DNA from: Octopus sinensis
Lineage: Eukaryota
NCBI RefSeq assembly: GCF_006345805.1
Contig: NC_043014.1
Coordinates: forward strand, 32,054,001-32,118,000
Direction of reading: 5' to 3'
Length of the DNA: 64,000 nt
The position numbers and the translations under genes were made by a program. Below, one piece after another: positions 1-64,000 of the stretch; the stretch's first letter is position 1; each line of letters starts with the position of its first letter. The notes beneath the pieces were generated by a model. The model made no database searches. It saw nothing but the letters and a program-made list of their open reading frames with translations, and had not been told where the DNA came from.

Positions 1-535
1 ATCTGCGACGATACGTCCGTAGTGACTGTGTCCTGTCCTTTCTCGCCCGCCTCGCAAGGCTTTTGGTTGACAAATTTCCCTCTCTGTCTTCCACGAAATC
101 CAGCGTTTACAATACTTTTTCGTCTGGCGTTAACAGCCCTTCTTATATTGTTCTCCTTGTCTTGCTCTCACTGTGATATATATTTTTCCACTGTTTATAT
201 ATATATTTTTTACTCTGTTATATGTTTGTACTGTCGTTACAGTCGTCTGCTTTTTTTTACCCCTTGCGAAAAGATCTCAGAATTTTAATTGATTTGCTTT
301 CGCGGAAGGAATTTTTCTTCGAAGTAACGTCCGCTTTTATCCTTCGAAACGTGTAGTAGAGGAAATCTTAGCGACTGAAGAAGGGGATTTTTGCGTTGTG
401 CTTATTGTCCTGTATCCTCCCCTTTTTTGTGGTGTCTGTCCTTGGGGGTGTCTATGTGTTTCGTCTTCTATGTGTTCGACGTCTTTTTGGGTCTGTACAC
501 ATTATGCGTGTATATGTACATGTAGAGGTAGGTAG
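1..535 (+). mobile_element. Penelope-like pLTR-type fragment (family E), truncated at window edge
   Basis: CCTTCGAAAC...CTGAAGAAGGGG boxes (341-386), then a T-rich tail ending GTCTGTACACAT next to (TA)n; same layout as 3818-4010 and 53775-53925. Confidence 0.5.
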
Positions 536-630
536 TACATATGTGTATATATATGCAGATATTCTATTTATTAAATATATATATATATATAATTATAATA
601 TATAATTTATATATATATATATATACATAC

Positions 631-900
631 AGAAGGCACATGGCCTAGTGGTTAGGCTGCTGCACTCACGATGCTGGATTGTGGGTTCAGTTTCCGACTG
701 GTGGTGCATTGTGTCTTGACCTAAACATTTCATCTCACATTGCTCCAGTGCCCCTTTGATTGTGTGTGTGGGGGGATTATTGGCCTGCTTGCCAAAGCAG
801 TGAGGTGGCATCAATTGAAAGCTAAAACAATGCAAAAGCGCATTGTGACTAGCGATGTGTAACAACTCTGACAGTCTGGCCGGTCACATGATCACATGAT
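631..900 (+). mobile_element. tRNA-derived SINE, family D (variant tail)
   Basis: GAAGGCACATGGCCTAGTGGTTAG A box, GGTTCAGTTTCC B box, TGTGTCTTGA core; tail shared with 50488-50606. Confidence 0.75.
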
Positions 901-1070
901 GTGTATGATATACATACATACATGCATGCATACACACACACACACACATTTTAAATAAAGATGTATTATAACTGTTATTAATGATATTAATAAGGTAATA
1001 ATAAGGTGGCTAGCCTTGGCTCTGATTTTAGCAAGTGGTATTATATACCCTACTGAATCTAAATTTAATA

Positions 1071-1115
<45 letters not shown>

Positions 1116-1173
1116 GAGGAAATAGCATTTATAAGACTAGTCAGATAACTTTAAGTTGCAATATCATCATTGG

Positions 1174-1205
<32 letters not shown>

Positions 1206-1894
1206 GCAACATCATTATCATTGTCATTGTTGTTGTTGTCTTCATTCATCATCATCATGTACATAGATAAAACACAAAGTTTAAATAGGTGGCATGTATG
1301 GAAATAGAAGCCTGCAGCCATCAATAGATCTTGGTGAAGCAATCACACGTGCACATCTGTTCAGTACACACTCACAAGCTCACACACATTGAGGTCTTTT
1401 GTATATTTGTTTCATCATCATCACCAATCAACATCATCATCATCATCACCATCACCATCGTCGTGCGTCGTAATCATCATCATCCTCATAATTATATATG
1501 GGTGTAGTGTATATGTATAATATACATATATATGTATGTATGCATTTATATACATACACCACACATATATACATATACATGTATATGTTGATTATATATA
1601 TAGATGTATAGATGTATATATATATATATATATACACACTTATATATATATATATGTACATAAACACACAATACCATACAATGGATCAAACACATGTATA
1701 AATACATACATATATACACGTGTGTGTGTGTGTACACATGCACATGTGTGTGTATACATATAATAATACATACATACATACATACACACACACACATACA
1801 TACTATATTTGTTTTAAAGTGTGTTTAATGGAGTTTCTGCAGTAATTTAACCATTGTGGTTTTATAATTGATTAGATTGGCAGTTGAAATATTT

Positions 1895-1901
1895 ACAAGA
1901 A

Positions 1902-1939
<38 letters not shown>

Positions 1940-2285
1940 GCAGCAACAACGATATTAGTTTCAACTGCTGTAGTTACAAGAGCCATTGCTTCAACAACAA
2001 CAACAACAACAAAAACAGCAACAACAACAGCAACAATAGTAGTAGTAGTTGTAGCACAATAACAGTGATAATGATACTAAATATAATTGGAAGTCAGATG
2101 TTTATTACAGCAACAGCAACGAGAACAATATCAATTATAACAACAATTGAAATTGCCACAGCTGCAGCAACAACAACAACGACAACAACATGAACAGCAA
2201 CATCAGCATCAAGGAGTAAAAACAACCACAGTTTGAGCATCAATAATAGATGCCATAGCAAGCAACAACAGTGATCACAGCAAAG
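1895..2285. repeat. (CAA/CAG)n cryptic trinucleotide array
   Basis: Visible ACAACAACA/GCAGCA periodicity. Confidence 0.85.
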
Positions 2286-2775
2286 CAATGCTTTTCAGAT
2301 CTGTGTTTTCTTAATGGTGTTATACAAGAGTCTTGTCTTAATACCCAACTTTGTAGCAGCTAAATCAGTCTTAAACTTACAAACCTACATAAACTTTTAC
2401 ATATATGGCATCCTTTTTGTCTGGGAGACAATGGAGTTGCGCATAAGTAGTCTAGTCCGGCTTTTACATTCATGGCCTGATACATTCTGCTGTGGCTGTG
2501 TGTAGTCCATCCTGGACAAACACTCCTATGGCATGTACCGCAAATGTAGCGAAGACCGTTCCTGGCTGGTTGTAATGCCATAGTTTCTTGTTGACGTCTT
2601 TTCTTGTCTTTCCATTTCTCCTCTCTCTCTCTGTCACTGCCTTTGTATCCCTCTCTTACGGTACATATATATATACATCCATATATGAACATACGAGGTT
2701 CATATATAAAATTTCCTCTCTACTATTTTTTCTTCCAGTATTTTTGTTTATTCATATTTCTTTTTGTATCAATCA

Positions 2776-3283
2776 CTAGCAGTATCGCCCGGTGTTGGTA
2801 GGGTTTGTAAGGGAAATAACTAATAAGCATTTTTAGAGAGTATCTTCCCTATAGATGCCAATTCGGGCTTTCTTAGCCATTCTTGTTTTGGTGTGTCTTC
2901 AAGCCATGAAGTCGTTCTAAAAGAACGCTAGTCTCTTGACAACGCTTTACGACGTTGATTTCCTTACACTCCCTTCCCCACAGCTTCACGATGGGGGGAG
3001 GGAACAGGGGGAAAGCAAACAGGTGCAGGTGTGACCATGGACGCCAACTCTGCCGCATCGACACACGAAAAGTATGCATTAAAATGGATAAAAAATGATG
3101 TTAAATTATTTTTAAAATTGTAGACTCATCGTAGATGCGCGCTAATACTCAGACAGGCTCGATATGAATCACGACTATAAGATACCCGAATTTGGTTAAA
3201 CTGCACCGCAAAATGTGGGAGTTGTTAGGAATCTAAATCGAAGGAGACAGACACTCACACAACTACAGTTTTATATATATAGA
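2776..3283 (-). mobile_element. Non-autonomous Helitron
   Basis: On the minus strand it starts TCTATATATATAAAA and ends CCGGGCGATACTGCTAG with a subterminal GC hairpin; sits between A and T with no TSD; 3' end shared with 27356-27739. Confidence 0.75.
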
Positions 3284-3591
3284 TATAGTATGTATTCTTC
3301 AATGCATAATAACAACTGCTAGATTTTTTCTTCTTCGTTTTAAACATTTCAATTGGTGATGAAATTAAAGGTATTTATTTTATAAATATCTATTACAGAA
3401 ACACATGTACAACAGTTATGTAAATAAATCCTTTAAATTATTGTATTATACTATTACTCTATGGATCTCTTCTAATGATTTGAACTGATTAACCAGTAAG
3501 TAAAAAAAAGTTTTTCGTAATTCACATCATCTCTATATTGAGTTATTACGTTATGGTTAATTGTTTGTGCCTTTAAGCCATATAAAGTTAA

Positions 3592-3622
<31 letters not shown>

Positions 3623-3630
3623 GGATATGA

Positions 3631-3776
3631 GGTAAAAATTTTGCTTCCCAATCACATGGTTCCAGGTTCAGTCCCACTGAATGGCACCTTGAGCAAGTGT
3701 TTCCTACTGCAGTCTTGTGTAGAAGACAAGCCTTGTGAGTGGATTTGGTAGATGGAAACTAAAAAGAAGCCTGTTC
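3631..3776 (+). mobile_element. tRNA-derived SINE family A, 5' fragment
   Basis: CACATGGTTCCAGGTTCAGTCCCACTG...GTGAGTGGATTTGGTAGA matches full copies such as 30564-30972. Confidence 0.8.
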
Positions 3777-3817
3777 TATACACACGTACACACACAGGCA
3801 TATATATATATATATAC

Positions 3818-4010
3818 CTTCGAAATGCAGAGTAGATAAAACAGGGGACAACTGATGAAGGGAATGTTCTTTATGTTGCATGTCTCATTCCTCTATTTGT
3901 TTGTTGTCTTTGTTGTTCCCCAAAACGTTCGCCTTCTATGTTTTTATTTTTTATGTTCTCATTTCTCATTTTGTCTACGTTTTTTGATGTCCTGTACCCA
4001 TATACACATG
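3818..4010 (+). mobile_element. Penelope-like pLTR-type fragment (family E) in a TA tract
   Basis: CCTTCGAAA...CTGATGAAGGG boxes, T-rich body, ends GTCCTGTACCCATATA as in 53775-53925 (reverse). Confidence 0.55.
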
Positions 4011-4085
4011 TATATTACATTATATGTAGGTATGTACATATATGTATGTATATATGCATATATTTTATATATTATACATATCATA

Positions 4086-4153
<68 letters not shown>

Positions 4154-4779
4154 CATATATATATACATATATATACATACAAACATATATAATACATATT
4201 TAGTGAGTGTAGTCCCTAATTCATAGTTTGAAAGTGTTCGTGGGAAAGTTTAATAAATGAGCTTTGAGAAGCATGTCTAATGGAATATCAGAAGGCAGTT
4301 TCTAAACAAATAATTTAATTTATTAAATTATTACAAGAGCTAACAAATAAAAAAGAGTATAGCCTGTGTGTATGCATGAGTCAAGGAAAACATTGTAATT
4401 TACGTTTGAAAAATAGATTCAGCTGGAAGTCATTTTAAGTAAATAGAAAACAGAGCTAGCTTAAGTGAAAATATATGAAGCAGAGTTGCGGCTGATGTCA
4501 TCCAGAATTTCGTGAAGCATGATGGGCAGAAATGAATGACGTATCAAGTTGAGGGTGGCTGAAAATTTAGAGCCAGCGGCACAAAATTTGCTGTGTAAAG
4601 CAATTTCTGCTCTTGCTACTAGTCCTCTGTCTTTCGACAAACTGATTAAAACTCCTGCTTTGTTTCATGGGTAGAGAACTGCCTCTAGATTTTCTACACG
4701 CCCAGCCTTGATTGGCTGGAGAATGCCATAGCACAACTGTGCTATGATGTGACAACTAAAACAGCTTTCCTGACATGCT

Positions 4780-4998
4780 ATACATCTATTCATCCATCTA
4801 TCCATCCATACATCCATCCATACATACATACATGCATACATGCATACATGCATACATGCATGCATACATGCATGCATACATACACACATACATACGTACA
4901 TACATACACACACACACATACATACATACATACATACATACACACACACATGCATACATACATACATACATACATACATACATACATACATACATACA

Positions 4999-5029
<31 letters not shown>

Positions 5030-5050
5030 GTATGTATGTATACATACATT
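4780..5050. repeat. (TACA/TCCA/TGCA)n compound tetranucleotide microsatellite
   Basis: Direct inspection. Confidence 0.95.
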
Positions 5051-5051
5051 T

Positions 5052-5545
5052 GTCCTCAACTGTTTGGACTACTGTTCTTTACTGTGGTCATTCTACAGTG
5101 TCAGATTAATAGCAGAACTTGAGGCAGTTCAGTGATGCAACACAAGGAAGATTGCATCAATGTAACAACAGCTGGGCTACTGGGAAAGACTGAAAGAGCT
5201 ATGACTCTACTATTTGGAGTGAAGACAGGAGAAGTATGCAGTGATATAAGTATGGAAAATGCTGGAGGGGCTGGCACCAAACTTTGGAATTGAGAGCTAT
5301 ACCAGACCCCAAACTGGACATCAATGCACTGTTCCAAAGGTCCCAACTGTCCCATCTAGAGTGAGGGCCATGTACTGCAATAGCCTTCGATTCAAGAGCT
5401 CATAGCTATTTAACGCCTTCCAAAAACATCTGAGGATTCTTCATGGAGTTAGGGTAGATGTTTTCAAGAAACAATCTGACCTCTTGGTATCCAAAGTTCC
5501 AGATTAACCAATATCAAGGCAGGAGATTCAAAAGTGGGCAGCAGT
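5052..5545 (+). mobile_element. Decayed CR1/L2-group LINE ORF2 C-terminal fragment
   Basis: Translates as LDYCSLLWS...ELEAVQ*..GYWERLKEL*LYYLE*RQEKYAVI*VWKMLEG, typical of the post-RT region; many stops. Confidence 0.75.
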
Positions 5546-5546
5546 G

Positions 5547-5917
5547 TTTACTCTTTTACTTGTTTCAGTCACTTGATTGCAGCCATGCTGGAGCACTGCG
5601 TTTAGTCAAGCAAATCAATTCCCGGATTTATTCTGTGTAAGCCTAGTACTTATTCTATCGGTCTCTTTTGCCAAACTGCTAAGTTACGGGGATGTAAACA
5701 AACTAGCATCGGTTGTCAAGCGATGTTGGGGGGGACAAACACAGACCCACAAACATATACACACACATACATACATATAAATATAGATCTTTCAGCTTCC
5801 GTCTACCAAATCCACTCAAAAGGCCTTGGTCAGCCTGAGGCTATAGTGGAAGACTCTTGCCCAAGGTGCCACGCAGTGGGACTGAACCTGAAACCATGTG
5901 GTTCGTAAGCAAGCTAC
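5547..5917 (-). mobile_element. tRNA-derived SINE family A
   Basis: Reverse complement of 30564-30972; CTTTTACTTGTTTCAGTCA tail. Confidence 0.9.
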
Positions 5918-6012
5918 CACCACCACCATCACCACCACTATCATTATCATCATCATCGTCATCATCACCACCACCACCACAGCCGCCACCACCACCATCC
6001 TCCTCCTCCTCC

Positions 6013-6215
6013 TATTCATCATCATCACCATCGTTTGACCTCTGTTTTCTTTGCATGGGTTGGTGGATCTGACAGAAGCTGACCACCTGAAGGGCTGTTC
6101 AGGCATGGTTTCTATGGATGGATGTCCTTCCTAACGCCAACCACTTTACATAGCGTACTGGATGCCTTTATGCAGCACCACTACAAGTGCTTTTTTATGT
6201 GGCGCCAGCACTTAT
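6013..6215 (-). mobile_element. SINE/LINE-tail family C with (GAT)n tail
   Basis: GGATGTCCTTCCTAACGCCAACCAC motif, (CAT)n on + strand at its 3' end. Confidence 0.7.
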
Positions 6216-6689
6216 GAGCCTATGTATGTATGTATGTGTGTATGTATGATGTATGTATGTATGTATGTATGTATGTATGTATGTGTGTGTGTATGTATGT
6301 ATGTGTGTATGAATGTATGTATGTATGTATGTATGTGTGTGTGTGTATATGTATGTATGTATGTATGAATGTATGTATACATATGTGTGTGTATACATAT
6401 ATGTATGTATGTGTGTGTGTGTGAGTGAGTGCATGTGTGCATGTGTATGTCTGTATTGAAAAATAGAGAAAGACAGACAGAATGGATCTTACGTTGACAA
6501 CGTCACACACACAAGCCAACGAAGAAATCTTTATACCGTCACTTGCCCAGTTAGAAATAGTAACCAAAGCACCTCAAATCATATACAACTGTCATCATGG
6601 TAGGAAACATAACATTAAAATAAATAAAATGGTTACATAGATTTGCTTAACTAGAACTGACTGGGGTTAAACTATTGCTTCTGCTACTG

Positions 6690-6720
<31 letters not shown>

Positions 6721-7033
6721 CATCAACGAACATTGGAGGTAGTGGGGGGGAGATCCTAAGAAGTTGTCTTTAACCAACCCAGGAAATGAAATGAATCTAT
6801 AAGAGAGAAATTCTATAGAGAATCTCTTGATTCACTCAATGGAACAGATAAATCTCCCTTAATAAACTCACTAAATTAATTAATCTAATCGGTAATCATA
6901 GATCTGATGAAAATTTTCTGTTACCATGGTAACAGAAAATGGTAACAATGTTTATCTTCAGTAAAATGTTGATTTATTATAGGCAGATGGTTTTATTTCT
7001 TACAAGAGTTAATCAACATTTTACTCCTATTTT

Positions 7034-7451
7034 ATTTCTTTATTACCCACACGGGGCTAAACATAGAGAGGACAAACAAGGACAAACAAAGGGTTTAAGT
7101 CAACTACATCAATCTCAATGCATAACTGGTACTTATTTAATCGACCCCAAAGAGATGAAAGGTAAAGTCAACTTCAGCGGAATTTGAACTCAGAACATAA
7201 CGACAGACAAAATACCTATTTCTTTACTACCCACAAGGGGCTAAACACAGAGAGGACAAACAAGGACAGACAAACGGATTATGTCGATTATATCGATCCC
7301 AGTGTGTAACTGGTACTTATTTAATCAACCCCGAAAGGATGAAAGGCAAAGTCGACCTCGGCGGAATTTGAACTCAGAACGTAGCGGCAGACGAAATACC
7401 GCTAAGCATGTCACCCGGCATGCTAACATTTCTGCCAGCTTGCTGCCATTT
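7034..7451 (-). mobile_element. SINE family B, dimeric copy with 16-bp TSD
   Basis: Two tandem GAATTTGAACTCAGAAC units; ATTTTACTCCTATTTT at 7018-7033 and 7452-7467. Confidence 0.9.
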
Positions 7452-7639
7452 ATTTTACTCCTATTTTGCAAGCCTATTGTTATTGCTACAGCACAACTGA
7501 TTTCACATCATGGTGAATTGTAAGGTTGTGTCTGGACTGTTTACATTTAAGTGGACTGGGTTGTTGATAAATAAATAAGTGTCTTTGTTATGGACATGAC
7601 TCAGTAAATTATATTTCACTGTGGTACATGCTTACAGAT

Positions 7640-7895
7640 GAAGGCATGTAACCCAGTGGTTAGGGCGTTGTACTCATGATCACAAGATCATGGTTTCGAT
7701 TCCTAGACTGGCTGGGGTGTTGTGTTCTTGAGCAAAAAAACTTCCATGTTGCTTCAGTCTATTCAGTTGTAAACGAGCAACCCTGTGATGGACTGGCATC
7801 CTACCCAAGGGGAGTTTTGTGTGCTCGGTCAGTTACATACCATGGTAACTGGATAACTGGACTTATGAATCCTAGAGTTCAAGATGGTACTTATT
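7640..7895 (+). mobile_element. tRNA-derived SINE family D
   Basis: GAAGGCATG..CAGTGGTTAG, GGTTTCGATTCC B box, TGTGTTCTTGAGCAA. Confidence 0.75.
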
Positions 7896-8696
7896 TACTA
7901 CATGCTTACAGCTAGCTGCTCTGGACAAGTGTTTTCTTCACAGAGGCAAACAGCTTAGTCCTCAGATTTAACTCTTTACTCATAGAAAGAGGGATAGTAT
8001 CCACAGCTTTGACATTCCCTTCTCCAAGACAAACTATTGAAACTGATGCAACTGTACCCTGCTTAAACCCATACAGACCAATATAGTCAATAAAATATGG
8101 GCTGGAAGAGAAAAGGGTGGATGAACTCTGTCAAAGGCTGGGGACTAGGCTGTGATGTTAAAAAGGACATCATTTCAGTACTACAACCAGAAGGTTAAGG
8201 GCATTCAAAGATTAGTGTCTAGGGTTAAACAGAACAGTATGTTAGGCTTCATAAGTATTCATAAGTCCAGTTATCCAGTTACCATGGCTAAAGGAAGCCA
8301 AAGACCAATTTAAAGTGTCAAACTGGATTGTATGTTAGGTTTACTACAGCCTGGAGATGAAAAACATTCAAGGACCATGAATAAGGACTAAACTGGGAAG
8401 CATATTTAGCCTGATTTCTAAAATCTATGCTAAAAGTACCCAAGAAGCAGGTATGATAGTATAGTAGAATAGTTTGCTTTCAATGAAATTGTTTTTACTG
8501 ATGTGGACTGAAGCTCGTCTCTTTGAATTTTTATGAGTATATATTTGCTCATAGAAAGTAAATTAGTGTGAGTTTTAAGAAGTTTGGCTGCAAACCATAA
8601 AGTTTTGAAGACAAGTCAGACTACATCAATCGTTTTTACTATCAATTGACATAACTTATCTCTATTCTTTGACTTGACAGAAAAGCAAGAGTACTT

Positions 8697-9185
8697 TGCT
8701 ATTATCTAAAACCAATTTTTTATTTGCTAAAGGATATGTAAATAAGACATTACGCTCATGAAAAGGGTGTAATAGTTGATCAACAGACTTAGAATGGCTA
8801 TCACCACTTCACAGGGAAGGGAAAAGGTAAGAAATTGGCTGGTTGTTTCCTTCTGTGAAACAATTTTTGTCCAAAATGTTTAACTTTTTACATTCTTGTG
8901 AAGTCCTGTCAAGCCAAGTGAGATCAGAGTTGTGGCCTATGCCAATGTCAGGTCGATGGCACCTGTGCCAGTGGAATGTAAAAAAACACCCACTACACTC
9001 TTGGAGTGGTTGGTGGTAGGAAGGGCATCCAGCTGTAGAAACCATGCCAAATCAGACTGGAACCTGGTGCAGCTCCCTAGCGTACCATATACATCTATAT
9101 ATGGATTCTTCGTGTGTGTGTATATATGTGTGTATGAATACACACATGCATACACTCACCACACACACATACACACTCACTCACT

Positions 9186-9217
<32 letters not shown>

Positions 9218-9521
9218 AACACTCATATATGTGTGCATGTGCAGATCTCTGTGTGTCTTCTCTGTGTCTAAACGATAACACCACCACTGCTAATATCAAA
9301 CTATCCAACCCATGCCAGCATGGAAAGTGGATGCTAAATGATGATGATGATAATTTTTTATCACCTATTTTGTAGCCTTTCCCCCTACCTTTTACTGGTA
9401 CTTTTCTCCATGAGGTATAGATAGCTATTCCAAAAGTCTATTGATCAACTATTATACCTCACAAGTGTAATAGTTTATTTCCTAATTCTTTAGTAAATAA
9501 AAAATTGGCTGTCGACAATAG
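8697..9521. mobile_element. Old foldback/MITE-like element with ~105-bp imperfect inverted arms, interrupted by a family C copy
   Basis: 8697-8802 (CCAATTTTTTATTTGCTAAAG...TAATAGTTGATCAACAGACTT..GGCTATC) is the reverse complement of 9420-9521. Confidence 0.6.
8905..9351 (+). mobile_element. Family C element carrying an internal templated insertion (9090-9299)
   Basis: GGAAGGGCATCCAGCTGTAGAAAC...TCCAACCCATGCCAGCATGGAAAG plus (GAT)n tail. Confidence 0.8.
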
Positions 9522-9830
9522 AAAAGAATCAAAGCAACACATTAGACCAGATTACACCTAGTTATTTGATTACCTCCATGTCACAGATTATCTCTGTTGG
9601 AGCTGACATGGGCTGCACAAGAACAGTGTCATCATCATCATCATTACAATCCTCCTCCTCCTCCTCATCATCATCATCATCAACGGCAACAACATGAACA
9701 CTAACAACAAAAGCAACACAGCCTTTTCACAGTTGAATGGTTAGCAGCAGGATGTGCACCCAGCTGTAAATAAAATATCATTACTTAAATTAACCAGTCA
9801 ACCCAGACATAAATGAAATATAAATTTAAA

Positions 9831-9837
<7 letters not shown>

Positions 9838-9910
<73 letters not shown>

Positions 9911-9941
9911 CATACATACATACATACATATATATATATAT

Positions 9942-9994
<53 letters not shown>

Positions 9995-10028
9995 TTATAG
10001 ATATATACATACATACATATATATATAT

Positions 10029-10108
<80 letters not shown>

Positions 10109-10110
10109 TT
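9838..10110. repeat. (TA)n-dominated microsatellite
   Basis: Direct inspection. Confidence 0.95.
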
Positions 10111-10239
10111 ACTTCCTGGCCTCCTTAAATTTGTTGTTAGTCCTTGGTCAGTCTGGATCTAGTAGGCCTGTAATCAAAGGTATTCCTTCCAGCTATGACT
10201 CTCCTGTCCTATTTTCAATTGCAATATATTTAGCATTAC

Positions 10240-10388
10240 TTCTGAGTTCAAATTTCACCGAGATCAGCTTTGCCTTTCATTCTTTCGGGGTTGATAAAAT
10301 AAATACCAGCCATGCACTGAGGTTGATATAATCAACTTACCCCATCCCCCAAAATCGCTGGCCTTGCCCCAAAATTTGAAACCAGTAT
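10240..10388 (+). mobile_element. SINE family B fragment
   Basis: TTCTGAGTTCAAATTTCACCGAG..CTTTGCCTTTCAT. Confidence 0.7.
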
Positions 10389-10603
10389 ATCTAGCATTAC
10401 TTTATCCAATGCCTGGTTTGGTTTCATTTTTGAGGCATTAAAGTACGATCTGAGAGCAAATTTGGCTGGTACTTCTTGCAGGCAGAGTACTAATGTTAAG
10501 CTTCCCTCTTGGGCTTGTGTGTTGATATTAGCAGTGGTGGTGTTATGGTTTAGACACAGAGAAGACACACAGAAATTTGCACATGCACACATATATGAGT
10601 GTT

Positions 10604-10687
<84 letters not shown>

Positions 10688-11134
10688 TGTATGCATGTGT
10701 GTATTCGTACACACATATATACACACACACGAAGAATCCATATATAGATGTACACCTATACATATACTTTCATGCACAAATCCAAGCACACACATACACA
10801 CACACTCACGTGCAGAGAAATCCACTGATCTACACATACAGAAGCAGAGATATAAATGATGACAATAGCAACAACAACAACAGCAACAACAGCAACAACA
10901 ACAACAGGAATTTCTAGATTAGGTTTTCAGAAAGTATCACTGTGAATGATAAATGAATTGAACAAAACAATTAATCACCCCTTGCTATGAAAGTCTTTCG
11001 AAAATAGAAACAGTTTTAGTTATATTTATGTACTATTATCTCTAAAGAGATACCAATAAATCTTGGTGATCAGCAGTACAGATGGAAGCTTCTGGAAATG
11101 TGTAAGATATATATGTTTGTGTATGTATATGAGA

Positions 11135-11165
<31 letters not shown>

Positions 11166-11274
11166 CATCATCATCATCATCATCATCATCATTTATATAT
11201 ATATATATGTATGTATATCTATATATATGCTTATATATATAAACATATATATATATATGTTTATATATATAAAC

Positions 11275-11318
<44 letters not shown>

Positions 11319-12291
11319 TATATGTTTATATATATATATATATATATCATATACATATATATAGATATATATATATAGATATAAATATTATATATATATG
11401 TTTATATATATATAATATACATACATATATATATATATACATATTATATATACATACATATATATGTGTGTGTGTGTGTATATATATTATAGTGTTCACC
11501 CCATGCCAGCATGGAAGGCGGATTTTAAATGATGATTATGATGATGATGATGATGGTGATATATATATTTTCACATAACGCACACACATATATGCACATG
11601 TATATACATACATATATACATATATATACCGATTTATGCACACACGCATGCACACACACACACATATAATTGTATGTATGTATGTGTGCATGGATCACTC
11701 AATGAATGCATTTAAATAGAGCATCACATATATTATTAATATGGAGAAGGTTGACACAGTCTTTGAAGTTTTGGCTTAGTTGCATTCATTAGTGTCACTC
11801 CTTGGTTATTTATGTACGTGTGTCTGTGCATGTGTATGTGTGTATGTATGTGGGTATGGCTGTATGCGCATGTACACGTGTGTGTGTCCGTCTATCTGTG
11901 TGCATGTGTGTAGCATAATATTGTAGAATGTAGTTTGTATTTATGTACTGACACCATTTTTACACATGTTTCAGTGCTGATCGCAAAACGATTGGGTAAG
12001 ATTAATTTTAAGCAATACTTTATCACGTATCACCTCATCAGATGTTGTTGGAGTTAAATGGAACATATTCCAGTCTAACTCAATAATCATATCTTGCTCT
12101 TTAACAAGCACTGAATAAGCATTACATACATGGGTGTGTGTATGTGTGTGTGTATGTGTGTGCAAACAACCACAAAAACATACACATATTTCTAAAGATA
12201 TATTTCTTCACATTTAAGTATATTGTCTTCATACATTCACATTTGAGTGTGTGTGTATCTGTGTATACATACATATATATGTATGTATGTA

Positions 12292-12731
12292 TCAGGTCAT
12301 CCCATATGTTCTGTCCGAATTTTGAATAAAGAAAACAAATGATCAAATGTTATATTTAATTGAAATTTAATCATCAATGTACTTTCCCTGATTATCTATG
12401 ACTTCCTTCCAGCTATTTACAAGCTTTTTAATCCCATCAATGTAAAACTCTTTTGGTTTCAAAGCGAAGAACTCTGAATTGTCAGTTTCGACCTCCTCCT
12501 GGCTTGTTAAAGTTATGTCTCCTAAATGATTCTGTAAACTATGAAACAAATGGTAGTCTGAAAGAGCAAGGTCGGGAGAATAAGGTGGATGAGGAATTTT
12601 TTCCCAACCAAACTAATTTTTATTTCCATTAGACATTCTAATTTTAATTCCATTAGACATTCTAAAATAGTATTAAATTTCATTCAATTTTAAAAAAGGT
12701 AAAATCGGACAAAACTTATGGGATGACCTGA
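12292..12731 (-). mobile_element. Internally deleted mariner element with both TIRs
   Basis: TIRs TCAGGTCATCCCATATGTTCTGTCCGA / TCGGACAAAACTTATGGGATGACCTGA flanked by TA; keeps transposase C-terminus HPPYSPDLALSDYHLFHSLQNHL...GIKKLVNSWKEVIDNQGKYIDD. Confidence 0.9.
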
Positions 12732-12781
12732 TATATGTATATATATGTATCTATGTAATGTGTATGTATACGAAGCTATGT

Positions 12782-13107
12782 GAAGGTGCATAGCTCTGTG
12801 GTTAGAGTGTCGAGCCCACAATCATGAGGTTATGAGTTTGATTCCCAGACAGGGCTGTTTGTTATGCTCTTGAGCAAGACACTTTATTTCATGTGGCTCC
12901 AGTTCACTCAGCTGTAGAAATGAGTTGCAGCATCACTGGTGCCAAGCTGTATTGGCCTTGCCTTTCCCTTGGATAACATTGGTGGTGTGGTATGCATGGG
13001 CGACTGCTGGTCTTCCTTAAACAATCTTGCCTGGACTTGTGTCTCAGAGGGAAACTTTCTCAGCATAATCCAATGGTCATTTATGACTAAAGGGGGTCCT
13101 AACCCTT
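12782..13107 (+). mobile_element. tRNA-derived SINE family D, full length
   Basis: A/B boxes, CTTGAGCAAGACACTTTATTTCA core; colinear with 14784-15120. Confidence 0.9.
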
Positions 13108-13128
13108 TTATGTGTGTGTGTGTGTGTG

Positions 13129-13167
<39 letters not shown>

Positions 13168-13267
13168 CAGCGGTGGTGCCCCAGCATGGCCGCGGCCTTT
13201 GGGCTAAAACATTTTTAAGGATTTAAGGATTATATATATATACATATATACATATACATATACATAT

Positions 13268-13520
13268 GCCTGTGCACACCTTTCAATGCAATGTATGCCA
13301 GAAGGTCTGCAAATTTAAAGTAGGCCTCACAATACATTTTAAGATCCACAAAGATCAGAACTTAACTGCAGCGTTTGGTGGTCCAAATTGGACATGCAAT
13401 CTATGTGGGTGTCTTTTCAAAATATTGTCTGGTTTAAAAAGCCACATCAGATGTCAATATGGTTCTAAGGTGTAGGTACACGAGGTGGTCAAACTCTGCA
13501 TAAGGAATAGACAACCATCA
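13268..13520 (+). mobile_element. LINE 3' end (probably RTE clade) with two C2H2 zinc-finger motifs
   Basis: FQCNVCQKVCKFKVGLTIHFKIH and CNLCGCLFKILSGLKSHIR, ending ACAACCATCA(TA)n; similar C-terminal finger in 60790-61290. Confidence 0.6.
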
Positions 13521-13537
13521 TATATATATATATATAG

Positions 13538-13912
13538 TAAGCAATAAAGGGTTTAGCAACGAATTGCCTTACCACAGACCGAATTTAGAAATAGCAGTCA
13601 AAGAGTTATAGCTATTTCTTCTACTAAAAAGGGAGATCTCAGTAAAAAACACAGCAATTGGAAGGCAGACACAAACAGGTAAGAGAGAATGAATTGACGG
13701 CAATCTATCATACAATTTTAAGTTATCTACGGACGCACGTTTCGAAATCAAGTTTTTAGGAAAGCATAAGAATTAAATATTAAATAATTCTACCTTACCC
13801 AAACTTCTTTTCTCTTCAGCGTAGAATACTATAATCATAAATGATTATATATTGAATTTTGAGATACTATAAGGCACCAACTCAACTCAGTATCAGAGCG
13901 AGCTAGAATCCG
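13538..13912 (-). mobile_element. Penelope-like pLTR-type fragment between TA tracts
   Basis: Non-repetitive block bounded by (TA)n and containing a complete hammerhead fold. Confidence 0.55.
13726..13825 (-). ncRNA. Type I hammerhead ribozyme, canonical core, 61-nt loop II
   Basis: Minus strand: TCTACG-CTGAAGA-GAAA-[61 nt]-TTTC-GAAA-CGTGCG-TC-CGTAGA; stems I, II and III complementary; GUC cleavage triplet. Confidence 0.75.
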
Positions 13913-13916
13913 CATA

Positions 13917-13952
<36 letters not shown>

Positions 13953-13962
13953 TGTATGTATG

Positions 13963-14012
<50 letters not shown>

Positions 14013-14372
14013 AGTGTGAGAACATTTTGTAAACAAACTTAGAGGCAGTAGGTGAGTTCCCATCTTCTCAGGGTATTTAGCCAATTTTCTAAGTTGTTTT
14101 CATGGCCATTCTGTGTTTGAGAATTCTTGTATTTTACACACACACACACACACACATCCACAAATGAGTTCAAAGGGATGTATAATGTTGGTAATTACTG
14201 TGTTTTCTCTGAAATCAGTTTTATATGGTAGCTCACCACAGCAAACATTTGGTGATACTCAAATTAACAATAAGTTGAAACGTGCATGGGTTGATGAAAG
14301 AATGCTGTAATTAACTGTTTAATAAAGTTACAGATGTGGAAAAAACCTCCATTCTCCTGATCATTATTAATG

Positions 14373-14402
<30 letters not shown>

Positions 14403-14404
<2 letters not shown>

Positions 14405-14590
14405 TATATTAAATTAGAGACAAAACCACTATTAGGCAAATCATACAATGAAAAACTTAAGCCAATACTTAAGATTATTAATTTAATTTAATTTATATTA
14501 ATAATATAAATTAAATAATCTTATGTATTGGCTTAAGTTTTTCATTGTATGATTTGCCTAATAGTGGTTTTGTCTCTAATTTAATATAAT
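14403..14590. repeat. Near-perfect ~190-bp palindrome within a TA-flanked block
   Basis: ATTATATTAAATTAGAGACAAAACCACTATTAGGCAAATCATACAATGAAAAACTTAAGCCAATAC and its exact reverse complement. Confidence 0.95.
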
Positions 14591-14687
14591 ATAATATTTT
14601 ACTATAAAATTGGATTCAATCCTAAATCTGATTTTTCCCTGTAAGTTTGGATTTATTCCCTAATATTTATTATTATTATTATATATA

Positions 14688-14775
<88 letters not shown>

Positions 14776-14783
14776 CATATATG

Positions 14784-15120
14784 TGAAGGTGCATGGCTCA
14801 GTGGTTAGAGTATCGAGCTTACGATCACAAGGTTGTGAGTTCGGATCCTGGACTGGGCTGTGTGTTGTGTTCTTGAGCATGACACTTTATTTCACATTGC
14901 TCCAGTTCACTCAGCTCTAGAAATGAGTTGCAGTGTCACAGGTGCCAAGCTGTATCAGCCTTTGCCTTTCCCTTGGATAACACTGGTAGCATGGAGAGGG
15001 GAGGCCGGTATGCATGGGCGACTGCTGGTCTTCCATAAAACAACTTTGCCCGGACTTGTTCCTGGGAGGGTAACTTTCTAGGTGCAATCCCATGGTCAGT
15101 CATGAAAGAAGGGGATCTTA
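14784..15120 (+). mobile_element. tRNA-derived SINE family D, full length
   Basis: GAAGGTGCATGGCTCAGTGGTTAGAG A box, GAGTTCGGATCC B box; colinear with 12782-13107. Confidence 0.9.
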
Positions 15121-15583
15121 GCATATATATATATATATTTACCATCACAAAGGAAACAATCTCTTCATGGTTAAGTTGAGGAGCTTACACCACAGAATAA
15201 AGAACATGCACATCTTTTCTCTTTATAATATAAAGGTTTTACAGCTTGTTATCATTGGTAGCTATATACAGAGTTATTTCATTTTTTTTAGCAATCGTCA
15301 GTATGGCATAACTTTGAGATAAATAAATTAAGCTAAATTCAACATTCTAAAAAGATTCTTATAAAGAAAAAATTAGTTCATAGTGTTATTTTTTTTAAAA
15401 AAGGCACTGTTGATTTATTTTCCTTCCTAATTCATTAACTGTGTAGCATTAAAAAAAGAGAGAGCAAGAGAGAGAAATAGAGGGAGAGGGAGGAAGGAAT
15501 ATTTTTACAAGCAGTCCAAATTCTTCAAGAAAAAGGTCTGCCTTGCAACTGCGTTCTTTATTCCAGAATGGAAGACTTGTGAA

Positions 15584-15757
15584 ATGATGACAGTTATGAT
15601 GATGATGGTGGTGATGATGATGATGATGATGATGGTGATGATAATGGTGATGACGAGGATGATCATCATGATGGCAATGATGATGATAACGATGATGATG
15701 ATGATTATAATGGTGGTGACAACAATGAGGATTATGATGGTGATGATGATAATGATA

Positions 15758-15789
<32 letters not shown>

Positions 15790-15986
15790 AACAATGGTGA
15801 CGGCAATGAGGATTATGACGACGACGACGATGATGATGAACATGGTGATGATGTTGATGATGATGATAACAATGATGATGATGATGATGATAATGACGAA
15901 CATGATGATGACGTTAACGATGACAATAATGATCACGATGTTGATGATGATGACGACGACGACGACGATGATAATGAATATGATAG

Positions 15987-16027
<41 letters not shown>

Positions 16028-16056
16028 GTGACGATGACAACGACGATGATGACGAT
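15584..16056. repeat. (GAT)n cryptic trinucleotide array
   Basis: About 470 bp of GAT/GAC/GGT/AAT triplets. Confidence 0.95.
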
Positions 16057-16767
16057 TAATTGGCTTTTTAATATTTCAACATGTGGGTTTTTTTCAGCTA
16101 CAAAAGACTTAATGAATGCTCAGCTCAGTGAATAGAAATCTATGTAAAACTGTAATCACTAATGAAATCTCTCTCAAAAACTGCCTAATACCTAGCATTT
16201 ATAGGGAATAAGAGGATTCTAGTTGTTTTTGTTGTTGCTATTAATGGTTTCTTGTTGCTTATTACTGGTGCTGCATCACCTCAGTTTAGTTCTCATCAAG
16301 CAGATCAGTGATCAATGATGCTCTAACCACGACCATCATTTCTTTTTAAATGATATAGTGAAGCAAATCATTTTAGTCCATTTTATCTTATGATTTATTA
16401 AGGACTGCCGTAAAAGCAGTAATACATGCAAACTTTTCAGCTAGCTCCTGTGGAGGGCTAATTGGGCCTGTGATCCAAAACTAAAGAGAGATGAACAGCA
16501 TGACTATAACACATCTATAATGACTATATGCCCTGGTGGTGCTTGATCAGGGGTTAAGGAGGGATGAGGATTAATTCTGTAATGCAATCATTCTAGTGTT
16601 CCAGTCCCAAGTTGAATTTTTTTTTATTTTGTTAAGGCATAGTATACCTAGGTACGCACTATGAAAAATGACATTCCTCTTTTAAACAGTAATAGGGTGT
16701 TATTCAAAGTCAACAGTATAATTGTGAAGAACACATCAATGTCAGCGTCACTGTATTTTCCATTATC

Positions 16768-17030
16768 TTCCCTCCTCCTCCTCCTCCTCCTCATCATCAT
16801 CATCATCATCCACTATTATTGTTGCCATCATTGTCGTTATCATCACCACCACCATCATCATCATTGTCTACTATCATCATTGTCATCATCATCATCATCT
16901 CCATCATCATCTACTATCATCACCACCAACACCACCATCATAATCATCATCATCCACCGCCACCCCGACCCCCACCCCATCATCATCATCATCACTATCA
17001 TCATTCTTCATCCACTACCATCTCATCATT
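16768..17030. repeat. (CAT/CCT/CAC)n cryptic array
   Basis: Direct inspection. Confidence 0.9.
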
Positions 17031-17183
17031 GCCCTTATCCATCAGCCTTCTTACAAACTAAATATCCAGATAGATGCTGAGCTATAGCTTTTAGTAGTCC
17101 ATCAGTTAAACAGTATAGACACAGGATTAAGGCCCTCACCTAACACATTTTGGGGTATTGCATAGCAGAATAGGTGGAGCACT

Positions 17184-17416
17184 AAGGCTGTGAGCTGCAG
17201 AAACATTAGCATGCCAGGTGAAATGCTTTGCAGTATTTTGTCTGCCGCTACGTTCTGACTTCAAATTCTGTTGAGGTTGACTTTGCTTTTCATCCTTTTG
17301 GGGTCAATTAAATAAGTACCAGTTACACACTGGGGTCGATATAATCAACTTAATTCGTTTGTCTGTTCTTGTTTGTCCTCTCTGTGTGTAGCCCCTTGTG
17401 GGCAGTAAAGAAATAA
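17184..17416 (+). mobile_element. SINE family B monomer with TSD
   Basis: Full body; AGAATAG(G/C)TGGAGCAC duplicated at 17167-17182 and 17417-17432. Confidence 0.9.
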
Positions 17417-18026
17417 GAATAGCTGGAGCACCCTGCTGTTTAGTTATGTCTCTCTTTAAAGTTCATATTAACTATTGTCCTTCAGGAGCCAATAAATTAA
17501 ATACCAGTAAAATGCTGGTGCTTTATTGAAAATGAGTTTATCTACCCAACACTCAGATCAAAATTACAAACTCGAATCAATGTTAAAGACCAATTGTTGT
17601 TGTTATTGTTGCTGTTCCTGTAATCATGTTTAAGTGTGGGCATGTATACATGGTGCCTTCGCTTGTCTATGAGTATATTTGTGATAATGTGTGTATGCAT
17701 GAATGTGTGCACAGATCCATTTGTATATGAATATACAAGTGAGTCTGTATTTGCGTACGTTTTTTTGTTTATGTATGTATCCGAGTATATGTGCGTGCAT
17801 GTGTGAATGTGACTGCATGTGTATTTGCTTGTGTGAGGTTGGGTTGGTGCATGTGTGTATGCATGTGTGGGTTCCCCCTGTATCACTACACAGTATATAT
17901 TTAATAGCTAACTACCACATTATAAACAGATTTTGAAACAGCTTCAAAAGGGTTTATTAGAAATTGAATGTATACACACATGAATACTTACATATATATA
18001 TATAAAAAACAATGTTTGCATGCAAG

Positions 18027-18074
<48 letters not shown>

Positions 18075-18419
18075 TATATAAATATATGTGCATAATCATG
18101 CATACAAACGTAATCGCATATATATTTAATGTATAAACACGTGTATACATAACATATACACAATATTGATTGAATCTTAATGTTTCAAAGAATTTGATTT
18201 AAATAAAGTATAAAATGTTGTTGATAATAATATATAAACCCACACATAATATATACACAATAATAGCATCTCAAATATTTCTCATCCCTACACATTCCCG
18301 TTGACATGTTCATACATATATTTATATTATATATATCTGTGTGTGTGTGTGTGTGAGTGTGCATGCATGTGTCTGTGTGTTTGATAATACTCATACATAT
18401 GCACACTCACATACAGACA

Positions 18420-18690
18420 TACATCCATGCATGTATATGTATGTATGGATGTATAATGTATATGTAAAATTCACACACACACATATATACATACATACAT
18501 ATATATATATATATATGTAGGTCCCGGGTTATATATAAAATATATATAAAATAAAACGATATAAATATATATATATATATATTATATTATATATATATGT
18601 ATGTATATATGTATATATACATAACTACATATATATATATATATACATATCTACATATATACATACATACATACATACATGCATACATAC

Positions 18691-18747
<57 letters not shown>

Positions 18748-18965
18748 ATATGTATATATATATATCTATATATATATATGGATATATATATATATATATG
18801 TGGATATATATATATATCCATAAATACATTTATATATTTATTCATGTAAACACGCATATATACATATATGCTTACATATATATACATGTATACATATATA
18901 TATATACTCACACATACATATATGTATATACGTATCTATGCATACACACACATACATAGATAGAT
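18420..18965. repeat. Degenerate (TA)n/(TACA)n microsatellite field
   Basis: Direct inspection. Confidence 0.9.
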
Positions 18966-19606
18966 AATGTGCATTCATACTAAATATTCCCTCACAATAC
19001 GCATACAAACGTAATGTTGTATACATGATAGCTAAACATGTACACAACTGTCCTAATTTGAATTAATTAAGAACGTTCCTTTGTTGCATTTCAAAACATT
19101 TTATAGATCTCAAAAGATTTATCAATATGGGAATTTGAAATCATTATTTTTAATGAATTTAAAGAATAATGTAGGCACATTGTATATGTGTATATGTGCA
19201 TATGAATATGTATATATGAATATATATGCACAATCACACACAAATACACGTATTTATATACACACACATATATATATTTTTATACGTATTTATATACATT
19301 TATAAATGCACACACATGCACATACACACATACATATATACATACATTTATTGTTTAATATACTGACACATATATAAAGATAAGTGTTACAAATGAAAGA
19401 AAAGGGCACCCAACACAGGCTCTTGAGTTATGAGGATTGATGTTCATGTTTTACATCTGTGAAACATTTAGTAATGCAGTTCCAAGTCAAACTGTTAAAA
19501 CAAGCATGTGTGTGTGTGTGCATACATTCATATACATTTACTCTCTCTATATATATTTACTATTGATGTATACATATACATCTTATATATATATATTTTT
19601 ACATGT

Positions 19607-19920
19607 ATCAAAATAAGCAACAAGAATGACTCCGGTAATTTGGTACGATCGTTTCGTACCTCATCATTTATTAATGTATAATGGAAAACCTCTATAATTG
19701 GCTGATGAGTACTCAGCATCTTAAATCTGTTGTAATACTTACAATATTTAATAAAATGATGTAGTACGAAAATGTCGTACCAAATTACCGGAGTCATTCT
19801 TGTTGCTTATTTTGATTATAATCACCCCACGGATTTTTATGGATAACACCATTCAAAATTCTGGTGCATCTAAATTAAGTACCATATTCATTTGAATCTA
19901 AATTTTTGCTGAACTTATAT
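19607..19920 (+). mobile_element. Penelope-like pLTR-type fragment with inverted partial duplication
   Basis: 19607-19672 is the reverse complement of about 19749-19816; contains a hammerhead; TA-flanked. Confidence 0.6.
19698..19783 (+). ncRNA. Type I hammerhead ribozyme fold, 49-nt loop II, stem III decayed
   Basis: TTGG-CTGATGA-GTACT-[49 nt]-AGTAC-GAAA-ATGTCG-TA-CCAA; the inverted copy keeps a palindromic stem III GAAACGATCGTA. Confidence 0.65.
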
Positions 19921-19954
19921 TTACATGTAGATATATTATATATATACAAACTAT

Positions 19955-19997
19955 AATAATGATTATAATAATAATGATAATAATAATGATGATAATC

Positions 19998-20030
<33 letters not shown>

Positions 20031-20052
20031 GTAATAATAATAATGATAATAA
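19955..20052. repeat. (TAA)n microsatellite
   Basis: Direct inspection; abuts the 3' end of an R4/Dong-like element. Confidence 0.95.
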
Positions 20053-20054
20053 TT

Positions 20055-20897
20055 TTTATTATTGCCCTTGCACAGATCCTAACGGTGGAGATGTACTATG
20101 GTGTCAGCTGTTCACAACCAGTGAACTAAGGTAACACTTCTTATTTTTTGAGCACCTTCTGGAGTATTCGAGCGGTTCCAAGCAGTGTTGTTTTCTGAAA
20201 GTGCTTCATCCTTATTGCTGCCCCTATTTGTTCCAGGTACTTCTTGAGATTTTAACTCACTGTTCCCAGGGCTCCGACAATTATTGGTACCACTACCACC
20301 TTTTTCATCGACCACAACTGCTTAACCTCCCAAGCTAACCTGTCATACCTATTGACTTTTCTTTCTTCCTTATCGCATACCTTGTTGTCAGATGGGCATG
20401 CTATATCTATGATCCAGCATAGTTTGGTTTCTTTCTCAATTAAGACTATATCTGGCTTCCTGTTCTCTATCTCATGGTCACACTGAATCATAAAATCTCA
20501 CAGGATCTTTGCATTATTATTTTTGATGATGCCTGCCGGTTTGTGGTCGTACCAGTTTGTTCCTCTTTCAAGTCCATACTTGTTGCAAAATATCCAATGA
20601 ACAATTCTTGCTATATTGTTATAGCATCTCTTATATTCTTTCTGGGCTAGTGGCATACATTAACTGGTAATATGCCATACGCTTTCACCATTTTGTCCAC
20701 AGATTCTGCACTTATCACTCTCTGATGTGTTGTCTACTTTGTATTTTATGTAGTTTGTTTTTAGTGCTTGCTCTTCGGCAGCACAGATTAGAGCCTTCGT
20801 TTCTGGTTTTAAATCACTTTTAGTCATCCACAGCCATCTTTTTTCTCTGTCTGTCTTATCTTCAACATCCTTATGAAATTGTCCATGCATTCTTTTC
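20055..20897 (-). mobile_element. R4/Dong-like RLE-type non-LTR retrotransposon, 5'-truncated, decayed
   Basis: MHGQF...ICAAEEQAL...CRICGQNGESVWHITS (zinc knuckle), RKPDIVLIEK..WIIDIACP..KEERKVNRY (PD-(D/E)xK), PIIVGALGTV. Confidence 0.9.
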
Positions 20898-20904
20898 CAA
20901 GAAT

Positions 20905-21078
20905 AGAGCTTGCCTCAAGTAACGTCGTAACTCATTTCTACAGCTGAGTGAACTGGAGCAACATGAAAAATTAAGTGTCTTGCTCAAGAACACAATACAC
21001 AGCCTAGTCCAGGAAATGAACTCACTATCTCATGATCATGAGCCCAACGCTCTAACCATTGAGCCATGTACCTTCACT
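20905..21078 (-). mobile_element. SINE family D, 5' half
   Basis: Reverse complement of 14784-14930. Confidence 0.85.
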
Positions 21079-21115
21079 CATAATAATGATAATAATGATG
21101 ATGGTAATAATAATA

Positions 21116-21152
<37 letters not shown>

Positions 21153-21319
21153 GAATGGTGACGATGATGATGGTGATGATGATGGTGATGATGATGATGA
21201 TGGACTCACCTGTCAAAGATGATGTATAAATGTTCAGCTTTTGCCAAACAAGTTGCACTATTAGTTTAGCATAAGCACAAAATCTGAAACTTGTGGGGCT
21301 AGGTTACTTGATACCCTTG

Positions 21320-21410
21320 ACTCTAGCACTGGACTAGTACTTTATTTTATCAACCACGAAAGGATGAAAGTTAGGGTTGACCTCATCAAGATTTGATCTC
21401 AGAACATAAA
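21320..21410 (-). mobile_element. SINE family B fragment
   Basis: GAAAGGATGAAAG..TTGACCTC..GATTTGATCTCAGAAC. Confidence 0.55.
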
Positions 21411-23374
21411 GAACTAAGACAAAAGATGTTCTAATATTCTTCTAAATAATAATAATAATCTCTTCTTTATTTGCCACAGAGGCTTGAAAGATATACAAAA
21501 TACAAAACTTCCAATGAAGTGTCACCAAGAAAGAAAAAATATGGATTGTGAAAGTGGTATGAAACAATATATGAATGGGCAAATTCAGATTTTAAATGTG
21601 CATATATTTGTAAGGAAAACATAAAAAAATTAATATGATAAAACACATAATAAGTAAAACAAGGAATAATGAAGAAGAAATATTACATGAAAGAGAACCG
21701 GTTTGATTAATTTTGGGCACTCTATAACCCTAGCCATTAACCAATTTTCTAATTGATCATGAGTGCATCCATCTGCACTAGTAAGCATTTCTTTTAGACA
21801 TTTGGTGTTGAAAAATTTTGACATTTCCAAGGTATGTTGTTTTAAGCTTGTAATGTCTTAGTTTCATTTTTAATAATAACATATTTTTTGCATGTTGCTT
21901 ATGTACTGAAGGTAACTGCTTCTTTTTTGTCATTCTGACTTCTTTGGAAAGTCTATGGCACCATCGAATGATTTTTTTTTATTTTAATCATTTATTTGAT
22001 TTTCAGTGACTCTTATTTCTTCTTCATTGCCTTCATTTTCTTCATTATTTTATTTGTGGTGAAATATTGTTGTCGTGAAGAAATCATTCTTCTTCACTAG
22101 TTTTTCTGCTTTTATGCTGAGTTTCTTTTTCTGAGATATCTTTCTTTTTCTCTTGCTTTTCTTGACAGTATGTAGATTGTCATCTTCAGCTATCATTTAT
22201 TTTTCATCACATGGTGATGGAATAGTACCACTACTTGCAGCTATTCAGAGACAAGATGTTTGTTTATTTCTAATACTAGGTATGAAGGGATTTCTCTTAA
22301 CATTCCCGGAGAATTTTGGCTGATATTGCTCTAGAAAATGGAGTTTATTACTCTGTTTTTGTTTCAGCTGGTTTTCAACATTTGCTTGTTTATTCATTTT
22401 ATTTCTTAGTTTTTCCAATTCTTAAGGGCAATCAATTCTGGAGTGATTCTTACTATGACAAATGTAACAACTAGGTGTTTTTGCTTATTTTGCTCTATAT
22501 CATTGATCTTATGCCATTTGTCTCAATGCCTTCTAATAGACACAGTTCAAGCATGGCTTTGTGGTTTTCAAGGGTCATTAAAACTAGAAGATTGATTTTG
22601 ATGCTCTCTGATAATGTCACTTTTCATTAGACCTGATTAAAAACACTTGTCTTGATTGTGATACAAAATTGATGACTAGCCACAGATCTATGTTACTTAT
22701 ATATCACTCTTGTATTTCTTTGACCCATATAATGAAATACAAATGCATATAGTCAGAGGTGTATCTACTAATTTCAACCAGTGCTTTGGTTATATCTTCA
22801 GTTTTAAAAGTACAATGTATAATGCCATAAGCTTTTGCCTATTTCTGTTGAGGGGATTTTACCCAGTATGTTTTGAAAAGCTTGTATTATTGTTACAATA
22901 ACAGATTTAGTCCACTTCTATCCTTTCATAAGCTGAGGTATTTCATTTTTCTCTTTGCTCTCTCTTGGATTAGCTTCTGAGATAAAGAAATGCTGTTTGG
23001 TAGAGCAAAATTCTCCAACTACAGGTCTAAAAATTTAGTTTTTACAGTTTATTTTAAGGTAAGATTCTCTTTGGCACAAAGACTGTATGAATGAATTATA
23101 GCATTTGACTTCAGGTGAGAATCACCAATTTTTCAAACTTCATCACACATAATTTTAGCAGCAAAAGTAAAATTTGTGATTGAATTCCTTTAGTGAAGTT
23201 TCACTAGCACTTCAAGAGTGCTGCATGAAAGTCACCAGCATATTTCAGAAAAATATCCTTGCTTTGAACAAATATTCTCTTTAACCTTTAGAAACAATGA
23301 AAATATAATTGAGCTATTAATCACTACCTCTAATCCCAATAAAACTACTTTTAGAGTTGTTGAATGCTGCATTT

Positions 23375-23582
23375 ACTCTACTCTTTTACTTGTTTCAGTC
23401 ATTTGACTGTGGCCATGCTGGAGCACCGCCTTTAGTCGAGCAAATCGACCCCAGGACTTATTCTTTGTAAGCCTAGTACTTATTCTATTGGGCTCTTTTG
23501 CCAAACTGGTAAGTTACAGGGACGTAAACACACCACCATTGGTTGCCAAGCGATGTTGGGGAGACAAACACAGATATACAAC

Positions 23583-23613
<31 letters not shown>

Positions 23614-23776
23614 TACGATGGGCTTCTTTCAGTTTCCGTCTACCAAATCCACTCACAAGACTTTGGTCAACCCAAGGCTATAGTAGAAGACACTTGCCCA
23701 AGGTGCCATGCAGTGGGACTGAACCCAGAACCGTGTGGTTTGTAAGCAAGCTACTTACCACACAGCCACTCCTACG
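23375..23776 (-). mobile_element. tRNA-derived SINE family A, full length
   Basis: Reverse complement of 30564-30972. Confidence 0.92.
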
Positions 23777-24134
23777 TCTGTATATATTTTATCAAGTAGT
23801 TAATCCATTTGTTCCATAAAGTTTTCACTCTCACACCATCTCTCTATCTTTATACAACTTTATTTATCCAGCTCCCCACGTATTGTAAACTCCACATTCT
23901 TTAACATTTATTGTATAAATTTGATGTTTTTCTGTGAGCTTGTGTGGCTAATAAAGTACTGGTTATTTGTTATCATTTATTCTTTTTCTTTCAGGTTTTG
24001 CTGTAACTCCTGGAGTCTTGCATGCTTAGAAGGCTTGCCAAAGAGGCAAACCTTTTGTAACAGTTCTACTGGCACTCTATTCCAATTTCCTTTATATTCC
24101 TCACATTGCTTTTATTATTATTATTCATGAGCAG

Positions 24135-24308
24135 GCCAGGCGACGTACTTACTGGTATTTTGTTTCTCTTCATGTTCTGAGTTCAAATTCTACCAAGGAC
24201 TTTTCCTTTCATCATTTCAGGGTCAATAAATTAAGTACCTGTGAAATACTGGAGTTAATATAATCAAATATTCCCCTCTCCATGAATTTCAGACCTTAGT
24301 AGAAAGGA
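24135..24308 (+). mobile_element. SINE family B, decayed
   Basis: TTCTGAGTTCAAATTCTACCAAGG..AATAAATTAAGTACC. Confidence 0.65.
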
Positions 24309-24515
24309 TTATTATTATCATTTATTATTACTCCTCCTCCTCCTCCTCCTCCTCCTACTACTACTACTACTACTACTACTACTATTACTACTACTACTAC
24401 TACTACTATTATTATTATTATTATTATTATGTGTGGCCTAGTGTTAGGGTGTGGCACTCAGGATCATGAAATTATGGTTTCAGTTCCTAGACCAGGAACT
24501 TTTTTCCCCCTTAAC

Positions 24516-24694
24516 ACATACCTTGTTATCAGCTGGGCATGCTATATCTATGATCCAGAATCATTTGCTTTCTTTCTCAATTAACACAATGTTTTCGTAT
24601 TCTTTATCTCATGGTCGCACTGAATCATAAAATCCCTTAGGGTCTTCTTTACATTATCCTTTTTGATGATGCCTTCAGGTTTATGTTCGTACCA
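24516..24694 (-). mobile_element. R4/Dong-like internal fragment next to (TTA)n
   Basis: Colinear with 20375-20554 (GGGCATGCTATATCTATGATCCAG...CACTGAATCATAAAATC). Confidence 0.8.
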
Positions 24695-24715
24695 TTATTA
24701 TTATTATTATTATCC

Positions 24716-24758
<43 letters not shown>

Positions 24759-25201
24759 TATTATTGTGGTTGTTGTAGTTGTTATTGTTATTATTATTAT
24801 TATTTTTTTGATTTTGAGTGAACATGAACGGAATAAAACATTGTACACAACATAATACAATTAACGATCTGAACTCAACAAGAAAACTTTAAAAACACCT
24901 GCATTTGAAACACTAAGAGCAAGAAAACGAAGAAACACATCTGGTTAATGTGATATCAACAACATCAATAAAAATAATAATTCGCAAATTTTAGCACAAA
25001 ATCAACAATTCTAAGGGAGGAGTATATATCATTTACATTACTCAAAGTAGTTGACTGGTGATGTTTTAATTGACCTCAAGAGATATACAACTTTGCCTCA
25101 GTAAAATGAGGCCTGTATATCTGTATATACACACATACATACTAACATACATGCATACATGCATACATACACACACACACACCACACATATATATATATA
25201 T

Positions 25202-25480
25202 AGGGATAATTCACAAAAAACAAAAGACAAAGACAGGTGGTGTAGACACAAACATATGTATTAGTATAATGCTCGGGAAGTGAAAAAGTCTTTAACGTTT
25301 CGAGCCTATGCTCTTCCACAGAAAGGAACACAGAAAGAAACAGGGAGAGAAAATAAAGAATGTGTAGTGGCTAGCGATCTATCATGGCGAATGCCGGACA
25401 GAGGGGTCACACAGTAGAGCTATGAAGAAGGGGAGATAGTAAAGTAGTGGGGATCCCAAAACGATGTTTATATGTATGTT
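25202..25480 (-). mobile_element. Penelope-like pLTR-type fragment (family F)
   Basis: 25202-25389 is the reverse complement of 32182-32380; carries an atypical hammerhead-like box GAGC-ATAG-GCTC-GAAACGT. Confidence 0.6.
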
Positions 25481-25945
25481 TAAGAGAGCATGTATGTGCG
25501 TGTGAAAGAGGGCTAGTGACCTTGACGTGTGCATGTGTATATGTGTAGATGTGTGGATGATGGTGTGGGGCTGGGAAGTGGTCAGTGCTAGTGTGTGTGT
25601 GTGGTGTGTGGTGTGGTGGTGTTGGGATATGGGGGAGGCGAGAGTAGGGAAAGCAAAGGTGGGGTGTGGGTTAGGCTGAGGGTGGGGGTAGAGGTGGGGT
25701 ATGTGGGTTAGGCTGAGGGTAGAGGTAGAGGTAGGGTATATGGGAGTGGGTGTAAGGGATGGGGTAGGGGTATGATGGGAGGGATAGGGAAGGTGGGGTT
25801 GGATTGTGTAGGGGAGGGGTTACGAGGAAGGGGTGACGATGAAGAGAGAGGGGGAAGGTGGGTAGGAGTGAAGAGAAGAGAGAAGGAGAGTAGGAGTGAA
25901 GAGAAGAAGTATGAGTCGGAGCAAGAGAGGAGAGGTGGGTGGGCT

Positions 25946-26258
25946 ATCTACTATAGCTTCGGGCTGACCAAAGTCCTGTGATGGATTTGGTAAATGGAAA
26001 TTGAAAGAAGCCCATCGTATATGTATATATATATGCATATGTATGTATGTGTATATGTTTGTCACCCCAACATCTCTTGACAACCGATGCTGGTGTGTTT
26101 ACATCCCCGTAACCTAGCCGGTCGGCAAAAGAGGCTGATAGAATAAGTACTAGGCTTACAAAAAATAAGTTCTGGGGTCAATTTGTTTGTCTAAAGGTGG
26201 TGCTCCAGCATGGCCACAGTGAAATGACTGAAACAAGTAAAAGAGTAAAAGAGTAAAA
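25946..26258 (+). mobile_element. SINE family A, 5'-truncated
   Basis: CTACTATAGC...GACTGAAACAAGTAAAAGAGTAAAAGAG. Confidence 0.88.
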
Positions 26259-26271
26259 GGATATATATATA

Positions 26272-26670
26272 TTTAATCAATATAGGGTAGCAAAAAATTC
26301 AATAGAAATTTTTTTCGCCACCAGCGGTCTAGTGAGAAAGAGAAAATAGTCAGAGACTATATATATAAATTCAACAACAATTGAGGAACGACCTCAATAG
26401 GCCATTCGACCCACTAGAAAGAGCAGCCGGGACTCAAACCGCCAAGTAGTAGTAATTCAGAAATTAAAGGAAAATTAAAAAAACATTTACCCTATTCATC
26501 TTTAGACAATGCATTGTTTCGACGTTTTTAATGGCAAACCAGCCTAATTAAATTAAATTAAACTTAATCAAGTCAATCTATCAAAGGCTACATCTCATCG
26601 GTAAAGAAGCCAGGAGGGACAGATATACACGAGGCAGCAGTATCTATGCCCTGGGAATATCTGCCCTAAA
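26272..26670 (-). mobile_element. Penelope-like pLTR-type fragment between TA tracts
   Basis: TA-flanked block containing a hammerhead fold. Confidence 0.55.
26499..26607 (-). ncRNA. Type I hammerhead ribozyme (U4C variant), 64-nt loop II
   Basis: Minus strand: TCTTTA-CCGATGA-GATGT-[64 nt]-ACGTC-GAAA-CAATGCATTG-TC-TAAAGA; palindromic stem III; GUC triplet. Confidence 0.7.
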
Positions 26671-27355
26671 TTTGTGTGTATATATATACACACATATATA
26701 TGTATGTATATAAATATATATAAATGTATATATATATACATATATATATGTATGTATATATATGTGTATATATATTCCATGTCCCACTGAAAAAAAAAGA
26801 GAAAATAAGTTTGGATCCCCGTACCCCACCATAATTTACCCATGCTTCACCAGTGGGGCATATTCACTACATTGGGAATCACTGGGCTAGTTAGGAAAGC
26901 ATGGCGTGATTAATCAATCACAAAGGGTGTATTTCACAGAGAAGTGTGTAAAAGCAAATATTAAACAGGATGTATACTGGTGAAAGATCACTCATCTTTG
27001 ACCTTTACTATTGTCTCTCTGCATTACCCTACTGATCATCCAGTACATAGGATACAATAGATGTGTGCAGTTCAATCTCAGAACAATAATCACAATTTTT
27101 CATAACTGGTTAACAGAGAATTAGTTTCACATTATGATCCATAATTATATTATTGAATGAGCTTAACATTTAGGGTGAGTTTTATCATCTTTGATGGATG
27201 TGAAGCTCTCATCTAACACACCCAGAATATATGTTACTATAACACTGATGCATAAAGATGGTGACAGAAGTCAACTGCAACAGTTACTCACTTGACTTAG
27301 ATTTCATACAGTTTATCCAATATTTTACTTAAAATAATATGGTTTTACATGTATA

Positions 27356-27739
27356 TCTCTCTCTATATAAACGGCAGTTTGTCTGTGCGTGTTTCTGTGT
27401 GTCTGTTTGCTTGTACCCTCACCCTGACCACGGCTTTCAACCGATTCTGATGAAACTTGACACACACATAGCCCAATGTCATAATTCAAAACTAACGCAG
27501 CCAAAATTTTGAAAAGTTCCCCCAGTTCTGAAAAAAATCGATAAATTCGACATGGGGTCGAGAATCAGAAACACAGACCACAAACTGTCTAGGAGACGCA
27601 ACTACACCTTTTTTAACTCTCAAAAAAAATTTACCATCATTTTTTCCATTTTTTTGCTATTTTTTGGCTATAACTCTCTAAAAATGCTTTATAGTTATTT
27701 CCCTTACAAACCTGAGCAACGCCGGGATCGATACTGTAG
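27356..27739 (+). mobile_element. Non-autonomous Helitron
   Basis: A|TC start, CC(T)GAGCAACGCCGGG hairpin, ends TACTG(C)TAG|T; 3' ~70 bp shared with 2776-2845. Confidence 0.75.
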
Positions 27740-28065
27740 TATATATATAAAAATGTATATACATATATATTCACAAAGGTATAGAGAGAGGCAGCCTGTC
27801 TGAAAACTATGGAAATATTTACCTATTCAAAGACTATGAATATATTTACAAAACATTTCCACCTAATTTTTTTCTCCAATTTAATTGTTTTCTTATTTTA
27901 CTCTTTGTTGAAAAAGTCTAAAAAGACAGAAACCGGTACTAAAATTTACTTCATGATAAAATTGTTTTAGCATTTTCTATCTTGTCTTATTTTCTTTATA
28001 TACATATCAACTTATGTGTTACTTTTCTACCTTCTACATATATATGTATATACAGGTATATATTC

Positions 28066-28270
28066 TTTTTCTTTTACTTGTTTCAGTCATTTTGACAGTA
28101 GCCATACTGGAGCACTGCTTTTTAGTTGAACAAATCAACTCCATGACTTATTATTTGTAAGCCTAGTACTTATTCTATCAGTCTCTATTGCCAAACCAGT
28201 AAGTTATGGGGAAGTAAACACACCAGCATTGGTTGTTGATCAATGGTAGGGGGACAAACACAGACACACA
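28066..28270 (-). mobile_element. SINE family A, 3' half
   Basis: CTTTTACTTGTTTCAGTCAT...GTAAGCCTAGTACTTATTCTATC. Confidence 0.85.
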
Positions 28271-28271
28271 A

Positions 28272-28302
<31 letters not shown>

Positions 28303-28474
28303 CATATACATATATATATATATATATACATATATATAGCTATAACTCTTTGACTGCTATTTCAAATTCGGTATGTGGTAAGGCAATTCGTGCTAAAACC
28401 CTTTATTGCTTAGTATATATATATATATATATATAAACAAATCAAATAGATGAACATCAATGGAATTTGTATCT

Positions 28475-28936
28475 TTGTGGTACAATGCCGGTGGCACACA
28501 AGAAAACCATCCGAACGTGGCCGTAGCCAGTACCGCATCGACTGGCCTCCATGCTGTGGGCACGTAACAAACACCATCCGATCGTGGCCGTTCGCCAGCC
28601 TCATCTGGCACCTGTGTCGTTGGCACATAAAAAACACCATCCGAGCGTGGCCGTCTGCCAGCCTCGTCTGGCACCTGTGTCGGTGGCACATAAAAAACAC
28701 CATCCGAGCGTGGCCGTTCGCCAGCCTCGTCTGGCACCTGTGTCGGTGGCACATAAAATCACCCACTACACTCTCGGAGTGGTTGGCGTTAGGAAGGGCA
28801 TCCAGCTGTAGAAACACTGCCAGATCTGACTGGCCTGGTGCAGCCTTCGGGCTCCCCAGACCCCAGTTGAACCGTCCAACCCATGCTAGCATGGAAAGCG
28901 GACATTAAATGATGATGATGATGATGATGATGATGA
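28475..28936 (+). mobile_element. Family C element with internal ~63-bp tandem units
   Basis: Three to four copies of AAACACCATCCGAGCGTGGCCGTTCGCCAGCCTCGTCTGGCACCTGTGTCGGTGGCACATAA, then standard tail and (GAT)n. Confidence 0.88.
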
Positions 28937-29133
28937 TATATATATGCATATATCATCATCATCATTTAATGTCTGTCTTCCAGACCGGTGAGAGTTGGAC
29001 AAATATATAAATAGACACACACATACACACACATACATACATATATGCATGCATACATACATCCATCCATCCATCCATCCATCCATACATACATACATAC
29101 ATGCATACATATATATGTGTATGTATGTATGTA

Positions 29134-29416
29134 TCATCATCATCATCATCATCGTTTAGCGTCCGCCCTTCCTAACGCCAACCACTCCATGAGTGTAGTG
29201 GGTGCTTTTTATGTGCCACCGGCACAGGTGCCAGACGAGTCTGGAAAACGGCCATGATCGGATGATGCTTTTTACGTGCCACTGGCACAGGGGCCAGGCG
29301 AGGCAGGCAACGCCTACGAACGGATGGTGCTTGTTACGTGCCACTGGCATGAGGCCAGTCTGGGCGGCGCTGGCAACGGCCACAAAGGATGGTGCCTTTT
29401 ACGTGCCACCGGCACG
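29134..29416 (-). mobile_element. Family C element with internal tandem units
   Basis: CCTTCCTAACGCCAACCACTCC then repeated ACGTGCCAC(T/C)GGCAC. Confidence 0.8.
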
Positions 29417-29421
29417 TATAT

Positions 29422-29499
<78 letters not shown>

Positions 29500-29589
29500 A
29501 CATATAATATATACATATATATATATATGTATATAATATATATACATATATATGCATGTCCTGTATGGCCATCTCCCCACTTACTCTCT

Positions 29590-30045
29590 CAGCTGAGTTC
29601 TGCTTGTCTTGTGGGCTTGCAGGTGTTGGTGCCATGTAAAAGCACTTGTGTTGGGGCTACATAATAGCACCCAGTACAGTCTGTGAAGTGGATGGCATTA
29701 CGAAATGCATCAAGCCATAGGAACCATGCAAAACAGACAATTAGACCCTGGAGCAGCTCACCAGCTGGCCAGATTCTGTCAAAATGGCCAACCCATGTCA
29801 GCATGGAAAGCATCATTATTAAATGATGATGATGATGATAGTATCATCATCATCGTTTAATGCCTGCTTTCCATGCTAGCAATGATCTGTCCAGACTCTG
29901 ACTGTCTGTTGTGACATGGTTTCTATGACTGGATGCCTTTCCTAATGCCATCCACTTCACAGAGTGTACTGGGTCCTTTTTATCTGCCACCAGCACAGGT
30001 CTGCTTACGTAGCACTGTCATGGGTGCTTTTTAAGTGGTAGCGGC
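29590..30045. mobile_element. Two family C copies tail-to-tail (+ 29590-29838, - 29843-30045)
   Basis: CCAACCCATGTCAGCATGGAAAG(GAT)n facing (CAT)nCGTTTAATG..TTTCCATGCTAGC. Confidence 0.7.
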
Positions 30046-30093
30046 ACCTGAGAGTTGAAACCTGTATATGTGGAAGACAGTAATTTTACAACA

Positions 30094-30150
<57 letters not shown>

Positions 30151-30335
30151 ACACATTCATAATGTCATGTTTAAGCATTACTAATAACCAAATATATCTC
30201 AGCTCAAAACAAGAGATCATATTGAACTCCGAAAGTTCATGTGTAAAATGCATTTCCATGTTCAATGTTGCACAAACTACAGGATCAGCTATAATGGGTG
30301 AATAGAGCAAAATACATTTAAAAGGACAGCAGAAA

Positions 30336-31400
30336 GCAATATCAGTGATATTTGAAAAAGTTCTTCCCTGCAGCTCTTTCAATAACTCATTATATAACAT
30401 TACAATAACAATTATTTAGCACTTAAGAATCACACTATCAAGGGTCTTTTGAAATTTGAGTTCCAAATTCAAATTGGCTCTTGTAAAGGTTGGAGATTCA
30501 AAGGGGAAAAAATATAAGAAAAAGAAAATAAAGAAAAGAAAGGTAAAGAAAATGAAGATGGAATGGCGTAGGAGTGGCTGTGTGGTAAGTAGCTTGCATA
30601 CAAACCACATGGTTCCAGGTTCAGTCCCACTGCGTGGTACCTTAGGCAAGTGTCTTCTACTATAGCCTCGGGTCGACCAAAGCCTTGTGAGTGGATTTGG
30701 TAGACAGAAACTGAAAGAAGCCCATTGTATATATGTATATATATATATGTGTGTGTGTGTATGTTTGTGTGTCTGTGTTTGTTCCCCCTTCCCCGCAACA
30801 TCGCTTGACAACTGATGGTCGTGTGTTTACGTCCCCGTAACTTAGCGGTTCAGCGAAATAGACCGATAGAATAAGTACTAGGCTTACATAGAATAAGTCC
30901 TGGGGTTGATTTGTTCAACTAAAGGCGGTGCTCCAGCATGGCCACAGTCAAATGACTGAAACAAGTAAAGAATATGGAATATAAAGAGGGGAAAAGGAAG
31001 GAATAAGTAACAAATTAAACAAAATTTTTTTTTAAATATCTAACGGGGAATGAGAACATGGGTACTGAAATTGGTCTTTGTAAGATTAAGGACTATGATT
31101 TAGTGTCCTTAATCTTCCAATGGCCAGCTTCACAATCTCCAGCCTAATCAAGAACCAATTTGAATTGAAATTCGAATTTCAAAAGACCCTTGATGGTGTG
31201 ATCCTTGAGTGCTAAATAATTGTTATTGTAATGTTCTATAAGGAGTTATTGAAAGAGGTGCAGGGAAGAATATTTTCAAATATCACTGATATTGTTTACT
31301 GTGTATCTCTTTATTTTTGTTATTTATTTCTTTCTTATTTCTTTTTGTTGCCCTTTTTATCGTTACATTCCTTCATCCTTCTTCCTTTGAATCTTCAACC
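30336..31400. mobile_element. Foldback/MITE-like element with ~165-bp inverted arms, SINE A inserted inside
   Basis: 30336-30500 is the reverse complement of 31135-31296 (GTGCTAAATAATTGTTATTGTAATGTT, TTTCAAAAGACCCTTGAT). Confidence 0.7.
30564..30972 (+). mobile_element. tRNA-derived SINE family A, full length (used as reference copy)
   Basis: GGCGTAGGAGTGGCTGTGTGG A box, GGTTCAGTCCC B box, central (TA)(TG) tract, GACTGAAACAAGTAAAG tail. Confidence 0.93.
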
Positions 31401-31956
31401 TGTATATGAGCTGATGATGATGTAATTCTTGTGTGTTATATAAATTTATATTTATAATTGTTGTTGTCATGTTATGTAATTAATTATTGAAACAGCTGTA
31501 GGAAAGAATGCTTGAAAATATCACTGTTCTGTCAAATGTGTTTATATGTATATATGTGTATGTGTGTGTATCTGTTTGTAATAATATATATCTATATGTA
31601 TATGTAAATATGCACATATGTGTGCATGGTATATACACATATATGTGAGTGTGTGTATATATGTATACATGTGCTTTATAAAATTTATTAAAATTGTTTG
31701 CAAGCAACATCAGCAACAACAGTAGCAACAGTTGCTATCAACTAACTTACAGAGATGTAAACAAACCAACACTAATTGTCACAGAGAGGGGGTGAAATAA
31801 ACACAGACACAGACACATACACACACATACACACACATACACACACACACACACACACTTATATATGTATGTATGTGTCTGGTTTCTATATGCTTCCTTC
31901 TTGACTTACTATGTTTCTTCTCTTATTCAATTTTTAGTTCATTATACTATGTAGAT

Positions 31957-31990
31957 TGTGTCTGATGACTGAGAAACTAATAGTAGCACA
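31957..31990 (+). ncRNA. Minimal type I hammerhead-like motif with collapsed stem II
   Basis: TGTGT-CTGATGA-CTGA-GAAA-CTAATAG-TA-GCACA: intact core boxes, 5-bp stem I, near-palindromic stem III. Confidence 0.5.
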
Positions 31991-32181
31991 TAAAAACATG
32001 TATTGTGTCTATTAAATAACATTCATCTCTCACCAGATGGAGTACTTTTTTGTTGATCCTATCATATATATGCATGCATATGTATATAAATATATGTATA
32101 TAAATATATATACGTACACCCAATGACTTCATAGAAGAAAGGACGTTAAATGATGAATATGATATATATATATATATATAA

Positions 32182-32379
32182 CGCCATGTTAGATCGTTAG
32201 CTCCTACATGAATTTTTTTTCTCTCCTTGTTTTTTTTCTGTGTATCTTTCTGTTGAAGAGCATAGGCCCGAAACGTAAAAGACTTGTTCTATTTCTATTC
32301 CTGAGTGCCATACTAATACATTTGTTTGTTTGTACTCCACCTGTCTTCATCTTTTGTTTATTTTCGTAAACCTTCCCGT

Positions 32380-32380
<1 letters not shown>
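32182..32380 (+). mobile_element. Penelope-like pLTR-type fragment (family F) in a TA tract
   Basis: Homologous to 25202-25389; TCTTT-CTGTTGAA-GAGC-ATAG-GCCC-GAAACGTA-AAAGA. Confidence 0.6.
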
Positions 32381-32411
<31 letters not shown>

Positions 32412-32454
32412 AATATAAATATTTGTGTGTATATATATACGTGTATATGTATGG

Positions 32455-32600
32455 GTTTCCAGGTAACAGATTCATTCACAAGGCTTTCATTGGCCTAGGG
32501 CTACAGTAAAAATTACTTGCCCAAGTTGCTGCATTGAGGGACTCAACCTGAAGCAATGTGGTTAGAAAGCTAACCTCTTAACTACACAGCCATGCTTGCA
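32455..32600 (-). mobile_element. SINE family A, 5' fragment, diverged
   Basis: TTCACAAGGCTTT..ACTTGCCCAAG..TACACAGCCATGC. Confidence 0.7.
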
Positions 32601-32611
32601 CCTTTATATGC

Positions 32612-32642
<31 letters not shown>

Positions 32643-33064
32643 TGTATGTATGTATATATATATACATGTATATATATGTGTGTATATATATATATACACT
32701 CACACACACACATATATGTATGCATATACATATATATATATATAAATATACAAGGTTCAAATGATTTATTAAAATTCTTTGCAAACAACAACAACAACAA
32801 CAACAGCAGTAACAGCAGTAGCGGCAGCAGCATCAGCAGCAGTGGCTGTCAGCTATTATTGCTGCTAGTTTGGTTGGTTGCTACTTATTGGGCGACATTA
32901 TTTCTCTTTGATGATATCCTGAGAGCTTCCATGAACAGGATTCTTCGTAATGGATTGCTTAATATCTAGGATAGCATTCAATTATTGCATTAGCATTTGT
33001 ATATAGCATTTGTACACTGTAACTAGAATAAATGGGGTTGAGGATGGGGATGGCGCTTGAGTAA

Positions 33065-34720
33065 GAGGGTGTGTGTGTGTGTACGTGTGTGTGTACGTGT
33101 GTGTATGTGTGTGTGTGTAATAGTGTGTTGTGTATGAGTCAGTATGTGAATGTATACATGTGTCAGTGAATGTGTATGGACGTGTGTGTGTGTGTGTGTG
33201 AGTATGTGCATGTGTGTGTGGAGTGCGCATGTGTGTGTGTGTGTGAGTGCATGTGTGTATGAGTGTGTTATGTATGAGTCAGTATGTGAATGTGTACATG
33301 TGTCAGTGAATGTGTATATGTGTGTGTGTGAGAATGTGTGTGTATGTGTGTGTGAGTGCGTGTGTATGAGTGTGTGATGTATGTGTCAGTATGTGAATGT
33401 GTACATATGTGTTGGTGAAAGTGTATATATGTGTGTGAGTATGTGTGTGTGAATGTGTGTGTATGAGTGTGTGATGTATGTGTCAGTATGTGAATGTGAA
33501 TGTGTCAGTGAATGTATATTCACTGTGTGTGTGTGAGTATATGTGTAAGTGTGTGTGAGTGTGTGTGTGTGCTTGGCTATGTGATGTACATATCAGTCTG
33601 TGAATGTGCATATGTGTGTGCGTGTGTGAGTATGTATGCATGTGTGTGCATGTGTGAGTGTGTGCATTTGACTATGTGATATATGTGTCAGTGTGTAAAT
33701 GTTTATGTATGTGTGTGTGCGTATGTCAATGAATATATGTGTTTGACTATGTGATGCGTGAGTGTGTGAATGTGTATAATGTGTATGTATGTGTATGTAT
33801 GCGAGTGTGTGTGTATTTGACTATATCATGTGTGTGTCATGTGTGAATGTATGTATGCGTGTGTAAGTGTTTGTGTATGTGCGTGGGTGTGGGTGTTTGA
33901 CTATATGATGTATGTGTGAGTGTATGAATGTGTATGTATGTGTATATATATCTACCTGTGTACATGAGAATGTGTGAATGTGTGCTTATATGAGTGTGTG
34001 ATGTGTGTCAGTTTGAGTGTACATGGGAATGTCTTGTGCATGTGTGTGTGTGTGTGTGAGAGAGAGAGAGTGAGTTTGTGTGTGTATGTATGTGTGAATG
34101 TGTGTATATGTGCCTGTGTCTACATGTGTAGATGTGTGTGTGAATGTGTGCTTCTGTGTATGTGTGTGTGATGTGAGTCTATCATTTTGTGCATACATGT
34201 GAATGCCTTGTGCATGTGTGTGAGTGTATGCGAGTGTATTTGTATGTATGTGTAAATGTATGTGTGTGAATGTGTGCTTGTGTGTGTCTAAATGTGTGTG
34301 TATGTGTGTGAATATGTGCTTGTGTGAGTGAGTGGTGTAAGTGTATCAGTTTATGCATATATGTGAATATCTTGTGTGTGTGTGTGTGTGTATGTGTGAA
34401 TGTGTGTGCATATGTGCCTCTCTCTATGTGTGTAGATGCATGTGTGTGAATGTGTATGTGATATGTAAGCATCTGTCTGTGACTCTATGTGAGTGTGTGT
34501 GCAGGTGCGTGTATGTCCATGTATCTAGATGTGTAAATATGTGTGCGTGAACGTGTATTTGTGATAAAAACATATCAATCCATGCATGTATAAAAGTGTG
34601 CATTTGTGTGTGTATGTGTGTGTGAGTGTGTGTACATGTGTGTCTATATGTGTGCACATGTATCTGTATGAACGTGAATGTGTGTGTGTGCGTCTATCTG
34701 TGTTTGTATGTGTGTGTTGT
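33065..34720. repeat. ~1.6-kb degenerate TG-rich array with higher-order units
   Basis: Recurrent GTCAGTATGTGAATGTGTACATG and TTTGACTATGTGAT subunits in a (TG)n background. Confidence 0.85.
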
Positions 34721-34779
34721 TGTTGTTGGTGATGATGATGATGATGATGATGGTGCTGATGAATGATGATGAATGAACC

Positions 34780-35553
34780 TTCATTGTGGTTGATCAACCA
34801 ATCCCAACCAGGCAGGATTAACAGCACGTGATGTTCTTTTTATCCTTCCAATCACCAAAATACAAAACAGGGTTTGCAAGACATCTATTTGGATGATTTT
34901 TTCCTGAGTTACCATCTCACCCTTATATGCAAATCCATCACAAGGTTATCCATTGACAGCTGAATGAACTGGAACAACATGAAATGAAATGTCTTGCTCA
35001 AGGACACAACACAGCATCCGGTCCAGGATTTGAAATCATGGTCTTGCAATCATCAGTGTGTAGGATTTTTGTTATCTATTTCTGTGTGATATCTGCACTT
35101 GTTGAGTGCTTCACACATTTTCCCTACAATGTTGTAGAAAGGAATAAAATGTCAGGAACATGAATCGCTGAACAAATAACAATAATAGTTTATTATTTCA
35201 CAGAAGGAGATACTTCATCGCTGGTCATCGGTAGTGCGAATGCCAATGTTAGGAAAACAGCAGAATCAGATTAAATCACCATGGTTAAAACAGTCTTCAC
35301 CACCCACCAAGTCTGGTTCGCTCTTCACTGAGAGCCTTGTTAGGACACGTCTTAATTCATCGACCACCAAGAACCAAGAGGCTTGGAATAGCGGGAAAGG
35401 CTAACTGCTCCTGATTACGGCACATACGCATCAGGGGACTTCCGGCAGGCCTATCGGAAGACACCAAACATTGTACATGCGCAGATGGACATCCCAAAAT
35501 AGCATCTAAAACCTGGCCTCACTACAAGTGCAACACCCCAGCCACTAAGCCAT
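34780..35553 (-). mobile_element. SINE family D interrupted by a solo LTR
   Basis: GTCTTGCTCAAGGACACAAC...ATCATCAGTG | LTR | CAACACCCCAGCCACTAAGCCAT rejoin into the family D head. Confidence 0.75.
35059..35526. mobile_element. Solo LTR (468 bp) of an LTR retrotransposon, possibly Ty3/Gypsy
   Basis: Begins TGTAG, ends CTACA; AGTG 4-bp TSD at 35055-35058 and 35527-35530; splits a SINE cleanly. Confidence 0.8.
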
Positions 35554-36120
35554 AGTTAAAGATAGTTGTGCTATTCATGGTGGGCATGACAGAGATACCA
35601 GCAGTGTTCATTTTGTTGTTTATACTTGTGTTGTTGTTTGTGCGTTTCTTTATAAAAATATGTGTATTTGTGAGAGTGTATATGTGTGAGTTTCTGTATA
35701 TACTTGTGTCTGTGTTTTTGTGCATGTTGAGTTTTCCATGTGTATAAGCCATGTTTACATATATCTGCATGTGTATGTATGTGCATGTGCTAATGTATGT
35801 CTGTCTTAACGTATGTATGACTACATGTCTATTTATTCAAATTTCTCTTCTCTCTCTATCTACCTATCCATGAATCTATCTATCTACCTGTCATTCTTGG
35901 GGTTTTGACTCTCTGCAGATTTGTAGGAGTGGGTGATCATATGTGGAACGCCTAAATAATTTTAAACCTGGCACAGTTGATCCCTAGCCACATCTGGACA
36001 TAGGTGATATATTCCTGATGAAAAATAAAATTTGGATGAAAAGATTTAACTCTAAGACAACATGGAATTCATAGAGAAAATAACTGGAAAATTAAATCTG
36101 AGTATATTTGATATCACACA

Positions 36121-36151
<31 letters not shown>

Positions 36152-36278
36152 CACAAAGACTTAACTACATCTAAAGCTACCATTTATAAGTGGGTGTGAC
36201 TTGGTAGCATTTGCTTATGGGAGTTCTGAGTGGACATGGCTTGACCCAGCAGAATCTTCAGATGTGACAGCTTGAGAG

Positions 36279-36319
<41 letters not shown>

Positions 36320-36489
36320 GTGAGTGAGTGAGTGAGTGAGTGAGTGAGTTTGAGAGAGTGAGAGAGAGAGGTGGCTTGTACTAACATTCAGCTAATACTT
36401 TCTTATCAAACCCTACAGGGAGATTTGATCTTAGAGACAAGAGAGCCGGCTTAAATATCCATTATGTATGTGTCTCTTCTATTTTTTAA

Positions 36490-37135
36490 TTACTATAAAT
36501 CTTCCATTGAGGTGGGAACCAGTTTCCAACAAAGATACAAGGCTCTGACTTTGGAATGTAGTTAACACAGACAAATTCACATTTGGAACTTGAGAAAAAG
36601 TCTTGCATATTTTTACTATTCTACTCACAGATTGGACTTGTAATGTACAAATCAGCGAGTCATTTTTCTCTTTCTGAAAATCCCAGTTTATCCAGATTCT
36701 CCTTTAAACATTTACCAACAAAACATAGTGCACCAATTATTATTGGTATGAATATGAATTCATAGTCTGGATATAGAAGCTGGAGGTTTCAGAGCAGTTG
36801 TCCATAGATATCCTCTTTTTCTTTGATTTTCAAAGAGATATTTATATCTTCAGGGCAGCTAACCTCTATGATGGCACATGCCTTTGCCCCTCTGTCCCAA
36901 ACAACAATATCTGGCCTGTTATGCTTACATTTGATAGAAGTTTTGATGGGAATATTCCACTAGTGTTCCTTTGGTTGGTGTTTATGAATGTATTCCATAA
37001 CAGAGAGATTTTCTAAGTTTATTTCAGGACAGTCTTTTTTGCGAATGGCATCGTAAATTGCTTTAGCAACAACATCGTGCTGCATAGGGAGGTATTACTG
37101 TGCTGATATTTTAGAACAGTTGCTTTCTTCTTGGG
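36490..37135 (-). mobile_element. R4-like RLE non-LTR retrotransposon 3' fragment (second lineage)
   Basis: YLPMQHDVVAKAIY...KHNRPDIVVWDR...IIEVSCP...KEKEDIYG..LYPDY..IPIIIGAL; same family as 59712-60667. Confidence 0.85.
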
Positions 37136-38611
37136 TGGAGCCTGTCAACATCACTGTTTCTGTGGAAGTTCCCAGTTGTCAGGATTTTGTGGGTTTTGAT
37201 ATCTATGGAGTGGGTTTCCTATGCATGTATGTGTGGGTTTTGATATCTATGGAGTGGGTTTCCTATGCATATATGTATGTGTGTGTGTACTGTTATATTG
37301 CAGGATGGTCATTTTTTTTTTTTTTGCCAAATAAACATGTGTACTATATATTCACTCGCCACATCAGATTTATTATTGTTCTTATTTTATGTCCTTTGTC
37401 TGAAAATCTTCTGTCACATATCCTGCGACTTCTTCAGCAACTCTCCACCCTCTGTGTCTCCTCTTGTTCTGTTTAGTTCATTCTGTCTTCCTATGGTGTC
37501 ACCATAGAAATCTGATATGGCTATAAAGTCTGTTATCAGACACTTAAGAAAAATAAGGAGAATTATATGTCTACAAAGTTTTTATTAATGCAGTCATTTA
37601 TACAGTATATTCTCTTTAAAGATCTGTTCAAAATATGCTTCTGCTGCATGGATATCTTGCTATGTGGTGTTAGTTTGCATCTTGTTGGTTCATCTGCATC
37701 CAGATTTCATCCTGGTTAACAACATATCCATGCAGCTTTATTCAAGGTCTTGCCACTATCAAGGTTTGAAGAGAACTAGAATATAATGGTTTAGAAAGTC
37801 TTATATTTTTGTTAGGGTACAATTAGTGTTGAGTGCAAAGAATATAGAAGATAGTGGAGAGAAACCTGATATGGCTATAAAATCCATTATCAGATTGACC
37901 CTACGATGATCCTAAGGTTTATACATAGAATGGAGAACACTAGGTAGTAAACTAGGTCAGAACATATTTCATCCACAAGCATTAAGTGAAATAATAGGAA
38001 TAATTTCTGTGAGAGATTTATACATTAAGGGTCGCTAAATCAAATAGAATTTAAATATATAAGATACACAGAATTTTCTTGTAAGGCCAGGAGAATTATT
38101 CACAGTATGATAGACTATTTTGACCTACAGTGAAATCAGAATTTCCATCTATGTAAACCAACCTTAGATCTATCTATATGTAGGTAACATCCTTCTGGAT
38201 ATATATAATAGAGTATTTCATATGTGAAGTGTTTACACATGAAGGATAATAATAACTGGTTGGAGAAATCAAGAGTGAATAATATATGAAACATTTAGGA
38301 AATAAGTAAAAGATGGTAGATACAAAGTCCAGAATTGAAGGTAAAGAAATAATGAAGGACAATTAAAGTAGGGGTATAAATTACTAATAAAATATAAAGG
38401 CAAACTGGTTATTGTACTATGATTTACAAGAGAAAACTCACAATATAATCAGACACCATGAATTGCTTTTTGAAAAGTGATAATGTAACTCTTCAATGTT
38501 GTAAAAAAAAGAATTGTCAGGATAAAAAATTAGGGTTAATGACTATCAAACTTGGTGCATAAGAAAATCGGACATTTCATTCTTAATGACCTGATATATA
38601 TATGTATGTAT

Positions 38612-38812
38612 TTGTATGTCTGTGTTTGCCCCCCCCCCACCATTGCTTGACAACTGATGTTGGTGTGTTTACATCCTTGTAACTTAGCGATTCAGCAAAA
38701 GAGACCGATAGAATAAATACTAGATTTACAAAGAATAAGTCCTGAGATCAATTTGTTCAACTAAAGGTACTGCTCCAGCATGGCAACAGTCAAATGACTG
38801 AAACAAGTAAAA
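38612..38812 (+). mobile_element. SINE family A, 3' half
   Basis: GCTTGACAACTGATG...GACTGAAACAAGTAAAA. Confidence 0.85.
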
Positions 38813-39001
38813 AAAAAAGAAAGAAAGAATATATTTATATATACATATATTAATTGTTAAGGTGGCTATCTACAGTTTAAAAACCAAATGGCATGTGCAA
38901 ATCAGCACCATTGCTAGAAATAAGAGTCAAAACAACTCTTAGCCACAGGCAATATATATATATATATATTATATATATATATATATATGTATATGAATAC
39001 T

Positions 39002-39117
39002 AGGGCATCCAGCTGTAGAAACACTGCCAGATCTGACTGGCCTGGTGCAGCCTTCGGGCTCCCCAGGCCCCAGTTGAACCGTCCAAACCATGCTAGCATG
39101 GAAAGTGGACGTTAAAC

Positions 39118-39147
<30 letters not shown>
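39002..39147 (+). mobile_element. Family C 3' fragment, nearly identical to 28795-28920
   Basis: AGGGCATCCAGCTGTAGAAACACTGCCAGATCTGACTGGCCTGGTGCAGCCTTCGGGCTCCCCAG. Confidence 0.9.
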
Positions 39148-39148
<1 letters not shown>

Positions 39149-39188
39149 ACATATATATATATATGCATATATATATATATATATATAT

Positions 39189-39258
<70 letters not shown>

Positions 39259-39289
39259 TGTTGTGTATCTATATCTATATATATATATA

Positions 39290-40537
39290 TTGTGCCATAC
39301 CCATAAATAATAAATAACTACCTGCATCAACTTACTCTAAAAGCAGGTAGGAAATTTACCTTGTATTTATTCTTAGTGCAGATTTTGAAGAATGCAGTTT
39401 GATTTTGACAGATATTTTTCGAAAGCTATAATGGAAGTGACAAAGGAGCATATTCGGCATTTTTTGCTTTATAAATTCAATAAAGGCAACAATGCAACAG
39501 AAAGTGTGAGGAATATTAATGCAGTATATGGGGATTGGGCAATAAGTGTAAACCAGTGTCAACGGTGATTCCAGAAATTTCGAGCTGGAAGCTACAGCCT
39601 AGAAGATGAGACTCATACAGGAAGATCTGTAGAACTTGATGAGGATGTTCTGCAAACTCTGATGGAACATAATCCCATCATACTGTTGAGGAACTAGGAG
39701 AGAAGCTTGGATTTTGTCATTCAACCATTCATCGACACCTGTGTGCCATTGGAAAAGTCAGTAGATTAGGTCAGTGGTTTCCTCACAAACTTTTTGAATC
39801 TAATCATGCACAGTGAGTGAATGTGCGCTCTTCTTTGTTGTCAACTCTCACAAATGAACCTTTTTCAGACTAAATGATATCTGGTGATGAGAAAGGGTTC
39901 TCTATAAAGATGTGAAGCCCCAAAGACAGTGGGTAGGGAAAGGAGAAACACTGGCACTCTAGGCTAAAGAAGATCTTCCCCACCTACGTATGGTGTTGTT
40001 ATCTGTTTGGTGGGATATGAAAGGTTTAGTCCACTTTGAACTTTTAAACCCAAACCAAACGATAACAAAGGAGATCTACTGCGAGCAGCTTGAGCGGCTT
40101 AAGTTAGCACTAGAAGAAAAACGACCATCTTTGGTTTCAAGACGAAAGGTGTTCTTCCATCAGGATAATACTTGGCCACATAAAGCAAGGATGACATTCC
40201 AGAGGCTGGAGCAGTTTCAATGGTAAATGATGTTCCACCCACCATATTCATTGGACATTGACCCATCTGATTATCATTTATTTTGCAGTCTTCAAAATCA
40301 TTTGGACAGAAAAATATGAATTCAGTAGATGAGGTCAGAACTGTACTAGAGGAGTATTTTTCATCATGGACAAGTAAATTTTGGAAGAGGGGCCATGCAA
40401 GTGTACCAGATAGATGGCATAGCATTGTAGAAAATGAAGGAGAGTGTATTTTAGATTAAAAAAGAACTTTGTTTATCTTAACTTTGAAAATTCAAAAGAA
40501 GTATTAAAAATCCACATTATTTATGAGCTAACCCAAT
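39290..40537 (+). mobile_element. Near full-length decayed mariner (DD34D) transposon; transposase pseudogene ~39431-40459
   Basis: MEVTKEHIRHFLLYKF...SGDEK...VWWDMKG...FHQDNTWPH...HPPYSLDIDPSDYHLF; degenerate TIRs sharing CATAAATAAT; TA flanks; stops and frameshifts. Confidence 0.92.
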
Positions 40538-40543
40538 ATATAT

Positions 40544-40688
40544 ATCATCATCATCATTGTTTAACGTCCACTTTCCATGGGTTAGATGGTTTGACTGAGG
40601 GCTGGCAAACCAGATGGCTGCACCAGGCTCCAAACTGATGCGGCAGAGTTTCTACAGTAGGATGCCCTTCCTAATGCCAACCACTCCA
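40544..40688 (-). mobile_element. Family C 3' fragment
   Basis: (CAT)nTGTTTAACGTCCACTTTCCATG...GGATGCCCTTCCTAATGCCAACCAC. Confidence 0.8.
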
Positions 40689-40982
40689 AGTATGTGTGTG
40701 TGTGTATATATATAATATATATATACATATCTATATATGTATGTACATATTTAGATATACATAAAATACTTGTAAGCATAACTATTCCCTGAAGAAGTCT
40801 GCTTTACAATCATGGAATACTGAGCTTGCATACTCAGTGGCATTTTGAGTATCTTGTAACTTTTGAATATTCAGTAAGCATGCAGTTCATTTGATTAAAC
40901 AACCTGAGTATTTGTGATTGGGCCTAGTGATGACCTATGTACTTCTTATTCTTACAAAGTTAGATCTGTGTGTATGTGTGTG

Positions 40983-41024
<42 letters not shown>

Positions 41025-41151
41025 TGCATGATAGTGTATATTTGTATGAATATACATAGTACCCATATCAATATGAATATATTTATGATTTTGATAGCCA
41101 TCTAGCTAGCTGGCTTATTTTCTTCATTACACTGTGTTGTGTGCATGTATG

Positions 41152-41190
<39 letters not shown>

Positions 41191-41253
41191 TATATACATA
41201 AATACATATATATTGTATATATTCTTTAATATATATATATATGTGCGTGTGTG

Positions 41254-41300
<47 letters not shown>

Positions 41301-41674
41301 TTTAGAGAAAGAAGAGAGAGAGAGAAAGAAAGAGAGACAGAGAGAGAGAGAAGAGAGAAAGGAAATTATAGATAGAAAGAGAGGGGGTGAGAGGGACATG
41401 GATAGCAAGAGAGAGGGATAGATATGATTACATGGAGTAATGTACATAAAGATTTCCACCGATATGCACAGACTGCATAAGCACAACACACACACATGCA
41501 CACACGCATGCACACACTTGCAATCATAGACACACGTATGCACAGATTCAAATATACACAGAGAAACTTATACATATCTAGTGAATATTCATATGTACTT
41601 TAGAGTTAGCCAAGTTGCGTAAGATATAAATCACAGATTGTTTTGATACAAAGGTTTTATCTCTTCTAATAAGC

Positions 41675-41704
41675 ATGTGTATAGTATATACATGTGTGTG
41701 TGTG

Positions 41705-41774
<70 letters not shown>

Positions 41775-42477
41775 CATACATATATATATACATATATATA
41801 TATATTCATATATATATATATAAGTGTATGTGTCTATATATATATATATATATACACACATATATATATATATGTATATGTATATATCATACATATGTGT
41901 ATATGTATATATACATATTACATATGTATATATATATGTATATGTATATATATATGTATATGTATATATACATATTATATATATATATATGTAATATATA
42001 TATTATATATATATATATATATATATTAGCTATATATTATATATATATAATATAATATATATATACATATACATATACATATACATATATATATATGTGT
42101 GTGTGTGTGTGTATATTATATATATATATATATATATGTACCTATACATACATCTATATATGCCTATATAGATATATTTGTATATCTGTATATATGTGAC
42201 TGTGTGTGTATGTGTCTGCTGATGTGTGTATATATATGTGATTATTTATGCATGTGTGTGCTTGTCTTTGTATATATTCCATTTGTGTAAATGCTTGCAC
42301 CTGTATATTTCTCTTTGTGGAGAGAGACAGAGAGATGCATATGTCTTTATGTATTAATCTCTGTATGTAATTGCCTCTACCTATAAACACACATATATGT
42401 GATTGCGTAAGTCTTTCTGTATGTGTACTTGAATGTATATGCACATGTATGTGTCGATATAATATATATATATATAT

Positions 42478-42516
<39 letters not shown>

Positions 42517-42740
42517 GTATATGTATATATATGTATGCACGTATATATATATATATACGTGTTGTGGCTACTTCTTCAGCGTCTTTCTCAACTTTTATAC
42601 ACATACACACATGCATATACATATATATATATATATGCATACATACACATTGACACACACACATGTAAATTGCATAAACATGTGCATGCATTATTGTGTG
42701 TATGTGTGTATTTGTAAGTATATGCATGTGTGTGTTTGTG
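41675..42740. repeat. Large (TA)n/(TG)n microsatellite field
   Basis: Direct inspection. Confidence 0.9.
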
Positions 42741-43888
42741 TAACTCCTCATTCACGCTCTCTCCCTCCCTCTCTCTCACTCTCTCTCATTCCGCCCTCTT
42801 CTCTCTCCCCTTCCTCCGCACTCTCTGAATACCTATGCATGTGCATATATGAATATATATGTATATTATATTCATGTATGTGGCACATGTGTTTCTATAT
42901 TACCATTTGTATGTATAGCTCACATGTATGCATGTATATATGTTAATGTGTATGTATAGCACTACTACCACTACCACCACTATCACCACCACCAACACTA
43001 CCACTTGTAGCTGTAGTAGTTGTGGTGGTGGTAGCGGGGAGCAGTGGTGATAGTAATAGTAGTAGTAGTTGTAGTAGTAGTAGTAGCAGTACAATTTCCA
43101 TTTATTTTACTTCCAAATGTTTCCACATTTCTCACGACCACTCATAATGCGTCTGCAACTCTCACCGCTACTCTGTTCCTCATATTTTCCTCCTACTCTC
43201 ACCACCACTCATAATATTTCTACTACTCTCCCCATTACTCCTTATATTTTTACAACTCTCACCACTACTGGCACCAGAGGTTGACATATCCAGAGATATG
43301 GATCTAAGGATTCTCATATATAAGTGCTTCAGGTCTGCTTAATTGGAGGCTGACCTGGGGAAGCTGCAATAACTACTTACTACCACTCCAGTTATATCTG
43401 TCATTCTTACTGCAAGTCAATGCAGTCACTCAGCCCACTAAAAATACAGCCAGTTCTCACTCAAATCACACCCTACAATCATGCAATTTGAAGGACTCGA
43501 CTTAGTGGTCTTTATAGAGACTGTTATCATTTTCATCATCATTTAATCTCTTTTCTTTTGTATGTTTCAATCATTAGACTGTGGCCATACTGAGGCACTG
43601 TCCATTTTCTATGCTGCCATGGGTTGAAGGGTTTGACAGGATCTGAGGAACCACTGAGCAGTGTTAGGCCCCAATGTCAGTTAGGCATGCCTAACTGCCC
43701 TTAACACCAACCACTTTGCAAGGCTTAGCAGGTGTTTTTTGTGGGGACAATGACACCAATGAAGTCACCAAGAAAAGAAAAAGAAAGGGAAAAAATACCC
43801 AAATTTCCTAAATTATAAGTTTCCAGATAACTGATGGCATCGTTATTAATTAATTTGTTTATTTTTAATTTTAAGATTTACACTCAGA

Positions 43889-44283
43889 TGTGAGCTGGCA
43901 AAATCGTTAACACAACAGGCAAAATGCTTAATGGTGTTTCATCTGCTTTTGTATTCTATCCTCAAGTACCAGATCATCATTATGGTCGATGTAATCAACT
44001 TACTCCCTCCTATGAAATTGTTGGCTTTGTTTCAAAATTTGAAGCCAATATTCTAGCAAGAAGATAGCATGCTGGGCAAAATGTTTGGCAACATTTCTTC
44101 CATCTACATTCTGAGTTCAAATTCTACCAAGGTTATCTTTGTCTTTCATCCTTTTGGGGAGCAGAGGGGTTGATAAAACAATTACCTGCAGTGTACTGGG
44201 GTTGATGTAATTGACTTACCCTATATCCTGAAATTGCTGGCCTCGTGTGAAAATTTAAAACCATTGTTATAATATCATCATCA

Positions 44284-44317
<34 letters not shown>

Positions 44318-44487
44318 CAAAGTAGTGAGCTGGCAGAATTGTTAGCATGCTGGGCAAAATTTTTAATGGTATTTCACCTGTCATTACATTCTGAGTTCAA
44401 ATTCTGCAAAGGCTCACTTTGTCTTTCATCCTTTTGGTGCTGATAAATTAAGTACCAGTGAAACACTGGGGGCAATGTAATCAACTA
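43889..44487 (+). mobile_element. Cluster of three decayed SINE family B copies
   Basis: Repeated GTGAGCTGGCA and ACATTCTGAGTTCAAATTCT units. Confidence 0.75.
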
Positions 44488-44704
44488 GGTTTACAGTTAT
44501 CATGTAGTCACTTTAAATTTCTTTTAAAACATTTTATTACATTTGAATTTCAATCTTACAAACTGAAAAGGGAGCTTGACAAAATTAACTAAATTAGCAT
44601 AGAATAATGGTTTCATATTATTTTTATAATTAAGATCTAAACTGTTATTATATGAATGCGAAAGATAGTTAAATAACTGTAAACCTACTTTTGGACCACC
44701 CTGC
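44487..44704. mobile_element. Tc1/mariner-type MITE, left TIR truncated
   Basis: TAGGTTTACAGTTAT inverted to ATAACTGTAAACCTA; right end reads CAGGGTGGTCCAAAAG on the minus strand. Confidence 0.55.
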
Positions 44705-45654
44705 ATATGTATATATGTGTGTCTTTTTGTTTGTGTTTTTCCCTCCCACCACTAGACAACAGAGTTGGTTTGTTTACATCCTCATAACTTAGCAGTTTGG
44801 CAAGAGTGACGAACAGAATAATTACCAGACTTTGAAAAATGTTCAGCTTAATCCTTGAAGGCTGTGTCTAAGCATGGCCACAGTCCAATGAATGTCAAAA
44901 AATACCAAAAATGAAATTTTATAAAATCTAAACTGAGATGATACTAATCATAACATGCTTATACAATATTGTTATTAAGAACATATTTCAAATATTTAAA
45001 TGGCAAATATTTTAATAAAATTATAATTTTTCTAGCAATTAATCTCAATTGAAGAGATTAAGAGATGGAAGATACTTTCCCATATTTGCTAAATTTTTAT
45101 CAGTTTGGTCATTACTCATCTTGAGGTATGTTATTATTATTCTCAAATCAGCTGCTTGAATCTACGTACATAATACTTTCTGAGATACAGCAAAGATGTT
45201 TTGAACTTATGTCTTGATTTAATTATTGAAAAATGTTTCATGTGTTAAGATGACATGAACATATCAAAGCATAATCTTATTAACAACAGGTTGGTAGATT
45301 TAATCCTTAGCTCAGTTTAAAATAACCACTCAGTCCTTGTGTATCTTTAGTGGACTCTGCTACAATAGCATAACTAGTGCTAGACTGAGGGAAAATGAGG
45401 TCCTGTGCTTGGTAAGTTATGAGGACAGGGCCCTGTTATGAGGCCCCCTACTAAGGCAGGGCTCTGTTGACCAATGGCCCTGTGCTTAAGCACACCTAAG
45501 CACAATGGTAAATCAGGCACTGAGCATAGTTAGAAGCAAGGGACAAAGTTTGCTCTGGGTTGTGCTTTTATGGAAGAGGCACTGTTTGGTTTGCTGCATA
45601 AGCCTGTTTAGGCTGCAGGGAAATAAAAGTGCTTTTAATGTCAGGATACTACTC

Positions 45655-46295
45655 ATATTTTTTGTTGTGTCTTGGGAGAGTCATAACACCATTGATAATA
45701 ACACACCACACACAGGTTCAATTCCACTTCTTTATTGGCTTAAGTTGATTGGTTAAATATCTAACCATCTAATTAATTGATTGTTTGTTTGATGTTCAGG
45801 TTAAACAATCAGTTGTTTGTTAGACAGAGTTCTTTCATCACTGCTCACAATCTTTCCAGTGATTTAGTAACTTTCCCCCTTAGTCCATAGTCTTGACAAA
45901 CAACCAATTGTTTGTTTAAACCAATGTGTTAAACAAACAATCGATTAATTAGTTGGTTAGATATTTAAGTTATTGACTAATAATAAAGAAGTGAAATTAA
46001 ATCTGTGTGTATTATTATTTATTATTACTGGTAAGGCAGCGAGCTGGTAGAATTGTTAGCACACCAGGCAAAATGCTTAGCGACATTTCGTTGGTCCTCA
46101 CATTCTGAGTTCAAATTCTTCCAAGGTCCAGTTTGCCTTTCATCCTTTCGGAGTTGATGAAATAAGTACCAGTTATGCACTGGGGCCAATGTAATCGACT
46201 AGCCCATCTCCCCTAAATTTCAGGCATTGTGCCTGTAGTAGACAGGTTTATTATCATTACTGGCACAGTGACTCTCTCAAGAGACAACAAAATTT
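45655..46295. mobile_element. Foldback/MITE-like element, SINE B (46033-46247) inserted in right arm
   Basis: TTAAATATCTAACCATCTAATTAATTGATTGTTTGTTT inverted at ~45930-45968; outer TTTGTTGTGTCTTGGGAGAGTCA inverted at ~46269-46291. Confidence 0.7.
46033..46247 (+). mobile_element. SINE family B
   Basis: AAGGCAGCGAGCTGG...TTCTGAGTTCAAATTC. Confidence 0.85.
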
Positions 46296-46374
46296 ATTTC
46301 AGCACATGAATTCCCATCAAGAATCTTGCAAACCAAATACATAAATGACACAACTCGGAGCTTTTGGTCTAGAG

Positions 46375-47150
<776 letters not shown>

Positions 47151-47209
47151 ATTTAGAGTAACTTTAATTGTGGCCCTTAAGAGGATGGAGGCACAAACTA
47201 AAGGGCTGA

Positions 47210-47628
47210 AAGGCGGTGAGCTGGCAGAAATGTTAGCACGCCAGGCAAAATGCTTAGCGGTATTTTGTCTGTCTTTATGTTCTGAGTTCAAATTCCACCA
47301 AGGTCGACTTTGCTTTTCATCCTTTCGGGGGTCGATAAATTAAGTACCAGTTACACACTGGGGTCAATGTAATCGACTTAATCCCTTTGTCTGTCCTTGT
47401 TTGCCCTCTCTGTGTTTAGCCCCTTGTGGGTAGTAAAGAAATAGGTATTTTGTCTGTCTTTACGTTCTGAGTTCAAATTCTGCCGAGGTCGACTTTGCCT
47501 TTCATCCTTTTGGGAGTTGATAAATTAAGTATCAGTTACACACTGGGGTCGATGTAATCGACTTAATCCCTTTGTCTTTTCTTGTTTGTTCCCTCTATGT
47601 TTAGCCCCTTGTGGGCAATAAAGAAATA
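47210..47628 (+). mobile_element. SINE family B, dimeric copy with 17-bp TSD
   Basis: ACAAACTAAAGGGCTGA at 47193-47209 and 47629-47645. Confidence 0.92.
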
Positions 47629-48209
47629 ACAAACTAAAGGGCTGACCCTGGCAGCACACACTCTAGCTATGTCACTGCTCTATTAGGGGCTGGGAGGGGG
47701 TAGACTTAATTTATAAACTTGTTTAACGCCATCACCTGACAGGGTTGTTTTCCTTGATAGATAATCTTAAGTTGAGATAACAGTTAGATATTGGTGTCTA
47801 GCTTTGTAGAGGTTCTGTGCCATTCAATGAGATGTCAGACAATACAGCCACATGAATGACTTTTTATTGAAACAGCTTTTTATCAAACATTTTGCAGTGA
47901 ATAGCATTTCATCTTCTTCAAAAAGACTTTTGGTCAAACAGTACTTTATCAAAAGTAATTTTGCCAAACAACTTCTCATTGAAACAATTTTTTTTTCATC
48001 CAGATGACTTTTGACAGAACAATTTGATAAAATTATTATTTTGTAAAATAATTACAACTATAGAAAAATTTTAACTATTTTTTTTTTTTGATATTAACTA
48101 TAAATTTATTATAAATAAAATAAAATAAATTTAAAGAAAAAAACTAACGGCCAAATTTAAAATTTGTATAGGATAATCAATGGGGCTATTTACATTCTAG
48201 AGCAAAAGT

Positions 48210-48644
48210 CTGTGTGTGTATGTGTGTGTGTATGTGTGTGTTTGTTTGTTTGTTTGTGTGTGTGTTTGTTTGTTTGTGTGTGTGTATCTGTATGCAAGTG
48301 TACATGTGTATGTGTGTGCATGTGCATGTGTGTATGTGCGTGTGTTTGTGCATGTGTGTATCACTGAGTGTATGTGTGTGTGTGTGTATGCATGTGCATG
48401 TGTGTATGTGCGTGTGTTTGTGCATGTGTGTATGTGCGTGTGTTTGTGCATGTGTGTATGTGCGTGTGTTTGTGCATGTGTGTATCACTGAGTGTATGTG
48501 TATGTGAGTGCATATGTGTAAGTGTGTATGTGCGTATATGCATGTGCATGTGTGTATGTGCGTGTGTTTGTGCATGTGTGTATCACTGAGTGTATGTGTA
48601 TGTGAGTGCATATGTGTAAGTGTGTATGTGCGTATATGCATGTG

Positions 48645-48678
<34 letters not shown>

Positions 48679-48720
48679 TGTTTGTGTGTGTATGCATGTG
48701 TGTGCATATGAGTGTGAGTG
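48210..48720. repeat. TG-rich minisatellite with higher-order repeat
   Basis: GTGCGTGTGTTTGTGCATGTGTGTATCACTGAGTGTATG recurs three times. Confidence 0.88.
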
Positions 48721-48929
48721 AATGTTAAATAATGATGAAGATGATATACATCTACAGGAAACCCTATGTTTCATAGATTAATACGAGTGTGTTTCTTATT
48801 GCTGAAAGTTTGGTACACATCACACGTAATTTAGGAATCATCTCTCCACCTCTCTCCCTCTCCCCACCTTCTCCCTCTTCCTCTCATACACATCCTCACT
48901 CACTCAATATAACCCACACGGGAACGTAT

Positions 48930-49349
48930 TCCTTTAACCATGTACCTCTTCTACATCAAGACGTCAATTTCTGTCTCTGTGTCACACTTGAACCTTTCAT
49001 CATCTGACACAAGATCACCTCCTCCTCCATAGCCCCCTCCTCTTCCAAAGATTCCTTGTCTTGCAAAGTTACATGGTGGTCCTGCTGGTGCTGGGGCCAC
49101 ACTGTAAATTGGTTGGCATTTGGAAGGGCATCCAGCTGTAAAAACCATGCCAAAACTGATCTCGCCTGTGCTGGTGCCACACGAAAAGCACTTAGCCCAT
49201 TCCATGGGGATCCAACCATAAAAACCGTACCAAAACAGACACAGAAGTCTGGTTCAGTCTTCTTCCTGGCCAGCTCCTGTCAAACCGTTCAAACCACTAC
49301 AACATGGAAGGAGGACATTAAACGATGATGATGATGATGATGATGATGA
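48930..49349 (+). mobile_element. Family C element with upstream body
   Basis: GGAAGGGCATCCAGCTGTAAAAACC...(GAT)n; upstream part resembles the reverse of 58400-58510. Confidence 0.65.
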
Positions 49350-49751
49350 CATACTTACCCTTTATGCTGGTCAATTTTTTTCCCCTTAAACTGCCAAACA
49401 TTCCATGAGTATTCCTGGTTTACTTGCTTTCTCTTTGCCACAGTCGGTTTGCCTTGTTTTTATTTTAATGCCACATTTTCTTCTACCCCACTTCTTACTC
49501 AACAAAGCAGTCCTTCACCCCCCCCCCTCTCTCTCTCTCACTTATTCTCAAAACTTTTTATCTTCAGTTCACTCTATTCACATAATTGTTTTAATTTTTG
49601 AAAATCTATATTTTTTAATAAATTGCCTTATATATTATTTGGTCCATTAAATATTGGAGTCTGTTGAACTGAGAGTTTACTTTGTGTGCAAGTGTGTGCA
49701 AGTGTGTGTATGTGTGTATCTATCTATATTTTCCCTCTCTCGATATATATT

Positions 49752-50190
49752 CTTTTATTATTTTACTTGTTTCGTTCATTTAACTGTGGCCATGCTGTAG
49801 CACCATCTTGAAAAGTTTTAGTCAAACAAGTTGGCCCCAGTACTTATCTTTTGAGCCTGGTACTTTATTCTATCAGTTTTATTTTGCCGAACCAATAAGT
49901 TACAAGGATGTAAACACACCAACACCAGTTGTCAAGGGACGAACACAGACACAAAGACACACACACATAGATATATAGAAATACACACACACATAGATAT
50001 ATAGAAATACATACACACACATATTTGTGTGTGTGTATACATACAATGAGCTTTTTCCTGTTTCTGTCTCCTAAATCTGCTCTCTAGGCTTTGGTCAGCC
50101 CAAGGCTATAGTAGGGTACCATGCAGTGGGATTGAACCTGGAGCCATGTGATTGGGAAGTAAGCTCCTTACCACACAGCCATGCTTGCAC
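49752..50190 (-). mobile_element. SINE family A, diverged
   Basis: TTTTACTTGTTTC...CTTACCACACAGCCATG. Confidence 0.8.
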
Positions 50191-50409
50191 CTTTATGCGT
50201 GAGTGTGTGTGTGTGGGTGGGTGTATTATGCACACAGATGTCTGTATTCTTTTCTACTCTAGGCAAAGGATTGACCCCAGTATGCAACTGGGGTCAGAAA
50301 CATAGAAAAAGGAAAGGTCCAAGGAAGGGAAGACGGAGAAAGAAAATCGCCAACGATACACACATGTTCACATATTGAAACATATATATATATGCATATA
50401 TATATATAA

Positions 50410-50461
<52 letters not shown>

Positions 50462-50487
50462 ATATATATTATATATATATATATATT

Positions 50488-50606
50488 GGCCTGCTCGCTT
50501 AGCCAGCGGGGTGGCATCATTCGAAGGCTAAAACAATGCGAACGCATTGTGACCAGTGATGTGTCGCAACATCTGATGGTCTGGTCGCTCACGTGATCAC
50601 GTGATA
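50488..50606 (+). mobile_element. SINE family D variant 3' tail
   Basis: Matches 781-900 (GCTAAAACAATGC...CACGTGATCACGTGAT). Confidence 0.7.
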
Positions 50607-50716
50607 TACATATATTTAGTCAAACAAATTGGCCCCAGGACTTATTTTTAAGCCTGGTACTTTATTCTATCAGTTTGTTTTTACCAAACCACTAAGTTAC
50701 AGGGATATATATAAAT

Positions 50717-51031
50717 GAAAGGTAGAACAGAAAGAACACAACAAATGGAAACCAGCAACACAACATGTGGAAAAATAGATGGTAGCATGATAAATGGCAA
50801 AAGGACAAAAACAAGATATACGAATTATTCACAGCCGAATTCCTCATCAGTCAGAGTCTGGAAACTCCTTGTAGTTTCTCGAAACTACAAGAACTTTCCA
50901 CACTCTGACTGATGAGAAAATCTGTGTATCTTGTTTCTGTCCTCTTTGCCGTTTGTCGTGCTATTGTCTATTTTTTATGCATGTTGTTTTTTGTTGGTTT
51001 CTGTTTGTTGTACTCTTTCTGTTCTACCTTT
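50717..51031. mobile_element. Head-to-head inverted pair of pLTR-type fragments (~315-bp imperfect palindrome)
   Basis: Centre CTTGTAGTTTC-TC-GAAACTACAAG; CTCATCAGTCAGAGT / ACTCTGACTGATGAG; outer AAAGGTAGAACAGAAAGA / TCTTTCTGTTCTACCTTT. Confidence 0.75.
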
Positions 51032-51080
51032 GATTTATCCATGGGGCACTCTGTACAACCTGTTGTTTACTTTATATATA

Positions 51081-51251
51081 GGCATAGGAGTAGCTGTGTG
51101 GTAAGTAGCTTGCTTATCAACCACATGGTTCCAAGTTCAGTCCTACTGTGTGCCACCTTGGGCAAGTGTCTTCTACTATAGCCTCAGGCTAACCAAAGCC
51201 TTGTGAGTGGATTTGGTAGACTGAAACTGAAAGAAGCCCATCGTATATATG

Positions 51252-51286
<35 letters not shown>

Positions 51287-51488
51287 TTGTGTGTCTGTGT
51301 TTGTTCCCCCAACATCGCTTGACAATGGATGCTGGTGTGTTTACATCCCGTAACTTAGCAGTTTGGCAAAAGAGGCTGATAGAATAAGTACTAGGCTTAC
51401 AAAGAATAAGTCCTGAGGCCAATTTTCTCAAATAAAGGCAGTGCTCCAGCATGGCCGCAGTCAAATGACTGAAACAAGTATAAGAGAG
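51081..51488 (+). mobile_element. tRNA-derived SINE family A, full length
   Basis: Colinear with 30564-30972. Confidence 0.92.
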
Positions 51489-51493
51489 TGTAT

Positions 51494-51700
51494 ATCATCA
51501 TCATCATTGTTTAGCATCCGCTTTCCATGCTAGCATGGGTTGGACGGTTCAACTGGGGTCTGGGAAGCCAGAAGGCTGCACCAGGCCCAGTCTGATCTGG
51601 CAATGTTTCTACGGCTGGATGCCCTTCCTAACGCCAACCACTTCATGAGTGTAGTGGGTGCTTTTTACGTGCCAGATGATGCTGGCAAACGGCCATGATC
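51494..51700 (-). mobile_element. Family C element
   Basis: TTTCCATGCTAGCATGGGTTGGACGG...GGATGCCCTTCCTAACGCCAACCAC. Confidence 0.88.
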
Positions 51701-51878
51701 GCTCCTTATATATATATATATATAAGGAGCAAATATTTAGGAGTGAATATTTATATAGATATTATGATTGTTATTATTATCCAGGGTAATATAAATAAGT
51801 GATAATAACAGCAACAATAATATAAATGGTTGCAGGCCTAAAATAGCATTATATAGCTATAGAATTAAAATTTATATC

Positions 51879-51992
51879 AATCATAAGGGCATACAAATGC
51901 ACCTGCTTGCTAGAAATAAGAGTCAAAACACTCAATGATGGTTTTTAACTCTTACTTCTAGCAGGCAGATGCATTTGTGTGCCCTTATGATA
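51879..51992. repeat. ~50-bp-arm inverted repeat
   Basis: ATCATAAGGGCATACAAATGCACCTGCTTGCTAGAAATAAGAG vs CTCTTACTTCTAGCAGGCAGATGCATTTGTGTGCCCTTATGAT. Confidence 0.9.
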
Positions 51993-52404
51993 TATATATT
52001 GTTGAGTTGAAATCCATATCAGCAAATTATACTCTAGGGCTGTGCTTTTAAAGACAAGTGGATTTTAAAACATTCCTTACTTAAAAAGCAGGTATGGGTT
52101 AATACCAGGAAAGCCATTTGGCCATAAAACAATGCCTCAGGAAGTATTTGCCAAACCAATTCTAGCAGGGAAAAAGGAAAGAATTAGAGAAGAAATATAT
52201 ATATAAGGTTAGCTGAGTTAGAGGTTAAAATAATTGTCTAAGGGATAGAAGTATCCATTACACTACTGGTATATTACCAATGCTCAACTATGGGCATATG
52301 TATGCAAACATATTAGGCTCATAAATTATACACACACACACACACATATATATAAATATATATATATAAATATACATCTCTCTCTCTCTATATATATATA
52401 TATA

Positions 52405-52436
<32 letters not shown>

Positions 52437-52715
52437 AATATACACACATATATATACATATGTATATCTTTATATATATGTGCGTGTATGTACATTTATA
52501 TATATGTGTGTGTGTGTATTCATATTTATATATATACATGTATACACATATATGAATATATTAATATAAGTATAAATGCAGTATATATATAAATAACAAT
52601 ATGTATATATACATATATATGTATATATACAGATAGACATATGTATGTATGTGTGTATGTATGTTTGTATGTATGTATGTATGTATGTATCTATCTATCC
52701 ATCTAGCTATCAATC

Positions 52716-52747
<32 letters not shown>

Positions 52748-53215
52748 TATATATATATACATATATATATATTATATATATACATATACACATGCATAAT
52801 AAGAGGTGATGTTGGTGTGTATGTGTTGTGTGTAGAGTTTACCTTTGAGACATGTCTTTATTGAAAAATATGTTACTGTTTTGTCAACGTTAATTTTAAT
52901 TTCTTATAATTTCTGCAGAACTCTCAAGAGAAATTAGGAAATAAGCAGATAAAATTATGATTGGCATTGTATCAACACATACGCTCATGTGTACGGACAT
53001 TCTGCCATACATATGCCTATTCATAGATGTACATACCCACACACTCACATAGAGGTACATGCACACACTCATGCAAAGACATTGATGTATGCACATAGAA
53101 GTATATATAGACAAACATACGTACAGCAATATGGTCTCTGTGTATGTGTTTAGCTGTGCCTAGATGTATATCAAGTTAATATACATACATATACATATGT
53201 ATGTGTGTGTATTTA

Positions 53216-53601
53216 GGCACAGGCATGGCTGTGGTTAGAAGCTTGCTTCCCAACCAAATGGTTCCAGGTTCAGTCCCACTGCGTAGGACCTTGGGCAAGT
53301 GACTTATACTGTAGCCTCAGGCTGATCAAGGAGTTGGTTGATGGAAACTGAAAGAACCCTGTTGTATATATATATATATATATACATATGTATATGTTTT
53401 TGTGCATGTGTCTGTGTTTGTCCCTTCACCATCACTTGACAACTGATGCTGGCGTGTTTACATCCCCGTAACTTAGCGGTTCAGTAAAAGAGGCTGAAAG
53501 AATAAGTACTAGGCTTACAAAGAATAAGTCCAGGGATTGATTTGTTTGACTAAAGGCAGTGCTCCAGCATGGCTGCAGTGAAATGACTGACACAAGTAAA
53601 A

Positions 53602-53603
<2 letters not shown>
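53216..53603 (+). mobile_element. tRNA-derived SINE family A
   Basis: Colinear with 30564-30972. Confidence 0.9.
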
Positions 53604-53637
<34 letters not shown>

Positions 53638-53774
53638 TTTTACTTGTGTCAGTCATTTCACTGCAGCCATATATATATATATATATCATCATCATGATAT
53701 ACATACATATATATAAATAAAACATATGCATATATACATACATATATGTACATACCTACATCTACATGTATATA

Positions 53775-53925
53775 TACATGCATATATGGGTACAGGACAC
53801 AAAAAAACGTAGAACACAAGGAGAAACAAAAACATGGAAACAGACTTTTTCAAACAACAAAAAAAACAGAGTACAAGACATACAACACAAGGAATATTAC
53901 CCTTCTTCAGCTGCCCCTGCTTCGT
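53775..53925 (-). mobile_element. Penelope-like pLTR-type fragment (family E)
   Basis: Minus strand CAGGGGCAGCTGAAGAAGGG...GTCCTGTACCCATATA, homologous to 3843-4003. Confidence 0.55.
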
Positions 53926-54098
53926 TTGTGTATATGTTTACATTTATGTATATTGACTACAATATGAGAGGATTTTAGCTCTTATTTCTAGCAATGTAGG
54001 TGTTTCTTAAAACCCTAGTCACATTTAGTGACAATTACAATTCTCCTTTTCAGTGAAACATTGCAAACAACTGTTTATACTAATTTTACATATATATA

Positions 54099-54953
54099 CA
54101 GGGTGAATATATTGTCTAAATTATGCAAAAATGAAAATAACACTGACATCTCATTTTAACAGATATATTTACCAAAATTACATAAAAATATTTTGAAATA
54201 CTAAAGAGTAAATTTATTTAATATATCACCATTGGCTTCAACTATGGCCCCTAGATAACATTGGAATCTCCTTCAACTCTTCTGGACAGTTTCCTTGTTG
54301 GTAAATGCTACCATAATCCTTGCCTTCAGGTCATCTTTGGTGTTACAAGGAGTTTTTTTTTTTGTCCCTTGCTCAACTGCACACCATATATAATAATAAA
54401 GGGAGCTGCAGTCTGGGGAGTTAGATGGCCAAATGTTAGGGGAGATGTGGTGGCCAGATTTTAGGGGTGATGTTGTCATAGAAATTGTCTGACAACCATG
54501 ACTGGTTCTCTTGCTTGTGTGACATGGTGCAGAGTCCTATTTCCAGACACAGGTCTTCTAGCAGCCACCCTCTTGACCCAGGGCAGCACTACCTTCTCCA
54601 GGAACTTGATGTAGACCTCTGTGTTGAATCTGAGGCTTTGTGGGAAGATGAATGGAGACATAACACTAGTGATCACTCCAAGCACCATGATGTTGACTGG
54701 ATGTTTGATTTTTATCACTCTCGGTATATGTCTTGGGGACACGGTAGGCCAACAGTTGCTTTGTGTGTTCACCTTCTATTCGTATTAGAGCTTCTGGCTT
54801 GAATGCCAAGAAGTACAGCATGTCGTTTCCAAATTTCTGGCAGAGTTAATTGCATCCCTACTATACTAGGTAGTTGACAAAATAAAAAATAAACAATGCA
54901 CATATGCAAAGTTAAAAATGTAAAACAGTGACAATTTACCCATCACACCCAGT
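54099..54953 (-). mobile_element. Decayed Tc1/mariner-superfamily element, maT/DD37D-like
   Basis: KHPVNIMVLGVITS..FIFPQ..NTEVYIKFLEKVVLPW, QDSAPCH, IWPSNSPDCSSLYYYIW; TA-flanked degenerate CA(G/CT)GGGTG ends. Confidence 0.8.
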
Positions 54954-55128
54954 GTATATATATATATATATATATGTTGGCAGTTATATGTTATGATATA
55001 TACATACATACATACATACATATATATATATATATATGTATATGTGTATGTATGTGTGTATGTATGTATGAGAGTGTGAGTGTGTAAGCATGTGTGTGTG
55101 TATGTATATATATATATGTTTATATATG

Positions 55129-55159
<31 letters not shown>

Positions 55160-56199
55160 GCAAATAAGTAACAAGGAAATCCGGGCACCAATGCATTACA
55201 GCCGTTTCAAGCAACTCCATTCAGTTGATCAATGCAAACATTCCATCAATTTGAAATAAACCACTCTCCTCGGTAGCATATGACCATATAGATTTCCATG
55301 ATACAGGATACTCCATCGCAATTTTTTAGCAAATCTTTCATCAGTGCTAGAGACTAAAATAATTACATTGCTTCTTTTTGCTATTATTGTAGCAGAATGA
55401 ATTTGGGTCAAAATACCTAAAGCCTATTATAATTTAGAATGGCAGAAGAAAATAATGGGGTTCAAGAAAGAGAAATGGTGATATAACTACATTCATCTTT
55501 ATCCTTATCACATTCAAGAGACCCAATGCTGCAAGTAGTCTACATCCCCTTAGAATTAAAACCATTGAGAATTGACAGTTAAGTTCTTGTTTGTTGATGA
55601 TGAATTAATTAATGTCAGATAATCTTCCCTGCCCCTATTTTACTGTGACCATAAAACCAGCCATATCTTCATAAAAGAATATGTTTCAGAAGATGCTAGC
55701 AAGATAATGATAAATAGAGCCAAGGTGATAACCAGAAAAAGGAAGGGCAGGCGTGACTTAACATATTATGATTATCAACTAAAAGGGGCCTAAAATGGAA
55801 AACAAAGGAGGTCACAATGAGATCTAAGTGTGGGGATTACAAGTAAGGGGTGGAGTGGGGTGGGGGAAGTGTGCCTCCAAAACTTAGCAAAATTTATATA
55901 TTAAAAATTAAAAATTTAGAAAAGGATTTAAAGACCAGGTAAGAGAAGAAGGATAGATAGAACAATACAATCCATAAAAGTGTGGTGGGGGAACCTTTTC
56001 AATCTCAGTCACAGATTTTTAAATTAATTGTTTTTAACTAAACAGTTTGAAACTTCAGATACTGGTTGAATGTGTAATGTAGAACATGGTTTACTCTCAA
56101 AGTTTTTGACAAAAATTTGTATTTTTGAAGTTATTTCATGTTAAAGTTGTCATATTTGGGTTTTCTTGTAATTATTTGAAAGTACATCACATTGGTAGA

Positions 56200-57090
56200 T
56201 TACGTTTTTAGTTTTACCTTTATTTAAGAATTCTCAAGTCTCTGCAGCCACATAGATTAGTATGATTATCTGTGCCTATGATATGTTTGTGGGGGCGGAT
56301 TATTATTTATAAGGTGGTTGTCTGAATTTTTAGAGGGCAAGTTATTTGGGGGCTCCCTTATTATATCAATCAATTGGTTGTTGTGCTTTTTATTGTTATT
56401 CTTCCTAGTTTCATATAAGACATCTAGCTTTTTATTGTTGATAGAGGTTATAATAGCTTGCTAGGCTATGTCCTACTCTAATTTTATTGCTAAAGATTTC
56501 TGAGTATTTGGTGCTTATTTATAAGTCTCATTACAGATTTAACCATACTGGTTTTTAGTTTCATCGCGAAGGGGATTATTAGCCAGATGTTACCTTTATT
56601 CCATTTGTTATTTTTAATATTTTTGTTTTTGGTGTAGAAACTGCCCTCATTATTATTGTAGATCGTAAAGTTATGGTTATAATTATTGTTCTTCTTTCTA
56701 TTGTTACTTTTATTACTATTACTATCAGCTTTTATTTCATTTACCAGAGACTTTATTGGTTCTTTGAAGTGTGTTATTTTAATTTTTATTGTTATTAATA
56801 TTTTTCTTGGTATTGTTATCATTCCCATTATTAGTATCATTATCATGCTTAATGTTGTTATTAATATTATTATGAATCTTATCGTTCTTCCTACTATTTT
56901 CAATATTACTACTACTATTACTATTAATGTTATTCTTATTATTTTTGTGATTATTATGATAGACATTTTAGCTATTATTCCTATTATTTTAATTTTGAAT
57001 ATTTATGTTATTCAGGTTATTTTTATAGGATTCTGTGTAAAGGTACTTAATTTATTGCTTATAACCAGCTTATATTGGAGCAACTAAAAA
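56200..57090 (-). mobile_element. Decayed Penelope-like ORF remnant with low-complexity AAT-rich insert
   Basis: NIWLIIPFAMKLKTSMVKSVMRLINKH resembles the PLE RT-to-GIY-YIG linker; judged by eye only. Confidence 0.5.
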
Positions 57091-58159
57091 TGAAATGAAA
57101 CTTAGTTATAATTCTCATTGCTCAAGTTTCAGAAATAGAAGTAAAGCGAACTCTACCGGACTAAGTAGTAACATCTAGGAATTGAAAGACAAAAACATTA
57201 ATTATAGATTAGAATGGCATATCCTAGTCGAAACGTCTTCATATAATCTTAATGATAATTGCTATAATTTATGCATAAATGAGAAATTCTTCATTTTAAT
57301 GACCAAATCAGAATTACTTAATAAATGAGACAAGAAAAATAAAACATGTTTGCATAAAGATAAATTCTTATTCTCTAAATACTGCTAATACCCACACTAT
57401 ATGTTACTAGTTGACCTGCCTAACATCTTATTACCTCTCCTAACCATCCCACTTACCACAGAGCATAATTTAACATCATATCACAGTTTTACATTGAATT
57501 ACCTCGATTAACTGAACTATTTAAAATTCTACGTTGTACACCTGGCCAGATAATCCTCTATAATATATTCACTTTAAAGCTTGATTGCCTACTCACATAA
57601 CACGTTATATTTTTTATTTTTATTGATTTTTATAGATTTTTACTCTTTACCTTTTTATTATTCCTTTATGTAGCCCATATATATATATACATTATGTTAT
57701 ACCAACTTTTAAAAATCATCCTTAGTTTTGAACAAGGGCCTTATTTGTAATCATACGGACTAACTGAACGATCACTAACAGCGTTATATATGACAATTAC
57801 CAACACTGGATATCTCCACCAGGTATAACTCCCTCGATTAACACTGCCAGTCAACTAGTCATTTTCCACACTTACTGCTCCATTCAGCTAACTAAAGAAA
57901 CATACAAACACGCGGAACCCAAAAAAGTCACAAAAATGTAAGCCTAAAGACTTGATGAACTTTTTCCCTTTCCTTTCATTTCTCTTTTTCTCCTATTTAT
58001 ATTCCTCTAAATTATTCTGATGATATTTGTTAAATGGAATGAGATAAATGCAAATTTACTTAATTTAACTGAATCTTAATTATTTCTTATACATACACAC
58101 ATGCACACACACACATATACACACACATATATATATACATATATAAAGGTATGTATGTA

Positions 58160-58510
58160 TCATCATCATCATCATCATCATCATCATAATCATCATCTTC
58201 ACTATTTAATATCCATTTTCTATGTTTGCATAGGTTGAGGAGTTTGACAGGAGCTGGAGGAACAGAGCACTGTGCCAAGCTCTGCTAGCCACTTTGGCAT
58301 GGTCTCTAAAGCCAACCACTTTGCACAGTGTAGTGAGTGCTTTTTCTTTGGCACCAGCACCAGAGTGTTTATTAAGCAAGTCACAAAGCAAGGACCCCTC
58401 AAATGAGGGGAGGAAGCTTTATTGTTGAAGGAGGTGGCTTTGTGTCAGATGAAGAGAGGTTTAAGTATTGAAGAGGGACAGAAACAGGTATCTTGATGTG
58501 GATACCCTGG
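58160..58510 (-). mobile_element. Family C element, diverged
   Basis: (CAT)n..CCATTTTCTATG..GCCAACCACTTT. Confidence 0.6.
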
Positions 58511-58742
58511 TTGAAATAAAACAAGGAGAGAAAGGAGAAAGAGAAGATGGTGATGAAAGGTGTGTTGGGGGTGCACCCTCAAGATACAAAAAGGTGAACG
58601 TAAGTGGAGTGGTACAAAGGATTGGATAGGGTGAGTGCGTAAGTAATTTCACGAGGCTGTATGTATGCATGCATGTACACACACACACACACATGCTCAC
58701 ACACACTCACACAAAATCACATTGCTAGCATACCTGACAACT

Positions 58743-58975
58743 TATTTTTTTACTACCCACAAAGGGCTAAACACAGAGAGGACAAACAAGGACACACCAA
58801 CGGATTAAGTTGATTATATCGACCCCAGTGCGTAACTGGTACTTATTTAATCAACCCCGAAAGGATGAAAGGCAAAGTCGACCTTGGCGGAATTTGAACT
58901 CAGAACGTTACGGTAGACGAAATACGGCTACGCATTTCACCTGGCGTGCTAACGTTTCTGCCAGCTCGCCGTCTT
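58743..58975 (-). mobile_element. SINE family B monomer with 15-bp TSD
   Basis: GCATACCTGACAACT at 58728-58742 and 58978-58992. Confidence 0.92.
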
Positions 58976-59382
58976 CTGCATACCTGACAACTAACACACT
59001 AATATACATGTACACACATTCACAATGACACTTGTACATATGTACATGCACATACTCTGATACATTCATACATGAAGACAGTTAACTTTTAGATGAGTTT
59101 GACTATCACTGACAAAGCAATGCCTGTGCAAAGTTTTAGACCTAATAAGGATTGCACAGCTCTTCACAAACCCTCTCCACCATACTGACATGATCCAGAG
59201 ACAAGCCAAGGCAAGATACCCCATGCCAATATGGGTTCCAGGATTAATAATGTGGGAATACCAAGATCTCAAGTGCATGCAAAACATTCCCAAAATGTCC
59301 AGTTCCATTCCCTGCATTTCTGATTTTCTATTAGAGTAACCTTCTCCTAAAGACATGTTTCAACAAAAGCTGAAGTACCCTT

Positions 59383-59710
59383 GCATACATACATCCATCC
59401 ATCCATCCATCCATCCATCCATCCATGCATGCATGCATGCATGCATGCATGCATACATACATACATACATACATACATACATACATACATAGATGCATGC
59501 ATACATACATGCATACATGCATACATACATACATACATGCATACATACATACATACATGCATGCATACATACATACATGCATACATACATACATACATAC
59601 ATACATACATACATGCATACATACATACATGCATACATACATACATGCATGCATGCATGCATACATACATACATGCATGCATACATACATACATACATAC
59701 ATACATGCAT
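59383..59710. repeat. (TACA/TGCA/TCCA)n microsatellite
   Basis: Direct inspection. Confidence 0.95.
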
Positions 59711-59711
59711 T

Positions 59712-60667
59712 TCAGCATGATCAGCAAGGCAGTCTATCATGGACCAGAAACCGGATTACTGGGTCCCACTTTGAAAGGTATGCGTTTGCAACCCAGGAAC
59801 AGGAAATATCAACCAAATACTTGATACACAAAAGGGATAGAGATGCAGGAAAAGTAGCAAAATGTGATAACCGATGCAGACTTTGTAGAGTTAACACTGA
59901 AGGCATCACCCACATCAAAGCAGTTGTCCAAAAATGTCATCACAGTCTTATTTACCCATGAGACATGATGTTGTAGCTAGGATACTTTATAATCAAATCC
60001 ATTGAAGAGATAACCCCAAAGACAAAGAAATAAGAACCTACAGTACAGTAGAAGCCATAGCCACTCATAATAAAAAGGACTACTGGTGGAATGTCCCAGT
60101 GAAAACCACAATAAAATGTAAACACAACAGACATGATATAATGATTTGAGATAGAGAAAAGAAACTGTATACAATTGTGGAAAGCAGCTGCCCAGTGGCT
60201 GTTAGCATAAAGCTAGAGATCAGTGAAAAGGAGAATGCCTACACCGAACTATTGAGAAATCTGCAATTACTCTACCCAGATTACAAGTTCAGGTTTATAC
60301 TTGTAATTATTGGGGCACTGGGATATGTAACACACTGCCTAAATACCAATCTTGAGAAATTAGGCTTCTCAAAGTCAGAAAAGGAGAAAGCTGATTTGAA
60401 GGTTATAGATCCAAGACATCACTGGGACTGTAAAAATCTGTAAAACATTTCAGAAGTTTGTCATTCAAGTATATATGAACATGTATAGATATGCAAGTAT
60501 ATGCATGAAAATACATACATAGAACAAAACATACAGATCTGTACATATACATACATACAAAAATACCCTGTTGTTGATGTTGAAATTCCAATGAAGGAGC
60601 CTTGGATCTAGGTTAGAAACCAGCTCTTTCTCTATTGGCAAGAAATCTTGAAATAAAACTGAATAAT
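59712..60667 (+). mobile_element. R4-like RLE non-LTR retrotransposon, 5'-truncated, between (CATA)n tracts
   Basis: SHFERYAFATQEQEISTKYL...CRLCRVNTEGITHI..CPKM..YLPMRHDVVA...EKENAY..LYPDYKF..IIGALG; AATAAA at 60652. Confidence 0.9.
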
Positions 60668-60789
60668 GACATACATACATGCATACATACATTACATACA
60701 TATATACATACATACATACAGTTGCATATGTACATACATACATACGCACATACATACATACATACATACATACATACATACGTACATAC

Positions 60790-61290
60790 ATGATGGCCGT
60801 CCACTCGTGACCGAGGAAACCATTGCCGACCTTCGGGAACATTGTGTGCTCTAGGACGACTAACTTATATTTTGCATTTGCAGATCCGTTGGTGGCTAAT
60901 GAGCCCTGCTCTTGACAAGCATACACGACTGCAAACATTGCAGACCAAGCTTTCCCCATTCACTATATGAGCCATGTGCTTTCATGCAACTCGCTAAAGT
61001 TCTTCATGCTGGATACGTGCTCTCTCAAAAGTGTCAATCCCCTCTTTAACCTGCTTCCTCCATCTGTGGCAATGACAGGCATTGTTCTCCCAGTCAGTGT
61101 CCTGCATATCATAGGCCTTTAATGAGGACTTGACACAGTCCTTAAATCGCAGCCTTGGTTTCTGCCAGAGTCTCCTTCCATTCACAAGTTCTCCATAGAG
61201 CATCTGCTAAGGAATCCTTCTATCCTTCATTCTAATAAGGTTTCCAGTCCAACGCAACCAGTGCTTGTGTACTCAAGATATCAGCTGTCC
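60790..61290 (-). mobile_element. RTE-clade LINE 3' end
   Basis: LRWTGNLIRMKDRRIP*QMLYGEL...RLRFKDCVK...RWR, then CNVCSRVCLSRAGLISHQRI zinc finger and (TGTA)n tail. Confidence 0.88.
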
Positions 61291-61481
61291 TCATACATAC
61301 ATACATACAAATATACATACATGCATACAGTTGCTTTTATGAAGAGATGTTAATACAAACATACATCTTGATGTACACAAATCTGGACACTGAACAACAC
61401 AGCCATACATTTGCACACCACAGACTCAAACATATATTTAAACAAGCTGTTACAAATGCTCACACATTCAAACACACACAT

Positions 61482-61532
<51 letters not shown>

Positions 61533-61564
61533 ACATCTTTCGCTGTACATTCTGGAATAGACAA

Positions 61565-63135
61565 GACACACCATGACAACTATAACCATCACCATCACTA
61601 TGGTTACAATAACAATTATAGCCAGATACCACCACCACCACCACCACAACCACTACCACGACCATCACCATCACTACTACTACTCTACTACAAATACCAC
61701 AACCACCACTACGGCAACAATCACAACCACCGCCACCATCACCACTACCACCACCACAACTACCACCACCACAACCACCACCGCCATCACCACCACAACC
61801 ATCACCACCTCTACCATCACCACTTCTACCACCACAACCCCCATCACCTACCACAACCCCCACCACTTCAACACCCAGCAGCATTAGCAGCAGCATTAGC
61901 AGCAGCATTAGCAGCAGCAGCAGCAGCACCACCACCACCACACAACCACCACTACAACCACCTCCACCACTACTACAGCCATCTCCACCACCACAACCCC
62001 AACAAGCAGCAGCAGTACCCCCACCTCTACCGCCACTACCACTTTTATATCCACACACCACCTTCGACACCAGAGACACAAGTACCACAGTTATCACCAC
62101 CGCTACCACCACACTACCACCAACACACCACCCCTACTTGTACAGTAAGATCAAGTAAAGAGGAAGACATATCATTCTTAAGTGTCCAACTAATGGTGTC
62201 TTGACCTTTATCCTAAACATTGTTGACCTTCAATTAATTATTGCCGGACAATTCATTAGGACGGATCTTGGGAAAAAAATAAATGTGTGTGAGTGTGTTT
62301 GTGTGTGGTAGGGAGGGGAATGTGAGGGGTATCAGCATTATACCCACCACCACCACCACCATCCACCAAAACCACCACCACCACCACCACCACCTCATCA
62401 TCATCATCATCGTCATCATCATCATGACATCATCATTATCAACAGCTGCAACGACATCACCATGTTTGTCTTCACCTCCACACCACCACATCAATAACAA
62501 CCACCACCGCAACAGCAACCACCACCTCAACAACAACTACTACCGTGATGATGATTATCATCATCATCAGCAGCAGCAGTTGTAGCAGCAGCATGCTCAT
62601 ATTCATCCACCACCACCACCATCACCACCACCACTATCTCCGATAACAGCATCAACATCATCACTATCATCATCATCTTCATCCTCATCACCATAATCAC
62701 CACCACAACCACCATTACATCATCACTACCATCACCGTCACCATCACCACCACTACTATCACCACCACCGCCATCATCATTATCATCACCACCACTACCA
62801 CCACAACCACCACCATCATCATCATTGCTAACAATATCTCTAACAATCAATGCAGCCAATGAAACCACCACCATCACCACCACCACCACCACCACCATGG
62901 TGTTATTAGCAAAACCATCCCACACCCTGACACTACTATCATCACTATCACAACCACCACAATGTACTGCTACCTTTACTATCACAATGATCACACTTCA
63001 AACACCACAACAACTACAACCACAACAACCATCACATATCACACACCACCACCACCACCATCACTACAAAAACTACTACAACCACCACCATCACCATCAA
63101 AACCTTCACAACTGCACCTCACATTATACTACCAC
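61565..63135. repeat. Long C/A-rich (CAC/CAT/CAA/TAC)n cryptic trinucleotide field
   Basis: Direct inspection; resumes at 63690-63890. Confidence 0.9.
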
Positions 63136-63137
63136 CT

Positions 63138-63424
63138 GGTAGACGGAAACTGAAAGAAGCCCATCGTATATATGTGTATATATATATATATTATATATAT
63201 ATGTATGTATGTGTGTACGTTTGTGTGTCTGTGTTTGTCTCCCCACCATCGCTTGATGACCTATGCTGGTGTGTTTATGTCCCTGTAACTTAGCAGTTCG
63301 GCAAAAGAGACTGATAGAATAAGTACTAGGCTTACAAAGTCCTGGGGTCGATTTGCTCGACTAAAAGGCAGTGCTCCAGCATGGCCACAGTGAAATGACT
63401 GAAACAAGTAAAAGAGTAAAAGAG
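63138..63424 (+). mobile_element. SINE family A, 5'-truncated
   Basis: GGTAGACGGAAACTGAAAGAAGCCC...GAAACAAGTAAAAGAGTAAAAGAG. Confidence 0.9.
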
Positions 63425-64000
63425 CACCTACCACCATGACTACTACTACTACTACTACTACTACTATCACTAGCACACATACACACAAACCACCACAACA
63501 TACAGGCACCAATACCAACATCACTGAGCAAATGAATGAAACTACACATTGCCATCCATGGAAAAGAACGCATTGGTTAAGGTGGTCCAGTCTTCCCTAC
63601 TTATAGGAAAAAGGCAAGAAGGTCATGGCAGGAAGGGCTATGATTTTTGGCTTAATTGATTGATCAACAGTGACCTGGGGCTAAATAAAAACAACAACAC
63701 AACAACCATCACTAGCACCACTACAAACACCATTGACAGCCACCACTCACACCACCACCAAACACCACCACCAAACACCACCACCACCACTGCCATCATC
63801 AACAAAACATCCCAACCATCAATTACCTTCACCACCACCACCACCACTACCACTACCACTGCCACCACCAACGCCACCACCACTATTTTATATAAAAATG
63901 GCAGCTGTACACAAGTTGAAGACAATTTCTCAAAATGATGGTTGAAACAACAGAAAGGCTTGGGAAAAATTAGAAAATGGAAGAATTTCTGAGTCTTTCA

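What the first reader, a model, noticed from the sequence alone, without database searches (positions are those of the whole stretch)
13726..26607. Recurring type I hammerhead ribozymes with oversized (49-64 nt) loop II in TA-embedded elements
Seen: three separate blocks (13726-13825 -, 19698-19783 +, 26499-26607 -) share the order stem I-CYGANGA-stem II-long AT-rich insert-stem II'-GAAA-short near-palindromic stem III-UH-stem I'. Stem sequences differ completely between them (TCTACG/CGTAGA, TTGG/CCAA, TCTTTA/TAAAGA; GAAA/TTTC, GTACT/AGTAC, GATGT/ACGTC) yet stay complementary, which looks like covariation. Established: Penelope-like element pLTRs carry type I hammerheads, usually minimal ones with a tiny stem II and a palindromic stem III that act as dimers. 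Inference: this is a 'long loop II' architecture shared by several retroelement families here, which motif searches with short loop limits would miss. I cannot tell whether it has already been described.
Basis: partly seen in the sequence, partly recalled or inferred. Interest (0 to 1): 0.8.

Follow-up and report, generated by a model that had tools for sequence, protein, structure and literature searches.

The report
Long-armed hammerhead ribozymes of Penelope retroelements
Three jumping-gene fragments here each carry a hammerhead self-cutting-RNA motif with one arm about three times the usual length. The genome holds over 20,000 such motifs, which standard searches miss and which are predicted to cut their RNA only when two copies pair.

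Summary
All three blocks have type I hammerhead anatomy (0 hits in 100 shuffles). Each belongs to its own repeat family with Penelope-like (PLE) architecture: tandem units, an inverted 5'-truncated copy, (TA)n flanks. Block 2 is the 3' end of an autonomous Hydra-type PLE. Blocks 1 and 3 are truncated copies of non-coding 596-nt and ~470-490-nt tandem units (non-LTR retrozyme type); their driver was not found. The 'oversized loop II' is an extended, imperfect helix II with compensatory changes out to its tip in the block-2 lineage. A strict pattern finds 21,536 motifs with a 50-77-nt helix II domain (control 27), 2,605 at 78-107 nt and 1,451 at 33-49 nt; short-arm motifs number about 51,000 above control. 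Natural block-1-family tandems are predicted to fold into a double hammerhead. Published Hydra hammerheads have 3-10-nt loops, and Rfam's threshold misses these. Cleavage and expression are not shown. The block-2 copy has a broken helix III; block 3 carries U4C. New variant of a known kind.

The parts
13534..13914 (-). Family 1 element: 5'-truncated 381-nt copy of a 596-nt non-coding tandem unit, between (TA)n tracts
13726..13825 (-). Type I hammerhead, block 1: helix I 6 bp, core 13819-13813, helix II domain 13812-13744 (69 nt), palindrome 13740-13733, predicted cut after 13732
19607..19674 (-). Family 2 inverted 5'-truncated copy: 3' half of the hammerhead with an intact ACGATCGT palindrome (19645-19652), plus the short 3' end
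19675..19919 (+). Family 2 element: 3' end (pLTR) of a Hydra-type PLE; possible 10-nt target duplication at 19598-19607 and 19920-19929
19698..19783 (+). Type I hammerhead, block 2: core 19702-19708, helix II domain 19709-19767 (59 nt), decayed palindrome 19771-19778, cut-site position 19779
26273..26673 (-). Family 3 element: 5'-truncated 401-nt copy of a ~470-490-nt non-coding tandem unit, ending in (TA)n
26499..26607 (-). Type I hammerhead, block 3: U4C core 26601-26595, helix II domain 26594-26521 (74 nt), 12-nt palindrome 26517-26506, predicted cut after 26505
28336..28416 (+). Further 83-nt fragment of the family 1 3' end (95% identical), without the ribozyme, between TA tracts

Best explanation
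These are type I hammerhead motifs of Penelope-like retroelements whose helix II is extended into a long imperfect hairpin, and they are predicted to cleave as dimers. Shown: block 2 is the 3' end of a Hydra-type PLE, blocks 1 and 3 are copies of non-coding tandem units, every insertion examined ends downstream of the cut site, and ends abut TA-type microsatellites. Inferred mechanism: (1) transcription runs through tandem copies; (2) the long helix II folds locally and holds an otherwise weak, AU-rich 4-5-bp basal stem in place; (3) the palindromic helix III strands of two neighbouring copies pair and helix I strands swap, giving a double hammerhead that cuts after GUC/GUA and releases unit-length RNA; (4) that RNA is likely circularised, or the uncut multimer is used, because copies retain an intact cut junction; (5) a PLE RT/GIY-YIG protein nicks (TA)n and starts internally 40-230 nt downstream of the cut site, which gives tandem, 5'-truncated and inverted insertions. 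The three lone window copies are likely inactive relics, block 2 most clearly.
For: Window scan 3 hits, 0 in 100 shuffles. Genome pattern 21,536 vs 27 control. 23 of the first 30 matches have helix I, helix II and the palindrome, against 0 of 80 metagenome matches of a similar pattern. Insert folding z: median -1.6 (26 distinct) vs +0.25 (40 controls). Block-2 lineage: 16 sequences, 9 of 26 pairs with two-sided change, including apical pair 40-48 (UA 8, CG 7) and 37-51; 92.5% of cells paired vs 34-45% when slid. Second lineage 6 of 20 pairs; family 3, 4 of 32. Hydra-type EN upstream in 6 of 30 family 2 loci. An intact long-arm core lies downstream of the EN on the same strand in 15 of 30 and 15 of 20 EN loci. 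L131 is a full pLTR-ORF-pLTR element with RWK, DKT, YRDD, CxCX5C, CxxC, CxH. Long arms also sit next to RTs only 46-49% identical to it. In a natural family 1 tandem the unconstrained minimum-energy fold is the double hammerhead, 7.3 kcal/mol below two monomers. Inter-copy helix III probability is 0.38-0.97 in 6 of 6 family 1 pairs, and monomer helix III 0.0. All 18 distinct family 2 ends tested abut TA-type repeats. A probable DNA run shows two TA-flanked ends 41 and 162 nt past the cut site of L131, like the two internal RT starts of Poseidon (PMC11167929).
Against: No cleavage or expression data. Family 3 folds the double hammerhead poorly: the inter-copy helix forms in 2 of 4 pairs, swapped helix I at 0.06 or less in all 4, and the U4C pair L080 gives 0.01. 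U4C lowers activity in vitro, though a viroid tolerates it (PMC3088659). RNAalifold alone did not recover the hammerhead fold for A1. Covariation counts come from related sequences and are not independent events. The lizard Poseidon hammerhead needed protein to cut and was dispensable for insertion in vitro. No autonomous partner was found for families 1 and 3. The arm tip varies in length by slippage (52-74 nt in family 1, 60-80 in family 3).
Confidence: 0.72

Rival explanations
1. The ribozymes are real, but the long arm is neutral baggage. Helix II tolerates insertions, so it grew by slippage or fold-back and is selected only not to misfold.
For: Arm sequences differ between lineages. Lengths of 33-107 nt all occur above control. 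Tips expand by 5- and 7-nt slippage. Short-arm families outnumber long ones, 55,629 vs 4,727 control. The Neptune-type and Poseidon-type elements examined have short arms.
Against: Length stays at 57-60 nt across 16 subfamily sequences, taken from elements whose EN domains range down to about 62% identity. Apical pairs change in a compensatory way and some internal-loop bases are invariant. There is a strong mode at 50-77 nt against 33-49 nt (21,536 vs 1,451).
Confidence: 0.35
2. The arm is a binding site for the PLE RT-EN protein or a host double-strand RNA-binding protein that switches cleavage or ligation on or off, a natural aptazyme.
For: Conserved length, apical hairpin and invariant unpaired bases in the block-2 lineage. 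A PLE hammerhead has been shown to be protein-assisted (PMC11167929). After cleavage the arm lies next to the new 3' end. Helix II is the usual insertion site in engineered aptazymes (recalled).
Against: No sequence motif is shared across lineages. No covarying long-range helix between the arm and 90/60 nt of flank was found in two lineages. No binding data.
Confidence: 0.2
3. The motifs no longer cleave and are kept only as a structural landmark for reverse transcription.
For: U4C in 11 of 30 family 3 lineage loci. The hammerhead is dispensable for Poseidon insertion in vitro.
Against: Core bases are invariant across divergent subfamilies, apart from N7 and the U4C cases, while stems covary. 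Palindromes covary.
Confidence: 0.08
4. In family 1 the arm carries a 5' splice site (GGTAAG), so splicing to a downstream polypyrimidine-AG would remove the ribozyme's 3' half and compete with cleavage.
For: GGTAAG or a near variant is kept in the 5' strand of the arm across most of the family 1 lineage. A pyrimidine tract ending in AG lies about 110 nt past the cut site. PLE introns overlap the hammerhead in Drosophila virilis (PMC4209133).
Against: The bases are also paired in the arm, which explains their conservation. One listed variant has GCTAGG. Other lineages lack the motif.
Confidence: 0.06

Closest known systems
Hydra-clade Penelope-like elements and their hammerheads (Craig et al. 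2021, PMC8557442, section 11 and Files S1-S2)
   Same: C-terminal GIY-YIG EN, RWK, DKT, CxCX5C, CxxC and CxH motifs, no CCHH, (TA)n targets, type I hammerhead near the 3' end with short palindromic helix III.
   Different: The 26 Hydra rows of File S2 have loop 2 of 3-10 nt on stems of 3-7 bp (Hydra-1_oBim: 7 bp + 8 nt); here the domain is 50-60 nt. These elements are longer (L131 repeat period 4,595 nt, with an Asn-rich linker and long 3' UTR) than the usual <3 kb.
Non-LTR retrozymes (Cervera and de la Pena 2020, PMC7229834; Li et al. 2026, 10.64898/2026.07.22.740005)
   Same: Non-coding, low-GC (35%) tandem units with one type I hammerhead each, in arrays of 14 units or more (L257); proposed PLE derivatives.
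   Different: Long helix II; PLE-type inverted 5' copies and (TA)n targeting seen directly; units of 470-600 nt are above the 150-450 bp of the 2020 paper, within the 51-972 bp of the 2026 one; circular RNA not shown here.
Minimal PLE hammerheads acting as dimers (Cervera and de la Pena 2014, PMC4209133; review PMC6765202)
   Same: Type I, palindromic minimal helix III, dimer-dependent, often in opposite-strand pairs 100-700 bp apart.
   Different: Their 'large' helix II is 6-8 bp; here about 18-26 predicted pairs in 50-77 nt.
Selaginella PLE-X hammerheads (File S2 of PMC8557442)
   Same: PLE-borne type I hammerheads with a long loop 2 (about 30-35 nt), marked as deviating from the canonical structure.
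   Different: Two single plant EN-minus families, shorter, no covariation shown in that table; here many families and more than 20,000 motifs.
Mycovirus type I hammerheads with 'long helix II' (PMC13725137)
   Same: Type I, upstream of an ORF, no clear loop-loop contact.
   Different: Their helix II is 6-8 bp and helix III is long enough for monomers.

Membership tests
Type I hammerhead ribozyme | Core CUGANGA ... GAAA ... UH | tested here: met
   Blocks 1 and 2 exact; block 3 has the known natural variant U4C
Type I hammerhead ribozyme | Helices I and II close the core, open end at helix I | tested here: met
   23 of 30 genome matches vs 0 of 80 controls
Type I hammerhead ribozyme | Helix III | tested here: inconclusive
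   Not formed in monomers (P 0.0); formed between copies in 6 of 6 family 1 pairs and 2 of 4 family 3 pairs; broken in the block-2 window copy
Type I hammerhead ribozyme | Match to the Rfam RF00163 model | tested here: inconclusive
   Full-model match to block 1 at E 0.0074 but 21.2 bits against the 34-bit threshold; 0 threshold hits in 8 loci
Type I hammerhead ribozyme | Site-specific self-cleavage | not testable with these tools
   Needs an assay
Hydra-clade PLE (block 2 lineage) | Single ORF, RT followed by C-terminal GIY-YIG EN | tested here: met
   Pfam GIY-YIG E 2e-4, 22 bits, just under its cut-off of 22.6
Hydra-clade PLE (block 2 lineage) | RWK and DKT motifs | tested here: met
   L131 IRWKT, PADKTG; L180 IRWKT, PSDKTR
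Hydra-clade PLE (block 2 lineage) | CxCX5C linker, CxxC and CxH around E/N, no CCHH | tested here: met
   L097, L127, L131, L177; the L179/L180 lineage lacks the CxCX5C
Hydra-clade PLE (block 2 lineage) | (TA)n insertion preference | tested here: met
   18 of 18 distinct ends
Hydra-clade PLE (block 2 lineage) | Descriptive traits: generally <3 kb; canonical short-loop hammerhead | tested here: not met
   4,595-nt period and 57-60-nt arm; hence filed as 'Hydra-type', not as a typical member
Hydra-clade PLE (block 2 lineage) | RT tree placement with reference Hydra sequences | not tested
   No reference proteins were held as usable sequences; similarity to Hydra-1_Obim judged by eye from a supplement passage
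Non-LTR retrozyme (blocks 1, 3) | Tandem units each with a type I hammerhead | tested here: met
   (L257: 14 units at about 600 nt)
Non-LTR retrozyme (blocks 1, 3) | No protein-coding capacity, low GC | tested here: met
   Sense-strand frames of both units closed; GC 0.35; no linked PLE ORF
Non-LTR retrozyme (blocks 1, 3) | Expressed as linear and circular monomer RNA | not testable with these tools
   Only contigs of runs guessed to be RNA were available

The most novel reading that the evidence does not exclude
The 50-77-nt helix II is a dedicated regulatory domain: a natural aptazyme module, bound by the Hydra-type RT-endonuclease or a host dsRNA-binding protein, that gates cleavage and circularisation. 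It is carried by more than 20,000 genomic motifs that hammerhead surveys have not counted, and it may hide similar ribozymes in PLE families now recorded as lacking one.
Probability: 0.2. Interest if true: 0.85.

Novelty: new variant of a known kind. Interest (0 to 1): 0.6.

Why it matters
It adds an apparently uncatalogued hammerhead architecture at very high copy number: 24,141 strict-pattern matches with a domain of 50 nt or more, against roughly 51,000 short-arm matches above control by a looser pattern. Descriptor and Rfam surveys therefore undercount ribozymes in such genomes. Young, ~99%-identical tandem arrays with a predicted double-hammerhead ground state offer a clean system for two open questions: what PLE hammerheads do in retrotransposition, and whether the template is a circle. 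If the arm binds protein, it would be a natural counterpart of engineered aptazymes.

Tried and rejected
Expression: no holder on record as RNA was listed. Laying contigs of runs guessed to be RNA on a family 1 unit and on the L131 pLTR gave cover, only the unit-to-unit junction for family 1, and no splice joint; contigs cannot show ends or strand, so this says nothing either way. Autonomous partner for families 1 and 3: none found. Protein searches of L001-L030 and L061-L090 and of all 75 loci L197-L271 gave only neighbours on the other strand, a weak hit inside a LINE-like ORF, and a decayed CCHH-type EN cut off by a TA tract (L030). A young Neptune-type family and Poseidon-type copies have short-arm hammerheads and no evident link, judged by eye. 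The window's own decayed EN could not be used as a query because of a stop codon. Idea that these are the 'half-core' motifs of Naiads: rejected, since the linked ORFs are C-terminal-EN Hydra type and the Naiad_Ovul consensus, read by eye, shows no such motif. Pseudoknot or tertiary helix between arm and flanks: none covarying. Rfam scan of the whole window: the 150 listed of 509 rows were microsatellite-type matches. Earlier findings of this scan: three look-ups, nothing. The Terminon paper and Lunse et al. 2016 were not held; either may bear on novelty.
Full report
Observation. The three blocks are present as described. A descriptor scan found exactly these three in the window and none in 100 shuffles that kept dinucleotide content in 500-nt blocks. 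Rfam's type I hammerhead model aligns end to end to 13726-13825 (E 0.0074) but below its threshold, and gives no threshold hit in 8 loci that carry such motifs. The inserts are 61, 49 and 64 nt as claimed, but they fold as hairpins (z about -2.1 each), so the feature is an extended helix II. The block-2 copy has a decayed palindrome, and block 3 has a U4C core.

Genome and families. The window lies on G000:C18 of a 2.72-Gb animal assembly; an octopus is my recalled, untested guess. Each block seeds its own family: 1,265, 2,028 and 2,131 first-look candidates, 40 scored each (these are not copy numbers). Family 1 is young (about 99% identity) with a seamless 596-nt unit; family 3 has 468-486-nt units. 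Both form tandems with an inverted 5'-truncated copy in front, and arrays reach 14 units or more (L257). Neither unit has a long open frame on the sense strand, GC is 0.35, and no linked PLE ORF was found. Family 2 differs: 6 of 30 loci run upstream into a GIY-YIG domain. Searching with that domain gave 19,188 candidates, 150 scored. An intact long-arm core follows the EN on the same strand in 15 of the 30 best loci and 15 of 20 loci that I chose mainly for long open frames; some of these loci overlap. Of 19 loci re-examined, most of them lacking an intact core, several have point-mutated cores and others are interrupted or truncated. L131 is a complete pLTR-ORF-pLTR element, hammerheads 4,595 nt apart, ATG about 210 nt after the cut site. 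Its motifs RWK, DKT, YRDD, CxCX5C, CxxC and CxH, without CCHH, are those given for the Hydra clade (PMC8557442 section 11). Long arms also flank RTs that are 66% (L178, 50 nt) and 47% (L179, 55 nt) identical to it. The Neptune-type and Poseidon-type elements examined have short arms.

Scale. The pattern CTGAWGAR-N-YGAAACRNNYGTH gives 1,451 matches for a helix II domain of 33-49 nt (control 23), 21,536 for 50-77 nt (control 27) and 2,605 for 78-107 nt (control 33). A looser pattern for 8-32 nt gives 55,629 (control 4,727); the two patterns are not strictly comparable. The strict pattern excludes U4C cores and 12-nt palindromes such as block 3's; one subtype of that lineage adds 210, and the family 1 lineage numbers 968. 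Of the first 30 long matches on C1, 23 have helix I, helix II and the palindrome; 5 of 10 do at 33-49 nt, 3 of 10 at 78-107 nt, and 0 of 80 metagenome matches.

Is the arm conserved? In 16 hand-picked sequences of the block-2 lineage the arm is 57-60 nt. 92.5% of cells pair against 34-45% when partners are slid, and 9 of 26 pairs change on both sides, including apical pairs 40-48 (UA 8, CG 7) and 37-51. A second lineage gives 6 of 20 pairs (12 sequences), family 3 gives 4 of 32 (10 sequences); in family 3 the distal arm shows only one-sided changes. I named these structures after inspecting the alignments, and the sequences are related, so the counts are supportive, not a significance test. 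RNAalifold unaided found only the apical hairpin and an alternative helix in A1. Insert folding z-scores have a median of -1.6 in 26 distinct genome matches and +0.25 in 40 controls. Against a strict role: arm tips in families 1 and 3 vary by slippage (52-74 and 60-80 nt), lineages share no arm sequence, and no covarying contact with the flanks was found.

Mechanism. The palindromic helix III cannot form usefully in one copy. For two adjacent natural family 1 units the unconstrained minimum-energy structure is the double hammerhead, 7.3 kcal/mol below two monomers. Inter-copy helix III has probability 0.38-0.97 in 6 of 6 pairs, with swapped helix I at similar values. Family 3 is weaker: 2 of 4 pairs form the inter-copy helix, none forms swapped helix I, and the U4C pair does neither. 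Insertions end downstream of the cut site: about 198 nt in family 1, about 41 and 140 in family 2, 147 and 232 in family 3, and 41 and 162 in L131, where a probable DNA run shows TA-flanked ends. Two ends per family match the two internal RT starts and 'tail' shown for Poseidon (PMC11167929). They imply an uncut or re-ligated template (inference). All 18 distinct family 2 ends abut TA-type repeats; in family 1, 18 of 30 distinct contexts do, and most of the rest run on into the next unit. Cleavage, circularisation, expression and the arm's role are inferred, not shown.

Literature seen. PMC8557442: passages, section 11, and supplement parts 2 and 24 plus searches. Its Hydra hammerhead table has loop 2 of 3-10 nt, and its core search used a 7-17-nt spacer, with eight Naiad 'half-core' cases at 35-50 nt. 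PMC4209133: parts 1-2 of 4 and passages. PMC11167929: parts 1-2 of 4. bioRxiv 10.64898/2026.07.22.740005: parts 1-2 of 5; its supplements are closed. PMC7229834, PMC13725137 and PMC6765202: passages. PMC3088659: passages and section 8. Eight searches returned no paper describing 50-100-nt helix II hammerheads in PLEs or a cephalopod hammerhead survey. The library lacks most subscription papers, and Lunse 2016 and the Terminon paper could not be read, so absence from print is not established.

Verdict. A real, abundant, apparently uncatalogued architectural variant of a known system: PLE and retrozyme type I hammerheads with an extended helix II. New variant of a known kind; interest 0.6.

Noticed in passing
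window 56490-58080 (+): Decayed Hydra-type PLE 3' end: Asn-rich linker, EN remnant at 57071-57355 (40% to the family 2 EN), then at about 58018 a CTGATGA core and a hairpin without the GAAA half.
   Followed up: partly
window 11953-12049 (-) and 31403-31508 (+): Two more core ... GAAAC-palindrome-GTA motifs with 62- and 71-nt spacers but no helix I in register; possibly decayed members of other long-arm families. Not searched in the genome.
   Followed up: partly
L015:1215-1266 and L080 unit end; window 13540-13580 (-), 26280-26320 (-): Families 1 and 3 share a terminal hairpin (GGT...GC-A, loop, TTGCT...ACCCT) just before the insertion end, and a TTTWTTGCT-like motif also lies near the end in family 2 and L131; a candidate RT recognition signal, seen by eye.
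   Followed up: partly
L296-L300: Very young Neptune-type PLE (784-aa ORF, upstream ORF1, 4.4-kb tandem period, 10,339 candidates) whose hammerhead has a TTGAAAA core (U3-A8 covariant) and a short helix II.
   Followed up: partly
L127-L145: Hydra-type ORFs carry long Asn-rich (AAT-repeat) linkers between RT and EN and 3' UTRs of 0.6-1.5 kb, making them longer than described Hydra elements.
   Followed up: partly
L316, L321, L325: Families with 80-100-nt helix II domains that still close helices I and II and keep a palindrome; parent elements not identified.
   Followed up: partly
family 3 lineage, L227-L256: U4C is fixed in an expanding subfamily (11 of 30 loci) and strengthens an alternative pairing of the core with the palindrome's 3' half, a possible monomer-silencing fold.
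   Followed up: partly
L026:112-615 and 2696-3199: A family 1 insertion lies between two exon-like segments resembling a receptor guanylyl cyclase kinase-homology domain (recalled resemblance), i.e. probably in an intron.
   Followed up: no
window 7146-7435, 17197-17420, 23379-23786, 26056-26263, 46540-46777, 53411-53664: Several dispersed ~200-nt repeats in both orientations, probably SINE-type, some next to the PLE fragments.
   Followed up: no
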